Virus record (IMG/VR): IMGVR_UViG_3300035698_022014
Location: 1 to 64,000 of that record
Source: a virus
Length of the DNA stretch: 64,000 nucleotides
Direction: 5' to 3' (one strand)
The position numbers and the translations under genes were made by a program. The notes under the pieces were generated by a model. It was not told the origin of the DNA. It did no database searches and worked only from the letters and a program-made list of their open reading frames with translations. Positions 1 to 64,000 of the stretch are shown piece by piece. Positions within the stretch are counted from its first letter, which is position 1. The number at the start of each line of letters is the position of its first letter.

Positions 1-670
1 CAATTCCCTGAGTCCCTTGTCTACCTTGAACGCCTTGGGTTCCAGTTGTTCCTTGAATACCTTGTGCACCCAAAGTACCATCTATACCCTGAACGCCTTG
101 GGTTCCAGTTGTTCCTTGAATACCTTGAATACCTTGTGCGCCTTGAATACCCTCTAAACCTTGAATACCCTCTAAACCTTGAATGCCTTGAATGCCTTGT
201 AACCCTTGCAATCCCTGTATACCAGTTGTTCCTTGTATGCCTTGGATACCTTGTGGGCCTCTAATGTTACCGACATTGATCCAACCACCACCATCGTAAA
301 CCCAAAGGTTTCCTGTAGCAGAATCTAATACAGAATCCCCTGTGGTAGATGAAGGGAAAGAATTTTCTAACGTGGCTTGTGGATCATTGGGCGGGTCAAC
401 ATTAACGTCTGCCACAGACCCAACTATGTTGATTCCTGGCCCAAATGTGCCCTGAATACCTTGAAGTCCTTGAATACCTTGAATTCCCTGAATTCCTTGT
501 GGACCAGGACTTACTAAATTCCAATCAATCCCGTCAGACAAACGTATTCGGCCATCGTCAGCATATACAATGGCACCTTCATTTATTGTAGCGTCCAACG
601 TTATTGGCAGGGCATATTTAATGGTCGGGCCAATTACTGAAACTCTACCTCTTATTGTTTTCATGGCCAT
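1..670 (-). CDS. Collagen-like (Gly-X-Y) tail fibre/virion protein, 3' end outside window
   Basis: Manual translation (absent from ORF track): MAMKTIRGRV...GPQGIQGIQGIQGLQG...NLWVYDGGGWINVGNIRGPQGIQGIQGTTG...; open to window edge. Confidence 0.85.
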   Translation of the reverse strand, partial: MAMKTIRGRVSVIGPTIKYALPITLDATINEGAIVYADDGRIRLSDGIDWNLVSPGPQGIQGIQGIQGLQGIQGTFGPGINIVGSVADVNVDPPNDPQATLENSFPSSTTGDSVLDSATGNLWVYDGGGWINVGNIRGPQGIQGIQGTTGIQGLQGLQGIQGIQGLEGIQGLEGIQGAQGIQGIQGTTGTQGVQGIDGTLGAQGIQGTTGTQGVQGRQGTQGI

Positions 671-673
671 ATC

Positions 674-1126
674 TTAATCCTCCAAAAATTCTTCAGCTTG
701 GCCAATAGTGTATGAAACTGTTACATCAAGCGAGCCATTAGAGCTTGCTTTGACTTCAAGTAAGTCTCCATTGTAGAAAAACTGCCCATTAAGTGGAAAT
801 GCTAAAGAATCAAATTCTGGTATTGGTAAATTAGTAGCAAGAGAGAAAACACTATCTATGAGTGTGGGTGGGTTGGTTGAATAATCATTGAATCTGTATA
901 CGCGTATGTCGACAAAAACCGTACCTGATGTTTTATTGGATATTATTAACGGTGATATTACCTCTGCTATTCCAGGTGCAGCGATTACACTTCCTCCAAA
1001 AACCAACTCAGGGATTTCGAAGTTAGGTGCAGATATAATCGTCATGTAATTTGTTGTTAGTGTTCTACTAACAGCAACTGGTTTTGCGTCTGGTGACTGT
1101 GACGTTGCAACTGTATTAATTGTCAT
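674..1126 (-). CDS. Hypothetical virion protein (150 aa, beta-rich)
   Basis: ATGA overlap with upstream gene inside fibre operon. Confidence 0.6.
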   Translation of the reverse strand: MTINTVATSQSPDAKPVAVSRTLTTNYMTIISAPNFEIPELVFGGSVIAAPGIAEVISPLIISNKTSGTVFVDIRVYRFNDYSTNPPTLIDSVFSLATNLPIPEFDSLAFPLNGQFFYNGDLLEVKASSNGSLDVTVSYTIGQAEEFLED

Positions 1127-4100
1127 AACATTGCCCTACTGTTTGCAGCTCTACGAGCTAATTTTCTAACTGAAGCGGTGAACGGCCTACCTTCGAGACG
1201 GCCTGTTCTACCATTTATTTTTAAACCTCTTGCGAAGTATTGGTTGTTCAACTCATCTGCGCCAGACCATCTGACTCTGCCACCATCTTCTTGTGCTACA
1301 GATGCCGTAGCTGAAACAGGCTTGCCCAATCTTCTAAAGTTCAGCGGAAGTGCATTGACGTTCACGCCAGCACTCGCAAGGTTAAACTGGTGCGAAAGAC
1401 TTTCGACAAGGCTACCATAATTTATGATCATAGGACTTCTCAAATTTGCTATTAAAACATCATCAACCAATCCACTTAGCATGTTCTTTTCGCCGTTTGT
1501 CAAGCCGAGTCCATTATCGTCGTTATTTATAAAGGTTCTGATACGATTGAACGAATCTGTAAACGAATCTAAGATGGAAACATCGTTTGCTCCATCATTT
1601 TCCCAAACTGTACCGTTCCAATAGTAAACATCGCCCTGATATAAATTAGAATCTGAGCTGTATACTATATACGCATCGTCTATTTCAACGGTCGACCCCG
1701 CAGGAAGTGTTGCGACAGATTCGACACTTCCCACATATTTCAATCCTACCGTGTTAGGATTGAAAACAGAAAACACATGCGTGCCGTTAAATCTAAACAA
1801 ACTCGCTGCAAAAATACGTGTCCCTGTTTGCCTTCCTGTTCTAAAATCATTAGAGAAAGACGTGACAAGGTTGGCTGCGTCTCTTCTCGTTAATTCTTCG
1901 TCAATGAAATCGTATTGAGAATTAATGAATGCAATTGTATTTAATTCCAGAGAAGATTTGTTTTGTTCTATTGTTTCTCTTGCATTGGTATAGGTCGTTT
2001 CGACCCAATCAAAGACAGGTATGGCTGACGTTGGTATGACTGAAAGTGAATTTGACTTTATCACGTCCGCAATTATATCTACAAGAGCAATACACTTATC
2101 TGCTTCGGATTGTGTTACGGTCCCTGAAGCAACATCTTGTCCGCTATACGTCCCAAGAAGGATTGAAGAGCATATAGATCCTAATTCAGCAATTGCTCCA
2201 GCAGTAACCGATCTTTGATCGGCTGGAAGCTGACTTACCGAACCGATGAAATAGGCCTCTGCATTCACAATAGTTGCGATGTTTGTATCGTAATTTAGAT
2301 CGTGAGCGAGCCCATCGATAATATATCCCGTGTCGCTGCGGCACTTCGCTTCGTCATAAACCAACGTTGGAAAGTTGGTGTTGATCCATGTTATTGTTCC
2401 ATTTATAGCGGTTGTCTTGTTTGCTACAATCAGAGCTCTAGCTTGATCTTGGAGGACATTTCCTGTGCTTGAGAATGTGAGGTCATCTGCTGCAGAAATA
2501 CCGTTCTCAAGTATATCGATCGTCTCGGCAAACGAGGAATCTGTTCGTGCAACACTAGCTGGACTGTTTTCTAGTAAATCAGCTACGACAGACTTTAGGT
2601 AGGATATTGCGCCCGACGTCTCGACCAATTGGTCCTCGTACACAACACTCGCGCCTGCTCTTCTATATGAAAGACCGCTTGTTACTCCCCAATAGTTTGT
2701 TCCAAGAGTGACGTCATAACCTACTCCTCTTAGAATGTGGTGTACATCTCTTCTACATTTGGTTGAATTGTATGATGAAAACCCCTGAACATTTGTAAGA
2801 AAATCCCAAAGATCATCTACTATAATGTTTGAATTGGCTACTAGCGAATCGGCCAAATCAACATTTTGGAACAAGGTCGCAGCCGTCTCTCTAGGATTGA
2901 ACACAGGAGTGGAACCCTTAGCTCTCATTGATATGTCACCAAATTGAGTACCAGAGTTGTTTAGAGTAATCTGTCCGCCGTCAAGTGCATAGAATGAGCA
3001 CCGCGCAAAAATTGCAAGGGAGCTGATACCGTTAATACCTGCACCGTTTTTTGCCACATAGCCTATGCCGTTTTGTGTTCGTGGTGTGACACCAAATGCC
3101 AGCATATATGGGAATATAGAATCAGGATCTACTTGGGCACGGTCTGCAAGAATTGTACCGCCACCACGTCCAACATCTTTGTTAGGAAAATCTTCTTCGC
3201 CAACCAGATCTATTGTTGCGGAACCTCCTGAAGATGAAACTACTGTGGTCGCTGCCTCAAAGTCGCCGATGTTGTTTCGAATGTATATAATTCCCGAAGA
3301 TATCTCTACCGTCCTCGATACAATTCCTGATGCGCCGTTACTCGCTTCAATCACATCATTAGGTTCAAAGACGCCTATGATGTTGGAAATTGTAACTTCG
3401 TATCCCAAATCTTCGTTTGTCCCACGACTGTTAACAGGGTTTAGAAGTGGCTGTATCTCTCTTGCAAAATAGTTCGATATCTGACTACAGTCTCTGACGT
3501 ATGGAGAACGTATGACTCTTGTCCCAGGTCTAAATGCAAACGCAAACCCCTTAGAGGGATAATCAAAATTATCGACAACCAAGTTAAAAAACGAAAACCC
3601 TTGAACATAGCACCCCGATCCCAACAGTATGCAATTCTCTTTCTGGAATCCTGGATTCATAATTATTTTTGTAGCGTATTGACCATTTGTAGAAACAACA
3701 GTACAGTTGTCAGGTAAGGCTAGGTTACCATCTGTGTAATGGTCACCTGGCAATACAGTTATTGCTGTTGTAATTCCTGCAGCAGCAGATTGTTGGGCCA
3801 TCAATACAGCCTTTTCAAACGTTGCTACAGGTTCTAGGTAGCTACCTGAAAACTCATCATTGCCTTCGGTGCCTACATACACCTTATTAGATTTTTTTGC
3901 TGTTGAAGCAATCTCGTTGTACATTTGTGAGTATGTGATGGCGACTGTTTCGCCAAGTGTAACATCTCTTAGATAAAAGTAGTTGTCGCCTGACATGTCT
4001 TCTGAAAAAGTCTTACTGACGATTATACTCGGATCCACCAGTTCAGAATCAGTCACTGTTGATTCGGTGATTAGTGAATCAGATATAGCAACATTATCAA

Positions 4101-4299
4101 CAGGGATGTTTCTTATGTAGCCTGCTGCACCATCAATTTTAATTTCGTCGAAGATTTCCTGTTCAATAGCATTCACAAGCTCTTTTCTTGTAATGTTTTT
4201 TGTACCAAGATCGCCTGCCTCAACATCAACAGTCACAAAGAGGTCATTACTCCTCGTATTTGCACCTTCTTTTGGTAATAGTTCGGTTATTCTTGACAT
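1123..4299 (-). CDS. Large virion structural/tail fibre-associated protein
   Basis: 1058 aa; beta-helix-like region and repeated KCRRD/KCRSD helical motifs of the kind seen in marine T4-like virion proteins; late promoter upstream. Confidence 0.65.
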   Translation of the reverse strand: MSRITELLPKEGANTRSNDLFVTVDVEAGDLGTKNITRKELVNAIEQEIFDEIKIDGAAGYIRNIPVDNVAISDSLITESTVTDSELVDPSIIVSKTFSEDMSGDNYFYLRDVTLGETVAITYSQMYNEIASTAKKSNKVYVGTEGNDEFSGSYLEPVATFEKAVLMAQQSAAAGITTAITVLPGDHYTDGNLALPDNCTVVSTNGQYATKIIMNPGFQKENCILLGSGCYVQGFSFFNLVVDNFDYPSKGFAFAFRPGTRVIRSPYVRDCSQISNYFAREIQPLLNPVNSRGTNEDLGYEVTISNIIGVFEPNDVIEASNGASGIVSRTVEISSGIIYIRNNIGDFEAATTVVSSSGGSATIDLVGEEDFPNKDVGRGGGTILADRAQVDPDSIFPYMLAFGVTPRTQNGIGYVAKNGAGINGISSLAIFARCSFYALDGGQITLNNSGTQFGDISMRAKGSTPVFNPRETAATLFQNVDLADSLVANSNIIVDDLWDFLTNVQGFSSYNSTKCRRDVHHILRGVGYDVTLGTNYWGVTSGLSYRRAGASVVYEDQLVETSGAISYLKSVVADLLENSPASVARTDSSFAETIDILENGISAADDLTFSSTGNVLQDQARALIVANKTTAINGTITWINTNFPTLVYDEAKCRSDTGYIIDGLAHDLNYDTNIATIVNAEAYFIGSVSQLPADQRSVTAGAIAELGSICSSILLGTYSGQDVASGTVTQSEADKCIALVDIIADVIKSNSLSVIPTSAIPVFDWVETTYTNARETIEQNKSSLELNTIAFINSQYDFIDEELTRRDAANLVTSFSNDFRTGRQTGTRIFAASLFRFNGTHVFSVFNPNTVGLKYVGSVESVATLPAGSTVEIDDAYIVYSSDSNLYQGDVYYWNGTVWENDGANDVSILDSFTDSFNRIRTFINNDDNGLGLTNGEKNMLSGLVDDVLIANLRSPMIINYGSLVESLSHQFNLASAGVNVNALPLNFRRLGKPVSATASVAQEDGGRVRWSGADELNNQYFARGLKINGRTGRLEGRPFTASVRKLARRAANSRAML

Positions 4300-4317
4300 G
4301 TGAGGCCCTTTTATTGG

Positions 4318-4325
4318 TATTTATC
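4318..4325 (-). promoter_or_regulatory. T4-type late promoter (GATAAATA); further copies at 4491-4498 and 4511-4518
   Basis: Matches NATAAATA, 19 nt upstream of ATG at 4299; gp55 is encoded in the window. Confidence 0.7.
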
Positions 4326-4380
4326 AACTACAAAACCACGTTCAACTTGAGATCTAATATTCTCACTGACTAGAAAGTTG

Positions 4381-4446
4381 CCTTCTAGTGAGCGAGTCGC
4401 CTTCTAGTGAGCGAGTCGCCTTCTAGTGAGCGAGTCGCCTTCTAGT
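4381..4446. repeat. 19-bp tandem repeat CCTTCTAGTGAGCGAGTCG, 3 full copies plus a 9-nt partial
   Basis: Perfect units at 4381, 4400, 4419 and partial at 4438; intergenic. Confidence 0.95.
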
Positions 4447-4532
4447 ATCACATCTTCTCTACATGCTAATTCCGCTGTTACAGCGGTTCTTATTTATCAC
4501 TTTATACAACTATTTATCAAAAATCGTCAATG

Positions 4533-4584
4533 CGTGCTGGAGGATTGGTCATCTCAAAAACATAATAATCAATCCTCCAGCACG
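4533..4584. terminator. 15-bp inverted repeat hairpin (terminator or processing site)
   Basis: CGTGCTGGAGGATTG...CAATCCTCCAGCACG just downstream of the stop at 4606. Confidence 0.55.
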
Positions 4585-4605
4585 TCGGTAGTTGCAACAA
4601 GCTGT

Positions 4606-6145
4606 CTACTCACGGTTGTGTGTTAGAATACTGTTTGCATAATAGGTGTGGTTACCATCGAGTATTAAGTTATAAACAGGTTGGTTTGACTCGCCCTTGT
4701 AAACTTCTATGCTCTTCAACTCAACCCACATATCGTCCTGTGTATATATCAGATTGCCAATTTCAAGGTCTACGACGTTCAAGTGTTTCATCGCAGGAAA
4801 CTGCCTTTGGAAGGTTTCTGATGAGTATGATCTCCATCCTTTGTTGGTATATATTGGGTGCTCTGGCGTTTTAAACTTTCCAGAACCATTTAATCCGATA
4901 ATGTCACGTCTGCCCAACATAGAGTGGTCATAAGCTAACACAGTGTTTAATTGATTGTATTGTCCAAGTACCACATCGCCTGTCAGCACATCTTCAATCT
5001 TTTTAACGGTACTGTCACTCATTGTAACAAGTGTACCTGCAACAAAGCAGCGTCGGTCTTCTTCTGGGCCTGGGGGAGGCTGGGCAGGCGGAGGAACATA
5101 CGCATATCTTGGAGGCTCAGCAGGTGGTGTGTTTGGCGCAAATACACCATATACAGTGCCACTGTTGTTTAGTGTTACAGGTATGCCTGCGATGGCAGCA
5201 CCTCCGACACCGAGTGTAGTAGTACTGCCGTTGGCGCCAGCAGTACCCCAACCACCACCACCGCCGCCACGTCTTCCTGAACCGCCCGACGTGCCTCCAG
5301 CGCCGCCGCTGCCACCATTGCCACCCCCCATAATTCGAGTTCCCAGCTCCGCCAACACCTGGTAGAATACGACCGCCACCGCCACCAGTGCCACCACCAT
5401 CACTCTTACGGCTACGGTCGACCGATACGCCTCCACCTCCACCTGCCCCACCACCAAAGCCTCCGCCTCCAAGATATGTAGCAGTGCCGTTACTTCCTGT
5501 CTGGCCAATCGCGCCGCCAGCTACCCCCCCCGAGAGCCAATTGTAGTTGTGTGCACCACCCCGACCCCCACCAGCTCCCCCGCCACCACCACTGAATATC
5601 CCTGAACCACCACCACCACCACCACCTGCAATAAACCCACCTGATGCGTTGATTATAGAAATGTTGTTGGACACGTTATTGATGGCAGGTCCGCCTGACT
5701 GGCCGCTACTACCAGATGAGGAATTGATACCTTCCCCACCATCCCCACCACGACCTATTATCAGTCCTCTGTTAATTATAGAAGATCCACTTGGTATATT
5801 TGATATTGTAAGTCCTGCAATGTCCACATTATCTGACCACAAATATACACCAGCTTCGACAGTGACAACAATCTGGGACCCGCCATCCCATCCCGCACTC
5901 AGAGCAATAGAGCGCAAATCAGCCTGTCGAATACTATTTCCAATTGAAAAGATGAACTGTTTGGCTGAACCGTAAAAATTAGAAAAGGATATTGGACCTG
6001 AAGTTGGCACAGTACTGTTAACAGATGAAACGGGAACCCTTGAACCGCCTTTGTAGTATTCACTAATAGAATGTGGCCTACCACCTCCAAACTCAGTTAC
6101 TATATCCGATTCAAATCCTAAGGTCCCTGAGCTCTTAACTGCCAT
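4606..6145 (-). CDS. Gly-rich tail-fibre adhesin-like protein with C-terminal Hint domain, frameshifted at a G6 tract (~5324-5329)
   Basis: ORFs 5117-6145 and 4606-5508 join into one continuous Gly-rich protein if one G is removed; Hint motifs CFVAGT, TPEHP, VYNL...NHTYYANSILTHN. Confidence 0.8.
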
Positions 6146-7265
6146 TTTTCAGCTCTACAATCTGTTGGCTAAGTTCCTTAATGCCCTCGATAAGTAAACC
6201 TACGACGTTGCCATGTCTGACAGCATAATACGTCTCAAGATCATCGTCTACCTGGTATACAGCTTCAGGAAGAACCTTTAACAATTCTTGGGCAATTACC
6301 CCTGTCATTGGCGTTTTGTTGTCCTTGTAGTTAAAAGTGTACCCGTTCAATTGAGCAATCTTGTCCATTGCCTTGTCAATTTTCACCACATTCTCTTTTT
6401 TCCGCAGGTCAGACACAGAACCAAACGCTGTAATATCGCCTGTCGTAACAAAGTTTCCTGACAATGAATTCCCGTTATTTGATAGGTTGCCTAAACCTAC
6501 TTGATTTGGAACGTGTGTATGTGACGTGTTCGCCTTGCCGTCAATCGCAGTTTGCAATCCTGTGACGTTAGCTATAGTGTGTACGTGAGCTGTATTCGCC
6601 TTGCCATTGATTGTGGCTTGTAATCCAGTAACTTTGGATATATTAATGTCTGGAATTCTAGCGACAACAAAAACACCACTTGTGATTTTGCTTGTAGGCA
6701 AATCAGGAACGTTTCTTGTATTGAGAATCCCCGTGGTCCCAATGTTATCTGGATTAATGTTTGTAATTGACGCTCCATCGCCTTGGAGTGCTGAAACGAC
6801 CAATGTTCCAGCTTGTGTAATTCTAAGTTGGGGATTGGCGCTGCTGCCTGTTCTTATTATAAAAGGAGATGTCGAATCGGACGTCTCTGTTGCTATTTGC
6901 CACGACCTGTTTGCACCGTTGATAATGTTGATAATTGGTCTAAAGCCGACATTTGTTTTTAGCTCAAAAAGACTTTCTACTGTGCCAGGAGCATTTATTT
7001 TAATAGGTGAGTTCACGTTTACAAATTCAGTAGGGTTTGCATTGTTACTAATTGCACCAACAAGTACACTACCTACTGTTACACCATCAGCAACAATTTC
7101 GTCTACGTTAAATGTGCCCTCAAGAGCTAAATTACCAATTCTCGGCACAGGAGTTCCTGCAACAGCAAGTAAAGCGCTGTCGTTAATCACATCGACCAAC
7201 TCGTTGGTTCGGCTAAGCCAAATTTGGAAGGTGTCTGAAATTACAATTCGGTCAATGGTTGACAT
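6135..7265 (-). CDS. Tail fibre protein with C-terminal peptidase S74 intramolecular chaperone
   Basis: HxH fibre repeats (HVHTIANVTGLQ, HTH); SDLRKKENV...GVIAQEL...LLIEGIKEL. Confidence 0.85.
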   Translation of the reverse strand: MSTIDRIVISDTFQIWLSRTNELVDVINDSALLAVAGTPVPRIGNLALEGTFNVDEIVADGVTVGSVLVGAISNNANPTEFVNVNSPIKINAPGTVESLFELKTNVGFRPIINIINGANRSWQIATETSDSTSPFIIRTGSSANPQLRITQAGTLVVSALQGDGASITNINPDNIGTTGILNTRNVPDLPTSKITSGVFVVARIPDINISKVTGLQATINGKANTAHVHTIANVTGLQTAIDGKANTSHTHVPNQVGLGNLSNNGNSLSGNFVTTGDITAFGSVSDLRKKENVVKIDKAMDKIAQLNGYTFNYKDNKTPMTGVIAQELLKVLPEAVYQVDDDLETYYAVRHGNVVGLLIEGIKELSQQIVELKNGS

Positions 7266-7269
7266 TTAA

Positions 7270-7446
7270 TTACCTGCTCTCTATTTTTGCAACTGTCAGT
7301 TCTATTCTATTTATACACTCTCCAAGGGTCCTGACCTCGTTTCTTAGGTCACGCAATTCTTTTTCTCTTTTTTTCTCAGCTTTATATCTCTTGAGCTCCA
7401 TCACATCTGTCTCTAAAAGAGCTCTTGAAGTTGTGTCTCTAATCAT
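7270..7446 (-). CDS. Small coiled-coil hypothetical protein (58 aa)
   Basis: Manual translation MIRDTTSRALLETDVMELKRYK...IESR*; ATGA overlap, fills the gap between two genes. Confidence 0.7.
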   Translation of the reverse strand: MIRDTTSRALLETDVMELKRYKAEKKREKELRDLRNEVRTLGECINRIELTVAKIESR

Positions 7447-10400
7447 TCGAACGAAATCCCTCTATAGTCTAATAGCTTAGGCACACTTGCTACGTTTTCT
7501 GATATCATGTCAATTCTTATAGCAAACGATCTATAACCAATGTGTGTTCCTGCATCGTTTGTATACATTACAACACCTTCTTGTTTTTCGCTTGCAGGTA
7601 TTTCATAGACAAACTCTTTGTAGTCATTAGTGTTTGTTCCACTTGAAAATAGCGAAGCGCCTTCAATTTTGTCCAATTCGATCCAATCGTTGTTGCGAAG
7701 CGAAACAGGGTCCGATCCATTCTTCAATTTTATGTATGTCTTTATGTCTGTACCTGTTGGTCTATAACCTGTCACGTACAATCTAAAATCTTCTCCTTCA
7801 AAGCCTTCTTTCAGTTCCACTTTCTTAGAAATGTATTTAGACGTCGTATCAGAGTTTGATGTCACGTTATAGATGTATGCGAACAACTTTGCTGTCTCTA
7901 CATCAACGAGCGGTGTTGTTGTGGGCACATTGTCCTTGTCAAGAGTCAACACTATTCTGAGATTTTTTTCTGAAGGTACATCATTAGACTTGCTAAATAC
8001 CAAACATCCGGTCTCGTTGAATAACATTTTGTTTGCAAAATCAAACTCTTGAACATAAGGCAAGTTAGAAGGTGCAGCAGGATCGACAGCCTTGACAGCA
8101 ACACGGACGTTACTATCAACATCAACTATTCTGTTGATCATGGCCTGTATATAGCTGATCTCCACATTATCTACAGACGTGATGGTCAATCTTGCATCGC
8201 TGTCAATGCCAAACAACAATCCTGATGCAGCAAACAATTTTGACTCTCTTGCAGATGACTTCTCAAGAACCATGAAATCAGGGCTTCTTGCATTGAAGTA
8301 GTTTATTCTGCCTGCAACGACAGGTCGTGATGCAAACGTGCCTGAAAACTGAGGAAACTTATCAACAATGATTTGAGTGCTACTTGTCACAGAAACCACT
8401 CTGAGCAAATCTCTGTCTTCGGAGAGATTTTCGATGTAAAGATAATCACCTGCGCTGTAATTGTTAAGCGCTGAGCCTGTTACTACATTGCTTGTAGTAT
8501 TGGTAGTTGTACTGTATGTTGTAACCTCTGGTGCTGTAAACATATACGCAAGCTCGTCAGATACGAATCTGCCTACAGTGTTTTCAACAGAAAGAAACTC
8601 AACATCGTCTGTTTCCAACTCAACAGTTCCTACATTCACATTGAAGTTGTATCTGAACAAGTCGAACCTAATATCTTCATCTTGGTACGATTTCCATGCG
8701 CGGTTGTTTGTCGAAGTGAACAGAACACCGTCTCCCCAGTCTGAGTTCACATCCTGGCCCGTAATCAGATCTGTCCCTCCAACTTTTTGAGTAAATATCA
8801 AATAATCAGGGTCGTTTGCATCAGGCATCACAACTATGGCATATTCTTTCTCCGCTTCCAAACGAATAGGAGCGTCAAACAATATAGTTGTAGCGACAGA
8901 AGCATCATCAGAAACATTGACTTGACTTGATCTTAAATGCTTCTTTGCAAATGGCAATATTTCGAAACTTGGAAATCCGTTTTCTACTTCACGAATCATT
9001 ACTGTAACGCCATTTACAATGCTTTTTCTCTTGAAAAATACGTCCAATCTTCCAAGATGAAGAGCATCAGCTCCTTGAGTCATGGTATCTTTAACAAAGA
9101 ATGTCTGAGATAGTGGATCGCCACCAGGGGCGCCGCCGCCCCCGCCACCATCGCGTTCTACGAATGGAGGGATTGTTCTTGTTGTAACAGAATTTGTTGT
9201 TGATGTTGCTCTTGAAGTTTGGACATCAATTTCAGGATGTCTTGTTGACAAAGTCAATCCTGTTTTTTCTACGTTGAAGTTGTATGAATTGTATTTTAGC
9301 CTGCCCGCAGAAGCAGATGCGCTTATCATATCATCGAACGTTTCAACATCAGCAACAATAAACTCGCGCTCACCTACAATGAACCGGTTTTCTGGAATCT
9401 TGAACACTGCAAAAACTTCACCGTTAGCGTTTGAAGAAACTTGCGCGCCAAACGCGCCAGATCTACGGACTTCTGATCCTGAACTTATACCTGTCAGATC
9501 TTCAATCAATCTTCCTGGTGCAACAGAAGCATTGACGTCCAATTCGTCAAAGAAGAAGTAATGTCTTGTATTTGGACGCAATCCGTACATTTGTATTGAC
9601 AATTCAGCAGAACGGATGTATGGTCTGAATTCTGTGTTTGTAACAAAATCTCCAACAAACTGCTCACGTGTCTGACCTTCTATCACGTTTAATTCTCTAA
9701 ATATGTCTTCGACGGTCTGTGCAGTCGTTGTAATCATACTGTTCCTGTTAGACACGACAGACACAGACGAACTCAGAAGGTTTCTTTGTGTAGATGTAAG
9801 AGGGGCAAACTCCCCCAAGGATTCAGCGAACTGCGAAAATGGTGTGACCAAATCGATCTCAAAAACTGTTGGCGTTGTCACAGTGTCATACGCAACGTCG
9901 TACTCTGGCGATATGAACCCTGTTCCTCTGTACTTGTAGAAGTTGCTCGTACAAGATCTGAAGTTTGTCGCATACTGCTGCTTTAGGAACTTAACAAGTT
10001 GGTTCGCTCCCAGAGTCACAACTCTATTGTTCACGTCAAAGGACTGTGTATTGGTAAGCTCCTTAACTTTTAAGTTCAAAGGAAATTGCTTTACGCTTGG
10101 ATACAGAGCCGATTCAGTAAAATCTACAGACGCGTTGAATGAAGGATCGGTCAAGTCAGCTATTGACAGATCGTTGAAAGGATCTACAACGATGCCGTTT
10201 TTGAATCTGTTCAAACCGTTTTCGTCCTGGATCAACAGATTTCTCGTTCCTGATTCTAACGCACTAATTTGCGTGTAGTACATCAGACGATCAATTTTGT
10301 TGGAGATTTTGTCGATGTCCTTCATTGTATACGTTTTTATCGTCTTGCGCTTGATCTGAACAGTCTCACCTCTTCGGTTTAATCTTGTTGCCTTTTCAGG

Positions 10401-12875
10401 TGACAATAGGGGGAAACCAGGAACCGTGATCTCAGCAACGATCGAACTTTCCATCTTATCAATTTTGCCTAAAGATGTGCCGACAACGTCGCCGACAATG
10501 TATTTGAATCTGCCATGTGAACTGCCAACGATGTAATCAACACGACTTCCATAATACTCTATGTCTACTGAGGCACTCGTATCGAAAGCAGGCACGACGT
10601 GGTTGACACCTGATGAAAACAACTCTGAAGAAGAGTTAGGCAACGACACCTGGGGGGAAAGTAGTGTTGCTCCGCCTGCAGTTGGAGAATATGCTGCAAC
10701 AGGGAGTCTGTATGGTCTGAAGTCAATAGACGATTTGAGATCGAGTACGTTACCATCTTCCGTCTCAAAGTAGGTTATGTAATCACTATCAACGTTTACA
10801 TAACTATCTACTGTAAAGAAGTTAATTTCAGAGCTCACGTCAACCTTGAACACACGAACTTTTATGGTAAGGACAGAAGCAGGGGGGACAGGCCTTCCAG
10901 GTATTTTTTCAATGTATGAGTGATCGTAGAAATTGTCCTTTTGGTTCTTCTTCAAACGGAAACTATCTGTGAAATCGTTTGAAGAAGAATCCTCAACGCT
11001 TATTATTTCTATTGCATCAGACAGTCCAAGCGTATACACTGAATCTGTTGACGCGTATGTGGTTTTGACAAAAACCTCAAACACTTGTTTGACTCTTGCC
11101 TCAGCACTTATAATGGTTGCATTATAATATACCGTCACGTTCTGGGTACCTGAGGAAGCTGCAATTACAAGATTGCCGTCTACAATTTCAGCGCTCGTAA
11201 TCGTAGCAGCTGTGTTGTCTGCACTCTTAATCACTAATATGTTCAACAGTGTGTTGGAATTGAACACTTCATCGCTTGAAGGTTCTATTGTTATTGTTCC
11301 TGACGACGAAGGTGAAATTTTGCTTCTTCTAATACTGAATGACATGTCAGACAGTGACTTGACAAAAGATCTATTAGCGTCAAATACCAAAATAGATTCT
11401 GACGAATTGATCATTTTTGGAGTGATCTGAATTTCACCTTTGTCTGTGCCCTCTTTTACATATACTACATCGTCAAATTTTTCAGTCGCATTCATTCTAA
11501 TGCTAAACAGATACATTCTGTCCGTTGTATAGTTTTTGACTATTGCAGATCCTATTGGGCTTAAATTTGTGTCTAACAACGATACGTTTTGCATCGATCC
11601 AATGGTAACGCTTCCTGTGGCTGCAACAACTTTGCAATATCCACCGTAATTAAAGTTTACAGGCTGGTTACTAACATCAAATGTTGTTGTGTTTGCATTT
11701 GGTATTTCGAACAACCTTTTTGAGTCGTTCGAAACTCTATAACCTTTCGAATATGCAACGCCTTCGCCCATCTCCACAAAAAAGGTGTCTGTTGCCTCGT
11801 TCTTGAGTATTTTAAATTGAAATTCGTTCTTTGCAAAGTCCCCATTAGTCTCGTATGTTCTTCTTGCCAATTCTCTCGCGATCGAGTTAAACTCAGATAC
11901 GTTTCTCGTCTCGACAGGATATCCGTTTTCGTATCTACGGAGAATGAAGAATTCAGGATCAGCTTCTGCTGTCGGTGTTGCAATTGCAACAAGTTTCGGC
12001 ACTAGCAAAAGTCTGTCAGCGCCAGGTGCATTCTCGTTTGGAGATCCGTTTGCATTGTCGAGCAATGAAGAGTCTTGCTGTGAGCTAACGATCGTCTCGT
12101 CTACAGCATATCCAACAGATATATCGTTGGGCTGAATTGCGAATGGGTCGTCTGACTGGGTCATATACTTCTTAACAACAATAGTCTGATCGTCAACAAA
12201 TAGGAAGTGGCCACGCTGAAATATGATACCCTCTGAAGCATTCAGGCCAAACGAGGCTCCTATAGGAGTGGAGAAACCTGCAACAGAAGTGCTTGCGACT
12301 ATTCCGTTGTCAACAATTGACTCTACAGCCTGTCCTTCGACGGTCTGTGTTCTTAGAATATACTCTCTAACATTAAGGGAATCATTCGGCTCATAGAGTT
12401 TCTTTTCGATGTTACCTACAAGAACAGTGTTCAAGTAGGTAACAAAAAACGTATTGAGATCAGGAGCTCTGCTTTGGAAGCCTGATTCGCCTTGGACGAC
12501 CAGTGACTTCAGACCATTCTCATCTTCGATCTCATAATAATACTCGTCTATCGTACCGTCTTCTTGAACAATAGTACGCTCAACAAATTCCTCAGGAGCT
12601 GCTCTACTCGAATCAGAGCTGAATATTATTGCGTCGACGACCTTTATGTATTGCAAGTTAGTGAATTCAGTGAAGGTACACCCTTTAATGATTGATCCTT
12701 CTTTGTATATGTTCTCCCCAAACTGCTCAATCTGATTTTGAAGAGTAGTCTGTAGTTGAGTCAATTCCCTTGCTTGTACAGCAAAACCAGGCTTGAAAAG
12801 GATTCGATAATATTTGTTGGCAATGTCATAATCATCGAAGTACGGTGCTATGTTTAAATCCGTTTTGATACCCAT
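7443..12875 (-). CDS. Large baseplate-associated virion protein, VrlC/DUF4815-like
   Basis: N-terminus PYFDDYD...YRILFKPGFAVQARELTQLQ; NAPGADRL; RFKNGIVVDPF; DPLSQTFFV. Confidence 0.85.
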   Translation of the reverse strand: MGIKTDLNIAPYFDDYDIANKYYRILFKPGFAVQARELTQLQTTLQNQIEQFGENIYKEGSIIKGCTFTEFTNLQYIKVVDAIIFSSDSSRAAPEEFVERTIVQEDGTIDEYYYEIEDENGLKSLVVQGESGFQSRAPDLNTFFVTYLNTVLVGNIEKKLYEPNDSLNVREYILRTQTVEGQAVESIVDNGIVASTSVAGFSTPIGASFGLNASEGIIFQRGHFLFVDDQTIVVKKYMTQSDDPFAIQPNDISVGYAVDETIVSSQQDSSLLDNANGSPNENAPGADRLLLVPKLVAIATPTAEADPEFFILRRYENGYPVETRNVSEFNSIARELARRTYETNGDFAKNEFQFKILKNEATDTFFVEMGEGVAYSKGYRVSNDSKRLFEIPNANTTTFDVSNQPVNFNYGGYCKVVAATGSVTIGSMQNVSLLDTNLSPIGSAIVKNYTTDRMYLFSIRMNATEKFDDVVYVKEGTDKGEIQITPKMINSSESILVFDANRSFVKSLSDMSFSIRRSKISPSSSGTITIEPSSDEVFNSNTLLNILVIKSADNTAATITSAEIVDGNLVIAASSGTQNVTVYYNATIISAEARVKQVFEVFVKTTYASTDSVYTLGLSDAIEIISVEDSSSNDFTDSFRLKKNQKDNFYDHSYIEKIPGRPVPPASVLTIKVRVFKVDVSSEINFFTVDSYVNVDSDYITYFETEDGNVLDLKSSIDFRPYRLPVAAYSPTAGGATLLSPQVSLPNSSSELFSSGVNHVVPAFDTSASVDIEYYGSRVDYIVGSSHGRFKYIVGDVVGTSLGKIDKMESSIVAEITVPGFPLLSPEKATRLNRRGETVQIKRKTIKTYTMKDIDKISNKIDRLMYYTQISALESGTRNLLIQDENGLNRFKNGIVVDPFNDLSIADLTDPSFNASVDFTESALYPSVKQFPLNLKVKELTNTQSFDVNNRVVTLGANQLVKFLKQQYATNFRSCTSNFYKYRGTGFISPEYDVAYDTVTTPTVFEIDLVTPFSQFAESLGEFAPLTSTQRNLLSSSVSVVSNRNSMITTTAQTVEDIFRELNVIEGQTREQFVGDFVTNTEFRPYIRSAELSIQMYGLRPNTRHYFFFDELDVNASVAPGRLIEDLTGISSGSEVRRSGAFGAQVSSNANGEVFAVFKIPENRFIVGEREFIVADVETFDDMISASASAGRLKYNSYNFNVEKTGLTLSTRHPEIDVQTSRATSTTNSVTTRTIPPFVERDGGGGGGAPGGDPLSQTFFVKDTMTQGADALHLGRLDVFFKRKSIVNGVTVMIREVENGFPSFEILPFAKKHLRSSQVNVSDDASVATTILFDAPIRLEAEKEYAIVVMPDANDPDYLIFTQKVGGTDLITGQDVNSDWGDGVLFTSTNNRAWKSYQDEDIRFDLFRYNFNVNVGTVELETDDVEFLSVENTVGRFVSDELAYMFTAPEVTTYSTTTNTTSNVVTGSALNNYSAGDYLYIENLSEDRDLLRVVSVTSSTQIIVDKFPQFSGTFASRPVVAGRINYFNARSPDFMVLEKSSARESKLFAASGLLFGIDSDARLTITSVDNVEISYIQAMINRIVDVDSNVRVAVKAVDPAAPSNLPYVQEFDFANKMLFNETGCLVFSKSNDVPSEKNLRIVLTLDKDNVPTTTPLVDVETAKLFAYIYNVTSNSDTTSKYISKKVELKEGFEGEDFRLYVTGYRPTGTDIKTYIKLKNGSDPVSLRNNDWIELDKIEGASLFSSGTNTNDYKEFVYEIPASEKQEGVVMYTNDAGTHIGYRSFAIRIDMISENVASVPKLLDYRGISFE

Positions 12876-12890
12876 TGTGTGCCTTTACCT

Positions 12891-14468
12891 TTAGAAGTCT
12901 ATAATAAGACGTAATTGTTCGATTTTGTCTTGAGATCTGGTTATAGGAGTAGAATCCGATATAAAGAGAACATCGCCTGAATCGCTGATATATGGCGAGT
13001 ATTCTATTGTATTTATGTCGATGCCGCCTGTCTCCACACTGATTGGCTGTGTATTTACAAATATTTCCGTGTATGGGCCCACATAATTGGAAACATATAT
13101 GGTGGATTCGGCCGAATCCACCTCGTGAACAGTCCCTTCCACGTCTCCTTGAGTCACAACATCACCGACAGAAAGAGCTCCAACGCTCGATCCTAAAAAC
13201 ATTTTGAGTCTATTGTCGAAGGTAGTCGCGTCAAACGCACCGTCAAATAATGGCGATTTGACCAAACCTATTTTACTATATGTTCCTGATGATGGTATAG
13301 AAGAACCAGCACCACTCGAAATGCTTTTTGCAATTCCTATATGTTTAGATTTCAGCTCTCTGAATATGTTGGTTCCGTGGCCTCCTCTAGGTGAGATAAT
13401 AGGTCTAATTGTAGCGACAATTGCTCCTTCATTGACGTCAAAAGCTTGAACAGGGGTTTTTATATATGCTCCTGCTCGTGTGTAGTTCGATCCATACTCA
13501 AGCATTCTTGTGGAGACTATTTTACCTCCTTCGAAAATGGGCATTGCAACAGCGCCTGTACCGTCACCTTTTATTTCTATGGTTGGTGCAATCTGTATTA
13601 CGTCATTTGCTTCAATAAAGGTGTTGGACAACACCTTGACATAAGGTTTCGAATTCAGAGTGCCTGACTCAATTATATTGAACGCACGCGACTCGAGTAT
13701 AGACGAAGAATCGTTTTTTCTAACATACAAAGTTCTGTTCAGATAGAAATTCGGAGTAGTAAAATCAAACGTCTGTATAGGAGACAAATCTGAGCTACTG
13801 GAAGATTCAAGTTTTACAGGCGAATTTATAAATATTGTTGACGTCAACGAGTCAAAACTCTCGACAATGCCTGTTATCAGCTCATACCCACGATTAGATT
13901 CGCCGTTCTCCACAATAATAGAATATATTCCATCGTTGGCGACGGATTCCACCAAGGCATTTCTCACGATAGGTATCAGATTTCTTGTAAAAAATCTTCT
14001 ATATGTAATGAACGGCGTTGACGACATATATTTCCACACATAGCCATCAGCCAACTCGTATATTCCGTCACTTATGTTGTTTATAAAAATGGGTTTGTTT
14101 AGGGATGGTGTGTTTAGGGAGTTTGATAAACACTTGAATATATGATAGTCTCCACCTTCAATGTCAGGCTCAACAACCACAAAGAAGCTTTCTTCAGATA
14201 AGTTAACACTATTGTCGAAGGCTACGTATGTTGTCCCTTGACGCCATACAACACTTGCTAGCATAAACGAAATGTCTTTGGGTTCTACCTGAATACCAAA
14301 GATGGCCCGTCCAAGAAACTCTTGAGCTGTCATTTGCGAGTTAGTAGATCTTGTTCTTGCTAATTCGCCTGCAAACGATCCGAACAACCAAAAATTGTTA
14401 TCAATTAAGTTTTTCATGTAGTAGTTCTCTACAAGATCGTAGTCGAATTTATCTAATTTTGTTGACAC
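12891..14468 (-). CDS. gp8: Baseplate wedge protein gp8-like
   Basis: IFKCLSN, DGYVWKYM, ISPRGGHG, PITRSQDKIEQLRLIIDF; synteny. Confidence 0.8.
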   Translation of the reverse strand: MSTKLDKFDYDLVENYYMKNLIDNNFWLFGSFAGELARTRSTNSQMTAQEFLGRAIFGIQVEPKDISFMLASVVWRQGTTYVAFDNSVNLSEESFFVVVEPDIEGGDYHIFKCLSNSLNTPSLNKPIFINNISDGIYELADGYVWKYMSSTPFITYRRFFTRNLIPIVRNALVESVANDGIYSIIVENGESNRGYELITGIVESFDSLTSTIFINSPVKLESSSSSDLSPIQTFDFTTPNFYLNRTLYVRKNDSSSILESRAFNIIESGTLNSKPYVKVLSNTFIEANDVIQIAPTIEIKGDGTGAVAMPIFEGGKIVSTRMLEYGSNYTRAGAYIKTPVQAFDVNEGAIVATIRPIISPRGGHGTNIFRELKSKHIGIAKSISSGAGSSIPSSGTYSKIGLVKSPLFDGAFDATTFDNRLKMFLGSSVGALSVGDVVTQGDVEGTVHEVDSAESTIYVSNYVGPYTEIFVNTQPISVETGGIDINTIEYSPYISDSGDVLFISDSTPITRSQDKIEQLRLIIDF

Positions 14469-14487
14469 TTGAAAACCTCAATCGATG

Positions 14488-17058
14488 TTATGTTGATAAG
14501 TATTGGAAGTTAGTACTCGATACAAACACACCGTCATCTGAGATGTATTGATTGCCTGTTTCTAAATCCAAATCAGAAACACGAACATCAGGTATGGTAA
14601 CATCGATAGTAATGACGTCTGTCTTAGTGAATTTGGTGAACAACTTCATCCCAGAAGGGTGTAGTAGATCTCTATATTCCGTCTCGTATATACTTGTAGA
14701 TATATCTGTATTTATTTCATACGAATAGTCTTGATAAAACACACTATCCTGTAAAACTTTGTTGCTGTTAATTTGTGAGGCGAAACTCGTCCATCTGCCT
14801 TCTGTTAGCCCTTGACGGCGTGACCTTGCAACGCCGACCGAATCAGGTACTGGATCATTAATGACAAACAAATCCAGATTCTCTTGGAACCACTGAGTGT
14901 TCCTCAAGGCAGGAACTATTATTCTGTTCCACATATTCAAATTATTTGGACTTGCTGTCTCTGTGGCTATCTGTTCAAATATAGAAGCATCAAGTGCAGA
15001 CAATATTCCATCTGCACTTATGTCTCCATATATATAATCATTTGTGCCAAGAGTCTTAATAAACGATTCTAACGGGATTGACCTTGTAACATCGCCTGTA
15101 ATAATTTTCGACACTTCTGCGAAAAAGGTTCCGCCTTCTGATTGTGCAACGGGTACAATTGGGGTTATGTTGTCACGAATGGCTTTTGTGGTGTTATAAA
15201 TTTCAACGGAAGAGCCATCTGCATACCCAAAACCGCTGTCAATTATTTCAAGCGCTTCAATTTTTCCTGTGACTGTTTGTACTGTTCCCTTGATATGTGC
15301 ATTCAATCCTATAGGTTGAGATGAAAGGTCTCTAGAAATTGCCGTCACGGTTATTGGTGCTGTACTATCAAGTTTAAATATAGGCTGAGACAACACAAAC
15401 GATGCAAATGACAAGTGAGTCACGTATAAATTGTTACCTTCTACTCTTACGATACGGCCTTTGACTTGAATGTCTACTTGATTACCCTCAAAGGTTTCGA
15501 CAGTAATCTGTTGTCTTATCTCATCGCCCACGAACAATATTACACCTGCAGCAGGGACAATTCTCAGTACCTGATCTCTAAGGTTGAAGCGCCTAATAAT
15601 ATCTTCTCTTGCAACAAGGAACACATCGCTAAAATAATCTGTTCCAGGATTCACGTTTGAAAGTGTAGATATTGCTCCTAACGTAAAACTTTCAGGGACG
15701 AATGCTACGTTCAATTGCGTGGCAATTGACGGAACAACATCGTTGACTCTCGTTCCACTCATTTCTATTATAGCAGGAGGAACGGCAGAGAAGTTTGCTG
15801 AATCTAGCGGGACGTCCAAATAATTTTGTATTAAATCTGTAATGATGATAATATCTTCTGTGTTTTCTATCAATCCAACATCGACACTAGCGCTGCCATT
15901 AGGCTCTGTGATGAATATAGGGACAGTGGCAATGTTTTCTGGTCTGTCGACTGTATTGATCTCAAAACCGCCTTCAAAGAAGTATGTAGCTGGCTGATTT
16001 GTCGCTTCGTCTGTTGATAGGTCAAGTTTAACCCCAACGGACGTTTTGCTCTGACCAATTACCAAACCTGTGACTAGTGTAGAACTACTGTTGATCTGCT
16101 GTACAGTCTCGCCCACAATGAACTGTACAGTAGCCTCATCGAGTTCTGGATCAGCAGTGAAGAATGTTTGTGTAGATATCTCTATGTCTGTGTTTGATAC
16201 TGTGTAGCCATATCCACCCGAAACTACATCAAAGTTAATCTCGCCTGTCAGTTCCTTAGATGTGGCTGAGACTCTTGCTTTGCCGCCGTAACCATCTGTA
16301 GACGTAACGTCCACAACGTCGCCTATCCGGTTGTCACTGCTAGCGATTGCAGTAGGTTCGATGTCGATGTTTCGTAAGGACCCATACACTCTACCGTATG
16401 TAATGTCTGGATTTCTACTAAAAATTACATCAAACCCTACAAATTCGCCTCTTACGTCACTGATGAACAGAATTGGGATTAATGCTTTGTTGATGGTGAT
16501 AAAATAGATGCTATCCACAAACGCCTCAGCTCTACTCTTGTCACCAAACACTTTCTTGTTTACAACTCCCTTGAAGATGTCTGTGTTGTAAACAGCACCA
16601 AGTTGTATGAAAGTACCTACTTTCCACTGTGAGGAAGACGGTGTAAAAATATCCTGTGACGGATAATATATTTCAACTTCTGTATCGAAGAAGAGTTTGA
16701 AAAAAAGCTCAATGCCTTCTTTTGATCCTTTGCGACGATATAAATCTAATATGTGCTTGATGAGGAACCTTGTATCCTCCTGAAAAAACAGACCATTCAT
16801 GTATTTGTTTTTGAAGAAAATTAGCATTCGATCGAGTGTAGAATCAATGTCACGATATTCGTAAATTCTTCTTATGTTGTATACTGATTGGTTCTCTTGT
16901 GTCTCCATGAACTCGTAGTATCTTTTTACAAGTTCAATAAGTTCTCTTCCGTCCTCGCGGTACAAAGCAGGAAATTGGTTTTCAACAACGAAAGATGTTG
17001 TTGTCGATTCAGCCAGAACATAGTCTGTGAGACGAATGTCGTTGATGTTTTCGGCCAT
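14488..17058 (-). CDS. gp7: Baseplate wedge protein, gp7-like
   Basis: YRRKGSKEGIELFFKLFF and LQDSVFYQDYSYEI...LHPSGMKLF; lies between gp6 and gp8. Confidence 0.7.
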   Translation of the reverse strand: MAENINDIRLTDYVLAESTTTSFVVENQFPALYREDGRELIELVKRYYEFMETQENQSVYNIRRIYEYRDIDSTLDRMLIFFKNKYMNGLFFQEDTRFLIKHILDLYRRKGSKEGIELFFKLFFDTEVEIYYPSQDIFTPSSSQWKVGTFIQLGAVYNTDIFKGVVNKKVFGDKSRAEAFVDSIYFITINKALIPILFISDVRGEFVGFDVIFSRNPDITYGRVYGSLRNIDIEPTAIASSDNRIGDVVDVTSTDGYGGKARVSATSKELTGEINFDVVSGGYGYTVSNTDIEISTQTFFTADPELDEATVQFIVGETVQQINSSSTLVTGLVIGQSKTSVGVKLDLSTDEATNQPATYFFEGGFEINTVDRPENIATVPIFITEPNGSASVDVGLIENTEDIIIITDLIQNYLDVPLDSANFSAVPPAIIEMSGTRVNDVVPSIATQLNVAFVPESFTLGAISTLSNVNPGTDYFSDVFLVAREDIIRRFNLRDQVLRIVPAAGVILFVGDEIRQQITVETFEGNQVDIQVKGRIVRVEGNNLYVTHLSFASFVLSQPIFKLDSTAPITVTAISRDLSSQPIGLNAHIKGTVQTVTGKIEALEIIDSGFGYADGSSVEIYNTTKAIRDNITPIVPVAQSEGGTFFAEVSKIITGDVTRSIPLESFIKTLGTNDYIYGDISADGILSALDASIFEQIATETASPNNLNMWNRIIVPALRNTQWFQENLDLFVINDPVPDSVGVARSRRQGLTEGRWTSFASQINSNKVLQDSVFYQDYSYEINTDISTSIYETEYRDLLHPSGMKLFTKFTKTDVITIDVTIPDVRVSDLDLETGNQYISDDGVFVSSTNFQYLST

Positions 17059-18840
17059 TTATCTCGACTCTATTATTGTAATGGTTGTATCTTTGTCTAA
17101 TGATATCAGGACTCTAGTGTTTGGCGCTGATACGTTTCTTTCGCGTGTCTTGGCAGATACGCGGATTCCATCACCAACGTATGAATCCGCTACGAAGTCA
17201 GAAAGTCGTGCCACGCCGTTCGTATAATCAACCGTTCCAACATTGCGTCTGATGACGTCCAACACGCCCTCTGATCTTCTACTTGAATCCACAATGTTCA
17301 CAATCCCTAAGCCGTTATCTTCAAAAATAGCATTTATACCATCAAACACAAATGGGCTACTCTGAACGATTGAATTGTAGCTTTCAGACCTCGTTGCCTG
17401 TGTCAGACTGTTGGGCGTTTGGAGCGGTGTTCCAAAATCAAAAATAGGATTGTCTTTTAGTTTAAATTGAGGTGAATATAGTATATACGGTACAGCTTCC
17501 ATCGTGTTGCTTGTGATAGCAAGGTTGCTATTGTCTATCAATGCGGACACTCTGGAAAGCTCAAATATAGCTCCAAACTTATCAAGTGAAGCGTTGTTGT
17601 ATGCTTTGATAACTTCTCTGACACTCTGCTCTATTTCAGACTCAGATTGAGTGGTCTGTTTCCTTGAATAGAAGACGTTTATGCTCAAGGAAACATACAA
17701 GAACTTAGGAGGTAAAAATATCGGCTGAATGGCAACAGGTGTCTTGTCTCTGAGATAAACCTCATAGTTTCGTGCAGCAACGTCTGATAGGCCACCATCA
17801 ACATTGACTGCTATTGCTACTTTACCAAAACGTGGCGGGTCAAGCTCATCGCCACCAAATACAGAGATGTCTTTTATTTCGTTAAATCGTTGTTTTAGCA
17901 AAACTTCATAATCACGTGAAGTGACAGCGCGTTCTTGAATTTGTATTGATCTTGGAGCGAAAAATTTAATATCTTCAACTGTTTCTTTTTCAGCGCCACC
18001 CCTTGCGTTTGTGGTAGTTATAATAGTCACGTTGGGCACGAACGCAGTAGTAAATTTGCACGCTCCGTTTGCCTCACTGCCACTAGTTACTCTATACAGT
18101 AATCTTATTTGCTCATTCTCGGCTGGGCTTCTACCAAATTTTTCGTTGCCAAACAGCACTTCGTATGTACCATCAAAACCTGGTTCTATGTAGAATACAG
18201 CATCACCTGTTTGTACTCCAAAAACATCGCTGCGATACACATACTCAATTGTATCGAGTGGTTGGTCAAACTGCTCAAATACCTTAATGCTCGACGTGTC
18301 TACATTTTGGTTGATCAGTCTAATAGATTTTCTCGCTCCAGTGACAAAGAAGCCCTCGTCAACTATTTCCCCCTCGAAAATTTCAACATCATTAGCAACA
18401 AACACACCCTCTGCTGTTCGTCTTGCTATGAACACATTGTTGGTGTAAAAATTGTATCTTTCACCTGCATGTGTTGTGGTAAACCGTGTATTCGCAGGTA
18501 TTGTGATGACCGATCCTGTCTCTTGTGTATTGGTGATTGATACATTTATTATAGCAACAGCCGATTTGGCAGATCTGGGAAGATAGTTCAACTCTTTTGC
18601 GTGCGATACAACAGAGTTCTCTAATTGAGCACTGTCGAGAAACATTTCAGAGATTGCCATGTTTGTGTAGAAATTGTTCTGGTATGTGTTATAAGCAAGC
18701 ACGTCAAGTAACACAGACATGTTCGAACCTTCAAAGTCAACATCTTTGAATCTACCTGTCGGATCAGCTTTGAGATAATCTTTTAGTTGAGATTTAACAC
18801 GAAAGAAATCTAGTTCTGTAATTGGCGTCTTTAATGACAT
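17059..18840 (-). CDS. gp6: Baseplate wedge subunit gp6
   Basis: ELDF..., DFEGSNMSVLLDVLAYNT, FLDSAQL, QERAVTSRDY. Confidence 0.93.
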   Translation of the reverse strand: MSLKTPITELDFFRVKSQLKDYLKADPTGRFKDVDFEGSNMSVLLDVLAYNTYQNNFYTNMAISEMFLDSAQLENSVVSHAKELNYLPRSAKSAVAIINVSITNTQETGSVITIPANTRFTTTHAGERYNFYTNNVFIARRTAEGVFVANDVEIFEGEIVDEGFFVTGARKSIRLINQNVDTSSIKVFEQFDQPLDTIEYVYRSDVFGVQTGDAVFYIEPGFDGTYEVLFGNEKFGRSPAENEQIRLLYRVTSGSEANGACKFTTAFVPNVTIITTTNARGGAEKETVEDIKFFAPRSIQIQERAVTSRDYEVLLKQRFNEIKDISVFGGDELDPPRFGKVAIAVNVDGGLSDVAARNYEVYLRDKTPVAIQPIFLPPKFLYVSLSINVFYSRKQTTQSESEIEQSVREVIKAYNNASLDKFGAIFELSRVSALIDNSNLAITSNTMEAVPYILYSPQFKLKDNPIFDFGTPLQTPNSLTQATRSESYNSIVQSSPFVFDGINAIFEDNGLGIVNIVDSSRRSEGVLDVIRRNVGTVDYTNGVARLSDFVADSYVGDGIRVSAKTRERNVSAPNTRVLISLDKDTTITIIESR

Positions 18841-18844
18841 TTGT

Positions 18845-19285
18845 TTACCTTACTCGCTCTATAAACACTGTAATTGATATTGGTGCTTCGTTGTCTTTTA
18901 CATAGAAGTATATAGTGATTTGGACTTTGTTGTCGTCATACAATGATATGACATCTATATCAATTAATGATACTCTTGGCTCGAAGTTATTTATAACATC
19001 ACGTACACGTTCTTCAAGTATTTTCAGAGTAACAGGAGTAACATTTTCAAACAGTGAAGCTCGAACGTCAGAACCAAGATTTGGCTGAAACAGTCTTTCA
19101 CCTCTGTCTGTTAGAATCAAATTCTTCAACGATTCCTTTATCGATTCTTCGTTTGTCCTTAATGCAACGTCCAATGATATAGGATTTACTGTCAAGTCCT
19201 TGTGGAAGTCTGTATATACAACTCTCTTTTTCCGTAGAGGCGACACTCTAGGAATAGGATAAAGTGGATCATTAAGTGTAAACAT
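18845..19285 (-). CDS. gp25: Baseplate wedge subunit gp25
   Basis: LKNLILTDRGERLFQPNLGS...NFEPRV. Confidence 0.93.
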   Translation of the reverse strand: MFTLNDPLYPIPRVSPLRKKRVVYTDFHKDLTVNPISLDVALRTNEESIKESLKNLILTDRGERLFQPNLGSDVRASLFENVTPVTLKILEERVRDVINNFEPRVSLIDIDVISLYDDNKVQITIYFYVKDNEAPISITVFIERVR

Positions 19286-19288
19286 TTG

Positions 19289-21421
19289 TTAGCCTCCCTT
19301 AGTGCCTGCAGTGCCTGACAGACTGTAATATTGGAAGTTGCCCCAGTCACCTCGACTTCCCCTCGTATCAACATGCACAAATGTCCCATAAGAGCCGAAT
19401 CCTCTGAACCCTACTTGGTATGCAAGATTCATAAACCGTATTTGATTCGATCTTCCTGAAACACTACAATCAAAGGCCTTTCCTGCTAGATGCAACGACC
19501 CTGGTTTTCCACCTGCACTCCTGTTGGCGCGCGGACTTCTATATGCACTATTTATAACAATTGTTTGACCCCAACGTGTTGCAAGTAAATATAGCATGTA
19601 CATCGATTCGACATCGACACCGCCTCCAATGCTCATTGGGGTAAACCCTGCAGGCCCTGAAAGACTTGAAGAAGGGCCTGGGGAGTACTTGATTCCGCCC
19701 TTACCTGCAACTGCATCTTGATATGAGGGGAATGTATATCCTGTAGGTATGTTGGGGGTTGGACCATATCCAACATATGGCACTGTTCCTTGTGGCAGGT
19801 TTGCAACGCCGCCTCTTGCTGTTGTTGCAGGCAAAGATCCTGACAACCTTGAAGCTTCTAGTCTTGCTTGTGTGTCAAACCTTGTTGCACCAGATCCTAT
19901 TGCTGTCAAGGTAGTTCCATTGCCTGCTGCAGACAATACAACATTTGTGTCCCTGAATTGTGTGTGAACAGACTCAAGTGGTTTAATTGAAAGATCAAAC
20001 AGTCTTTCTATTTCTCTGACAAGATTACCAAAACGAAGGACGACGAAATCGACTTCCTCTATTTGTGGATCTCTGTATTTTGCAATGGCTATTGCAATTT
20101 GTCCTCTGACAACATCTTTCATTTGATTGGCCGTTTCATCGCTTGCTGCTTTCTGAGCAGATGCTACAAGGCCTGCATTTTTCCTTTGAATCGGTCCCAT
20201 ATTGAAATTGAAATTATTACTGAGAATGTCCGTCGCAAAAAAGAATATCTTAGACTTTAGTTGGCTCGATGCACCATCAATAACAGACGACATTTCGCGG
20301 TCGAGGTTCCTCAATACGCCGACAGCAGCAAACCCTCTTACAATCTCACGCATTGCGTTAAGGTCCGTCTCCAACGTGATTCCAAACCCCTTTGAAGCCT
20401 CGCCGAGTGTCGCAAAAGTCGATGAAAGAGTTCCTTCCATTGCTTGCTTGATTGAGTTGCTTATCTCTTGTGTTCTTGAGGGGTTTGAAACAGAAACACT
20501 TTCAGCTTCTGCATATAGTCCACCTGCTAATTCATCAAAGATGTTTGATGCGTTAGCATAATCTTCATACATTTTAACATTCAACTGTGATGTTAAAATG
20601 GACAGTTGCGTCAACTGTGAGGTCATCGATTCAATACTGACTTTGGAAATGGGACACGAGGTTTCTTTGCCCACATCTTTGATGCTTTGAATGTACGATA
20701 AGAGGTTGTTTATGACAGATGCAAGCTGTGCTGCTTCGACAAAGCCAAAGTCTGAATCAAACGATCCGCTCAATGCTGCTACAGCAGTCTGTGCAGTCTG
20801 TTGTATGTTTGCAAGTAAGCTACGTGCTGCTCCAACAAGAGACAGTAACTTCTTTACCAATGCAAGTACTTCCTCTAGTTTTGCGCCAATAGTATTTACG
20901 AAGGAGGTGAACTCATCACCAAAGCTCCCTGCATTGTTGAAAACGTCCTTGCGACCGCTTACGTTAGAGTATACGTTATTTACAACAAAACACGATCCTA
21001 CAACATCTAAACCGTTTCCAAGACGTAAAAGATAGTTTTCAACGAGCAACAAAACTCCTCTTGGGTTTTGCTGTGTCTGTGACCCTAATGTTGTAGGGTT
21101 TAGACTGTTAGAGCTTATTATCTGCGTGACCTCTGCAGATGTTATGTCACTAAGATTTATTCTCCTCTCAATGCTTGGAAACTCTATAGCGAACGATCTA
21201 AATTCTTGAGTCCGTAATGGAGTCGTGGAAGCTGTGTTTGGTGATAGACTGTTTCTTGTTGCACGATATATTTTAATCTCGGCATTTATTATTGCTGTGT
21301 TGGTGTTGAGCAGGGCGATGTCCACATTATTGTTTCCAGCCAACGGAGTAAGGATCGCCTCCGAAGCTAATCGGAGACTTTCAACCAACTCTTCGGAATA
21401 TTTACAGCTATTAATGTCCAT
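19289..21421 (-). CDS. Virion protein with long helical N-terminus and C-terminal peptidase M15 (Zn) domain
   Basis: SAYRSPRAN...GSLHLAGKAFD...FVHVDTRG. Confidence 0.8.
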   Translation of the reverse strand: MDINSCKYSEELVESLRLASEAILTPLAGNNNVDIALLNTNTAIINAEIKIYRATRNSLSPNTASTTPLRTQEFRSFAIEFPSIERRINLSDITSAEVTQIISSNSLNPTTLGSQTQQNPRGVLLLVENYLLRLGNGLDVVGSCFVVNNVYSNVSGRKDVFNNAGSFGDEFTSFVNTIGAKLEEVLALVKKLLSLVGAARSLLANIQQTAQTAVAALSGSFDSDFGFVEAAQLASVINNLLSYIQSIKDVGKETSCPISKVSIESMTSQLTQLSILTSQLNVKMYEDYANASNIFDELAGGLYAEAESVSVSNPSRTQEISNSIKQAMEGTLSSTFATLGEASKGFGITLETDLNAMREIVRGFAAVGVLRNLDREMSSVIDGASSQLKSKIFFFATDILSNNFNFNMGPIQRKNAGLVASAQKAASDETANQMKDVVRGQIAIAIAKYRDPQIEEVDFVVLRFGNLVREIERLFDLSIKPLESVHTQFRDTNVVLSAAGNGTTLTAIGSGATRFDTQARLEASRLSGSLPATTARGGVANLPQGTVPYVGYGPTPNIPTGYTFPSYQDAVAGKGGIKYSPGPSSSLSGPAGFTPMSIGGGVDVESMYMLYLLATRWGQTIVINSAYRSPRANRSAGGKPGSLHLAGKAFDCSVSGRSNQIRFMNLAYQVGFRGFGSYGTFVHVDTRGSRGDWGNFQYYSLSGTAGTKGG

Positions 21422-21432
21422 GAAATTCCCTC

Positions 21433-23727
21433 TTACGTAAATCTTGTTTGATCAGGCGACGTGATTGATCTGATAGGTGGCTCAGGGATGCTGTCACTTT
21501 CAGGAGTAGTACCTTCTAATGGAGGCTCTGCTCCATCAGCCCTTTCACCCACACTGGACGGGTTGTAGTTGAACTGCGGTGCGTCTATTTTCTGCTTGAC
21601 TTCAGCAGGTTGAGCGCCACCGTCTGCCAATTGTATAACGTCGTCAATGTATACAATCGGTCCAGCTATATGAACATTGCCTGAACCTGTTAATCTCATT
21701 TCTGAATTGGAAGATGCATTCAATCTCCCACTTCCTGAATCTAGGAACATGGCTGTCGACTTCAATGAAAGTAGTCCACCTGAATTTATGTTTGTTGTTG
21801 TTTTTGCATTGATGAACACATTTGTTTCAGATCCTATAGAGACAAAGCTCTCTGACTTCATTGCAATCGCACTTCCTGAATTGATTCTAAGATTACCCTT
21901 CGACTGCATAGATATTGTTCCTTCGTCAGAATTGAGAAACAAGTTTTGCTTAGGACTGACAAACATGTTACCTTGTGATTTCATATGAATGCTGTCTTGT
22001 GACTCTACATATACACCTTGGTTGCCTGTTATACTTGTCCACTCCCCACCTATTCTGATATTTTTCGACTTGAAGTTTATTGATTCGCCTGACTCAAACA
22101 CAATGTTTTTTGCTGTCCTGATGCTAATGTTTTCAACATTGGAATCGAATCCTATTGAAGCACTTCTTATGTCTGTTCGATCAGCACCATTGAGTTCAAT
22201 CTTCCCTGCACTACCAATCTGTACATTACCGTGAACTATTTGCTTGTAATCGCCTTGGATTTCCTCGACCTTGTTCCCTTTAATTAACGTGTGACAATCG
22301 CCATCGATTGTGACGAGATTGTTTCCTCTTATATACACGTGATGGTTTCGCTCGTGTATATCATACGTGTCGTTGACGTTCTTGTGAGTTGTGCTCGTCG
22401 GTGCTATTTGAATATAGGAACCACTGTGGTGCCATATCATGATTCGTTCTGCACCAGGCGTATCATCGAGCTCAATCGAGTGACCTGATGCTGTCTCAAC
22501 TACTCTGTTATACGGATATTGAGCAGCATATGCAGAAGCTGGTTCTTCCCATGATGTAGTTTCAGCAGGTGTCGGCGGCGTTGTGTTCATGTATCCGCTA
22601 TACGGATCGTTCGACGCAACTTGACCATCAGGTTGAGGCGTGTCAGTAGGTCCGCCTATAACAGAAGGGTTTTTTCTTTGGTAGTATTTGTTGATGCTGT
22701 CTACAGTAATGGTGCCGTCACTGCCACGCCATCCAGGATTATTGGTCCATGCTTGTCCGCCAACAGGATATACGATAGTGTCGCCTGATCTCGAAGCAAA
22801 TGCTGGTGCAGCTTGCATTATACCTAATCCAGATGTGTTACGATAATTCCACCTTTTTAGATACAGACCATAGGCGCGCAACTGTTCTGCAGGTGTCGAA
22901 CTAGCTATTGATTGGGGCGTGTACTTGGTTCCGTTTCTATTGTTTATGTCTGTCAGTGCATTAGACCCTAGTTGGAAAAACCCTGCATAACCAAACCTAT
23001 TAATTACAGACGGATTGTAGGTGCTTTCGCCTGCAATAATTCCATAGACTTGTTCTCTTGATAGACCATATTGACTTTTCAATATCGACAATTCACTTTG
23101 AAACTCTTTGTCATTGTCGAGCGCGTCTATCTTTGCTTGCATATCAGCACCAACAAACGCTGATGAAGTTCCTTGACTATTCTCCGACTCGTTTACATCG
23201 TTGCCCCACAAGTTTCCGTTCCCGACACTACTGTGGTTTCTTATTTTGCCACCTGCTATTGGGATTTCTTTTACGCGATTTGTTTCAAGGGCCTCGTTGT
23301 ATGTCTCGTTTAAAAACTCGCCTGTTGCTAGCTTTGAAACTGGTGACAGTCCTAAATCCCTTGGTCTTGATCCTTGGGCTTGTCTATCATAATTTTCAAC
23401 AGGGATTGCGCCCCATCCTGTTGTTGCAGGATCGACCAAAGCAGTGATTTGTGTTGGAATCAGGCCCAACAACATTGGCTGTTGGGCATCTCTACCATCA
23501 ACGAAGAAACCAAACATCCACGCGTTCAGCGGCGGAACAGTGAAGTTCACGTCGTGGCTTCCTATAATCAAGGTGGCCCAAGGCAGATCCTCGGTAGGGA
23601 CGTCACGGTTGGAGCCATGGATTCCAAATGCTCTGACCTGTACTCTACCTTCTGCACGCGGATCTTCGCGATTTTCAACTACACCAATAAAAAACAACGG
23701 CTGAATAAAACCTAAACCTGTATCCAT
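21433..23727 (-). CDS. gp5: Baseplate hub/needle protein gp5 with transglycosylase-like domain
   Basis: OB fold GVVENREDP...GRVQVRAFGIH...LPWA; IAGESTYNP...AGFFQL; YPYNRVVETASGH; beta-helix repeats. Confidence 0.9.
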   Translation of the reverse strand: MDTGLGFIQPLFFIGVVENREDPRAEGRVQVRAFGIHGSNRDVPTEDLPWATLIIGSHDVNFTVPPLNAWMFGFFVDGRDAQQPMLLGLIPTQITALVDPATTGWGAIPVENYDRQAQGSRPRDLGLSPVSKLATGEFLNETYNEALETNRVKEIPIAGGKIRNHSSVGNGNLWGNDVNESENSQGTSSAFVGADMQAKIDALDNDKEFQSELSILKSQYGLSREQVYGIIAGESTYNPSVINRFGYAGFFQLGSNALTDINNRNGTKYTPQSIASSTPAEQLRAYGLYLKRWNYRNTSGLGIMQAAPAFASRSGDTIVYPVGGQAWTNNPGWRGSDGTITVDSINKYYQRKNPSVIGGPTDTPQPDGQVASNDPYSGYMNTTPPTPAETTSWEEPASAYAAQYPYNRVVETASGHSIELDDTPGAERIMIWHHSGSYIQIAPTSTTHKNVNDTYDIHERNHHVYIRGNNLVTIDGDCHTLIKGNKVEEIQGDYKQIVHGNVQIGSAGKIELNGADRTDIRSASIGFDSNVENISIRTAKNIVFESGESINFKSKNIRIGGEWTSITGNQGVYVESQDSIHMKSQGNMFVSPKQNLFLNSDEGTISMQSKGNLRINSGSAIAMKSESFVSIGSETNVFINAKTTTNINSGGLLSLKSTAMFLDSGSGRLNASSNSEMRLTGSGNVHIAGPIVYIDDVIQLADGGAQPAEVKQKIDAPQFNYNPSSVGERADGAEPPLEGTTPESDSIPEPPIRSITSPDQTRFT

Positions 23728-23729
23728 AA

Positions 23730-25208
23730 TTAACGACCACCTCTAAATCTTCTTATATCAACAGATTCTGACCAATCTTTTTTTATCATTGTGTAATAGT
23801 TTTTCATTTCATCTTGTTCCATTATGTGGCTAACAGATTTCAATATGTACTTCCCGCTCAGATGTCTGTTCTGCTCAGGCTCGCCAAGATTTGTGCCATC
23901 AGGCTGTTGAAGCTTTTTGACTTCAAGATCGATAATGTCCCCTGCTGTGATGTCTAGTCTACCAGGTCCTGATGCAGAAACAATCACACTCTCAATGTGT
24001 CTGGAATATGCCTGTCTATTAGAGACGATTTCCGCATAATACGTTTCAGCGGAGAGTACAGTTCCCTCATCAGCATTTTCTCTATCTTTGTCGTAATTAA
24101 CAACAATTAAGAACTGCTTCTGAACATCTTCGTCTCTTCCATTTGATGAAGATGTCCGATGTGAATTGTTAACGAATTTTCTTGTGTGTCTATCCTCAAG
24201 CTGTTCAAACGCTTTCACATCAAAGTATTTTCTACGTTCGTCAAAATAGTTATACTGTCCATCTTCATTCAGTAGATTCGTCTGTCTTCTCAATATGTCC
24301 AACTCAATAGCTTTGTTGCGGTATGCACCATTATACAAGTCTCCAAGACTGTTGATTCTCTCTGTGTTCTCTATTGTCTCAAGATTGTTCAACTGCATGT
24401 CGAAGTTGTCAAGTGTGTTTGGGATAGCATCAAGAAATGTAAACTCAAACGTCCTTCCCAGATCGTAATCAGGATCGGTCGTGTCCTGTGCCATTCTAAA
24501 CAAGTGCTCGTCCGTAACAAAGTGGTATCCACGTGTAGACTCAAAGAAGCGATATGTGCAAGACGGACTTTTTGAAGTGGAGTACGATCTTTTTGTCAGA
24601 AACGCCATTGCTTCTTCAGGTCTCATTTTTGGTATGATACAACGTGCTCTTCCACTCGTCTCCTCAACGATGAACGGTTTTTTGTCCTGAGGCTCCAAAA
24701 AAGTATCTGCAACATTGTCAAAATAATCATCGAACACTGTTTGAGCCATTTCTGATATTTGAATATCGCGGAACGGTCTTGTGATCTCATATGTCCCTGC
24801 TTTGTATGATTGATACGAGATAAAATGCATGTCGTATTGGATACCGTCATTAGTATCCTTTGTTGTCACGTTATCGATTTTATACACAAATCCTACAAAG
24901 CGGAACGGCTCAGCAATGTTTCCACCACTAAGGCCACCATTTTCATTTATTGATCTCGAATCAGCGATCTCAAGAATAATCTGTTCTTCTCCACGCAAAG
25001 GAGGGTTGTCACCAACACCTTCAAGCAGACCGACAGAATCAATGACACTAATTGTACCATACATTGTCTCGCTGTCTATTGACGAGTTTAGACTGAACGA
25101 TGGTATCAGTCCTGTTATGTCGAGTTCTATTATCTCAGGGCTGAATTCAAACCTCAGCAATGCTCTTTGAAGGTTGTAGTATGTGGGGTTTACGAAGGTC
25201 TGAGTCAT
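23730..25208 (-). CDS. Baseplate hub protein (gp27-like)
   Basis: Position between gp53 and gp5; PLRGEE, YRFFES, LSGKYIL motifs. Confidence 0.65.
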   Translation of the reverse strand: MTQTFVNPTYYNLQRALLRFEFSPEIIELDITGLIPSFSLNSSIDSETMYGTISVIDSVGLLEGVGDNPPLRGEEQIILEIADSRSINENGGLSGGNIAEPFRFVGFVYKIDNVTTKDTNDGIQYDMHFISYQSYKAGTYEITRPFRDIQISEMAQTVFDDYFDNVADTFLEPQDKKPFIVEETSGRARCIIPKMRPEEAMAFLTKRSYSTSKSPSCTYRFFESTRGYHFVTDEHLFRMAQDTTDPDYDLGRTFEFTFLDAIPNTLDNFDMQLNNLETIENTERINSLGDLYNGAYRNKAIELDILRRQTNLLNEDGQYNYFDERRKYFDVKAFEQLEDRHTRKFVNNSHRTSSSNGRDEDVQKQFLIVVNYDKDRENADEGTVLSAETYYAEIVSNRQAYSRHIESVIVSASGPGRLDITAGDIIDLEVKKLQQPDGTNLGEPEQNRHLSGKYILKSVSHIMEQDEMKNYYTMIKKDWSESVDIRRFRGGR

Positions 25209-25456
25209 TCGCTGATAGACCTTTTAAACTCCTCAACAGCTTGATTACGAAACTGTTTGTCTATCAAAACAATTTCTCTCTTGTTTTCATTAATCTGCTT
25301 TTCATATTCGTAAACTCTTATTGGAGTCCACTCTTCTGGAATTATTTGCCTTACTACAATTCTTCTTCCTCTTTCGGTTAGGAGGATCTCGTCTGATTCT
25401 GTTCTAAGAAAAAGCGTCTTAAAGGATTCAGGACTGACTCTTACAATATCAATCAT
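25205..25456 (-). CDS. gp53 C-terminal part, encoded as a separate ORF
   Basis: VYEYEKQINENKREIVLI resembles the gp53 C-terminus; AAGGA RBS and ATGA overlap. Confidence 0.6.
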   Translation of the reverse strand: MIDIVRVSPESFKTLFLRTESDEILLTERGRRIVVRQIIPEEWTPIRVYEYEKQINENKREIVLIDKQFRNQAVEEFKRSISE

Positions 25457-25836
25457 TTGATTACATCCTTATAGTAATATACAACATTGTCGGTTGAAGT
25501 TGTGTCCTGACCCCATCGTAGAACATCTATGCCTTCTTTTTTTGATATTTTGGCATACTTGTTGATAAAATATAAGTCGAACTCTTCGTCGGTCATTGGC
25601 CATTGGGTATATGGATCTACAATGTTATTTGCTAACATCACTAGCCACGTATCATCGACTGATCCGTAATAATAGTACGCTACATCTTCAGCCTTCTCGC
25701 CTTCTCGGACTGTATATGGCAAAAATATGTACGGATCGCGTAGAGTTTCGTCAATCACCTTACTACGTCTTGTAATGTCACGTACCATTTTGCCGTCATA
25801 TCTGATTAACGGATAATTGGAAAAGTATTTAGACAT
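25453..25836 (-). CDS. gp53: Baseplate wedge gp53, N-terminal LysM-like part
   Basis: YFSNYP, YTVREGEKAEDVAYYYYG...WLVMLANNIVDPYTQWP. Confidence 0.85.
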   Translation of the reverse strand: MSKYFSNYPLIRYDGKMVRDITRRSKVIDETLRDPYIFLPYTVREGEKAEDVAYYYYGSVDDTWLVMLANNIVDPYTQWPMTDEEFDLYFINKYAKISKKEGIDVLRWGQDTTSTDNVVYYYKDVIK

Positions 25837-26813
25837 TAAATCCCTCCTCTTATTCTGCCTGCTTGGTCAGTACTATTTAAGTTTGTGCTTGTACTTTCTG
25901 TATCAATGTCAACACTACTACCGCCATAATCTTCTGATGTGTGGATATCCGATTCAATAATATTCATCTGCATCTGAACCACGGCAGGACGTCCACCGCG
26001 AAGTATGGCATTTCCATTGGTTGTAAAGTTAGAGCTGAAGGTTTGAATCATTGCCGTTTTAAAATGGAAGTAGTAATCAGGATCAACCCCTACAAAGAAT
26101 ATGTCAACCATCGCAGGATATTTAAACATCGCTCTTTGAATCACAGACGTATTGACGTATTGCGGTAACATGTTTCGCTTTATTGTATCGGATATTTGTT
26201 GCAAGTTTACAGATTCTTGTGAACTCTTTGGAGCCATTGTCCAGTCAAAACTATGTGTCTTCATTTCCACACCGTCGAATGACAGAGCGGCTTTTGGGTT
26301 TACAAAGGTTCCTGTTCCTGCATCTATGTTTCTGCCTTGATTTGGAAATGCTTGATCGATACCTTTTCTTGCAAGAAAAGCCAGATCCTGAGAGAGCTTT
26401 CCTGCAATCTCACTCGCGTTTGATCCTTGTATGTTCGGCATGCTCTTGAGTGCACTGCTACTAAGAGCGCCTGTTATACTTCCTATTCCTAAGTTGTCTA
26501 TGTCAACTTCAGATATCAAACTTGACACAGTCTCTCCCATAGAACCCTGATCAAAACGTTGTATCCTCACAGCAAACGAGTCGGATATGTTGGCAGGCAA
26601 AGGCAAAAATATTGTGTCTGAAACTGTCGATCCTGCACTCACTAATTGCGAGAAGCCTCTTTCAGAGGATGGACGAAACTGATAATCCCTAAACATCAAC
26701 AACATCCCATAATCATTGTCTTCAATGGGAAAGGAAAGGTTGGTTGACGTTGAGGATTTTGATGCTCTCATTATATCCTGTTTTATAGGTCTGAATCTTT
26801 GTCCGTTAGGCAT
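25836..26813 (-). CDS. gp48: Baseplate tail-tube cap gp48
   Basis: IFLPLPANISD, NPKAALSFDG...HSFDWTMAPKSSQES, FKYP; start reassigned to the ATG after the late promoter. Confidence 0.8.
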   Translation of the reverse strand: MPNGQRFRPIKQDIMRASKSSTSTNLSFPIEDNDYGMLLMFRDYQFRPSSERGFSQLVSAGSTVSDTIFLPLPANISDSFAVRIQRFDQGSMGETVSSLISEVDIDNLGIGSITGALSSSALKSMPNIQGSNASEIAGKLSQDLAFLARKGIDQAFPNQGRNIDAGTGTFVNPKAALSFDGVEMKTHSFDWTMAPKSSQESVNLQQISDTIKRNMLPQYVNTSVIQRAMFKYPAMVDIFFVGVDPDYYFHFKTAMIQTFSSNFTTNGNAILRGGRPAVVQMQMNIIESDIHTSEDYGGSSVDIDTESTSTNLNSTDQAGRIRGGI

Positions 26814-26881
26814 ATTGGTTCCTATTGTTATCGACGTGGTCGCTTTTGTCTCACCTGCTATTGATAACAGGTGATTACAGG

Positions 26882-26973
26882 TATTTATACGAAAACAATC
26901 ACACATCAACCCAATTTACATTCACGACAAATAAAAGTATTCAACAGTCAATGTTTTATTTATGTGATAAATA
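26882..26973. promoter_or_regulatory. Divergent late promoters: TATAAATA (-, 26882-26889) and GATAAATA (+, 26966-26973)
   Basis: Back-to-back motifs at the strand switch between gp48 and gp4. Confidence 0.75.
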
Positions 26974-27018
26974 GTACACGCGTGCAATTTGCACCTATTG
27001 ATACGAAAAGAGGAAGTT

Positions 27019-27483
27019 TTGGCTTACAGAGGAAAATTTAGACCTAACAACCCTGGAAAGTACAAAGGGGATCCCACAAAGATCACCTACAGATCTTTGT
27101 GGGAGCTTAAAGTGTTCAGGAGATGCGACGATCACCCTGATATTATAGAATGGCAGTCTGAAGAAATCGCAATTCCTTATATGAACCCTGTAAAAGGCAA
27201 AACAAGCAGATACTTTCCTGACATTGTAATAAAAAAGCGTGTTGGTATTGATAAATATGAGATGATCATGATTGAGATCAAACCTAAAAGTCAAACTAAA
27301 CCGCCCGACCCATCAAAAAAGAACAATACGCCTACAGGAAGAATATCAAGACGGTATATAAATGAGGCTGCTACATACGCTATTAACGAGGCAAAGTGGA
27401 AGGCAGCACAAAGGTATTGTAAAGAACGTGGGTGGATTTGGCACATTATGACAGAAGACGAAATTAAACCACTAGGGAAATAA
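27019..27483 (+). CDS. gp4: Head completion nuclease gp4 (TnsA-like)
   Basis: KYKGDPTKITYRSLWE, WQSEE, RYFPD, IEIKPKSQT, NEAKWKAA; TTG start after GAGG. Confidence 0.92.
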   Translation: MAYRGKFRPNNPGKYKGDPTKITYRSLWELKVFRRCDDHPDIIEWQSEEIAIPYMNPVKGKTSRYFPDIVIKKRVGIDKYEMIMIEIKPKSQTKPPDPSKKNNTPTGRISRRYINEAATYAINEAKWKAAQRYCKERGWIWHIMTEDEIKPLGK

Positions 27484-27484
27484 C

Positions 27485-28081
27485 ATGGCTAGTTTATTTG
27501 ATGATATATTGCTTAAAGGTGTGCGTGCAGGTCAGATGCCTGCACGCTCCTCGACAGCGCGTGAATGGTTCCGCGAAAAGGCAAAAGGCCTTGGGAAAGT
27601 AACAGAAACAAAACTTCTGCGTGATGACACAAGTCGACTGAAGGATAGAACAGCTATAGGCAAGATGTACTTCTTCATGTATGATCCAAAACACAAAAAG
27701 ACATTGCCCTACTATGACTCGTTTCCGTTAATCTTTCCTGTAGATCGTGCTGAAGGCGGCTTTTACGGTATCAACTTCCATTATCTGCCACTGCCTATGC
27801 GTGCTGATTTGATGGACGCTCTCTATGACATTACAAACAATCAAAGATACAACGAGGGTACAAAGCTCAAACTTTCATACAGTGTACTGAAGGGCGTGGA
27901 AAAATTCGACGCCTTCAAACCTGCATTCAAGAGATATTTAAGTGCCCAAGTTCGAAGTAGATTCATACAGGTGCAGGCTGCAGAATGGGACATAGCTTTG
28001 TTTCTCGGCAGCGAGCAGTTCGTTGGTGCTTCCAAAACTAAAGTGTGGGCCGATTCCAGAAAAATAATAAAGGGCAAGTAG
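27485..28081 (+). CDS. gp2: DNA end protector gp2
   Basis: GKMYFFMYDPKHKKTLPYYDSFPL, GINFHYL. Confidence 0.92.
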   Translation: MASLFDDILLKGVRAGQMPARSSTAREWFREKAKGLGKVTETKLLRDDTSRLKDRTAIGKMYFFMYDPKHKKTLPYYDSFPLIFPVDRAEGGFYGINFHYLPLPMRADLMDALYDITNNQRYNEGTKLKLSYSVLKGVEKFDAFKPAFKRYLSAQVRSRFIQVQAAEWDIALFLGSEQFVGASKTKVWADSRKIIKGK

Positions 28082-28085
28082 GCAC

Positions 28086-28808
28086 ATGTTCAACATATCA
28101 GAATTTAAATCGAGAATGGACCGTCACGGCGGACCTGCACGTACAAGTCTGTTTGAGGTGTCTATATCATCCACAAATAGACGTGGCGAGATAATAGTTC
28201 CTGGTGTGATATCAACAGACGATCTCAGATTCTTTTGTCAGACTGTTACGATGCCAGGAATCAACCTTGAGGTGATGTCATACAAGCCTAACGGTGTTGG
28301 GTATGGTGAATCGATGCCCATGAACGCTACACCAGACCAATTGAACGCTGTGTTCATGCTTGACAGCAATAACCGTGTAATGACCTTCTTTCATCGTTGG
28401 ATCTCATCTGTTGTTAATGTTAGTGGAAGTCGTGGTGGGAATTCTCGTGGACTTGCACCAAAACTCATTGAGTATAAAGACACATACGCTGCATCCGAAC
28501 TATCAATAAGGCACTACTCTACTCACAGCCCATTACAATTCTACGAGTGCCGATATGAAGGCGTGTATCCTACACAGGTCGGTGCAATAGATCTTAGTTG
28601 GGCTGCCAACGATGTTGCAGCCACAACAACAGTAAACTTCTCATATAACAGAATGATATATTCAGGCTTTGTAGATGGCAACTTCGAATCGACAGACAAT
28701 TTCATTGGAACTCAGTCATCTCAAGTGAGGGGCAACGTGATAGGACAAACAGTACAATCGTTTGATCGTAGGTCTGTAGATGCGCTGACCGCACCATCAT
28801 TTTCATAA
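28086..28808 (+). CDS. gp54: Baseplate tail-tube initiator (gp54/gp19 family)
   Basis: ARTSLFEV, VTMPG, YPTQVGAIDLSW; synteny. Confidence 0.75.
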   Translation: MFNISEFKSRMDRHGGPARTSLFEVSISSTNRRGEIIVPGVISTDDLRFFCQTVTMPGINLEVMSYKPNGVGYGESMPMNATPDQLNAVFMLDSNNRVMTFFHRWISSVVNVSGSRGGNSRGLAPKLIEYKDTYAASELSIRHYSTHSPLQFYECRYEGVYPTQVGAIDLSWAANDVAATTTVNFSYNRMIYSGFVDGNFESTDNFIGTQSSQVRGNVIGQTVQSFDRRSVDALTAPSFS

Positions 28809-28829
28809 TATCCAAGGAGACTACACATT

Positions 28830-29531
28830 ATGCCACTACCTAAAATTGATCTTCCAGTCTACCAATGCGAATTACCTTCGACAGGCAAAAAAGTAAAATT
28901 TAGACCGTTTTCTGTTAAAGAGGAGAAGATCCTCTTAATGGCTCAAGAGTCTAAAGACACTGAACAGATGATGCTGTCTATCAAGCAAATTGTCAACAAC
29001 TGTCTGATCAACAATACAATTGAAGATCTTCCTATATTCGATGTTGAGTATTTGTTGATTCAGTTGCGGTCCAAGTCTGTAGACAACATTGTTGTGTTTC
29101 AGATTGAAGATCCTGAAACACAAGAGACGATCAAGCTTGAAATAGATTTGAGCAATGTCAAAATACAAAGAGATGAAAACCACACAAACAAGATCACAAT
29201 TTCAGATGAGTATTCCTTGTTCCTAAAGTATCCTACAATAGATCAGTTTGAAGGATTGGTAGGCAAAGAGAAGCAAACATCAGACGATAGTTATGGTGTC
29301 ATGATTGCTTGTATAGACAAACTTGCATCTGCTGAAGAAGTCTTCACCTTCAAGGACTTCACCAGATTGGAGGTTGATAATTTTATCGACAGTCTTCACA
29401 GTGACACGATCAAGAAAATCAAACAGTTTTTTGATACGATGCCGAAAGTTCGTCATGAAGTTCCGTACAAAAACTCAAAAGGCGAGGACAAGAAGTTTGT
29501 CGTTGAAGGAACACAAACTTTTTTTATCTAA
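28830..29531 (+). CDS. gp26: Baseplate hub assembly gp26
   Basis: LPKIDLPVY..LPSTGKKVKFRPFSVKEEKILL, FFDTMPK. Confidence 0.9.
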   Translation: MPLPKIDLPVYQCELPSTGKKVKFRPFSVKEEKILLMAQESKDTEQMMLSIKQIVNNCLINNTIEDLPIFDVEYLLIQLRSKSVDNIVVFQIEDPETQETIKLEIDLSNVKIQRDENHTNKITISDEYSLFLKYPTIDQFEGLVGKEKQTSDDSYGVMIACIDKLASAEEVFTFKDFTRLEVDNFIDSLHSDTIKKIKQFFDTMPKVRHEVPYKNSKGEDKKFVVEGTQTFFI

Positions 29532-29704
29532 TGTTGAGCCACAATAAACTATCACTCTACTACCAGAAGATATTTGCCATGGCTCAACACCACAAATACA
29601 GTATTACAGAAATTGAAGAAATGCTACCATACGAAAGAGACATTTATTTTGCATTGTTGTTGAATTATATCGAGAAACAGAAAGAAGAGCAAGGGAAGAA
29701 TTAA
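29531..29704 (+). CDS. gp51: Baseplate hub assembly catalyst gp51 (57 aa)
   Basis: Manual translation ...FAMAQHHKYSITEIEEMLPYERDIYFALL...; absent from ORF track. Confidence 0.85.
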   Translation: MLSHNKLSLYYQKIFAMAQHHKYSITEIEEMLPYERDIYFALLLNYIEKQKEEQGKN

Positions 29705-29706
29705 CA

Positions 29707-31425
29707 ATGGCAAAACAAACACTTCAAGGTGTAGTAGACAAGTTGGTGGAAGAGGGCCAGCTCACACGCGAGTCGTCTAAGGACGATTCAAGTAAACTAG
29801 AAGGCGTTCTGTTGAGTGTTTCTGAATCTATCGTTGATCAGACAGTGTCTCTTCAGCAGTTGTTAAACCTCAACGAGAACACACAAGAGCGGATCGAGGA
29901 GCAGAGACGTCTTGCTGCTGCGGATGGGACTCCTACAGTGGCTCCACAACCTGCACCCAGTGCAGATCCGCCCAGTGGGAACGGAAACGAGGGCAGATCG
30001 TCTATCCTTGCATCTGTTTTTGGTGGTACTTTTTTTGGTACTGGATTTGCAAGAGTGTTGTTGTCAGTCGGAAAAGTCCTAGGCAGTGTAAAGTTGTTGT
30101 TTAAGAGCCTTGCGGTGGGCGGTGTCATCGGCATTGCAATATATGGCATCAGCGAGGTGTTGAAAGATATAGGCGAAAACGAACAATTCCAATCAGCACT
30201 TACATCGATCAGCAGTCTGTGGAACGACAAGGTATTGCCCACATTTAACAGGATCGAAGATTTACTTGCTAACATCTCAGGCTTGGGCGAGTTTGCAGAA
30301 AGACTTAGAACCAATGTACAGGACTTTGTGGTCAACACGTTACTGGTACTTTCTGAAACCGTCGGATCGATATTTGAAGGAATAAATCAAATGTTAGATG
30401 GTGATTTTCTAGGCGGTACTCTTACTATACTCAAAGGCTTGGGCACAGGATTGTTAAGCATTTTTGACTCGTTGGTGACCAACGTCCTCAACATCTTTGG
30501 TGTCGATTTTGCAGAAGACGGATCTTTTTTTGGTATACTGTCACGAAAGTGGTCTGAAATGACACAAGGGGTCAGTGACGTTTGGGACAACATCACCACG
30601 TTCATTGGCGAGAAATTTGAATCCTTCAAGAGTTTCATGTCCCCCATAATTGATGAGTTCAGTGTAATTACAGACATCTTCACACTTGATCGAGATGATA
30701 TGTCCGCACTTGGTGCGCTAGGCAAACTTAAAGATATTGTTTTTGCACCTGTCAACATGGCTATAAACTTTGTCAAAGGAATATTTGGATTTGACAGTAC
30801 AGGCGAGCCTTTCAAACTACAGGATTTTGTTACAGACAAAGCCAATGAGATATTCGAATGGATAGGAGATTTGTTTTCGTCTCTTCCGTCCATTGAGGGA
30901 ATGAAAGCCGCTCTATATTCTCGCTTGCCAGAGTGGATGAAACCTGATTCTATCGATGAACAAAGACAGAGCATAATATCTGATATCCAGACTGAAAGAG
31001 ATCTACTTAATTCGGGCGACACGCGCAATTGGAGAGGACAAAAGAGAACAGAAAGCATCTCCAATCTCGAGCGTGAGTTGGACATGTTGCCTCAATACAA
31101 TAGGGGATCAAGCGGCTTCATGAACTTTGGCATGGGTACACCTGCAATGTTACACGGGATAGAGGCAGTTGTGCCAAAAAACTCGCCTGCAGGCGCTTTT
31201 CTATCTAGAAATTTTGACGAGAACTTCGATCCAATCAACCGTAGAATCCAATCTATTGAATCCTCTGCAATGTCTGGCTCCTCTGCTCCTGTTATAATTG
31301 CAAGTGCACCAACGATAGCTCCAGTGACAAACAACGTTAGAGGAAGTACAAATTACAGCAGTCAGCGGATAACAGCAGTAGGAAACGGATCGAGTGGATC
31401 TGGTTTAGGCAGGTTTGCAAATTAA
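29707..31425 (+). CDS. Tape-measure/hub protein (gp29-like)
   Basis: Helical with periodic W/F residues and hydrophobic segments; follows gp26/gp51. Confidence 0.65.
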   Translation: MAKQTLQGVVDKLVEEGQLTRESSKDDSSKLEGVLLSVSESIVDQTVSLQQLLNLNENTQERIEEQRRLAAADGTPTVAPQPAPSADPPSGNGNEGRSSILASVFGGTFFGTGFARVLLSVGKVLGSVKLLFKSLAVGGVIGIAIYGISEVLKDIGENEQFQSALTSISSLWNDKVLPTFNRIEDLLANISGLGEFAERLRTNVQDFVVNTLLVLSETVGSIFEGINQMLDGDFLGGTLTILKGLGTGLLSIFDSLVTNVLNIFGVDFAEDGSFFGILSRKWSEMTQGVSDVWDNITTFIGEKFESFKSFMSPIIDEFSVITDIFTLDRDDMSALGALGKLKDIVFAPVNMAINFVKGIFGFDSTGEPFKLQDFVTDKANEIFEWIGDLFSSLPSIEGMKAALYSRLPEWMKPDSIDEQRQSIISDIQTERDLLNSGDTRNWRGQKRTESISNLERELDMLPQYNRGSSGFMNFGMGTPAMLHGIEAVVPKNSPAGAFLSRNFDENFDPINRRIQSIESSAMSGSSAPVIIASAPTIAPVTNNVRGSTNYSSQRITAVGNGSSGSGLGRFAN

Positions 31426-31455
31426 AAAAGGGACCCTTCAGAAGGCTCCCTTTTT
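31425..31455. terminator. Bidirectional rho-independent terminator
   Basis: AAAAAGGGACCCTTCAGAAGGCTCCCTTTTT between convergent genes. Confidence 0.8.
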
Positions 31456-31479
31456 GTTACGATGGTGTTGAGATGGATG

Positions 31480-31995
31480 TTATTCTACTCCCGTCGAACC
31501 TAAACCACCTTCACGGTCAGTCTTTTGAGTCGGACGTGACAAACGCTCTGTGAGTTTGCACTTATCCTTATCGATCTTCTGCAATTGTGCCTGGGCAATT
31601 CTATCACCTGCATAAATTGTAATCGGCGTATCGCTTGCGTTGTAGACCATTACGTATGTAGGATCAATGTAGTCTGAATCAATAACACCAACACCGTTTG
31701 CAAGCATCAGTCCATATTTTAGAGCCATGCTTGAACGAATGTAGATCTTCATCTCGTGGTGTTTGGGGATATCAAATATCAAACCTGTAGGGACAAGAGT
31801 TCTGAACGATGCGTGAAGCTGGACAGAAGGTTTGCCACCTGCAATTCTGACTGGTAGTTGCATAGCTTTATTGTGAGGATTGTATGCTGTAACTTTGTCT
31901 TCCAGATCAAAGCAAGCACGAAGATCAAAGCAAGCTGACCCTTCTGTTGCAAATTCAGGGATTACAGCCGATTCTTTATCACGAAATATTCTCAT
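31480..31995 (-). CDS. dut: Trimeric dUTPase
   Basis: All five motifs: ACFDL, RSS, GVIDSDY, GDRIAQ, REGGLGSTG. Confidence 0.95.
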   Translation of the reverse strand: MRIFRDKESAVIPEFATEGSACFDLRACFDLEDKVTAYNPHNKAMQLPVRIAGGKPSVQLHASFRTLVPTGLIFDIPKHHEMKIYIRSSMALKYGLMLANGVGVIDSDYIDPTYVMVYNASDTPITIYAGDRIAQAQLQKIDKDKCKLTERLSRPTQKTDREGGLGSTGVE

Positions 31996-32428
31996 TGTGT
32001 GTTCTTCCTCTTTTGGTGCCAACTGTGTATTTGCTCTCCAACGACCAATTACTTTTTTCTTTGAAGGCGATGATTTTAATTTTGTTTAACTCTGCGACAG
32101 GTGCATCAGATTGATCAGGATACACGATTTCTAACAGTCCCCATTCTTCAAGAAGATTGGCTGTGGTGTTTCTACGTGCAATGTCTTCTTCGTCTAGTGT
32201 GTTGTGCTTTCCATCAAGAATAAACAACTCCTTGAAATGCATAATAGCGTACCGACTTACATCCGTACTTTTGTCTTTTTTGTGTAGTATGTGACAGGAC
32301 TGGTACAAGATGCGCTCTCTCCGTGACGCAATTCCTATACGTGTTAGTGTCTCTTTTATCTTTAGGAAATTGTCTGGGACGATCAGCTCGATTTCTACAC
32401 CGTGTCCTCTAAATAGGTTCTGATCCAT
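31979..32428 (-). CDS. regA: Translational repressor RegA
   Basis: FLKIKETLTRIGIAS...LYQSCHILHK...HFKELFILDG. Confidence 0.95.
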   Translation of the reverse strand: MDQNLFRGHGVEIELIVPDNFLKIKETLTRIGIASRRERILYQSCHILHKKDKSTDVSRYAIMHFKELFILDGKHNTLDEEDIARRNTTANLLEEWGLLEIVYPDQSDAPVAELNKIKIIAFKEKSNWSLESKYTVGTKRGRTHNENIS

Positions 32429-32490
32429 GTTATGTTCACTCTCATTTCTTGTTGTTATCTACGACGAGTTCATTGTGAATGTTCGCATGT

Positions 32491-32982
32491 TTATTTATCT
32501 TTTTTATTTTTTGTAGGCTTCTGCTCTCCTGTTTCTGATAATGCACGCAGATCGCTGAGATTCTGCTCTGTAAGTAACTTCAGGTATTGTTTTGCTATCT
32601 CTGGACGAACACCATACATCTTTTGAACCATCACAACATCGTCGTTCTTTTCTAGCTTGTGCCACTTTGAAAATCTCTTTCGCTTTCTGAGCGAACCCAT
32701 GTAATAGTAGAACTGTGCTGTGTCAGGTATGCACGAATGCATATTCATTTCGTTAGCGTGTAGGACCGAATCAGGAAAGAACCCAAACCCACGGTTGATA
32801 ATATACGCTACATAATCTTTTGCAACCTCAGGCTCCTGTGCAATCATATCCTTTTTTGTTTCTGACACTGCCGTCATGAACTCAAACGGACTTTTCTTCA
32901 ACGTCTTTGTAACAACTTGCTCCTCAACACAAGCTTCGTGTGGCTTTATCACATCACTCGCATCAATTTCTACCAAACTCAT
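32491..32982 (-). CDS. gp62: Clamp loader small subunit gp62
   Basis: YIINRG...ANEMN...RKRKRFSKW; synteny. Confidence 0.9.
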   Translation of the reverse strand: MSLVEIDASDVIKPHEACVEEQVVTKTLKKSPFEFMTAVSETKKDMIAQEPEVAKDYVAYIINRGFGFFPDSVLHANEMNMHSCIPDTAQFYYYMGSLRKRKRFSKWHKLEKNDDVVMVQKMYGVRPEIAKQYLKLLTEQNLSDLRALSETGEQKPTKNKKDK

Positions 32983-33143
32983 AAATCTTTCCCACTAATC
33001 ATTTTTTGCATTGTATCAGCACACTCTAAACACACAACGAGTACGTGGTCGCCATCCGCTGTGTTGATGTGCAGACTGAACTTCTCTTTTTGGCTAACCA
33101 TGGTTGTGCACAACTTACATTTCACCTTTTTGGCTTTGAACAT
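32979..33143 (-). CDS. Small zinc-ribbon protein
   Basis: CKLC...CLEC; fills the gap between gp44 and gp62; start uncertain. Confidence 0.55.
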   Translation of the reverse strand: MFKAKKVKCKLCTTMVSQKEKFSLHINTADGDHVLVVCLECADTMQKMISGKDL

Positions 33144-33145
33144 AC

Positions 33146-34090
33146 TCACAAATCGCACGATGCCATTATCTCTGTCAAACACGCAACCAAATTCAGCTCG
33201 TGGTCAGGAACAGATGCGTGTTGAAACTGGTACTTTCCGAGAAGAACAACAAAGTCGGCCATAGAGTTAAGAGGAACAACAGTAAGTCCCGTATCGAACA
33301 GTTTGCGATAGATGTTTGCAAAATCTTGGTCGGTATTAGAGGCGACCCACTTACGCATTTCTGTGAAGTTCTTGTGTTTCAAAAACAGAAACAATCCATC
33401 AACAGATTCTTGTTTGAAGTTGACAAATATCCCCTCATCAATTCGACCTGACGAAGCGTACTTTTGCAATTCGTTAAGGGTCCGACGAAAGTCAGGAAAG
33501 TGCTTTTCAACGACTTTCGCTACAACTTTCTGATCATAATCAACATTTTCTTCTTTAAGGATCCAAAGCACACGTTTGAAGAACTGCGTGGCTATTGCAG
33601 GCTTCTCAGACTTGTCGATTGAGAATTCAACAAGAGAAAAACGTGAGTGAAGTGGCTCAATGATACGGTTTTTGAAGTTGCACGTGAAAATGAATCCGCA
33701 GTTGCGGCTAAACTCCTCAGAGAACGATCGAAGGGCATATTGTGTGTTTGGAGTAAGGTAATCAGCCTCGTCGATGATCACATATTTGCGGCCACCTGCA
33801 AACGATACAGAGGATGCAAAATTTGAGATCTCATAGCGAAGAGTGTCGATGCCACCGTTTAACGATCCATTGATAACAATATAGTCACAATTAAGTTCTT
33901 TCAGCATTGCGACTGCTGCAGTTGTTTTACCTGTTCCAGGTGTTCCAGAAAGAAGCAGGTTAGGGATGTTTTTATCGTCTACAAACTTTTGAAAAGACTT
34001 CATTGTCTTTTCTGGTAGGATGATGTCAGAAACCTTTTGAGGTCTGTATTTCTGACACCATAGCATTTCAGCAGCAATTGAATCGAGCAT
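33146..34090 (-). CDS. gp44: Clamp loader ATPase gp44
   Basis: WCQKYRP, GTPGTGKTT, IIDEAD, LHSRF. Confidence 0.95.
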   Translation of the reverse strand: MLDSIAAEMLWCQKYRPQKVSDIILPEKTMKSFQKFVDDKNIPNLLLSGTPGTGKTTAAVAMLKELNCDYIVINGSLNGGIDTLRYEISNFASSVSFAGGRKYVIIDEADYLTPNTQYALRSFSEEFSRNCGFIFTCNFKNRIIEPLHSRFSLVEFSIDKSEKPAIATQFFKRVLWILKEENVDYDQKVVAKVVEKHFPDFRRTLNELQKYASSGRIDEGIFVNFKQESVDGLFLFLKHKNFTEMRKWVASNTDQDFANIYRKLFDTGLTVVPLNSMADFVVLLGKYQFQHASVPDHELNLVACLTEIMASCDL

Positions 34091-34146
34091 AATATAATAC
34101 CTTTGTGTGGTGTGTTAATCAAATAGAAGGCCAGCGATGAAGCCCT

Positions 34147-34362
34147 TTAAATGTCATCATCGTTAGTATCGTCTGCTTGGTCAGGCTGCACTTCGGTGGC
34201 CTTAGCAGTGTGGCTCTTTACAAACTCTGCAAACTTCTCGCGTACAGTTCCCACTGCAACTAACTCGTTTCCTTTGAACGAGCCACGCTCTGTACACGTA
34301 TCGATGATATTGACCATCATCGTGAAATCGTTTAGTGTCAGGCTGTTTTGTAGATCAGTCAT
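34147..34362 (-). CDS. Conserved small phage hypothetical protein
   Basis: IIDTCTERGSFKGNEL..VG; AAGGA RBS. Confidence 0.65.
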   Translation of the reverse strand: MTDLQNSLTLNDFTMMVNIIDTCTERGSFKGNELVAVGTVREKFAEFVKSHTAKATEVQPDQADDTNDDDI

Positions 34363-34366
34363 ATTG

Positions 34367-35029
34367 TTATCCTTTTTTATATGTTGATTTGGATTCGATT
34401 GCAATGAAGTATGTAACTTTCGATGAACTGAACTTCGATATTCCTTTTGAAGACAGTTCAACCTCATAATCTCCTGAAAGAAGAGGTAGATTCTCTGTTT
34501 TGATAATCAGCGAAAAAGTATCATCTGTGTCGCCCAATTCAAACCCATACGAGTCAGCAGATGGGTTTGCACTGTCAATTGCTTGTAGATAGCACTTACC
34601 ATCAGTGCCCACAAACGCAATCTCAGGCAACTGAAAGACGCTTGACGCCTTCAACACCTTTGACAGATCGTCTGCAGACAATGAAACAGACACATCAACA
34701 GATGGCAGCTTGATCTCTTTCTCTGGGGGCGAAATTATCATGGACGGGTCAGCATAAACATACTTCGCCTTGCTCTTTCCTTCAACGATTGTGATGAAGC
34801 TGCTACCAAAGTCGAGATCAGGCTCTGAATATAGACTGCACACAGACAAGAAGCGTGGAAGGTTGTATATTCCTGCTGTTCGTGGAAACTCGTCAGGAAC
34901 AGTAGCAACTGCCATAATAGTTTTTAGTGGACTAATAGTTTTTAGTGTGTTACCTTCTTTAAGAAGTATGGATTGATTGATTCCTGCAAAGTTCTTTAGT
35001 ACCATCATCGTTTCACTTGATAGCTTCAT
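34367..35029 (-). CDS. gp45: Sliding clamp gp45
   Basis: MKLSSET..LKNFAGINQSI...; synteny. Confidence 0.95.
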   Translation of the reverse strand: MKLSSETMMVLKNFAGINQSILLKEGNTLKTISPLKTIMAVATVPDEFPRTAGIYNLPRFLSVCSLYSEPDLDFGSSFITIVEGKSKAKYVYADPSMIISPPEKEIKLPSVDVSVSLSADDLSKVLKASSVFQLPEIAFVGTDGKCYLQAIDSANPSADSYGFELGDTDDTFSLIIKTENLPLLSGDYEVELSSKGISKFSSSKVTYFIAIESKSTYKKG

Positions 35030-35059
35030 AATGTATCCTTTATGGTTGTTGTAATTATA

Positions 35060-35284
35060 TCAGATCTTAGGGGTGAGGGCAATAGGAATCTGTCTGAATG
35101 ACATGTGCTTTTCAATAACACTATCATATAGAAATATCATCTTGTGATAGATGATCGCTTGCTCTTCGACTGTTGTTCCGTCGTCGAACGGACTCTCCCT
35201 CTTGTCAATAATTTTATAGTAATTGGGATTGTACCCCAGACACAAACTAATGATCATTTCCTCACGAGCAGTTGCCATTTGCAT
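35060..35284 (-). CDS. Hypothetical protein
   Basis: ORF with GGAG RBS inside operon. Confidence 0.55.
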   Translation of the reverse strand: MQMATAREEMIISLCLGYNPNYYKIIDKRESPFDDGTTVEEQAIIYHKMIFLYDSVIEKHMSFRQIPIALTPKI

Positions 35285-35310
35285 GCTCCGTTTTTATAGA
35301 AAGGTGATTG

Positions 35311-35955
35311 TTATCTATCGACATTTTCCATGTCGAGCTCTGCACGCATAATCGCTTGCATACGAAGAACATTAGCCACAACGTCAATACTCGAGTCTGC
35401 TTTTACATAAATGCTTTTCCAATATTCTTCATCGTTAATTGGTGTCATGTCGAGCTTGGGGAGATTGAACTCAAACTTCGAATCAATGAATGTTGACATG
35501 TCACGCGACTTCCAACGAGGAAGATGTTCGCGGATCACACTTTCTTTCTTTGAGTCGCAAAACAGACGCCACAAGATTGCTGCATCATCCATACTATTCC
35601 ACGACCACCAAAGATCAATTCTGCCATGCGGCAGAAGATAATTTACGAACTCTCTTGTGAATTCGTCTATTGTAAGATCTTTAGAATGTGGTTTCAACGT
35701 CCTTTCGATGATCGCTTTTGGTTGGGATTTCCAAAACTCGACCCCGTCTGATGCTGCTAGATATCCACGATCTTTTTGGTCAGCGATGCTAAGCTTGAAT
35801 CGTTTGATACTCGAATATGCTGATTTTGTAGTGTACGGAGAAGTCGATACCATTGTTTTTGTATCAACCACAGCAACAGAGCAGTCCAATACAATACAAT
35901 TCTCGGGATGGTAACCAAGCATTGAGAAATCTATGAACAGAAACTTATCCTTCAT
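35311..35955 (-). CDS. DexA-like DEDDh exonuclease homologue with altered catalytic motifs
   Basis: FIDFSMLG, KFKLS-like RFKLS, WKSQP, WKSRDMSTFID; resembles T4 DexA. Confidence 0.65.
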   Translation of the reverse strand: MKDKFLFIDFSMLGYHPENCIVLDCSVAVVDTKTMVSTSPYTTKSAYSSIKRFKLSIADQKDRGYLAASDGVEFWKSQPKAIIERTLKPHSKDLTIDEFTREFVNYLLPHGRIDLWWSWNSMDDAAILWRLFCDSKKESVIREHLPRWKSRDMSTFIDSKFEFNLPKLDMTPINDEEYWKSIYVKADSSIDVVANVLRMQAIMRAELDMENVDR

Positions 35956-36478
35956 TGGACGTACCTGTTTTGTATAAATCAAGTTCCATCTGCTTCGTTG
36001 TGCCGTTCTTTGTGCGTCCATAGTCGCCGTCATACATCTTCAACGCTTCTGCCTCAAACAACACAAATTGAGCAATTCGAGTACCTTGTTTGACTCTGAT
36101 AGGGCCTGTTGTAACATGCAGTGCACCGCCAACATTCCCACTATATCCCGTATCATAAACACCTGACGTGATGAACACTCCATTACGATTGAACGAGGAA
36201 CGAATTACCAACCACCCTGCCTCACCGTCCCCAATGGTGACATCGCTACTCATTGCGACGTCATATACACCAATGTGCAGGTTAAAATAGCCATCATCAT
36301 CAACCTCTACATCAATGCGATCACGGTGCAGTTTTTTATCCTCATCAATCACGAAAATTGTGGGTGACAAAGCAATAACTCTGTCCAATCGCATGTCGAC
36401 CGCATTGGAGCTTATCATCTCTACATCAACGTTGGTCGCAGTACTGTTGTTTTGCTCGCTAGCTATGTGTCTCATCAT
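35945..36478 (-). CDS. Second dUTPase/dCTP-deaminase-fold protein
   Basis: SNAVDMRL, RSSFNRNG, VYDTGYSG, GTRIAQ, YDGDY. Confidence 0.8.
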   Translation of the reverse strand: MMRHIASEQNNSTATNVDVEMISSNAVDMRLDRVIALSPTIFVIDEDKKLHRDRIDVEVDDDGYFNLHIGVYDVAMSSDVTIGDGEAGWLVIRSSFNRNGVFITSGVYDTGYSGNVGGALHVTTGPIRVKQGTRIAQFVLFEAEALKMYDGDYGRTKNGTTKQMELDLYKTGTSNEG

Positions 36479-36879
36479 GGTTGCTTACGCTCCTTGTCTG
36501 TAAAATGTGTTAGAAGGATTATGTAATGCATCGACTTGAGAAGGTCCTTCCGGTTGATACCTTCTTTACGTCCAAGTCTCATCAGATACTTGATGGCTGT
36601 CCCTTGACACATTTCACTGGCAATGTTCAATGATTCCCACACATCGATTGTTTGTATCTCCTCCTTACCAACATAGTGTTGAGAATAAGTACTTGCGACG
36701 TACTCTCCTAAGTCACGGAGTATTTCTTGCTCACTAAACTTATATTTGATAGTAGACGTATCACTTTGTGGGCTGACTGTCGTCTCAACTTTCGTCTGGC
36801 AGGGGTTATCTAATTTATCTCGCAAAGTCAGTCTCCATGTTAATAAGGTTGTCGATGTAATCGCAATTCGTCTTTGCAA
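36475..36879 (-). CDS. DUF3310 (T7 gp1.7-like) protein; start uncertain
   Basis: QHY...IQTID...GTAIKYLMRLGRKEG..KDLLKSMHY. Confidence 0.75.
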   Translation of the reverse strand: MQRRIAITSTTLLTWRLTLRDKLDNPCQTKVETTVSPQSDTSTIKYKFSEQEILRDLGEYVASTYSQHYVGKEEIQTIDVWESLNIASEMCQGTAIKYLMRLGRKEGINRKDLLKSMHYIILLTHFTDKERKQP

Positions 36880-37684
36880 GATCGATCAGGGTCGAATCAG
36901 TGCACACTGTATCAAAATGTACCTCGGGCTCATACTTGCCATTCACCAATCCTGAAGGACTGTTGTCAAATCCAATGTTGTTCAATCCTGCCCACACAGC
37001 AGCAGAGCTATCCCACGTGTTGATATACCCAAGGTGATCTTTGACCAGAGATATTTCATTAGGACCGTCGATCATTCCAAGCATGTGTACACGCTTGTTG
37101 TTGTCTTGGATCTTTTGTACAATCCCACGATCAACAAGGATGTTCAGAAAGTGCCATCTGGAAAGAAACCGTTGAAGCTTATTACCTTGCTCTACGCCAT
37201 ATGCATTCGGTATAGCAAGAATGGACACTCCAATGTAATCTACGTGTCTAGATTCAGCGGCCCATGCAAATCCATCGATTAGATCTTCGATGTCGCCAAC
37301 ATTCGACTGTGGGACAAAGAATGTCCCAAACCCACCATCCCTGATTTCTCGACTAGTTTCAACGGCTTTGTCAATTGTTTTTTGACCTGGCTCAGCAGGA
37401 TAGTCCGACATTACAATGTAATCAGCACTGACTGTTGTACCCATCTCTACAAGTTTAGACGAAGGATACATAGGCGACCCTTGCTTGAACATCTCAAACC
37501 CGCCATTGTCAAGAATTGTCACACTCTCAGGATTCTCAAACTTTTCGTCCCCATACCACTGTGCATAACGCGGATCTGATTCGACAAGATGTGCCAACAC
37601 GAGATGGGTCTTTCTTCCTTTAGCAAAGTTGTCGAGGTGGGGAGTGGGTGTAATGTGGCAAAAGTCTGTCATGCAGTTCTCCAT
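36815..37684 (-). CDS. dpdA: TGT/DpdA-like guanine transglycosylase
   Basis: TGT-fold-like motifs ILDNGGFE, MSD, VPQ, VHMLG, TWDSSAAVW; located in folE/queD/queE cluster; subfamily not assignable by eye. Confidence 0.7.
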   Translation of the reverse strand: MENCMTDFCHITPTPHLDNFAKGRKTHLVLAHLVESDPRYAQWYGDEKFENPESVTILDNGGFEMFKQGSPMYPSSKLVEMGTTVSADYIVMSDYPAEPGQKTIDKAVETSREIRDGGFGTFFVPQSNVGDIEDLIDGFAWAAESRHVDYIGVSILAIPNAYGVEQGNKLQRFLSRWHFLNILVDRGIVQKIQDNNKRVHMLGMIDGPNEISLVKDHLGYINTWDSSAAVWAGLNNIGFDNSPSGLVNGKYEPEVHFDTVCTDSTLIDLAKTNCDYIDNLINMETDFAR

Positions 37685-37697
37685 GTTGTAAATACAA

Positions 37698-37729
37698 ACA
37701 AGCGGAGATCATCAATGCTCTCCGCTTGT
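37698..37729 (-). terminator. 11-bp stem hairpin between the dpdL-like and dpdA-like genes
   Basis: ACAAGCGGAGA-N10-TCTCCGCTTGT followed by TTGTATTT. Confidence 0.55.
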
Positions 37730-37738
37730 CAATTCTGG

Positions 37739-38122
37739 TTATTGGTAGATTGAAGTAGAGCCGTTCTCGCCATCTTCAGATATTTCGATGTGGATACCAC
37801 GGTCAGGATATCGCGCTGATATCTTCTCTGCAAGGTCATCAGAAATCATCTCACAGCTTTTGTAGTCTAACTGCAAGGCACCGTCACCATACAACGATTC
37901 GAGCCAACGTTTGAATTGAATAAATTCAATGTCACGATCGTTGTGAAAGACGTCAATAGCCACTTTGATATGAAAAATGTGACGGTGTGGATAGCCCAAA
38001 AAGCTGACATCGTACTCATCACCTGTAGCGAGTTTTGGATCAGTCAGCGCAGCTGGATATTTGTGGACACCTTCTCGCTGAAACTTTACCCAAATACGGT
38101 TTGTAATTTTACTTAGCATCAT
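37739..38122 (-). CDS. dpdL: QueD-paralogous T-fold protein, DpdL-like (predicted CDG decarboxylase)
   Basis: LGYPHRHIF fits the LxxxHRHxF signature as I recall it; SCEMIS and EDGENG T-fold motifs; a canonical QueD is encoded separately. Confidence 0.72.
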   Translation of the reverse strand: MMLSKITNRIWVKFQREGVHKYPAALTDPKLATGDEYDVSFLGYPHRHIFHIKVAIDVFHNDRDIEFIQFKRWLESLYGDGALQLDYKSCEMISDDLAEKISARYPDRGIHIEISEDGENGSTSIYQ

Positions 38123-38194
38123 ACATCTCCATTATATAGAAAATGATGCAGGACAGAACCTACATCATTTTGATTATCGTTCGTCGGTTTGTTA

Positions 38195-38449
38195 TTAGTC
38201 GATTTGCGTAACAGGAACCATGGTCATTCCTTGGTTGTTGTCAACTTCAACTTTTGCATAAGATCTGCCGCCGCGGTTCTCAAGACCTTTATAACGGCCA
38301 GTTGTTTTGACACCCTTGGTGTTTGTAAAGGATACAGGATCACCTTTTTTCATCTTTTGCACACGCTTTTTAGCTTTGTCATATTCTGCAGGCGCGTCCT
38401 CGGAAAGCTTGACTTTGATTGATTCTTCGATAAGTTGTTTGATTGACAT
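38195..38449 (-). CDS. Small late protein, putative internal head protein
   Basis: Late promoter CATAAATA at 38491-38498; N-terminal IKQLIEE...KLSE. Confidence 0.6.
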   Translation of the reverse strand: MSIKQLIEESIKVKLSEDAPAEYDKAKKRVQKMKKGDPVSFTNTKGVKTTGRYKGLENRGGRSYAKVEVDNNQGMTMVPVTQID

Positions 38450-38509
38450 GTGTATTTCTCCTGTCGTTTGACTACATTAGCATTCTTGTCTATTTATGTG
38501 AAAACTACA

Positions 38510-38740
38510 CTACACTACACGGTTATCTGGAAACAGTGCAAGCTGTGCTGCAATCCGGTCAAGTTCATTGGGAGTAGAGGCTTTGCGGATTGTAGACTGA
38601 AAGCGTTTGACGTTTTGGCTATTCTCGCCTTTAGCGACAAATTCTTTCACAGCTTTCAAGAGAATCTGTTGTTTTTCGTCTGCTGATTGTGCTGCCCATA
38701 CTTTTTTTGCTACGTCGCTGTAATCATTCAGAGTTTTCAT
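38510..38740 (-). CDS. Hypothetical early protein
   Basis: Follows a sigma70-like promoter; AAGGA RBS. Confidence 0.6.
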   Translation of the reverse strand: MKTLNDYSDVAKKVWAAQSADEKQQILLKAVKEFVAKGENSQNVKRFQSTIRKASTPNELDRIAAQLALFPDNRVV

Positions 38741-39144
38741 TCGATATGTCCTTTGGTTGATGCTTCATGATACCATTTATAGCGACGAAAGTCAACACTG
38801 GTACTCATGAATGTAGGAAGATTATCACAATAAAGTATCCTATCACCTCCTTTTTTGAGATAGCCTTTTAAGATTTTTGTGTCACACCATGCCATCCATT
38901 GGTGTGAATTGTCAACAAAGAACATTCGATGTGTATTGACAGGTTCAAGTAATTTGTCATTGAGCATGACACAACCTCCTGAATTGAATGGAACGACAGT
39001 GCCTGTATAACCATTTGACCACTTCGGGTTCTTGAATCTTATCGTGTTGTCACCTGTTCTGTAGCATTCCCATCTCCATTTGATAATTGCATATACTGCA
39101 GTCTTTACTGCACCATCCAATTGTCGATCAACCAATTCTTCCAC
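38737..39144 (-). CDS. Hypothetical protein
   Basis: GTG start with AAGGA RBS; overlaps next gene. Confidence 0.55.
   Translation of the reverse strand: MEELVDRQLDGAVKTAVYAIIKWRWECYRTGDNTIRFKNPKWSNGYTGTVVPFNSGGCVMLNDKLLEPVNTHRMFFVDNSHQWMAWCDTKILKGYLKKGGDRILYCDNLPTFMSTSVDFRRYKWYHEASTKGHIE
38767..38795 (-). promoter_or_regulatory. Sigma70-like early promoter TTGACT-N17-TATCAT
   Basis: Exact 17-nt spacer; the same GTTGAC-N17-TA pattern recurs in the window. Confidence 0.7.
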
Positions 39145-39160
39145 AATTATGTTCCTTCGA

Positions 39161-40872
39161 TTATTTTGTATACTTCAACTTTCCACAATCATACACCTTT
39201 AAAAACCCATGATCAAGTGCGTTCTGATGCTCTGTCAATTCGGGACAAAAAGTGTCAGGATATTTTGCTTGGAGTTTAGCCCTTGTCATTTGTCTCCGAG
39301 GGATTCTCCTCTTTGTAGCTCTACAGTAGTAAGTGTAATCTGGTTTTGTCTGATGAGCCAGATTCATCCCCGACTTTTGATATATGTTGTTTTCAAAATC
39401 AGTCCACAACAAATCAGCATACGTGTAGACGTTAGTGACATTTGACATTATTTTTGATAGTCCACCCACAACAGGGAGTTTTGACGCAAATCTTGTAAGG
39501 TCGTGACTGTCACCATACCGTTTAAATGTCGCAACAGAAACCAACTGACCCTCATGCTCGAGGCCTATGTTGAAAGAGTGATTGACATGCCCTTGAATGT
39601 GATGATGCTCGAGAAACTCCTTCAATCAACATCATATACTACTTTTGTCTTTCTTGCCCCTATAGATGTGTCTGATGGCTCCAAAAGAGACATGATTTTT
39701 CGTCGGATTAGATCTGGACCATCTCTTAGATCATCTTCAAATAGGTGGATCAATCTTATGCCATTGTGTGCAGCATCTTTCTTTTTGTCTAAATGATAAT
39801 TTGTAGGTTTGAATTTCTCAGAATGCCAATAACAACCGTTTATTTCAAACCCTATGTTATAATCAGGGAGAAAGATATCAATCTCCTTGCGGTCACTTAA
39901 CAATGTTCTATCATTGAATATAGGGGAATAATCGGCTAGCCATCCACTAACTAAATGCTCGTAGGATGAAGGTTGTCCAATTCCCTTTCTCAGAATGTCG
40001 AAACTATCAAGCATCTCTGCTACAATAGGGTGGCTACATCCTAGAAATTCGCCCATTTGCTCGAGTGACATCGTTTTATAAAGTTCCTCCAACAGAACTT
40101 TGTCGTAAAGACCTTCAATGTTTTCTCTTGGCGTTCCTTTTGTAAACACGCCCAGTTTGCGTATTTGTGTGTTGATTGTGTGATTCTTGACATTGTATTT
40201 TTTCGCAATTTGTGGTATTGTGTATTGCTCTCTTAGTTTACGTAGAGTATCAGCACTCTGTATATCTATATGAATCTCTACATGCGTGTTTCTTTTTGTG
40301 TCTTCTCCAGACTGTTTAATAATGTCTGATGCTGTCTGAATGCTACAGCCAATTTGTTTTGAGCATTGTGTAACATTAGAACCGCTATGCCACTGTTTCA
40401 ATATCTGTGTTTTGACACTCTCTGTATCGAACTTAAACTTGTCAAACTTTTTGTACTTTTTGGCCCACTTGGTTACAGTAGAGGGTGCGTGTCCTGTAAT
40501 TGCTGATATTCTAACAATTGTCTCGCACGTATCGAATAGGATAGGATCGAAAGGGATTGATTTAATTGCAACAAGATTGCTAATTCTCACAAACCTTCGA
40601 ACAGAATCAACTGGAACCTCTAACCTATCTGCAACGACTCTACAATTGATAACTCCACTAATATAATCGTCCTGAAACTCACAGAACCTACGCGTGACAA
40701 TATCATAGAATGTCTCTTTCAAGGTTACACCCCAACGATCTGCAAGCTCCTGCACAGACGAGGATGATACGCCGTACGTATTTGCAATGGAAGAGAAGCT
40801 CTCCCCTGAATCAATTAGATCCTGAAAAGAGCTTCTAGTAAGAACAGACGTAAGTGTTCCTCTCTTAGACAC
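39161..40872 (-). mobile_element. Free-standing homing endonuclease-like gene (HTH repeats + PD-(D/E)xK, Hef-like), broken into 39622-40872 and 39161-39625
   Basis: EIDIFLP...GFEINGCYWHS; IGARKT // KEFLEHHHIQG...KVYDCGK, usually one polypeptide; -1 junction at TTGA 39622-39625. Confidence 0.7.
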
Positions 40873-41579
40873 TATGCGCGATTACCTGCAAACTGCTGCT
40901 GCATCTTCACATTGTCAAAGAACTCTTGCTTGACACTTTGGTTGAAGAATTGTCCCCTAAGTTCCGTTGTCTGAGTCAATGAGCTGTTTGCCATCACTCC
41001 TCGTGTGGAACAACATCCGTGTGTAGCTTGGATGTAGACAGCAACATCGCGCGTTTCTGTTGCCTTGCTGATCTCGTTAGCAATGTCCATCGTCAACTGT
41101 TCTTGGAGTGTTCCACGACGTGCTGCATGCTGAGCAATACGAATATACTTCGAGAGTCCGATCACACTTGACGATGGTAATACTCCGATGTATGCTACAC
41201 CTTGAACGTCCTTGTGGTGGTGACTACACATTGAGTGGATCTCTGCACGAACAACAATCATTCCGCCATACCGTGTATCAGGATCAGTGTTTGGGAATGA
41301 AGTTACAGGTGGTGGTGGTGCGTAGCGACCTTGCATCGTTTCGTTGATGTACATCTTTGCAAGACGTTTTGCTGTTCCCATTGAGTTTGGATCTGTGTTG
41401 CGATCGATAATTAGGGAGTCGAGTACACCTTCAAACTTAATAGCCAATTCATCGATCAGCATGGCCGTTTCACCTTCTTCAATGAATGTCGATATGTTGT
41501 CATTTGCCCAGAAACGGCTATTACTATCTTCTAGCCGCGCTCGTATTGTATCGGAGATTGATTTGTTTTCTTTCGTCAT
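40872..41579 (-). CDS. folE: GTP cyclohydrolase I
   Basis: TAKRLAKMY, SMCSHH, GLSKY.R, LQEQLT, HGCCSTRGV. Confidence 0.95.
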   Translation of the reverse strand: MTKENKSISDTIRARLEDSNSRFWANDNISTFIEEGETAMLIDELAIKFEGVLDSLIIDRNTDPNSMGTAKRLAKMYINETMQGRYAPPPPVTSFPNTDPDTRYGGMIVVRAEIHSMCSHHHKDVQGVAYIGVLPSSSVIGLSKYIRIAQHAARRGTLQEQLTMDIANEISKATETRDVAVYIQATHGCCSTRGVMANSSLTQTTELRGQFFNQSVKQEFFDNVKMQQQFAGNRA

Positions 41580-41692
41580 GTTTGTAGTGCCTTTCAGATT
41601 GTGTTTTATGTCAGTGGAAAGGAGCGAGGACTGACACACTCGGCCAACAGAAAAACCTTACGGTGCAACCTGTTGGAAAGTCTTGTTGCTTT

Positions 41693-42133
41693 CTATTGTT
41701 GTTCCCATGGGAACGTGGCCCACGGTGCATCAGCCTGCAACATCATAGCTGTCACACCACTGTTGAATATGCTGTCTACTTTTGTAACAAGTGATGCATA
41801 CATGACGTTGTCTGTGCCACCATACGCACTGCTTATTGAGCTAAAAGTATGACCAGTATCATTGATATCATCAACAAATACAACTCTTTTACCTGCTTTT
41901 ATGCTTTCTTTTAGTGTGGAGTTGTGCTCGCACTTCTGCACATCACGTGTTTGCCAGACAATAGTTTGAAGTGGTACCTCAAGATGGTGTGATAGGTAAA
42001 GAGCAGGAAGAAGCCCCCCTCTTGTAATTCCTACAATAATGTCAGGACGATGTGTCTCAACGTGCGTCCTCAGGTGTTTGCACATAACATCAATATCATT
42101 GTAGCTGATATACATTTTAGCGACTATGCTCAT
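41693..42133 (-). CDS. Type I phosphoribosyltransferase (Gpt/HGPRT-like)
   Basis: VGITRGGLLPA, VVFVDDINDTGHT (PRPP loop), WATFPWE. Confidence 0.9.
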   Translation of the reverse strand: MSIVAKMYISYNDIDVMCKHLRTHVETHRPDIIVGITRGGLLPALYLSHHLEVPLQTIVWQTRDVQKCEHNSTLKESIKAGKRVVFVDDINDTGHTFSSISSAYGGTDNVMYASLVTKVDSIFNSGVTAMMLQADAPWATFPWEQQ

Positions 42134-42160
42134 TTACGTGCTCCTATTGTAAGCGGAATG

Positions 42161-42197
42161 AACGACAGATCTGATTGAACGTAGCAGATCTGTCGTT
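42161..42197. terminator. 13-bp perfect hairpin between queE and the PRTase gene
   Basis: AACGACAGATCTG-N11-CAGATCTGTCGTT. Confidence 0.55.
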
Positions 42198-42203
42198 TGT
42201 GTG

Positions 42204-43088
42204 TTACGCTAAACTAGCATAGAGGTGGATCTGAAGATTGAGAACGTAACCATGTTCGATGCAGTATTGTGCTGCATATTCATGATTGCGTTGATTTGCA
42301 CTCATGTCCAACAATCCAGGTTCCCAGAAGCTAATCACCTCATCGACTGTAGATCTTTCTCCGATCTCAATTCTGTTTGCTCCACTGTTCCGCAACTCCT
42401 TACTCTTTATTGGCTCGTCGTTGTATACGTTCATTGGACTGATGTAGATTGGCTTGTTTGTCTTTTTGTGCTATTCTTGTGCCCACTCTGGGATTGAGCT
42501 GTATGGACTGTCCGGATCCGCTTCCATCACGAACTTCAAACAATCTGCATCGATCATGTTGTCTTTGTGTGGTTTGATGTACTTGCCCATCATTCCACCC
42601 TTCTCAATGCACTTTGGACTCATAACCAAAGTCGTTGTTTTCGGAATGCTTGCTTGATGAACGATCCCATTAGACTCGATTTGAGTATTCTTAAATACCT
42701 TATTCATCCGTTCCAACAGCGGTCCAATATTCTTCTGTAAGAGAGGTTCGCCACCCGTCATTACAAGAACCATTTGCTTTTTAATTCCCAGAACCGGATC
42801 ATGCAAAGTCCAATTAGGACGATTTATTCCTTTGTCTGAATAGAATTTGTCTATTGCTGTTTCTATGTGAGCATCAATCTCATCGAACGTCATCCAATCA
42901 CCATCATCAAAGAACGTGTCACAAAAACTACATGCTAGATTACATTTTGCTAATCTAACAAAGAAAGCTGGTTCACCTCGGAACGGCCCTTCTCCTTGTA
43001 AAGTCATGAACATCGATGTGACGAATAATTTGTGTTCTTCTACGTCCTTAAAATATTTCTGTCCTACTATCTCGTTTTGCCCAAACAT
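42204..43088 (-). CDS. queE: 7-carboxy-7-deazaguanine synthase QueE with in-frame TAG at 42471-42473
   Basis: TLQGEG, CNLACSFCDT, TGGEPLLQ, ESNG, SPK, LKFV, LNLQIH; the two track ORFs share a frame across one TAG (294 aa if read through). Confidence 0.9.
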
Positions 43089-43246
43089 GTATAATTGTCC
43101 TTATTTATTGAGTGTTAAATTTTCATCGATCAGTTGAAACTGTGTGTGGTTCACTTTACGGTGCGCCACGAGAACAGTCATAACATCTTATATTTTGTTT
43201 CTGTTGTACTTTTATCTGAATAGGTTACAATTTTTGTTAGATGTGA

Positions 43247-43834
43247 TTAGGATCCAAGACGCTCAATCGCATCGCGTGGCGCTTCCCAATCCCACCGCGA
43301 TTTGATAGGAAGAGTTTCATGGCCACTGTCAATCTTACTGTTTGCATCTGCAAAGGCTGTTTGTTTATCTACTTCGCACATTGAATCGTTGCGGTTGTGC
43401 TCATATACACGTACGCGCTCTACGTAACAGCGTCCGTCCGTTACCTTATATACGTAATGGTTGACGTGTTCCCAGATAAACAGTGAGCTCATTTCCATAG
43501 ATACGCCGCTTGGCAATACTCGCAACGTGCCAAGTATGCCACCAGGTGCTGTCAGTTCAGACGTGATTTGTCCAAGTCTCGGATCGTCGGCAGGAAGGAC
43601 TGTGACATGATCGAAGTAGTATTCGAGGAACTGTTTGACAGGACCAAGTTCGCCAAACGGAACGATCCATCCATGTTGATCAATTTCTCCTGCAAATGTA
43701 AACTCAACTTCACGATCATATCCGTGAACACTTGCACAGTCGCCAGGTGTCCCGTCAGGATTCTTGTCAAAATATTGTGCATGACCACATGGAAGGTACT
43801 TAAATACCTTCGTCGCCTTAATCTGTATTGCCAT
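43247..43834 (-). CDS. queD: 6-carboxy-tetrahydropterin synthase QueD
   Basis: CGHAQ...CASVHGY, GWIVPFG, FDH, SME, RVYEH. Confidence 0.9.
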   Translation of the reverse strand: MAIQIKATKVFKYLPCGHAQYFDKNPDGTPGDCASVHGYDREVEFTFAGEIDQHGWIVPFGELGPVKQFLEYYFDHVTVLPADDPRLGQITSELTAPGGILGTLRVLPSGVSMEMSSLFIWEHVNHYVYKVTDGRCYVERVRVYEHNRNDSMCEVDKQTAFADANSKIDSGHETLPIKSRWDWEAPRDAIERLGS

Positions 43835-43841
43835 TGTAATT

Positions 43842-43894
43842 ACTCCTTTGATAGTCGGTCGGAGTGTTTAGAGAGGGTCGATCCGTAGTCCTCT
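43842..43894 (-). ncRNA. Candidate preQ1-I-like riboswitch (H-type pseudoknot) in the queD leader
   Basis: AGAGG-ACUA-CGGA-UCGAC-CCUCU-CUAAACAC-UCCG; alternative ACUCC/GGAGU anti-SD helix. Confidence 0.5.
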
Positions 43895-43905
43895 TGTTTG
43901 ATCTA

Positions 43906-44364
43906 TTATACACCAACGCCGTAGTTGACATCAACAAAATTGTCGGAGATAGACGTGCCGTAATATCTATACCAACGAGGTTTAGATTGGATTCGTTCGA
44001 CGACTCTTGCTACATTCACAGCGAGATCTACACTGTTAGGAACCCAATCTTGCCACAGGCCCTCAGCTCGTTGAAACACTGTCCAATCTATCACCCTTTC
44101 TTCTGGTTTCATGTTGTAACCACGTTTACGCAACTCGGCAACGAGGCTATGGTACCTGTTAAAAAGATACAGGCCTTTGTCATAGTGAAAGGTTACGTGT
44201 CCCTTATTTAGCGTATAATTCTTAGGGATTCGTCCTTTGACTAGTCCACTTTTTGAGTCTAATGTGCGTCTCAGAGATGCATTGACCATAGGCAATTCCC
44301 TATATTCAGCCATTGCATGTTGGTCTGTCAGTTTCGACGGAGGTATCACATTAATTCTTGTCAT
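43906..44364 (-). CDS. denV: Pyrimidine-dimer DNA glycosylase (endonuclease V)
   Basis: MTRINV..LTDQH..AEYRELP, YTL..GHVTF.YDK, ELRKRG, KPRWYRY. Confidence 0.93.
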   Translation of the reverse strand: MTRINVIPPSKLTDQHAMAEYRELPMVNASLRRTLDSKSGLVKGRIPKNYTLNKGHVTFHYDKGLYLFNRYHSLVAELRKRGYNMKPEERVIDWTVFQRAEGLWQDWVPNSVDLAVNVARVVERIQSKPRWYRYYGTSISDNFVDVNYGVGV

Positions 44365-44365
44365 T

Positions 44366-44551
44366 TTAACAATTCCAAAGGTAAGTAGTGTCCGAATACT
44401 GGGTTTTGAGAACGTCTTCTGACATTCTATCAATCATATTTGCTTCTCCTTGAATATCGCCTTCAAGTTGTACAGTGTCAACGTAATGCTCCATCGCTTT
44501 TTTGATGGTCTCAAGTTGGTTGGTGTCCATCTCAATGATAATTTTACTCAT
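44366..44551 (-). CDS. Hypothetical early protein
   Basis: Downstream of promoter; AAGGGG RBS. Confidence 0.6.
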   Translation of the reverse strand: MSKIIIEMDTNQLETIKKAMEHYVDTVQLEGDIQGEANMIDRMSEDVLKTQYSDTTYLWNC

Positions 44552-44584
44552 TGTATGCCCCTTGTTGGTGTTGCTCGTACTAAT

Positions 44585-44613
44585 AGTGTATGTGCAACCT
44601 GGAGCCATGTCAA
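44585..44613 (-). promoter_or_regulatory. Sigma70-like promoter TTGACA-N17-TACACT, upstream of denV-queD-queE
   Basis: Consensus -35, 17-nt spacer; overlaps the gp43B stop. Confidence 0.7.
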
Positions 44614-46322
44614 GCGAAAAAGTCTTCCAATGTGTCCACCTTTGTGGCAGACCACCCCAATGAATCGAGAATGTTTTGAATTGGATCTAAGAACACTTTT
44701 GAGAACTGTTTCTCTCTATCAACGTAAATGTCTATTTCCATTTCTGTGGGAGGACTCTCAATGAACGAGATTATATTTTCGCGAAGAGGATTCGGCAGCT
44801 TCAAATACACAAACTTGATCTTGTCTCCTGACTGTATTAGGGGATAACGGTTAACGAGGTCATTATCCACAGTCCACTTGTTTGATAGAAGACAACCACG
44901 GATGTGAATTGGACAGGCCTTCTTGTATATCGTTCTTGGATCTGCATAGCCATCCACGTCGTTGGTTCCAGAGACCTTGGCTATATGCTGAACAGGCAGA
45001 CTAAAAAACTCCTCCTTGAAGTCTCTTATAAATTCCTGAGTCTCAGATTCACCTTGTGTGACAATAATCTTAAACGCCTCAAAGAACTTCTTTCTACAAA
45101 TTTCAGGCGTAGAGCTTCTTGCTGCATCAATGCCCGTGACAGACACTTTTGGCTCATCATAGTGAACACCCTCGCTGTTAAGGACATTTAAGATGTATCG
45201 CTTCTTTGCAACAAAGATGGCTTTGTCTGCAATCTTTTCACGCTTCATTTTCATTGCGTTACGATATGCGCCCATTCTTTCAGCTAAATCATCATATGCA
45301 TCATCAAGCAACGGTTCAATCTTTTCTTTACATACCTTATCAATAAAAGACTCGCCTTGCTCGCGCGTAACATTGACGGTTCCAAACACCTTTTCTACAA
45401 GCGGACCAAGATTGACATACACGCTGTCTGTATCACAATACACACAATAATCAACGTCTGTTGTTTTGAGCACCTTGTTCACATACAAGTTAATTGCCTG
45501 TGCGGCCCATTTTGTGGATAGCTGTCCTGATGTTGTGATTCCCTCTGCCATGTCACTAATATAGTAGATGAAAAATGCATTGGCTGTACTCCCATAAAGT
45601 CCGTTCATTAGAATCTTGATAGACATTTGACTGTTGTGTAGCTGGGTTATCAGCTTTTTCAATCGTACAATTTCGTCTTTCGTTGTTGCTGTCTCAAGCT
45701 CAGACTCAGCTATAAGCATGTTTACTTTGATCTCTGCACGCTCGTCGTAGTAGCCTTGAATGATCTGAGGAATGATCCCCTCACGTTCTTTGGAGAAGCA
45801 CGCTCCATTTGCTGCTACTGCATATTTGGTTGTGTTTCTGTATTTCCCATCAAGTACAATCTGCTGTGACACATCTTCTTTTACGTTGTGTTGATACGTT
45901 TCTGGTGACATGTTGTATTGCATCATTAAGTGTGGATAGAGGCTGTTAAGGTCAAAGGACACAACCCAATCCTTCATTCCCTTTTGTGGATCCTTTACAT
46001 ATCCACCAACGATACTCGTTGCACGTTGCTCAGATGTGGACTTGACGAATGGTACACGTCCTTGATCCATTAGAGCTCTGAATATAGTTGTGTCCCACAG
46101 TCCCACAGTTCCAAACGCCTCGTTAAAATTCACACCACTCTTGTATGCAACAGTAAACGACAGTGCGAGAAGGGCTGCTTGTTCTTCGAACATCTCAACA
46201 AGTCTAGTATCATATAAGTTGTAATCTAATCCAAGCTGATGATATTCGCGATCAGCAAGATCGGAATACTTGCGATGCATTTCAAGCAACTGCTTGTCTG
46301 TTAGGTCTTTCATATCTTCCAT
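44610..46322 (-). CDS. gp43: Family B DNA polymerase, C-terminal subunit (ExoIII + polymerase)
   Basis: DYNLYD, SFDLNSLYP, KILMNGLYG, YCDTDS, KKRY; own GGAGA RBS before ATG 46322. Confidence 0.92.
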   Translation of the reverse strand: MEDMKDLTDKQLLEMHRKYSDLADREYHQLGLDYNLYDTRLVEMFEEQAALLALSFTVAYKSGVNFNEAFGTVGLWDTTIFRALMDQGRVPFVKSTSEQRATSIVGGYVKDPQKGMKDWVVSFDLNSLYPHLMMQYNMSPETYQHNVKEDVSQQIVLDGKYRNTTKYAVAANGACFSKEREGIIPQIIQGYYDERAEIKVNMLIAESELETATTKDEIVRLKKLITQLHNSQMSIKILMNGLYGSTANAFFIYYISDMAEGITTSGQLSTKWAAQAINLYVNKVLKTTDVDYCVYCDTDSVYVNLGPLVEKVFGTVNVTREQGESFIDKVCKEKIEPLLDDAYDDLAERMGAYRNAMKMKREKIADKAIFVAKKRYILNVLNSEGVHYDEPKVSVTGIDAARSSTPEICRKKFFEAFKIIVTQGESETQEFIRDFKEEFFSLPVQHIAKVSGTNDVDGYADPRTIYKKACPIHIRGCLLSNKWTVDNDLVNRYPLIQSGDKIKFVYLKLPNPLRENIISFIESPPTEMEIDIYVDREKQFSKVFLDPIQNILDSLGWSATKVDTLEDFFA

Positions 46323-46419
46323 AGAGTCTCCAAGATTGGTTATTTTTTTGTAGAAGGGGGAACCACAGTACAACGGAACATCAATTCTGACGCTTAACAG
46401 AAATTGTAATAGACGCAAA

Positions 46420-47466
46420 CTAGACAGAAAGTCCTCTACGTTGGATCTCTTCTAGTAAAACATCCCTTCGTTTTACATACGTTTCCCCATCTGTCAGTAT
46501 ATCGTCGGGGAGGTCGTGTGATATTTTTACGTCCTTGGCCCCGTCAGAAATGAATCGGTGAGTATCGACTTTGTTTCCGTGTGCCTCATAAGAAAGCTTC
46601 TTTGTCCCCAGCACGACTGCAGCGACGTTGTCGAGCTTATATGACTGCATCGTGCCATATTTGTATCCAAACTTCTTAAACGTATTCATGTAATCAACGA
46701 TACTGATACCACTAATTACATATGTTTTTTGCATCTTCTTGAACATCTCAAATGACCGTTCACGAACGTGGCCCCATGGTGAGAGTCGTTTGACAGCAGC
46801 CATTCCGAGTATGTTTTCAATTCTCTTCACAATGTACGCGATGTCAAATAGCTCGACGTTCCATCCTGTGACGACATCTGGATAGTCACTGCACCACAAA
46901 TCGACAAACCTGTTCAGCATGTCGTACTCTGATTCACATTTGTGGTACTTGATTAATGACGGATCGATTCCTGTAACGGTCTTTTCTGGATCGTAGTCTT
47001 TTGTACCGAACATGTAGTAGTTGGATGATTTAGATGATTTAATTGCAACAGACGTAATCTCGTTGTCCGCATTCTCCATATCAGGCTTTTTCTTGCTGAT
47101 ATCTACCTCAATATCGAAAGTAAAGATGTTGATCAGCGAAGGATCAAAATCAATTGTACCAGGATACATGTCATATGTGAAAGATGCGACGTAATTGGTA
47201 TTGCCACACATGATCATGTTTTGGACGTCTTTATATCTCTCTACAAATTCTGTTGCGCCCTTCATGCTATCACATTGGATAGACTTCAATGGCTTGTCAC
47301 CTATTAACGATACGTGCGATGGCTTTTGATCCCCATTCTGTCGATCCTCTACATAGAATGTAGGCTGATATTTGACCTTCTTGTAGAACCGTTTGCCGTT
47401 GTCATAACCTGTCCATAGTATATCATTTCCATACCGTTCGATCTTTGTATACATCGTGCTGCTCAT
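46420..47466 (-). CDS. gp43: Family B DNA polymerase, N-terminal subunit (ExoI/ExoII)
   Basis: FDIEV, TGWNVELFDIAY, RLSPWG, SYKLDNVA. Confidence 0.92.
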   Translation of the reverse strand: MSSTMYTKIERYGNDILWTGYDNGKRFYKKVKYQPTFYVEDRQNGDQKPSHVSLIGDKPLKSIQCDSMKGATEFVERYKDVQNMIMCGNTNYVASFTYDMYPGTIDFDPSLINIFTFDIEVDISKKKPDMENADNEITSVAIKSSKSSNYYMFGTKDYDPEKTVTGIDPSLIKYHKCESEYDMLNRFVDLWCSDYPDVVTGWNVELFDIAYIVKRIENILGMAAVKRLSPWGHVRERSFEMFKKMQKTYVISGISIVDYMNTFKKFGYKYGTMQSYKLDNVAAVVLGTKKLSYEAHGNKVDTHRFISDGAKDVKISHDLPDDILTDGETYVKRRDVLLEEIQRRGLSV

Positions 47467-47517
47467 TATATATCCTTATGTGCGGATTCTTCATTATACG
47501 TCAAAACGTATGAAAGA

Positions 47518-49248
47518 TCAATTGCCATCATCTGCTGATTCGGCTACTTGTGTGAAATTCTTTACCTTCTCAAACTTGAGATGGCGGTCAAATCGCTCTG
47601 TGAAAGCATCGCCACGATGGGTAATGACAAAGATGTTATCATTTGCGTTCAACCTCTTGAGGATCTCAAGGAGTGAATCGACTCCTTGTGCGTCGCTACC
47701 ACTGTCGAGTATTTCGTCCAGAATTAACAGGTTGGTTGATACACTGTTTCTTAGTTTCGATAATGCTCTCCATGAGAACAACAAGCTCAGGTTAATTCTC
47801 ATCTTTTCGCCTTCTGAAAAGGAGCCGAACGAAAATGTATCACGGAATCTACTTTTTATCACTTCATTGAAATTCTCGTCAAGATTAAAGTCTACAAACA
47901 ACTCGAACCCTGAAAGATACTGGTTGATTAACGTGTTCATTATAGGAATGTAGGTCCTGACAATGCTTGTCTTGATTCCTCCATCCTTTAACATCGTTGC
48001 TACAACACCAAGAGTCTCTCTTTGTTCGTACAAATCTGTCTGAACACCTTCCAAACCTGTCAAACTTGCTGCATATTCAACAATTCTACTTTGATCGATC
48101 TCCTCAACGTCCCTTTCAGCAGATTGTAGCTCTTCCTTGATGTTGTTTAGTTGACTGATGACCATCTTGACTGACAGACGGCATTCGCTTGCCTTGGTAT
48201 GCAATTTCTGAATATCATCTTCTACGACAGATATTTCTTCTAATCGCTGTTCCAGTGTAGTTTTTTTGTTTTGAAGTTGGACAATGCCATTTCCAAGTTC
48301 AACACCTTTGTTTGTTTTCTCCTCAACAACAGTCCGTTTGAATTCGTGTTCGATCCCCTGCTTGCAGGTAGGACAGTTGTCATGTACAGAGTAAAAGTCA
48401 ATCTCTTTTTCAAACGCCCTTTGCTTTGTGTCAAGGTCGTAAATCAATTCTTTGACTTTTTCGTGTGATGTCTTCTGTTTGGACTTATCACTTATCGTTG
48501 TTCCTAGTTCTGTAATATTCGTCTCATATCCTTCTATCTCAACTTTGTCACGCTCTATTGTAGTCAGATATTCCGAGACTCTCAGTTTGAGCTTATCAAC
48601 CTCTGTTAATTTGAGTTTTCGGATCTCTGCATTGTGCTCTTTGGCGGATGTGATTTTCATCTTCAGCAAATCAACAGAGTGGTTGTTGTCTGATATAAGT
48701 GTCTTGTTTGAGGATATGCGATCCTTTAGCAGCGTGTTCATCGTACTAAACACTTGAATATCGAGGAGATCTTCGATTATTTCCCTTCGTTGACCTGTAG
48801 GAAGGTCCATGAACGGGACGTACGTTGCACTTCCCAAGATTACAATTTGCGTAAATGACTTGTAGGTCATTTTGAGAATAGACTGTTCCAAATAATCCTG
48901 ATAGTCTTTTGAGGCTGCATCCTTGTTGAGAAGCACACCATCCTTGAGGACCTCAAATATGTTTGGTTTGATTCCTCTGCGAATTGTGTAGTCACTCGAC
49001 CCTATTGAGAATTCAATTTCAACAAGCATGTCCTTTTGATTGACAGAATTGACAAGCTGTGGTTTGTTTATTTTTCTGAAACTACGACCATACAACACAA
49101 AAACAATTGCTTCAATCATCGTTGACTTGCCTGCACCATTACTACCTGACAGCAACGTGGTCTTCACGTCCGTGAAGTTAATCTCAATAAATTGGTTTCC
49201 GACAGAAAGGATGTTTTTATATCTAATATTCTTAAAGTGAATGTGCAT
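47518..49248 (-). CDS. gp46: Recombination ATPase gp46 (SbcC/Rad50-like)
   Basis: GSNGAGKST, CPTC hook, FSEGEK, LILDE. Confidence 0.95.
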   Translation of the reverse strand: MHIHFKNIRYKNILSVGNQFIEINFTDVKTTLLSGSNGAGKSTMIEAIVFVLYGRSFRKINKPQLVNSVNQKDMLVEIEFSIGSSDYTIRRGIKPNIFEVLKDGVLLNKDAASKDYQDYLEQSILKMTYKSFTQIVILGSATYVPFMDLPTGQRREIIEDLLDIQVFSTMNTLLKDRISSNKTLISDNNHSVDLLKMKITSAKEHNAEIRKLKLTEVDKLKLRVSEYLTTIERDKVEIEGYETNITELGTTISDKSKQKTSHEKVKELIYDLDTKQRAFEKEIDFYSVHDNCPTCKQGIEHEFKRTVVEEKTNKGVELGNGIVQLQNKKTTLEQRLEEISVVEDDIQKLHTKASECRLSVKMVISQLNNIKEELQSAERDVEEIDQSRIVEYAASLTGLEGVQTDLYEQRETLGVVATMLKDGGIKTSIVRTYIPIMNTLINQYLSGFELFVDFNLDENFNEVIKSRFRDTFSFGSFSEGEKMRINLSLLFSWRALSKLRNSVSTNLLILDEILDSGSDAQGVDSLLEILKRLNANDNIFVITHRGDAFTERFDRHLKFEKVKNFTQVAESADDGN

Positions 49249-50309
49249 TATAGATTCAAAGCCTCCTGATAGAGATCATCGACTACGGTCTTGATCTTTG
49301 TTTTGTTGATTTTTGTGTCAACCAAATCTATGTATGTGTGCATCACATCTTTGGTATCTTTTGCTCCATCCATCACAACATCAACGCCAACATCAGAAAG
49401 ATTTAAGACGTCCTCTACAGCTTTAACATCTGCAGCATTGCTATCATTGAGACGATTCATGAACACATCATACAAGTATGGATTGGTGCGATTCTTTACC
49501 ATTACCTTGACATAACAACCGTCTAGCATTGATAGATCAAGAGATGTAATCTCATCAATTGTCAAATCTGAATCATCATACTCAAGCTTGTGGTGTATTG
49601 TCGACTCATTAGCAACAAATGTCAACTCTCTTGTTTCACAATCAAGTAAGTAGAATCCACGACGTGAGTTATAATCAGACCAACTCATTTCATATTGAGC
49701 GCCGAGATAACGTACATTGCCGTATTGGGAAGGGTGATGAAAATGTCCTGAAAACACAGACTCAAAGTGGCTAAACTTTTTGTGATCGTCACCGTGATCA
49801 CTGACGAACCCTTTCATCATCTCAAAGCCTTTTAGTTCGAAATGACCCATCAAAATGTGAGCTGTTGAATGTTCAATAGCGTTCATCGAGTATGCATAGT
49901 TCTCCTTTACAAGCCATGGACACATCATTATCCGCGTCTGATCAAACTTGAGCTCGACAGGATCCTTCTCATAGACATGAATGTTTTTATACTCTTTTAA
50001 CAGCAAAGACGACGAATTCACATCGTTTGTTGTTGTATATGTAGTATCGTGATTGCCAAGTATTGTGTGCATGGTAATATTCTGATCGCGTAGCACATCG
50101 AAAAAGAATTCCTTGCTACGCTTCAGTGTTCCAAAGCTGATATATTTTCTACGGTCAAACACGTCCCCAAGGTGCAGGACCGTATCCACTCCATGTTTAG
50201 CCAATGTTGGAAAAAACGTATCTGTGAAGAATTTAGATTGGTGATCAAGGAAGATCTTCGAATCGTTTCTCACGCCAAAATGTGTATCGTTAAGTAGCGC
50301 TACCTTCAT
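49248..50309 (-). CDS. gp47: Recombination nuclease gp47 (SbcD/Mre11-like)
   Basis: DTHFG, LGDVFD, GNHD, SGHFH. Confidence 0.95.
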   Translation of the reverse strand: MKVALLNDTHFGVRNDSKIFLDHQSKFFTDTFFPTLAKHGVDTVLHLGDVFDRRKYISFGTLKRSKEFFFDVLRDQNITMHTILGNHDTTYTTTNDVNSSSLLLKEYKNIHVYEKDPVELKFDQTRIMMCPWLVKENYAYSMNAIEHSTAHILMGHFELKGFEMMKGFVSDHGDDHKKFSHFESVFSGHFHHPSQYGNVRYLGAQYEMSWSDYNSRRGFYLLDCETRELTFVANESTIHHKLEYDDSDLTIDEITSLDLSMLDGCYVKVMVKNRTNPYLYDVFMNRLNDSNAADVKAVEDVLNLSDVGVDVVMDGAKDTKDVMHTYIDLVDTKINKTKIKTVVDDLYQEALNL

Positions 50310-50312
50310 ACA

Positions 50313-50831
50313 TTATTCCTCACGTTTTTTAGCTTTTGCTTTATCTCTTGCAAGTTTATCCTCAAAGTCACCAATGAAGGTGTCAATGTAATCTGCATCG
50401 AGACTTAGGTTCATTCCTATCTCGCCGCCACCGACGTGCGTTTCGCCCATCGCAAGCAGTGCCTGTGAGGACTTGAGTTTAGTGTAAAGGAATTTCTTCT
50501 CTTTTGCGATTCGACGTAAAAAAGCGAACCAAATGATCTGAGTGAAATATGCAAACGGATTACTCGATTTAGCTGCATCGAAATTCTCGATGTATAGCAG
50601 TGAGTTTTCTATTCCATCCATAACCATGTCCTCTCTGAACGCGTATCCTGAGAAGTTAGGCTTTGATGATAGTCGGTTGGAAATGTGGTAAATACACTCT
50701 CCAAGATAATTAGGAACAACAGGGAGCTGCTTACCTGCATCTCTCGCATCTTGACAGTTCTTCTTGTGTAGAATTAGCGCTTCGAGAAAGTCAGGATTGT
50801 TGACGTAGTTTCTCTTTTTTCTCTTTTCCAT
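50313..50831 (-). CDS. gp55: Late sigma factor gp55
   Basis: YVNNPDF, KPNFSGY.FREDMVMDGIEN, NPFAYFTQI..FAFLRRI. Confidence 0.95.
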   Translation of the reverse strand: MEKRKKRNYVNNPDFLEALILHKKNCQDARDAGKQLPVVPNYLGECIYHISNRLSSKPNFSGYAFREDMVMDGIENSLLYIENFDAAKSSNPFAYFTQIIWFAFLRRIAKEKKFLYTKLKSSQALLAMGETHVGGGEIGMNLSLDADYIDTFIGDFEDKLARDKAKAKKREE

Positions 50832-50848
50832 TTTGTACCCTCTGATAG

Positions 50849-50885
50849 TTACAGCGGTGTGGACAGAACGCCCACACCGCTGTAA
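50849..50885. terminator. 14-bp hairpin downstream of the ART gene
   Basis: TTACAGCGGTGTGG-ACAGAACGC-CCACACCGCTGTAA. Confidence 0.55.
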
Positions 50886-50901
50886 TTGTTGGTTTAATTG
50901 T

Positions 50902-53900
50902 TTAGATTGTAGTCGGGGTGTTCTCTTTAAGATATGCTACAAACTGTTCCATATAAAGAACCAGGCCATCACCCACTAAAAGACCAGCATAACGCTCATC
51001 ATACACTTCACTCACTGTTGCACTTGGAAAAACAACTGCAGGTCCTTGACTTGTTATGTCATAGAGCTCCTTAGGCAGTTTGCCTTCTTGTAGAGCCTCT
51101 TGAAAATCGACATATTCAATTTCATTCGTTTCCACATCTACAATAGGGATCATTCCGTCCCTGAATATAAATGTGGTTGTTGGTGCATAGTTGCTCATTA
51201 ATTCTTCCGTGATGTAATTTTTGAAGGTAGATACCTTGTTGTTATTATTAGAGTATACACCCTCAGCCAGGTGCTTGTCAACGTTTTGTTTTGTGGTTAA
51301 CTCAACTTCGTACACTTGCTGAATGCGCAACTGTGCAGGTGGATTAAACACACACCATTCAGGCGATCTGATACCACCACCTGCTCCAGGAACACCTGCA
51401 ACCTCATAGTCTGTTCTTTTTTTCCCAAGGTTAACATCCATCGAGAACAAATAGCCTTTTTGGCCTGCACGTCTTGAGTAGCCGCCATTAGAAACATATT
51501 GCAACGCTTTATCGACCTTGTTGCTGAAATATATACCATCGCCAAGCATTCTACCCACAACACCTGAATCAGAAGGCTTGATGACTCTGAACCCATATCT
51601 CAAAATCATCGATGCTGCAATACCGCCTGTGCCATGGTAAGCAGGTTCTACTGTTCCATCACCAAACTTATTGTTACGGAAGTCGTCAAACAGAGGGTTG
51701 TCTGTTGTTCCGTCATACACGTTTAGAATCTTAGGAAACACATCGCCATGCTTTCCTGCATGGTCTCTTTGAATGATGGTTTTGTTCAGTGCATTCACGT
51801 TTATAGTATCGTTTTTTGCAACATCCGGTTCGGGAAGAATTGTCCCTTTCTGAGCAATTGTAGCCTTTGCACGCGCAAAGAACTGCGTATACGTCTCGCC
51901 CTTCTTTTTCTTTGATACTGTGCCTGATACAATTGCAGATAAATCAATGTCGTTATACAAAAACAACTGCTTTAATCTATTTTTATCAATTTTATCGAAC
52001 GGTTTAATGTCTCCGCTAGAAATTTCATCTATCAAAACTTGTGAGCCGACAAGTGACATTCTAATCTTCTGTACGACGTGAGGTGCAAGTCCATCGATGA
52101 TGTCATTAACATAATCTTCGACATCTGTGCCAATAGCGTCAAGAATGATTCCTGTCAGCACTTCAACATATTTTCCCTTGTTGTCCTTGTTGATATCTTT
52201 ATACAAATCTGCACTCATGATGTATTTTTTGTTTGAGGATTTTGCGAACCTCATCCATTCTAATACTGTCTCTGATGTTGCACTTGAAAGAAGGTTCATG
52301 ATAGTATTGCCACCCTTTGACGTATCAAAATCAAAACCAGTGTCTTTCTTTGCAATGATCAATGACGCTTTGGCCAAAGCGTCATTGATCTTGTCTTTAT
52401 CACCAGGCGCAAAACGTGCGACACTTACATTACCGTAGAAATCGTTTCTCGATTCAAGGAAGTTTGCTAACACCTGTGTATCAAGATCAGCAACACCGTC
52501 ACGTCGAACCTTAACACCTACTAGTGCTACATCACTAGGGAAATTGTCCATCATTTGCTCAAGATCAATGTTAAGCGTTCTAACAACATTGACAATTTTG
52601 TCAGGATTGTTAGCGCCGATAATTCTACCAATGGCTGATTTTTCAAAACCTACATCTACAAGGTCCGCTGCATAGCGGTCGTGCAACAGCTCAAAGAGCA
52701 CGCCGCCGTTTTGAGGAGCCTGTGTATTGTACACCTCTTCCTTTGTGAATTCTTCAAACAATTTTGGAACGATAGAAGCCTCATATGTAGGAAATAAATC
52801 AACTCGAATGAAGTATTGAGCCATTTCCTCAATGCGGGCAATAGTTGCCCGTTTAAATAACTCGGGATTATAACCAATTGTTGATCTACTATTTCCTGAT
52901 ACTATAAGGAGCCTGATAAACGAACCCGTAAACATGCCATCGCTGACCATATCATTATATACAGTTGATAAGAAATCTATTGATTGTGCAGCAACAAAAT
53001 CTAACAAAATCGAACCATCACCGTATGTATATCTGATATTTCCATCAGGGTATTGTCGTATGATGCCATTAAACACGTTTTTAATGGGTATTTTACTTGA
53101 TGTTTCTGGATCAGAGACCATGAACGAAATCAATCTTCTTTTTTGTTTTTCCTCAACAGTTTTGTTGTATACTTCTGACAGAAGATAATTATTATTTTTA
53201 TTATTTATATATACGATACGCTTTATTAGTGGATCTTTTGCCTCTATTTCAAGTGCAGCATGTACAAGCCCTTCTATAGATGATTGGCGATAGGATGCTG
53301 TATTACCACTGCTGTATATCTGATCGACGAACATTTCAAGAAAACCAATTGGCGTATATTTAGTCTTCCGTACAGCATTAGCTTGTTTAAGCACTGATGT
53401 AAAATCTTGGGAGGTGTCACGATCTCTAAAAGCTTGAAAATAATTTTCAACGTTGTACACTGTTTTATATATTGCTTCATATGCTTTGCGAGGAGCATCA
53501 GGTAGTTTAACAGCATAAAGCAAGGTATCTGCAAGATTGTATTTTGTTTTGATAAATTTAAGGGCCGCTGCTTCAAGTCTGTAATTATGATTTATATCGT
53601 CTGTGTGTATATCTATAAGGATCTTTATGCCCTCATCAATCAATTGATCTATATCGATGTTACTTGCAACTAATGCCTGCGCTGCCTCTCTTTCCTTCTG
53701 ATCAGCAGCAGCTTGGTCATCAATCACCTTCTGATCAATAGCAGCCTGAGCGTCAATCGCTTGTTGTGCTTGTTGTGCAGCAGCTTGTTTAATCAGTTTT
53801 TGACGTTGGTAGTAATTCAGCTTCGGTGCTGTAGGTGTAGCAACAACAGGGTCAACTGGTGCGCCTGTCAGTGCCGCAAGCTTCTTCAGTTTTTGACGTT

Positions 53901-54615
53901 GATAATAGTTCATTGGTGGCGCAACAGCAGGTGTTGGAGCTGTACCGACCTGAGCTGATGGATCAACAATTGGTGTTGGCACTGCAGGCACTGCAGGAGT
54001 TGCAGCTGTGGCCATAGGAGACATTCCAGCAGGCTGTGGTGTTATTTCTGTCAACCCAAAGAATCTCTTGGCATATTTTTGATAGTCGCCACCACCATCA
54101 ACTGTATTGACTCTCTTCTTCAATTGAACAGCAAACCTGGAAACATCAACAGTCGTTCCGCCACCACCTACGAAATCATCAAATACTTGACGCATCTTTG
54201 TATCTTTAATGTTCAATCGGAAACTTGGAACCATCCCTCTAAGCCATCCTGCAACAACGTTCGAGTCAATTGAATCGATTTGGCCTGATTTCAACTTAAA
54301 AAGGAATTTCGTTATTTCATTTGCTGTGATGTCCTGTTTGAAGAATCCAGCCTCATGAGCCAACTTAACAGACAAAGAAATGTCGTGGTTATCATCACCA
54401 ATTGATCCAAGACGTACCTGTTTGTCTTTGCGCAAGAACTTGATAATTGTTCCACGTTGGGTGGCGTTCGTTGCGTTAATCATCCCCAACATTCCGAGGA
54501 AGTTGAACATGAAAGCAGCAGCAACTCGATCTTTATCTGCGAGTAATGCTGCTCTTTCTGCATCGTTAGAGTAAAGAGAATTTTCCCCAAGAAAAGATTT
54601 GAAGTTTTTGGTCAT
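50902..54615 (-). CDS. 1237-aa putative virion-packaged protein with C-terminal PARP-like (H-Y-E) ADP-ribosyltransferase domain
   Basis: YHGT, GRMLGDGIYFS..KALQY, PEWCVFNP; late promoter GATAAATA at 54656-54663; N-terminal FKSFLGE. Confidence 0.8.
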   Translation of the reverse strand: MTKNFKSFLGENSLYSNDAERAALLADKDRVAAAFMFNFLGMLGMINATNATQRGTIIKFLRKDKQVRLGSIGDDNHDISLSVKLAHEAGFFKQDITANEITKFLFKLKSGQIDSIDSNVVAGWLRGMVPSFRLNIKDTKMRQVFDDFVGGGGTTVDVSRFAVQLKKRVNTVDGGGDYQKYAKRFFGLTEITPQPAGMSPMATAATPAVPAVPTPIVDPSAQVGTAPTPAVAPPMNYYQRQKLKKLAALTGAPVDPVVATPTAPKLNYYQRQKLIKQAAAQQAQQAIDAQAAIDQKVIDDQAAADQKEREAAQALVASNIDIDQLIDEGIKILIDIHTDDINHNYRLEAAALKFIKTKYNLADTLLYAVKLPDAPRKAYEAIYKTVYNVENYFQAFRDRDTSQDFTSVLKQANAVRKTKYTPIGFLEMFVDQIYSSGNTASYRQSSIEGLVHAALEIEAKDPLIKRIVYINNKNNNYLLSEVYNKTVEEKQKRRLISFMVSDPETSSKIPIKNVFNGIIRQYPDGNIRYTYGDGSILLDFVAAQSIDFLSTVYNDMVSDGMFTGSFIRLLIVSGNSRSTIGYNPELFKRATIARIEEMAQYFIRVDLFPTYEASIVPKLFEEFTKEEVYNTQAPQNGGVLFELLHDRYAADLVDVGFEKSAIGRIIGANNPDKIVNVVRTLNIDLEQMMDNFPSDVALVGVKVRRDGVADLDTQVLANFLESRNDFYGNVSVARFAPGDKDKINDALAKASLIIAKKDTGFDFDTSKGGNTIMNLLSSATSETVLEWMRFAKSSNKKYIMSADLYKDINKDNKGKYVEVLTGIILDAIGTDVEDYVNDIIDGLAPHVVQKIRMSLVGSQVLIDEISSGDIKPFDKIDKNRLKQLFLYNDIDLSAIVSGTVSKKKKGETYTQFFARAKATIAQKGTILPEPDVAKNDTINVNALNKTIIQRDHAGKHGDVFPKILNVYDGTTDNPLFDDFRNNKFGDGTVEPAYHGTGGIAASMILRYGFRVIKPSDSGVVGRMLGDGIYFSNKVDKALQYVSNGGYSRRAGQKGYLFSMDVNLGKKRTDYEVAGVPGAGGGIRSPEWCVFNPPAQLRIQQVYEVELTTKQNVDKHLAEGVYSNNNNKVSTFKNYITEELMSNYAPTTTFIFRDGMIPIVDVETNEIEYVDFQEALQEGKLPKELYDITSQGPAVVFPSATVSEVYDERYAGLLVGDGLVLYMEQFVAYLKENTPTTI

Positions 54616-54687
54616 TGTGTATTATATCCTTGTGAAAGCTGGTGCGTGTCTTCCTTATTTATCAAAACATCACACGCTTTGACTCTT

Positions 54688-55005
54688 TCACGCGAATTTT
54701 ACAGATGTGTGCCAATACTCAACTTGTTCAGACGTCACGATCATTTCAGGATTATCATCAATCCACACATCAACTTTGATGTTGTTATCTTGTGCAAACG
54801 TCTTCTTATAACTGCCACCTGTGGGTCTACAATTGTGCACTCCAATAGTCATGCCAAGCGTATCATGCACTTTCTGCATTTCGTCGTGTCGTCTAAAGGT
54901 GATGCACAGAACTGTGTGTCCCCTTTCCATGGCTGATTTGGCCCACAACGTCCAAAGGTCAGGATCTGCCGTATAAGTCCCATCAAAATCCAAAGCAAAA
55001 ATCAT
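54688..55005 (-). CDS. HAD-superfamily phosphatase-like protein
   Basis: LDFDGT, ITFR, K, WIDDNP. Confidence 0.8.
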   Translation of the reverse strand: MIFALDFDGTYTADPDLWTLWAKSAMERGHTVLCITFRRHDEMQKVHDTLGMTIGVHNCRPTGGSYKKTFAQDNNIKVDVWIDDNPEMIVTSEQVEYWHTSVKFA

Positions 55006-55067
55006 GTCTTTATCTATCCCTGACATACAAAAAATTAGCACCCCAAATCACAAGGATGTTATTTTTA

Positions 55068-55394
55068 TTACATTGTGCGTGTTACACTCGAAAGCTTCTG
55101 GTAGTATGTTGCTGCTGTGCCGCGTGACACGCCTTGCTTGACTGCAAGGTCGATCACGTCTTTGCGACGAAGCAAACCGTAGTTTGCTAGAAAGATCTGA
55201 CGAAATTCAGCAACAGGAGATACAATCGAGGACGATACAAGCGAGGCTTTTTTTGTCTTTGCTTTTGCAGCAAGTGTGACAAGAATTTTACCGTCATCGC
55301 GTTTGATGAAAATGGGCTGTACCAAGCCTGCGCGAACTGCGCCGCGCTTTGCACTTGACATTGAGGTATATGTTTTTTCAAAGTTCTTAGTCAT
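55068..55394 (-). CDS. Basic, putative DNA-binding early protein
   Basis: C-terminal RKDVIDLAVKQGVSRGTAATYYQK is HTH-like. Confidence 0.55.
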   Translation of the reverse strand: MTKNFEKTYTSMSSAKRGAVRAGLVQPIFIKRDDGKILVTLAAKAKTKKASLVSSSIVSPVAEFRQIFLANYGLLRRKDVIDLAVKQGVSRGTAATYYQKLSSVTRTM

Positions 55395-55484
55395 TTTTAT
55401 GTTCCATTTGTTTGTTGTTGTTTGCTTACCTTTATAAGCTAGCGCCAAACAAATGGAATGGCAACAATGTTTTTTGGAATATTC

Positions 55485-55982
55485 TTAACTAATTTCTACC
55501 AGACTGACTTTTATCTGTTTTTCGCCTCTGAGTTGAGCAGCGACGACAGCATGGTGCCCATCACTTATAAAGAACTTCCCAGCGTGCTTAACAACGTGAA
55601 TGTGGTTAGGGTTTGTATTTGCGATCTTGCCGCGTAGCTTATCAACATCGTTTGTCATGACATATGGCTGTGTAGCAATTAACTGGCTGATGTTCAATGT
55701 CGCCTGTTTGTTCATTTTGTCGTACTGACGTTGGCCTTCATCTCTTACCTTCTTGTCTGCATCCTCCATTCCTAGCTCCATCTGCAAGTCATACAGTGCC
55801 TCTGCTGCTTGACCTGAAAGTTTTTCATCAAAGGATGTGAGGGGGATGTGACCTCCCTTTGGGACCTTCTCCCATGTGCCAAAGCTTGAACGTGTTCCAT
55901 ATCTGCGAGATACACGCTGCGCGAGCCTTACAGGGTCCACCTTACGTTCAAATATTTGACAAAATTGTGTGAAAAGTATCAT
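55485..55982 (-). CDS. ParB/Srx N-terminal-like protein
   Basis: LIATQ...FFISDGHHAVVAA. Confidence 0.6.
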   Translation of the reverse strand: MILFTQFCQIFERKVDPVRLAQRVSRRYGTRSSFGTWEKVPKGGHIPLTSFDEKLSGQAAEALYDLQMELGMEDADKKVRDEGQRQYDKMNKQATLNISQLIATQPYVMTNDVDKLRGKIANTNPNHIHVVKHAGKFFISDGHHAVVAAQLRGEKQIKVSLVEIS

Positions 55983-56065
55983 TTTGTTGTTGACCTGTTT
56001 GTGAAAATGGGGATAATAGAGTTATGGCTCTAGATATAGAAGGCTATGGTAGATGCTGCGGTGAC

Positions 56066-57556
56066 TTAGTTGAGGTCAATGTTGAAGACTTTGAAAGGAA
56101 ATTGTTCAGAAGAATATATCTCAATTCGCTTCTTAAAGTGGTCTAATGTATAATTAGTATATGCACCATGAGTGATGTCATCGGCAATGTCATACAGTGT
56201 AGCTTCGTCAGCATTGTTACCTTTTCTTAGTACCCTACCAATAGATTGGAGAATGCGAACTTCTGATTTTGATCCTGATGCGAGAATTAGATTATCAAGC
56301 TTTTTGAGGTTCGTACCTGTTGAAAAAGTTCCGAATGAGGCGAGTATATCATGTCTCTTTATAGGATCATTTTCAATCTGATCACGTATCCGCTCTCTTT
56401 CCTCACCACTGACGTTTCCATGAATGAAGTGGAGGACGCGTCCTTCTTTGCGGAGCAAAGGCTCTAACACCTTACCATGCTTCTCTACAAGTTCAAACAA
56501 AATAAGATTGTTCTGATCTTTGAGTGACCAGACGAGATTGCGTATGAATATGTTTCTCTTGCTGCTATTTATGATGAACTCACGCTCTGCATGGTAACGC
56601 TCTTCTTTTTTCAGCTTCTTAATTGCCTTTGAGAATGTTGATCGTGTCTGTGCAGGGTGTTTGAGAACAATTGCCTTAACATTGAATGTTGCAACCGTAC
56701 CACTATCAATCAGATCCTTTGTCGACACATACCTCTTAACATTTCCAAACAGTCCTGTCAAGATTAAAACATGCGTTTTAGAATCAGAGGAGATGGTACC
56801 AGTAAAGCCAAATCTATAAGGAGCTTCAGTACATTTCTCCATGATCTGGGTAAGTGACTTGCCAGTAAACAAATGTGCCTCATCACCCATCACAACGCGG
56901 AATTGGTCAAACCACTCCTTTTGTAACGGTCCTAATGACTGCCATGTTGATATTACAATTTGTGCCGAGGTGTTTTTGTCAACCCCTCCTTGTATCTTGT
57001 ATATCAAGCTTGGATCACAGCCATAATCGATAAAGTCTCCTGCCATCTGATGTACAAGGGAAATTGTTGGGACGATTATCAGAACACGGTGTTGAAAGGC
57101 AGAAATGTAGTGGTGAGATATTAAATACTGCATGAACGATTTACCACTAGAAGTCGGCGAAAGAGATAGGGTTCTCTTTTTACGAATGGCATTGACAATG
57201 TAGTCGTTTTGATACTCACGAAGCTCGAGCTTCGTCCCTGTTTCCTTTGCTAATTGGTATCCGTAGTCGTCAGGAACATTTGGTTCGTCACATATTTCTT
57301 TGTCTACAATTAGATCATATGATCTAATTTCACAAAATTGTCGAAGTTGATCGATTAGACCTATGTGGAGATAAGGCTTGAATGGGGTGACCAGGCGAAT
57401 ATACCCATCCCAAACTTTCGCTTTGTATTTCGGCGAGAATTGATAGTTTGCAGGTCGGAAGGCAAAGAATTCCATCAACTCCTGCATTATGCTCACATCA
57501 GCAATTACCTTCATGTGAACCTCATTCATCTTCTCAACTCGAATTGTGTCAGTCAC
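56066..57556 (-). CDS. uvsW: SF2 helicase UvsW
   Basis: WDGYIRL, LREYQ, SPTSSGKS, DEAH, QSIGRVLR. Confidence 0.95.
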   Translation of the reverse strand: MTDTIRVEKMNEVHMKVIADVSIMQELMEFFAFRPANYQFSPKYKAKVWDGYIRLVTPFKPYLHIGLIDQLRQFCEIRSYDLIVDKEICDEPNVPDDYGYQLAKETGTKLELREYQNDYIVNAIRKKRTLSLSPTSSGKSFMQYLISHHYISAFQHRVLIIVPTISLVHQMAGDFIDYGCDPSLIYKIQGGVDKNTSAQIVISTWQSLGPLQKEWFDQFRVVMGDEAHLFTGKSLTQIMEKCTEAPYRFGFTGTISSDSKTHVLILTGLFGNVKRYVSTKDLIDSGTVATFNVKAIVLKHPAQTRSTFSKAIKKLKKEERYHAEREFIINSSKRNIFIRNLVWSLKDQNNLILFELVEKHGKVLEPLLRKEGRVLHFIHGNVSGEERERIRDQIENDPIKRHDILASFGTFSTGTNLKKLDNLILASGSKSEVRILQSIGRVLRKGNNADEATLYDIADDITHGAYTNYTLDHFKKRIEIYSSEQFPFKVFNIDLN

Positions 57557-57562
57557 GGTATA

Positions 57563-58000
57563 TCAATAGCCTCCGTTTTGGAATTTCTGAAAGTCGATCA
57601 TGTTCTTTATGATGAAGTTTCTGTTATTTATCTGTTTGATTACATCTTCGAGAAATTTGGCCATTCCTGTATAGTAATCGATCTGTAGGGACAATTTAAT
57701 TATCTCCTTGTCAGAGTGAATATATTTATCCATATCGCTCCGAAGTATCTTCAAAGGGTTTGGCTTCCACCCACGCTCTTTCAAATCTTCCATCGCCATC
57801 GTACCGTTGTAATATTCTATCTTATCTTTTTCAAGGACTTTCAGGTCTGCTTTAAGTTTGTTCGCTTTCATTACAGCGCGGTAGTATATCTTGTAGTATT
57901 TTGCATGTAATCCAGGGATCTTTCCTGACTCTTGTGATAAGTTGGTTTCGTTTATTATTGCGTCTTCGGCCCACATCTTTTCATACTCTTCAATGTCCAT
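57563..58000 (-). CDS. uvsY: Recombination mediator UvsY
   Basis: IPGLHAKY, YYNG, INNRNFIIKNMIDFQKFQNG. Confidence 0.9.
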   Translation of the reverse strand: MDIEEYEKMWAEDAIINETNLSQESGKIPGLHAKYYKIYYRAVMKANKLKADLKVLEKDKIEYYNGTMAMEDLKERGWKPNPLKILRSDMDKYIHSDKEIIKLSLQIDYYTGMAKFLEDVIKQINNRNFIIKNMIDFQKFQNGGY

Positions 58001-58018
58001 ATATTCAATCCTATCATA

Positions 58019-58510
58019 TTATTTTGGTATCTTTTCAATTGTGAAAGTGTCGTATTGAAACGTTGCTGTCGCCTGAGGGTAGGTGACGTCTGTATCAGTC
58101 ACATTTAACTGAACATCACTGAGCGATATTGGAAAGCAATTTTTATATTTCACGAGAATGTTTGAGTTCTTCTTGCTGTTCATTATTGTGATCGTTATAT
58201 CTGAAAACAGTCCTTCTACAGTGTTCTGTATTTTCTCGTATTGGCTATGGTTGCTTGGAAATGCTGAACCGACAATCCAATCAAAGATTTCCACGTAGTT
58301 GTTCATGTCTTCATCGATTATAAAAACTAGATCGAGATTTGAGTATGTTATGTTGTCAGGAGTCTGAAACACAGGGTTGAACCTTGTAGGCTGCACAATT
58401 GGTGATGTGCTGATATTTGGGATCGAGGACTGCTGTGTGAAGAACTCGACGTTGGGTAGCCTCTTTATTGCTACCCTGAATTCAAGTGGTGAAAAATAGT
58501 TTGGTACCAT
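58019..58510 (-). CDS. gp3: Tail tube terminator gp3
   Basis: NYFSP..F, FIIDEDMNNY.EI.DW, FPISLS; late promoter at 58558-58565; synteny. Confidence 0.85.
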   Translation of the reverse strand: MVPNYFSPLEFRVAIKRLPNVEFFTQQSSIPNISTSPIVQPTRFNPVFQTPDNITYSNLDLVFIIDEDMNNYVEIFDWIVGSAFPSNHSQYEKIQNTVEGLFSDITITIMNSKKNSNILVKYKNCFPISLSDVQLNVTDTDVTYPQATATFQYDTFTIEKIPK

Positions 58511-58526
58511 GAGATCCTGTTCCCTG

Positions 58527-58555
58527 TTGACTAAGCAATTTCAGACGACTATAGT
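58527..58555 (+). promoter_or_regulatory. Sigma70-like early promoter TTGACT-N17-TATAGT
   Basis: Consensus spacing; similar sites at 58863-58891, 61084-61112 and 62138-62166. Confidence 0.75.
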
Positions 58556-58587
58556 GCTATTTATGTTTAAAGATAAAGGACAGTTCA

Positions 58588-58833
58588 ATGAAACAGAAGC
58601 ACCATGACTTTGATGTAATCAGTGGAGACAGAGTCGAAGACACTCGAGGAAATGTGTACCTAATTACAAGCATCACAGAGTCTGTCGGATATGAATTGAG
58701 CAGACCGTATGGGGGCAGAGTCGTCAACCTAATTTGCGTGTCAGGGCCAAACGCACCAAACGCACGTGACATTAAATATAGGGTGCTGCACGAAATGTCA
58801 CGGAACTCTAAACTATGGAAGTGTAACACCTAG
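58588..58833 (+). CDS. Hypothetical protein
   Basis: AAGGA RBS after early promoter. Confidence 0.6.
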   Translation: MKQKHHDFDVISGDRVEDTRGNVYLITSITESVGYELSRPYGGRVVNLICVSGPNAPNARDIKYRVLHEMSRNSKLWKCNT

Positions 58834-58922
58834 TATACCACAATTTCCAGGAAAAACAACTGTTGACTGTGTGTTCCACAGCCTGTATATAGAACATATA
58901 ACAAACATGAAAGAAAACTAAA

Positions 58923-59117
58923 ATGAAATATGCAATCATCGCTTCTGTCCTGCTTCTGTCAGCTTGTTCTTCGCCATCGATTACAGACCTTGAAAAACAC
59001 CTCCGTGCTGAGGAAGATTTTCACTCGCACCAAGTGTACATCGAAGAACTATACACCAAATATGACCCCGAGTTTGTAGATGACTGTATCTTCTACAAAC
59101 TCGAATGTGGATTTTGA
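58923..59117 (+). CDS. Small lipoprotein
   Basis: Signal peptide MKYAIIASVLLLSA/C with lipobox; own promoter. Confidence 0.7.
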   Translation: MKYAIIASVLLLSACSSPSITDLEKHLRAEEDFHSHQVYIEELYTKYDPEFVDDCIFYKLECGF

Positions 59118-59173
59118 AATAACGATACATCTATTTTACAGTAGCACAAATAAGACGTAGTATAAAAGAGAGT

Positions 59174-60409
59174 GTGGAAATGAAAAAATATCTTGTGGGT
59201 GGTGCAGTTCGTGACATGCAAATGGGCATTGAGCCTAAAGATCTTGATTATGTTGTAGTCGGTGCTACACACGAACAAATGATTGCTGATGGGTTCGAGA
59301 ACGTTGGTGCTGATTTCCCTGTGTACCTCCATCCTGTTACAGGTGATGAGTACGCACTCGCACGACGTGAAAAGAAGACAGGTGTAGGATACATTGGATT
59401 CACATCTGAATTTGATGTGAGTGTGACTCTCGAGGAGGATCTGGGGAGGAGAGACATTACTGCTAACAGCATGGCATATGATATTGATGGTGATGAAGGA
59501 TTAATTGATCCGTTCAATGGCCAAGATGATGTTGCTAACAAAGTTCTTCGTCACACTGGTATTGCCTTTGTTGAAGATCCTGTTCGTGTTCTTCGGATTG
59601 CACGACTTCGCGCAAGGTTTGGCTCAGAGTGGACAGTTGCACCAGAGACAAAGATTTTGATTCATCAGATGGCCAAATCAGGTGTTCTCAATGAGCTGCA
59701 AGCTGAGCGTGTGTGGAAAGAAATGAGTCGTGCACTGATGGAACCAAACCCACAGCTTTTCTTTGATACGTTGCTTGAATGTGATGCGCTCCATGTTATA
59801 TTCCCTGAAATCTACAAACTGCTAACTGCACTAGAAAGCAACCGTTGGCATCCTGAGAAAAACGCCTTTCAACATTCTATGCTTGTACTCGAGCAATCTG
59901 CAAAGTTTGATTTTCCTCTTGATGTGCGCTTTGCATGTCTTGTTCATGATATTGGAAAAGGGCTCACACGTTTCGAGAATCTTCCAAGTCACCTTGGTCA
60001 TGATGTTAATGGGGTAGTTCTTGTAGAATCGTTTGCAAATCGACTTTCTGTTCCTGCAAAGATTCGTGATCACGCGATGAAGGCGACACGCTACCACATG
60101 AGCATGCATAAACTCGACACACTGAACGACAAGACGTTTGTCAAGATGTTTGATGCTATGAATGCTAAGAACGACCCACGCTGCATAGAGGTTTTACTAC
60201 AGGTTGGTATTTGCGATGAGAGAGGGCGTCTTGGTTCCGAAAACAATCCTGTCGACCATCTCAATGTTCTGACTACACTGTTTGAAGCATATCACAGTGT
60301 GAAGTTTGCTGATGTTTTTCCAAACGGTCAAACAAACGTCAACAAGATTAAAGACGGTTTGTACAAGGCAAGAATCCAAGCAATTAAATCAGCTAGAGCC
60401 TCTAGCTGA
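59174..60409 (+). CDS. cca: Multifunctional CCA tRNA nucleotidyltransferase with HD phosphatase domain
   Basis: LVGGAVRD, DLDY, EDLGRRDIT.N, EDPVRVLR, ERVWKE, HDIGKG. Confidence 0.95.
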   Translation: MEMKKYLVGGAVRDMQMGIEPKDLDYVVVGATHEQMIADGFENVGADFPVYLHPVTGDEYALARREKKTGVGYIGFTSEFDVSVTLEEDLGRRDITANSMAYDIDGDEGLIDPFNGQDDVANKVLRHTGIAFVEDPVRVLRIARLRARFGSEWTVAPETKILIHQMAKSGVLNELQAERVWKEMSRALMEPNPQLFFDTLLECDALHVIFPEIYKLLTALESNRWHPEKNAFQHSMLVLEQSAKFDFPLDVRFACLVHDIGKGLTRFENLPSHLGHDVNGVVLVESFANRLSVPAKIRDHAMKATRYHMSMHKLDTLNDKTFVKMFDAMNAKNDPRCIEVLLQVGICDERGRLGSENNPVDHLNVLTTLFEAYHSVKFADVFPNGQTNVNKIKDGLYKARIQAIKSARASS

Positions 60410-60460
60410 TTTGAACTAAATGATAAATAGGGCATCCACGTCATAAAAAGGCTTGCTTTA

Positions 60461-61081
60461 ATGATATCATTTAAACAGCACATGAACGAGAACTATAAGA
60501 ACTTCATAGGTCCCGCTGAAACAAGAGTTCAACGTGAGAAATGGATTGATCAAGTGTGGGACATCGTACAGAAGTCTTATGCACCGATTGGTGGGATTCA
60601 AGGAAGTGGTTTTGGCTCCAAAAAAGACATGATTGAAAAGATCCCCTTCTGGAAATTGTACACCAAGGGGGATAAACTTCTAGCTGCAGCCTTCTATAAA
60701 GATAAGGGTGGGCGAAAGTCAGTTGCAATTGCAACTGACGGGTCTGATGCTGGCAAGAAAGTTGTCGTGGATATATTCAAAGCGTCTCTTGGCGTTTCAT
60801 ATGGTGAAAAGTCAGGGCCTGCTCTTGCAATGATGGTAAAAACAGTCCCGTGGGACGTGTTGCAGAACTTCATGCTCACACCAAAGCAAATAGCAAGAAT
60901 TAGTGGCGTGGATGTAATGACAGTGGCGGAGTTTGGTGTAGAACAGTTGAATCCAAAAGATAAATTTACATACGATAAATTTCCTCAATTACGTCCTTTC
61001 TTCTATGTGAGATCACTTGGTGGAGAGATGCATCTGAAAGCTGCGATGGGAACTCCTAATCTTGATATAATTTCAAAATAG
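60461..61081 (+). CDS. Hypothetical late protein, putative internal head protein
   Basis: Late promoter GATAAATA at 60422-60429; N-terminal FKQHMNE. Confidence 0.6.
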   Translation: MISFKQHMNENYKNFIGPAETRVQREKWIDQVWDIVQKSYAPIGGIQGSGFGSKKDMIEKIPFWKLYTKGDKLLAAAFYKDKGGRKSVAIATDGSDAGKKVVVDIFKASLGVSYGEKSGPALAMMVKTVPWDVLQNFMLTPKQIARISGVDVMTVAEFGVEQLNPKDKFTYDKFPQLRPFFYVRSLGGEMHLKAAMGTPNLDIISK

Positions 61082-61132
61082 CGTTGACGTCCGTCTGTAT
61101 TCAGCTTATAGATATACATAAGGAGACATACA

Positions 61133-61711
61133 GTGCATTACATTTACTTACACGGCTTCAATTCAGCGTATAGACAAGACTCACAGAAGGTTGTTGATCT
61201 TTCCACAATCGGAGAAGTTTCAGGTATTACGTACGATACCTTTGACACGTTCTCGAACATATTAAATCACATCGTCAGCCAAGTTCCTGATTCCTCAGAT
61301 GTTGTGTTTGTTGGAACATCGCTTGGTGGCTTCTGGGCTGCGCATATGGGGAGATACTTTGGTGTCCCCTCTGTCATAATTAACCCATGTACTGATCCGT
61401 TTACAATGCTTCGTAAGTATGTAGGGTTGCCACAAGTCAACTATCAGACAGGCGAAGAACGTACCTTAACACAACGTAACGTGGATACCTATCGCACAGC
61501 TCTGGTGAACGACGAACAGTTTGATCTACTTCCTCTCGTACTTCTCGATATGGGCGATAAAACCATTGATTCACAAGAAACGTTAACCAGACTTCAAGGA
61601 TTCCCTACTAATACGTGGGAAGGTGGAAGTCACCAGTTTGAACACATGAAAGAAGCACTCGAACACGTCGCTGTGTATATCAATCACACCTCATACGTAT
61701 GTAACACGTAA
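61133..61711 (+). CDS. YqiA/YcfP (UPF0227) alpha/beta hydrolase
   Basis: YLHGFNS, GTSLGG, INP, GD, GGSHQF. Confidence 0.88.
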   Translation: MHYIYLHGFNSAYRQDSQKVVDLSTIGEVSGITYDTFDTFSNILNHIVSQVPDSSDVVFVGTSLGGFWAAHMGRYFGVPSVIINPCTDPFTMLRKYVGLPQVNYQTGEERTLTQRNVDTYRTALVNDEQFDLLPLVLLDMGDKTIDSQETLTRLQGFPTNTWEGGSHQFEHMKEALEHVAVYINHTSYVCNT

Positions 61712-61745
61712 CACACACATATACAGTACTGATAAGGTGAGAAAA

Positions 61746-61907
61746 ATGTTTGAGGCTGCTTGCGAGATGTATGGTACTTGTATCGGCGAGATGTACTGTA
61801 AAGAAAAGACTGTCGATCGAATGATGAGCGTCTATAACATCAATGAAGAAGAAGCAGTTGCTCTTGTTGAAGCCGCGTTTGAAGAATGGGTTGAAGCATA
61901 CGAGTAA
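61746..61907 (+). CDS. Small acidic hypothetical protein (53 aa)
   Basis: Manual translation MFEAACEMYG...WVEAYE*; AAGGTGA RBS. Confidence 0.55.
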   Translation: MFEAACEMYGTCIGEMYCKEKTVDRMMSVYNINEEEAVALVEAAFEEWVEAYE

Positions 61908-61944
61908 CACCAACTTATGTCCCACACAATGAAAGTGAATAATA

Positions 61945-62130
61945 ATGTATAATGTCTTTTTTACTCGACCGTACTCCAACAAACCGCAAATTGCCGAGTG
62001 TAGCACGTATACGCGTGCTCTGGAACGTCTCGACGAGGAACTGTCGAACGGCTCTGTCAAATGTCAAATGGTTTCTCAAGGCACATACGAAACTCTTGAG
62101 CGTGAAGAACAATTCCTTTATGAGGACTAA
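61945..62130 (+). CDS. Hypothetical protein
   Basis: ORF in early gene array. Confidence 0.5.
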   Translation: MYNVFFTRPYSNKPQIAECSTYTRALERLDEELSNGSVKCQMVSQGTYETLEREEQFLYED

Positions 62131-62192
62131 AAAGCTGTTGGCCTCAATGAGCTAAACAGGTATCTTTACATTAAGCAATGAAAGGCTTCAAA

Positions 62193-62465
62193 ATGCAAAA
62201 AGAAATAGAAACTCTGATTCAGACAGTCGCCAATAACTACTTCACGTACACGGATCTGTATCCCAAAATCACACGCACAGAAGGCAAAAAGTACATCCGT
62301 ATTTCTGTAAACAATTCTGCGTGGGGCTTTGTTGTGAAAGAAGATGGTGGGAAGTTTCGTAAGGGGGACATCTTGAAAGCTGCTGGATACTCCACTCCAG
62401 CTAAAAACTTCTCACGTGGCAACATCTTAGATGGTGGATATGCAGCTTCGTGGACAGGAGCTTGA
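62193..62465 (+). CDS. Conserved phage hypothetical protein
   Basis: GKKYIRI...GFV...GDILKAAG..PAKN.SRGNI motif common in myoviruses. Confidence 0.7.
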   Translation: MQKEIETLIQTVANNYFTYTDLYPKITRTEGKKYIRISVNNSAWGFVVKEDGGKFRKGDILKAAGYSTPAKNFSRGNILDGGYAASWTGA

Positions 62466-63070
62466 TTAAAATTCAAGGTAAAATCGACCGTGAAGTAAAC
62501 GTTGCTTGTTCAGGTGGAGTCGACTCCATGGCTGTTGTCGACTTCCTGATGCAAAACCACAAAGTGAATTTGTTGTTTTTTGATCATGGTACAGAGACAT
62601 CAACTGATGCAAGAAACTTCATCACAGAGAAATTCACACAAAGAGAATTTTCTGATGGAACACGTGTTGAATTTGGCAACGTCCAAAACAGGAAAACAAA
62701 ATCTGAATCGTGGGAAGAATATTGGAGGAATGAACGATATGCGTGGTTCCACTCATTTGACAGTCCTGTTATTACCTGTCACCATCTTGACGACTGTGTT
62801 GAAACGTGGCTATGGTCATCCATTCATGGGAACGGTAAGATTATCCCATATGCAAACCTAAACGTCATCCGTCCGTTCCGCCAGAACAGAAAAACAGAAT
62901 TTACCAACTGGGCAAGACGAAAGGACATCTCTTGGATCGAGGATGCATCTAATCAAGATGTGAAACACATGAGAAACTTCATTCGTCGTGATCTCATGCC
63001 TAAAGCATTGGTTGTCAACCCTGGACTGCACAAAGTTGTGGAAAAGAAGGTTGTGGCAGATGCACCCTAA
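62462..63070 (+). CDS. tilS: tRNA(Ile)-lysidine synthetase-like, catalytic domain only
   Basis: ACSGGVDS, FDHG, RNERY, HHLDDCVET, IRP, WIEDASN, RNFIR. Confidence 0.88.
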   Translation: MIKIQGKIDREVNVACSGGVDSMAVVDFLMQNHKVNLLFFDHGTETSTDARNFITEKFTQREFSDGTRVEFGNVQNRKTKSESWEEYWRNERYAWFHSFDSPVITCHHLDDCVETWLWSSIHGNGKIIPYANLNVIRPFRQNRKTEFTNWARRKDISWIEDASNQDVKHMRNFIRRDLMPKALVVNPGLHKVVEKKVVADAP

Positions 63071-63230
63071 CGATGACGAATATAAGCAGTTCAAACAATC
63101 TTTTTGGTTGTGGTTTGACGAACTCTCGATTAAAGACAAAGATAAGTTCTGGAGTTATAAAGATGACATATCTGAAACAAACTACTATTTCTCTATGTGG
63201 TCAAAAATTAACAAGGACAACTACAAATGA
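63060..63230 (+). CDS. Hypothetical protein
   Basis: Overlaps both neighbours. Confidence 0.5.
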   Translation: MHPNDDEYKQFKQSFWLWFDELSIKDKDKFWSYKDDISETNYYFSMWSKINKDNYK

Positions 63231-63590
63231 AGCCTCCAATTCACGCGCGGAACTGAGTTCCGCGATATGGTGGAACAGTTGAAAACTATATCGAAATTCA
63301 CAACTGGTTTGACAGTACAAAAGCGTCCACAGCAAATTTTTACCATCGAGCAATCCTCCACAACACGTTTGGGATCTTCCTCTGTGAGCAGTTGTTTGGT
63401 GTTTACATCACCAATACAGATGGCAAGCAAATATCTGTTCGGGACATTGCTGAGGATCATGTTAAAGAAGATTGTCAAGGTAAGATCCCTACCATCGACC
63501 ATCCAATCTTGGGGATTTGCCTCCACAAGATTGGATGGTCGGCAAAGGTTTGCGAAAGCACATAATTAATATGGGAATGGAGGCTGATTA
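63227..63590 (+). pseudogene. DUF6915-like gene with in-frame TGA (63254-63256) and probable 3' frameshift
   Basis: Manual translation MKPPIHARN*VPRYGG..YIEIHNWFDSTK..HRAILHNTFGIFLCEQLFG..NTDGKQISVRDIAEDHVKED..IPT. Confidence 0.65.
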
Positions 63591-63878
63591 ATGGAAAGAC
63601 AAGAGTTTAACGAGATTGTAGATGGTGATAGTGAAGATTATTTGCACGTCAATGAGGTAACGATCAAAGATCAGAGTCGGTGGTCAATCTACAAGAGTAT
63701 TGTAGTGCAACAGTTTTCGACAGCGAAATTCTTCGAGTGTTATTGGGGCGAAGGCGCCACAGAGATACAAGATGGCCAAGACGAGATGTGGACTTTTCAT
63801 GAGGTCGAATCATACACTGTTTCAGAAACAAAATGGAGGCCCGTCAAAGATGGGATTTTAATTGAAGGGAGTCGTTAA
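63591..63878 (+). CDS. Conserved phage hypothetical protein
   Basis: SRW...GATEIQD motif; GGAGG RBS. Confidence 0.65.
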   Translation: MERQEFNEIVDGDSEDYLHVNEVTIKDQSRWSIYKSIVVQQFSTAKFFECYWGEGATEIQDGQDEMWTFHEVESYTVSETKWRPVKDGILIEGSR

Positions 63879-63880
63879 AA

Positions 63881-64000
63881 ATGGACACGAAAGTACTCAA
63901 ACTGCTGAAATTTGAATGTGATGATCTTAACAACCAGACAAAAGCGTTAAAGACGAAGATGCAAGCGAAGTCGCGTGACCTGATGGTAGAAGGGTTCAAA
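63881..64000 (+). CDS. Hypothetical protein, partial
   Basis: GGGAG RBS, open to window edge. Confidence 0.5.
   Translation, partial: MDTKVLKLLKFECDDLNNQTKALKTKMQAKSRDLMVEGFK

Follow-up and report, generated by a model that had tools for sequence, protein, structure and literature searches.

The SAM-II, SAM-V and preQ1-II riboswitches are textbook H-type pseudoknots: their long loop 3 packs against a helix, and the ligand is bound at the helical junction; SAM-V is a family of marine and metagenome sequences. The adenine riboswitch of Vibrio vulnificus add, which folds as a three-way junction, is a translational ON switch with an alternative helix that sequesters the Shine-Dalgarno (SD) sequence. 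In T4-like phages, translation is regulated via leader structures and proteins (gp32, RegA, and RegB at GGAG), and the pseudoknot in the T4 gene 32 leader, which is without conserved pocket-like loops, nucleates the cooperative binding of gp32. To our knowledge, very few phage-encoded riboswitches serve the phages' own metabolism, and we know of no catalogued riboswitch for the 7-deazaguanine genes by which phages disguise their DNA.

The preQ1-I riboswitches of all types are compact H-type pseudoknots with a P1 helix of 5-6 bp and an A-rich L3 in the P1 minor groove (PMC10622847). A specificity C pairs with the ligand, an L1 U and an L3 A read the ligand edge, and the SD is sequestered in P2, which results in OFF logic (PMC10622847). 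The preQ1-I riboswitches (Rfam RF00522) comprise types I-III, with examples in B. subtilis queC, T. tengcongensis and E. coli yhhQ (PMC10622847).

The window that we analysed, a stretch of 64,000 nt, comes from a T4-like phage whose IMG/VR contig measures 75.6 kb and is about 36% complete, and the window is present in salt-lake metagenome DNA runs. Two adjacent ORFs on the - strand (44610-46418 and 46420-47466) appeared by eye to contain the C-terminal part (SLYP... and YCDTDS motifs) and the N-terminal exonuclease part, respectively, of a family B DNA polymerase, and would represent a split T4-type gp43. Also on the - strand, a 71-nt spacer extends from the stop of a denV-like gene (43906; a Pfam Pyr_excise match) to the AUG of a queD-like gene (43834), and its RNA reads AGAGG-ACUACGGA-UCGAC-CCUCU-CUAAACACUCCGA-CCGAC-UAUCAAA-GGAGU-AAUUACA-AUG. 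The promoter-like sequence within the 3' end of the denV-like gene (Table 1) would place the start of the queD transcript a few bases 5' of P1, and TTGACA-N17-TATAAT-like boxes are found in relatives at the same distance from P1. In our best explanation, positions 43896-43842 (- strand) are the 5' leader of an early queD mRNA.

An earlier note on this DNA, made from the letters of the window, described the leader as a preQ1-I-like pseudoknot upstream of queD, and the complementarities that it listed are all present in the - strand RNA. These comprise both strands of P1, a 13-nt loop ACUACGGAUCGAC (43889-43877), a linker CUAAACAC (43871-43864) followed by UCCG (43863-43860) that is complementary to CGGA (43885-43882), and an ACUCC that is complementary to the SD. 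The gene that it named queD has a Pfam match to the PTPS/QueD family, and the product scores under the curated cut-off of TIGR03367. The comparisons described below uphold a conserved structured RNA at this site and call for a revised register of P2; the coordinates in Table 1 follow the revised register.

Table 1. Features of the queD leader and of the genes that follow it, in window coordinates
Feature	Position	Strand	Basis or remark
Sigma-70-like promoter TTGATG-18-TATAAT	43905-43934	-	10/12 consensus positions; within 3' end of denV-like gene
P1 5' strand AGAGG	43890-43894	-	Pairs with CCUCU
L1 ACUA	43886-43889	-	Family consensus N-C-U start, C and U nearly invariant
P2 5' strand CGG(A)UCG	43879-43885	-	Family covariation, helix energy, retention in L003
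Junction A-C between P2 and P1	43877-43878	-	C43877 unpaired, directly 5' of P1 3' strand
P1 3' strand CCUCU	43872-43876	-	Sequence and family covariation
L3 proper CUAAACACUC	43862-43871	-	Carries family-invariant A3, A5, A7, U9, C10
P2 3' strand CGACCG	43856-43861	-	C61-G60-A59 with G79-C80-U81; C58-C57-G56 with G83-G84-C85 (last digits of 438xx)
Anti-Shine-Dalgarno ACUCC	43861-43865	-	Invariant L3 bases 7-10 and first base of P2 3' strand
Shine-Dalgarno GGAGU of queD	43842-43846	-	Sequence; pairs with ACUCC in MFE fold
queD-like gene, PTPS/QueD family, 195 aa, regulated gene	43247-43834	-	Pfam PF01242 E 2e-14; phrog_2389
queE-like gene	42204-43088	-	One in-frame TAG at 42471-42473
Xanthine/guanine-type phosphoribosyltransferase gene	41693-42133	-	phrog_8995; NF006613 below cut-off
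folE	40872-41639	-	Downstream of phosphoribosyltransferase gene

Downstream of the leader lie four genes on the - strand, queD-like, queE-like, a phosphoribosyltransferase gene and folE; the queD-queE spacer is 158 nt (43089-43246, - strand). The in-frame TAG codon of queE is TGG (Trp) in the near-identical L001 and L002, and reading through it gives a full-length QueE of 294 aa; it is either a nonsense mutation in the window variant or an assembly error. The phosphoribosyltransferase gene, located between queE and folE, recurs near queE in distant relatives (L062 and L102). A relative of 208 kb, rated 100% complete (L002/G001), has the same leader and a QueD that is 97% identical, and no Pfam QueC or TGT match was found in it. 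Searches for DpdA with Pfam TGT, phrog_20335 (the phiST DpdA3 family) and phrog_19058 gave no match in either the window's record or the complete relative; the controls of the two phrog searches also went unmatched, so these results do not prove that DpdA is absent. It is known that searches of this type can miss distant forms of DpdA (PMC10516641). As far as these results show, the pathway of the phage would end at CDG, and the role in DNA modification suggested in the earlier note is putative. Given the phosphoribosyltransferase and the lack of a detectable QueC or DpdA in the complete relative, a 7-deazaguanine base might be handled by a route at the nucleotide level.

The leader was compared with those of 40 loci of tblastn-confirmed QueD relatives in IMG/VR (44-97% identity), and about 25 of the 40 displayed the architecture described in the earlier note, with clear compensating changes. 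IMG/VR was then scanned with two patterns, one anchored only on the tail and the downstream box, which left P1, L1, the P2 5' strand and L2 free, and the other anchored on L2...L3 with the R position free. After filtering, these scans gave at least 85 and at least 42 distinct leaders, respectively, and the pseudoknot is common to at least 127 distinct leaders of phage queD/PTPS genes in IMG/VR. Among the matches listed for the first scan, 109/109 instances precede QueD/PTPS genes, which belong to at least three very divergent subtypes; the leaders from the second scan run into the same QueD-type protein starts. Three QueD subtypes with less than 35% identity, encoded by phages that differ in gene content, have pseudoknot leaders with the same invariant loop bases. 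There is one copy of the pseudoknot per locus; the genes 3' of queD vary widely among relatives, and no conserved neighbouring regulator gene was seen.

A scan of 185,579 prokaryote genomes gave one true motif among the first 120 pattern matches listed. This instance (L315) is on a 5.5-kb contig of a Bacteroidetes MAG (CAIJZG010000002.1), which is probably a phage contig binned with the MAG. A blastn search of 50,697 cultured-phage records with the consensus leader gave no true match, and in the cultured phages with the closest QueD, Rhizobium RHph_I1_18 and Pseudomonas pf16, queD is fused into operons without the leader. The family thus appears to occur almost only in uncultured phages. At nine loci whose QueD is 63-78% identical (L023, L408, L416, L428, L430, L435, L436, L463 and L468), the promoter is followed directly by the SD, without the pseudoknot. 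Since the motif is absent from several close relatives, the pseudoknot is dispensable or has been lost repeatedly. A metagenome scan for further members of the window clade found none besides L002/L475 and L003; the clade has three distinct sequences only, and covariation within it is thin.

The P1 helix of the family has 5 bp, (A/U)GNGG with CCNC(U/A), and is 98.7% paired; its middle pair is AU in 40, UA in 36 and CG in 18 cases and is never unpaired, and the window P1 fits this pattern. L1 begins with N-C-U, with C at position 2 in 125/127 and U at position 3 in 123/127 sequences. The variable P2 5' strand adjoins an invariant U-C-R-N-C, and the stretch 3' of P1, which is 13 nt long in 127/128 sequences, reads Y-U-A-N-A-N-A-Y-U-C-Y-G-C and is followed immediately by the variable P2 3' strand. 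Between these two conserved segments, the R of U-C-R (L2 position 3) pairs with the Y of Y-G-C (L3 position 11) as A-U in 80 and G-C in 47 cases, with one exception that is likely a false positive; a second count gave AU 56 and GC 31, with none unpaired. An invariant C-G adjoins this pair. The R-Y pair was not part of the model in the earlier note, and the two pairs together indicate that P2 continues for two pairs across a U.C (or U-A) position, which leaves a true junction of only 2 nt, N-C, and an L3 of only 10 nt. The variable part of P2, starting right after the 13-nt stretch, has 3-7 bp, and the whole helix with the two conserved pairs has 5-9 bp. The junction C (L2 position 5) is unpaired and is C in 126/127 members. 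Other unpaired bases that are invariant or nearly so are the C and U of L1, the U opposite the last base of L3, and A3, A5, A7, U9 and C10 of L3; in all, ten loop and junction bases have this degree of conservation across at least 127 sequences.

Shuffling of the P2 strands never reached the observed pairing (0/5000 and 0/2000). In an alignment of 82 leaders from the first scan (A2), P2 was 80.4% paired, compared with 69.2% after shuffling and 19-45% in slid controls, and its covariation was 0.306 compared with 0.134 (0/500; the shuffles ignore relatedness). A plain MAFFT alignment fitted to no structure (A5) gave 95.1% paired compared with 78.0%, and a covariation of 0.379 compared with 0.100 (0/500, again with shuffles that ignore relatedness); its pair 17/45 occurred as five pair types, with none unpaired. 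When mutual information was computed over all fixed positions, exactly the pairs described above ranked highest. The check that the earlier note had proposed, covariation across phage queD leaders, therefore came out strongly positive, and the H-type topology that it compared with preQ1-I is borne out family-wide. Mutual information further linked the P1 middle pair with L3 positions 4 and 6: a C-G middle pair is accompanied by U at L3 position 4 and A at position 6, and an A-U or U-A pair by A at position 4; this link may represent a base triple or a clade effect.

The window matches this family at the exact site. A covariance model (R2) built from 40 leaders of the UCGNC/UCCG subfamily, none from the window's clade, gave a sole strong match at 43896-43850 on the - strand (39.7 bits, E about 2e-11 by rough calibration), and the next R2 match in 128 kb had an E of 0.36. 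The same site ranked first (14.7 bits) with model R1, which was built from the other subfamily. A second-best match at 34193-34239 (+ strand; E 0.62) is antisense within a coding region and was treated as chance. The window has the L2 UCGNC and the L3 ...UCCG of its subfamily and keeps all the family-invariant loop bases (ACU, UCGAC and CUAAACACUCCGA). From these comparisons, the queD-leader motif of the window is judged to be a real, somewhat divergent member of the pseudoknot family.

In the family register, P2 of the window consists of C85-G56, G84-C57, G83-C58, a bulged A82, U81-A59, C80-G60 and G79-C61 (last digits of 438xx), and the last two of these are the C-G and R-Y pairs of the family. 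The variable part, CGG (43885-43883) with CCG (43858-43856), has 3 bp and the bulged A (43882), a layout shared by the 'GGGA' members of the family, and the conserved U-C-G (43881-43879) corresponds to the first three 'L2' bases. The earlier note had instead formed P2 from CGGA and UCCG across an 8-nt linker, which is probably wrong, as UCCG is conserved L3 in the family. The helix it proposed has -2.4 kcal/mol, compared with -4.4 kcal/mol for the family-register P2. Moreover, in L003, the closest divergent relative and the only divergent member of the window clade, an A-U pair of that helix becomes U.U, whereas the family-register helix survives with U-A changed to U.G and the bulged A to U. 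The CGGA/UCCG pairing is thus most likely a coincidental alternative that uses conserved L3 bases.

Unconstrained MFE folds of 85 leaders predicted a second structure in which the ribosome-binding site (RBS) is hidden. In 61-63 of these, the AUG pairs with the P2 3' strand (UGUCAUC with GAUGGCA), and the GAG of the SD pairs with a conserved box, CUURCUC, downstream; in members without this box, the same role is played by GUCUAUUU with AAAUAGAU. In the window clade, L028 and 11/42 leaders of subfamily 2, the partner of the SD is CUCC or UUCU within L3. For most other leaders of subfamily 2, this partner is ACUCC or CCCUC, located next to the P2 3' strand or overlapping it, and this anti-SD changes in step with the SD type, GGAGU or GAGG. 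In the window, the ACUCC/GGAGU helix is part of the MFE structure, and the helix energies are comparable (P1 -4.8, P2 -4.4 and anti-SD -5.7 kcal/mol). We further observed that the box CAAACUURCUC and the sequence GGAG(G/A)C(A/U)AGAGAUG are correlated, R being A with GGCAAG and G with GACUAG almost without exception. Watson-Crick covariation between CUURCUC and GGAG(G/A)C(A/U)AGAG was considered and rejected, since about 6 pairs form with either combination and only the internal loops differ; the correlation is real but may be a clade effect.

Because the strand that hides the RBS is a component of the pseudoknot in every layout, formation of the knot should expose the RBS, which would be ON logic. 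The mutual exclusivity of the two folds proposed in the earlier note is accordingly recovered in predictions across the family. The anti-SD of the window shares only one base with P2, so that exclusivity there depends on an assumed engagement of L3 in the knot. Since the SD is fixed, the anti-SD helix cannot covary, and the release of the RBS is thus a step that we infer; the predicted direction of the switch is ON.

Searches of Rfam 15 gave nothing relevant for the whole window at the gathering score, nor for 43780-43960 or the L014 leader at E<=10, and 20 relatives gave no match at the gathering score; stray matches to lncRNA, miRNA and leader models were on the wrong strand and were attributed to chance. 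In the literature, we found no description of a phage queD or 7-deazaguanine riboswitch. The pseudoknot family is therefore uncatalogued, being absent from Rfam 15 and not found in the literature.

We consider that this leader, a member of an uncatalogued pseudoknot family, is most likely a translational ON riboswitch, a reading to which we assign a probability of roughly 0.55. The pseudoknot has a P1 of 5 bp, an extended variable P2, a 2-nt junction ending in the near-invariant C and a 10-nt L3, and it would compete with the second fold that hides the RBS. In the second fold, the L3 bases ACUCC would pair with the SD GGAGU in the window, and in most relatives the AUG would be bound by the P2 3' strand and the SD by the downstream box. 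A small ligand whose Watson-Crick face resembles that of guanine would stack between P1 and P2, pair with the near-invariant C (C43877 in the window, whose role in ligand binding is suggested by its position) and lock L3 and P2, so that the SD is freed and translation is turned on. Candidate ligands are a 7-deazaguanine (CDG, preQ0 or preQ1) or a pterin intermediate (H2NTP or CPH4), and a C-based readout would fit any 2-amino-4-oxo face, including those of guanine, 7-deazaguanines and pterins. The family, its base pairs and the membership of the window are shown by the comparisons, whereas the binding of a ligand, its nature and the direction of switching are presumed. An ON switch on the first committed enzyme of a pathway would be unusual if the ligand were the pathway product, and the ON logic fits feed-forward by a precursor (H2NTP, GTP or guanine) no less well than a response to a product (CDG, preQ0 or preQ1). 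The occurrence of the same invariant loops before divergent QueD subtypes makes a shared small ligand more likely than a protein partner. For the more specific proposal of a new, phage-confined riboswitch class, in which a pseudoknot of 45-55 nt senses a 7-deazapurine or pterin intermediate, which need not be preQ1, and turns on the translation of queD, we see about even odds.

The alternative that carries most weight, though we regard it as unlikely, is that the pseudoknot is real but is not a sensor of small molecules. It might be the site of a phage or host protein, as in a translational autoregulator resembling the T4 gene 32 leader pseudoknot, or a ligand-independent folding device, kinetic or temperature-driven, that sets the translatable share of early queD mRNA. 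The family sits in T4-like genomes, which are known for leader-based translational control, and the similar energies of the two folds would permit a purely kinetic partition. However, a set of ten invariant or nearly invariant loop and junction bases points to a pocket or tertiary core more than to an operator that consists only of helices; autoregulation by the protein is also difficult to reconcile with one RNA core serving three such divergent QueD subtypes, and no regulator gene is conserved nearby. It seems improbable that the conserved A-rich L3 acts chiefly at the DNA level, as a T4-type late promoter resembling TATAAATA, with flanking helices that only stabilise or process the transcript. 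Many L3 sequences of the family do read (C)TATAAAT or TTTAAATA, the consensus (U/C)UAAAUA resembles TATAAATA, so that some of its conservation might reflect a DNA signal, and the enrichment of TATAAATA in the window (7 compared with 2.1 expected) indicates that the phage probably uses such promoters. The L3 of the window itself, TCTAAACA, is nevertheless a poor match; a start within L3 would remove P1 and the P2 5' strand and leave only the sequestering hairpin, and a promoter would leave unexplained the covariation in P1, P2 and the L2-L3 pair as well as the invariant U9, C10 and G12. The octamer sites of TATAAATA are mostly on the - strand (e.g., 1524, 7308, 18988, 19549, 26882 and 53202).

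A true but diverged preQ1-I riboswitch that binds preQ1 or preQ0 and represses queD, like the bacterial queCDEF leaders, is very improbable. The resemblance is considerable: the P1 AGAGG/CCUCU is presumably identical to that of the B. subtilis aptamer, the fold is an H-type pseudoknot in which a C precedes the P1 3' strand, and the gene under control is one of the queuosine pathway. Membership in preQ1-I nevertheless fails, as RF00522 gave no match even at E<=10 on 181 nt of the window and 111 nt of a consensus relative, nor at the gathering score on 20 relatives. The earlier note had observed that the ligand-pairing type of C is kept and that the equivalents of preQ1-I U6 and A30 are altered, and both observations extend to the family: the U6-equivalent position of L1 is A, U or C (A in the window), and L3 ends in UC, the base before the P2 3' strand not being a conserved A. 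In addition, the L3 of 10-13 nt carries a conserved UC(Y)G; the SD, which P2 does not include, has L3 or the P2 3' strand as its partner in the competing fold, which would give ON rather than OFF logic; and, with no QueC detected, the phage itself would make neither preQ0 nor preQ1. A functionless chance pair of short helices, against which the earlier note had cautioned, was plausible from the window leader alone, in which the helices are 5 bp and 3-6 bp and the MFE (-10.5 kcal/mol) is no lower than that of shuffled sequences (z = -0.25). The covariation in relatives and the matches at the exact site of covariance models built without the window clade refute this explanation, leaving it a negligible probability. 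Of the interpretation in the earlier note, the structured RNA, its topology, the conserved C and the predicted ON wiring have thus held, while the assignment to preQ1-I and the register of P2 have not.

If the riboswitch reading is correct, no earlier riboswitch would have been dedicated to a base-hypermodification or deazapurine pathway of a virus, and the leader would be a new minimal aptamer of about 50 nt with a fold well defined by covariation and suited to ligand screening and crystallography. It would be a structural cousin of preQ1-I, and the natural comparison between the two would address how so small a pseudoknot can remodel its pocket and reverse its logic. It would also provide a handle on the products of phages that have FolE, QueD, QueE and the phosphoribosyltransferase without detectable QueC or DpdA, and, in viromes, a marker by which such pathways could be annotated. 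Should the partner be a protein, or should there be no ligand, the family would still be a widespread and previously undescribed translational control element of T4-like phages.

Among the known systems, the SAM-II, SAM-V and preQ1-II riboswitches share the H-type pseudoknot with the phage family, and SAM-V also shares its occurrence in metagenomes; they differ in their conserved bases and gene context, with no sequence or model match. The T4 gene 32 leader likewise places an H-type pseudoknot at the start of an mRNA from a T4-type phage, with a role in translational control, which for the queD leader is predicted; unlike gene 32, the queD leaders have loop bases that are invariant across distant phages, and QueD is an enzyme with no known RNA-binding activity. 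With the add riboswitch, the phage leaders have in common a strand shared between the aptamer and the anti-SD helix, so that folding of the aptamer frees the RBS, as predicted for the phage side; in the phage, the fold is a pseudoknot that shares L3 or its P2 3' strand with the anti-SD helix, whereas add is a three-way junction.

With preQ1-I, the family shares its very small size and H-type pseudoknot fold, a G/C-closed P1 of 5 bp and an A-containing L3, which in the phage family might occupy the P1 groove. In both, a conserved C is left unpaired immediately before the P1 3' strand, at the position where preQ1-I pairs with its ligand, and the RNA is located upstream of a 7-deazaguanine pathway gene. 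In contrast to preQ1-I, the phage P2 is longer (5-9 bp including the two conserved pairs and a U.C mismatch) and L2 is reduced to N-C; L3 has 10 nt with an invariant A.A.A.UC, in place of a poly-A run whose last A reads the ligand; and L1 starts with A in 70, U in 41 and C in 16 sequences rather than with a conserved U. The absence of an RF00522 match indicates that the phage motif resembles preQ1-I in shape without belonging to it, and by its sequence features we classify the family as preQ1-I-like in architecture but not a preQ1-I member. The SD lies outside the phage aptamer (in the window, 10 nt beyond P2), the predicted logic is ON rather than OFF, and the carriers are phages rather than bacteria.

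Follow-up and report, generated by a model that had tools for sequence, protein, structure and literature searches.

A T4-type DNA polymerase of a salt-lake phage probably assembled from two gene products that share the proofreading site

The closest described counterparts of the locus reported here are the bicistronic gp43 genes (43A/43B) of the T4-related Aeromonas and Acinetobacter phages 25, 31, 44RR, 65, and 133. The two cistrons lie 2 bp to 3 kb apart, sometimes with a homing endonuclease between them (Petrov et al. 2006, 2010, as summarised in PMC3061061 and PMC2988022), and the gp43 subunits of phage 25 co-purify and are active (PMC3061061, PMC2988022). The break lies in the fingers-helix loop, and each active site resides in one chain. 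In the chimallivirus PhiKZ, PolB gp82 and gp50 form a stable 1:1 complex resembling RB69 gp43 (preprint PMC13648687). The family B polymerases of RM378 and Nanoarchaeum are also made from two gene products; the former is cut at a domain border, the pieces of the latter are ligated by protein splicing, and the exonuclease motifs are undivided in both. Among other essential enzymes, NrdA of the Aeromonas phage Aeh1 is split in a functional region by the mobE homing endonuclease and works as two chains, and a later stage of such "fractured genes", without the endonuclease, has been described (PMC2988022, PMC2677866).

We analysed a stretch of 64,000 nucleotides (positions 1 to 64,000 of the IMG/VR virus record IMGVR_UViG_3300035698_022014; hereafter, the window). 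Sequence comparisons indicated that it encodes the T4-type family B replicative polymerase of an uncultured salt-lake T4-like phage, and that this polymerase comes from two adjacent genes (Table 1). The locus shares with 43A/43B the enzyme family, the phage group, and the arrangement of two adjacent cistrons, but its break separates ExoII from ExoIII and falls in a dedicated insertion. It resembles PhiKZ PolB in being a B-family enzyme from two genes, split within a large lineage-specific insertion; in PhiKZ, however, this insertion is in the palm domain, the genes are far apart, and the exonuclease domain is whole in one subunit. In contrast to Aeh1 NrdA and the fractured genes, the window has no endonuclease gene and no intein. 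We also considered the split-intein class of fractured genes and rejected it: the new termini are short and predicted to be helical, and pieces A and B have no PF14890/PF01079 match, whereas the relative L014 has one. The break point is absent from the split polymerases described in these sources, which leave each active site in one chain or break at a domain border. The preliminary description of this DNA had claimed a fission at a site other than the described ones, and the position indeed differs from the fingertip, palm, and N/palm splits (PMC3061061, PMC2988022, PMC13648687).

Table 1. Positions of the two gp43 pieces and associated features in the window
Feature	Position	Strand	Remarks
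gp43 piece A	46420..47466 (47466->46420)	minus	348 aa; N-terminal domain and exonuclease domain up to just before ExoIII; PF03104
gp43 piece B	44610..46322 (46322->44610)	minus	570 aa; ExoIII, rest of N-terminal domain, palm, fingers, thumb; PF00136/PF03175
Intercistronic gap	46323..46419	minus	97 nt; Shine-Dalgarno GGAGA at 46327-46331
A tail (residues 295-348), putative first half of lineage-specific insertion	46423..46584	minus	conserved; dN/dS 0.09; predicted helical
B head (residues 1-28), putative second half of insertion	46239..46322	minus	predicted N-terminal extension of the ExoIII helix
Sigma-70-like promoter match TTGATC-17-TATAAT upstream of piece A	47493..47521	minus	consensus match only

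A Pfam search detected only PF03104 (9.7e-24) in piece A and only PF00136/PF03175 in piece B. Residues 4–325 of T4/RB69 gp43 align with piece A, and residues 315–887 of RB69 gp43 align with piece B (E about 1e-69). The catalytic motifs are all intact: ExoI (FDIEVD, A117–122, 47101–47118) and ExoII (NVELFD, A203–208, 46843–46860) are located in piece A, and ExoIII (YNLYD, residues 34–38, 46209–46223) in piece B, together with Pol motifs A (DLNSLYP, 45933–45953), B (KILMNGLYG, 45591–45617), and C (YCDTDS, 45423–45440). The three Exo motifs align to those of T4/RB69 over two chains, and the exonuclease catalytic residues are thus divided between two polypeptides, as had been proposed beforehand. 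The fingers are uninterrupted in piece B, and the fingertip break is absent from the window gp43, which adjoins gp46/gp47-like SbcCD genes in a replication/recombination neighbourhood. A relative whose record of 208,230 bp is rated 100% complete by CheckV carries the split PolB, and that record contains neither a further PolB nor a PolA; judging from this relative, the split gp43 is the essential and only replicative polymerase.

The sequence KKLSYEAHG forms residues 289–297 of piece A, which ends 51 aa farther on with a TAG codon (46420–46422). Piece B starts with an ATG (46320–46322) located 4 nt after GGAGA and 33 residues ahead of ExoIII. The window coordinates confirmed the layout in the preliminary description, in which piece A ended after KKLSYEAHG and a 97-nt gap was followed by a GGAGA ribosome-binding site and by extra residues of piece B before ExoIII. 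The B frame lacks stops throughout the gap, giving 32 open codons upstream of the ATG; we attribute this to chance because stops interrupt the corresponding frame within the gap of L003 and L004, the 94% relatives. Frame A has a further stop 12 codons beyond the TAG. Pieces A and B cannot be joined by one indel, in agreement with the earlier assertion. The gap contained no ORF, matched nothing in Rfam, showed no significant structure (fold z-score 0.27), and yielded no predicted promoter or terminator; no second copy of its sequence was present in the genome or the phage collection, and a megablast comparison of the region with the phage collection gave no match. Transcription of both pieces probably begins at the promoter match upstream of piece A, in which case they would be co-transcribed; the sequence is listed in no RNA run.

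The regions flanking the gap are conserved in related proteins. The A tail, which includes a conserved HRFISDGAKDV (46528–46560) and the terminal basic helix ETYVKRRDVLLEEIQRRG (46432–46485), was found in at least 12 A-type proteins (33–94% identity), and the B head was found in the B-type partners P0083, P0088, P0095, P0096, and P0109. These partners emerged only from a search with the whole of piece B, a head-only protein search being too insensitive. In P0012–14, P0086, L006, L084, and L091, tail and head are encoded contiguously in one frame. The comparisons thus indicate that tail and head are the two halves of one insertion of ~70 aa just before ExoIII. The preliminary description had regarded the termini as novel and helical; the helical character was upheld by prediction, but the termini are not unique: they are the two parts of a conserved insertion present as one continuous reading frame in other lineages. 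Degenerate-motif scans for tail and head in IMG/VR and the metagenome collection returned only L003/L004 and the fused L006, L084, and L091, the remaining matches being due to chance. When 1.84 billion representatives were searched with a profile of the insertion, three real clusters were the only ones recovered. A match of P0087 to this profile was rejected as a repetitive artefact.

The fused homolog P0012, which is ~50% identical to the window protein, was modelled with AlphaFold2. The mean pLDDT of the model was 85.9, with values of 87–97 over the hairpin, and the fused-homolog model matched RB69 gp43 with E = 2e-33. A helix (residues 323–340) is followed by a turn (341–344) and a continuous helix (345–384) containing ExoIII, and the stop and start of the window gene map to the turn. 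The model therefore places the break of the window gp43 in the turn that connects the two helices of an extra hairpin within the proofreading domain. This arrangement is new: tail and head are predicted to be halves of an insertion that, in the fused form, folds as a helix-turn-helix running into the ExoIII helix, with the break in the turn. The A tail is predicted to be helical both in piece A modelled alone and in the fused homolog. In the lone piece A, for which the alignment was shallower (17 rows vs 79), pLDDT was below 50 over residues 263–313; this low value is only a hint, consistent with a need for piece B in folding.

On these grounds, we propose, with a probability of about 0.8, that the locus encodes a genuine two-gene, two-subunit T4-type family B polymerase, whose gene is broken in the turn of the insertion and whose exonuclease site would be composite; the two pieces are predicted to be separately translated, to assemble 1:1, and to be active. 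Pieces A and B would be translated separately from one early transcript, piece A ending with the first helix of the hairpin and piece B starting with the second, from its own ribosome-binding site. The pieces would associate through the helical pair and through normal intradomain packing, the latter because the ExoIII helix and a portion of the N-terminal domain belong to piece B. Since the break is inside the proofreading domain, two proteins would be needed to form the proofreading site: piece A would contribute the ExoI Asp and Glu plus the ExoII Asp to the 3'-5' exonuclease site, and piece B the ExoIII Tyr and Asp. The polymerase site would lie wholly within piece B.

In a survey of relatives, as suggested in the preliminary description, at least five further metagenomic lineages had the same two-piece split; P0005+P0109 and P0009+P0095 were paired on the strength of longest contigs of equal size. 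The split/insertion state requires at least eight changes across well-supported branches in a tree of the N-core and at least four in a tree of the B-core. The split P0011 is 92% identical to P0020, which has no insertion, and P0088, with a conserved head, is 90% identical to the unsplit P0094. The gp43 of L014 carries a split intein (PF14890) and two 398-aa ORFs between its pieces, and those of L007–9 and L011 carry a 418-aa ORF in a fingertip split; these inter-piece ORFs gave only sub-threshold NUMOD3 matches. The scattered alleles, together with the intein and the endonuclease-like ORFs in the gp43 of relatives, suggest cassette exchange. Recombination appears to have moved the split-plus-insertion allele between related phages or removed it, the origin of the allele being less certain. 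Divergence of the tail tracks that of the core (r = 0.72), a pattern equally compatible with transfer and with an old vertical inheritance punctuated by repeated replacement.

Explanations other than a two-subunit enzyme were weighed against the same data. L003 and L004 (94% amino acid identity, dS 0.45–0.62) retain the stop, the gap, and GGAGACTCTATG; their gap is 94 nt long, ~18% diverged, and differs from that of the window by a 3-nt indel. Estimates of dN/dS came to 0.03 both in the head and in the remainder of piece B, 0.04 in the A core, and 0.09 in the tail (the last compared with L003), and both new termini are, by these estimates, evolving as protein-coding sequence under selection. 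Such constraint, with the architecture kept at dS ~0.5 and dN/dS 0.03–0.09, makes it scarcely credible that the locus is an assembly or sequencing artefact or a decaying pseudogene in a phage that depends on another polymerase. The window's own contig is 36% complete, and a second polymerase could be present in the same genome; however, the complete-rated relative has no such gene, the catalytic motifs are preserved, and several distant lineages have the same split. In addition, a separate 327-nt contig from a second salt-lake sample of another study spans the junction (46251–46577) with zero differences, which disposed of the misassembly that the preliminary description had named as a possible refutation. 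Programmed recoding would join both pieces in one chain, by a +1 frameshift or by a gene-60-style ribosomal hop that would take off from a GGA about 3–4 codons ahead of the stop and land on the in-frame GGA located 9 nt upstream of the piece B start. The gap of L003/L004, which closes the B frame and tolerates the indel and the substitutions, speaks against such a mechanism, as do the lack of significant structure, the second stop that TAG read-through would reach after 12 codons, the absence of the take-off Gly from several A tails (P0003, P0008), and the codons that lie between the GGA and the stop. We therefore consider recoding very improbable, even though the B frame is open in the window, GGA is in frame at both ends, and the linker of the hop product would have about the same length as in natural fused forms; the downstream GGA is merely part of the Shine-Dalgarno sequence. 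Bypassing of the T4 gene 60 type needs a stop right after the take-off site and a take-off hairpin, neither of which is present, and was rejected. Least credible is that a small intron, or a split intein excising tail and head, unites the pieces at the RNA or protein level. Intein elements do circulate in this gene, as the split intein elsewhere in the gp43 of L014 illustrates, but pieces A and B have no Hint/Intein_splicing match (PF14890, PF01079), the gap has no Rfam match, and the Pfam result upholds the earlier statement that intein motifs are missing. The tail (54 aa) and the head (28 aa) are too small for a HINT fold and are predicted to be helical, the boundaries of the insertion offer neither a Cys, Ser, or Thr nucleophile nor an HN motif, and the insertion stays ordinary in-frame coding sequence in the fused relatives and evolves as such in both termini.

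With regard to the origin of the two-subunit arrangement, a partial tandem duplication, in which the A tail is a decayed copy of the ExoIII helix and piece B keeps the working copy, is possible but rather doubtful. HRFISDGAKDV was likened to QKF[IV][DE]YN[IV]KDV of cyanophage and T4 gp43, and phmmer and tblastn extended the alignment of piece A via the tail (~313–323) onto the ExoIII of T4, C48C1, and cyanophages, with the matches of A and B to C48C1 overlapping by 21 codons. The tail alone landed on the C48C1 ExoIII (shuffle p = 0.003; p = 0.03–0.04 for S-PM2), and the same register was found in 9 of 13 tails. However, the profile-profile comparison by hhalign found nothing there, its best match being elsewhere (E = 0.31), the HMM scores were just 0–2.5 bits (p 0.02–0.3), and the tail compared with the window's own B head or with a canonical clade member gave p 0.5–0.75. 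Alternatively, the split allele may be a footprint of the homing-endonuclease activity that afflicts gp43 in relatives, a link drawn entirely from the scattered distribution and the loci of those relatives. An extended form of this proposal, which we put forward tentatively and regard as unlikely, is that the tail-stop-gap-start-head segment is a transferable cassette once driven by a homing endonuclease that has since been lost; its own complementary helices (basic KRRD-type and acidic SDLAD-type) would hold the halves of an essential gene together and so do the job of a split intein without splicing. The lack of an endonuclease gene in the window gap argues against a mobile-cassette origin; the endonuclease-like ORFs seen in relatives are at other break sites. 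It is improbable, finally, that the split is an adaptation by which ExoIII is separated so that proofreading is tuned, or 7-deazaguanine DNA is coped with, through subunit stoichiometry. The window gp43 does adjoin a queD/queE/PRT cluster, and an engineered fingertip split in Pfu polymerase altered substrate tolerance (PMC3061061). Nevertheless, L005, the nearest unsplit and insertion-free relative (77% identity), has the same denV-queD-PRT neighbourhood, which left the tunable proofreading and modified-G adaptation of the preliminary description unsupported. The flanks of L006, with the fused insertion, show no que gene, and the alternation of split and unsplit forms among 90–92% identical polymerases looks neutral or selfish rather than like a fixed adaptation.

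If the two-subunit reading is correct, an essential replicase tolerates a break inside its proofreading domain, and exonuclease catalysis would depend on two proteins meeting. The locus would provide a natural test case of how far a polymerase can be fragmented, and the helical hairpin is a candidate protein-complementation module. The fused, split, and insertion-free alleles in close relatives form a comparative series in which neutral scars of mobile elements may be distinguished from effects on fidelity. Should the cassette proposal hold, mobile elements could interrupt an enzyme within one of its catalytic domains at low cost, and the swapping of split and unsplit forms among the 90–92% identical polymerases would represent an ongoing homing cycle. 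For annotation, 345- and 570-aa "DNA polymerase" ORFs in marine or saline T4-like phages are predicted to be working halves and not fragments.

Two further observations concern the surroundings of the gene and the gp43 of related phages. A 76-aa ORF after queE had no PDB or NCBIfam match. Fingertip splits, which are absent from the window phage, are present in the relatives P0002, L007, and L014.

When aligned to solved structures, piece A, the upstream of two adjacent genes encoding gp43 in the window, spans residues 4–325 of T4/RB69 gp43 and holds ExoI (FDIEVD) and ExoII (NVELFD) with their catalytic carboxylates. Piece B spans residues 315–887 of RB69 gp43 and holds ExoIII (YNLYD, B residues 34–38), which provides the Tyr and Asp, together with polymerase motifs A, B, and C; B further contributes the segment by which the RB69 chain comes back to the N-terminal domain. 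On this alignment, the proofreading site is predicted to be composite across the two chains. The coordinates, gap length, ribosome site, and extra termini of the preliminary description all proved correct on re-reading of the window.

Features of the split gp43 region in the window
Feature	Coordinates	Strand	Remarks
Sigma-70-like site	47493–47521	minus	likely start of a shared A+B transcript
Piece A	47466→46420	minus	348-aa ORF; PF03104 (PolB exonuclease domain) is the sole Pfam domain
Spacer A–B	46323–46419	minus	97 nt
Ribosome site of B	46327–46331	minus	GGAGA, precedes the B ATG
Piece B	start ATG 46320–46322, end 44610	minus	570-aa ORF; PF00136 and PF03175 matched
ORF of 80 aa	44366–44608	minus	no family match; start 2 nt past the B stop, overlaps the denV start
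queE-like radical SAM ORF (205 aa) and 76-aa ORF	42204–43088	minus	76-aa ORF follows after a 36-nt gap

The window belongs to a 75.6-kb IMG/VR viral contig from a salt-lake metagenome (estimated completeness 36%), and the split withstood a check for misassembly. A second sample from another study yielded its own 327-nt contig spanning 46251–46577, identical over the stop, gap, and start, at a depth of only about 3×. In addition, two IMG/VR relatives, L003 and L004, encode the same A/B pair (protein identity 94% and 97%, dS 0.45–0.62) and retain the TAG, a 94-nt gap, and GGAGACTCTATG. Both extra termini, the A tail (residues 295–348) and the B head (residues 1–28), are conserved and under purifying selection (dN/dS of 0.09 and 0.03, respectively; the A core gives 0.04 and the remainder of B 0.03). 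The L004 record (208,230 bp, CheckV completeness 100%) has this split PolB, and neither a further PolB nor a PolA was found in it; therefore, A and B must form the replicase of the phage. We conclude that gp43 here is a real, selected two-subunit enzyme.

The possibility that A and B are joined after all was weighed against the sequence of the gap. The B frame is open over the gap in the window, yet stops close the same frame in L003 and L004, whose gap differs from that of the window by an indel of 3 nt and by substitutions at about 18% of positions. Read-through of the TAG in the A frame meets the next stop 12 codons on. No Rfam family matched the region, the gap folds no better than shuffled sequence (z = 0.27), and a profile search that finds an intein in a relative's gene gave no intein or Hint signal in A or B, in agreement with the earlier remark that intein motifs are lacking. 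The closed frame, the second stop, and the absence of Rfam, folding, and intein signals led us to conclude that two distinct polypeptides would be produced from the locus. No promoter-like or terminator-like site was seen in the gap, and A and B are most likely co-transcribed from the sigma-70-like site.

Protein searches among relatives found three classes of N-terminal piece. Those of about 345 aa end in the tail GN.ID.HRFI[TS]DGAKDV.I..D.PD..L..GE..[VA]KRRD....E..RRG, with identity from 94% down to 33%; those of about 500 aa lack the insertion and stop in the fingertip; and in those of about 490–610 aa (P0012–14, P0086, L006, L084, and L091) the A tail continues in frame into a B-type head, forming a single insertion of about 70 aa ahead of ExoIII. 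B-type partners of 571–582 aa occur in other lineages (P0109, P0095, P0088, and P0096), and their heads are strongly conserved, e.g., [ST]D.[DE][LI][LI]..[HY]..YS[DE]LAD[KR]E[FY][HY]QLGLDYNL. P0109 and the A-type P0005 are likely a pair (longest contig of each 81,207 bp), as are P0095 and P0009 (20,834 bp). The extra termini are present and helical, as had been described, but they are not confined to this phage and are sometimes fused. A further profile match, P0087 (581 aa, from the search of representatives), is built of six almost identical units of about 100 aa in which Arg, Leu, and Pro abound; this match was rejected as spurious, and the sequence probably reflects translation of tandemly repeated DNA.

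An AlphaFold2 model of the fused P0012 (79-row alignment, mean pLDDT 85.9), which matches RB69 gp43, folds the insertion into a short helix (301–305), a loop, a helix (323–340), a four-residue turn (341–344), and a long helix (345–384) that includes ExoIII, with pLDDT of 87–97 across the hairpin. The C terminus of A and the N terminus of B align to residues 341–344, so that in the model the break falls within the turn of a helical hairpin specific to the lineage. Piece A modelled alone retains its terminal helix (326–343) and has pLDDT below 50 over residues 263–313, with an alignment shallower than that of P0012; this low confidence would fit a need of A for B. In the two-chain enzyme, the basic last helix of A would pair with the helix that opens B, in the manner of the fused forms, and clamp the chains, the exonuclease domain would fold round the ExoIII helix given in trans, and B alone would carry polymerase catalysis.

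In the searchable literature, natural PolB splits lie at the fingertip in the T4-related phages 25, 31, 44RR, 65, and 133, in the palm in Methanothermobacter and PhiKZ (in the latter within a palm insertion), and at a split intein in Nanoarchaeum (PMC3061061, PMC2988022, PMC2677866, PMC13648687). In contrast to the fingertip splits, the break in the window precedes ExoIII, inside the exonuclease domain, which bears out the earlier claim of a site other than the fingers. A PolB diversity survey and a jumbo-phage survey mention no exonuclease-domain split; such a split appears unreported, absence of a report not being proof of novelty.

As to its origin, the split state is scattered in an N-terminal-core tree of 109 rows, in which well-supported branches force at least 8 changes, and at least 4 are needed in a B-core tree of 120 rows. 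Split P0011 and insertion-free P0020 share 92% core identity, and split P0088 and unsplit P0094 share 90%; the nearest insertion-free relatives of the window, L005 and P0002, show 77–78%. The divergence of the tail follows that of the core (r = 0.72). The scatter and this correlation would fit either recombination that has repeatedly swapped one allele for the other or transfer events involving unsampled donors. An origin by duplication, with a decayed ExoIII copy within the A tail, is suggested by pairwise comparisons but finds no profile support. Cassette exchange is plausible but unproven. In this phage group gp43 is clearly targeted by mobile DNA. The gap of the window contains no endonuclease, and no copy of it was found elsewhere in the genome or in the phage collection. 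The gp43 of L014 (L014:5998–11771) is in three pieces, with a fingertip break, a 398-aa ORF (H-N-H-like on visual inspection, with a NUMOD3 match that is weak), and then a split intein (PF14890 N and C parts) at the KKRY region, between whose halves a second 398-aa ORF sits, the layout of a "fractured gene". A 418-aa ORF lies between the halves of the fingertip-split gp43 in L007 (7513–8769), L008, L009, and L011. Weak NUMOD3 matches hint that the 398-aa and 418-aa ORFs may be endonucleases.

The preliminary description had also suggested that the split might serve tunable proofreading, for which we found nothing, or adaptation to modified G. The neighbours of gp43 in the window are gp46/gp47-like genes, denV, queD, queE, and a phosphoribosyltransferase gene. 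In L005, the closest relative that is unsplit and free of the insertion, denV, queD (88% identity), and the phosphoribosyltransferase gene lie directly downstream of gp43; therefore, the 7-deazaguanine cluster does not require the split. The closest cultured phages, T4-like cyanophages and Phage C48C1 (<47% identity), all have an unsplit gene.

Other breaks and insertions were seen in the clade. The gp43 of L006 (L006:4517–7449), in addition to the fused ExoIII insertion, has a palm insertion of about 70 aa and a fingertip break with a 4-nt overlap between the stop of the first ORF and the second ORF, an arrangement reminiscent of translational coupling. P0012 and P0013 are 492-aa N-terminal pieces that run a few residues past polymerase motif A and finish in a short stretch of foreign sequence, which points to another probable break site. 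The 80-aa ORF next to piece B shows 63% identity in L003/L004, compared with 90–97% for the flanking genes. The queE-like ORF reaches only positions 3–156 of the 219-position QueE profile, and no family matched the 76-aa ORF downstream; both are kept in L003/L004 (94% and 99% identity), and QueE, like gp43, may be in two pieces.
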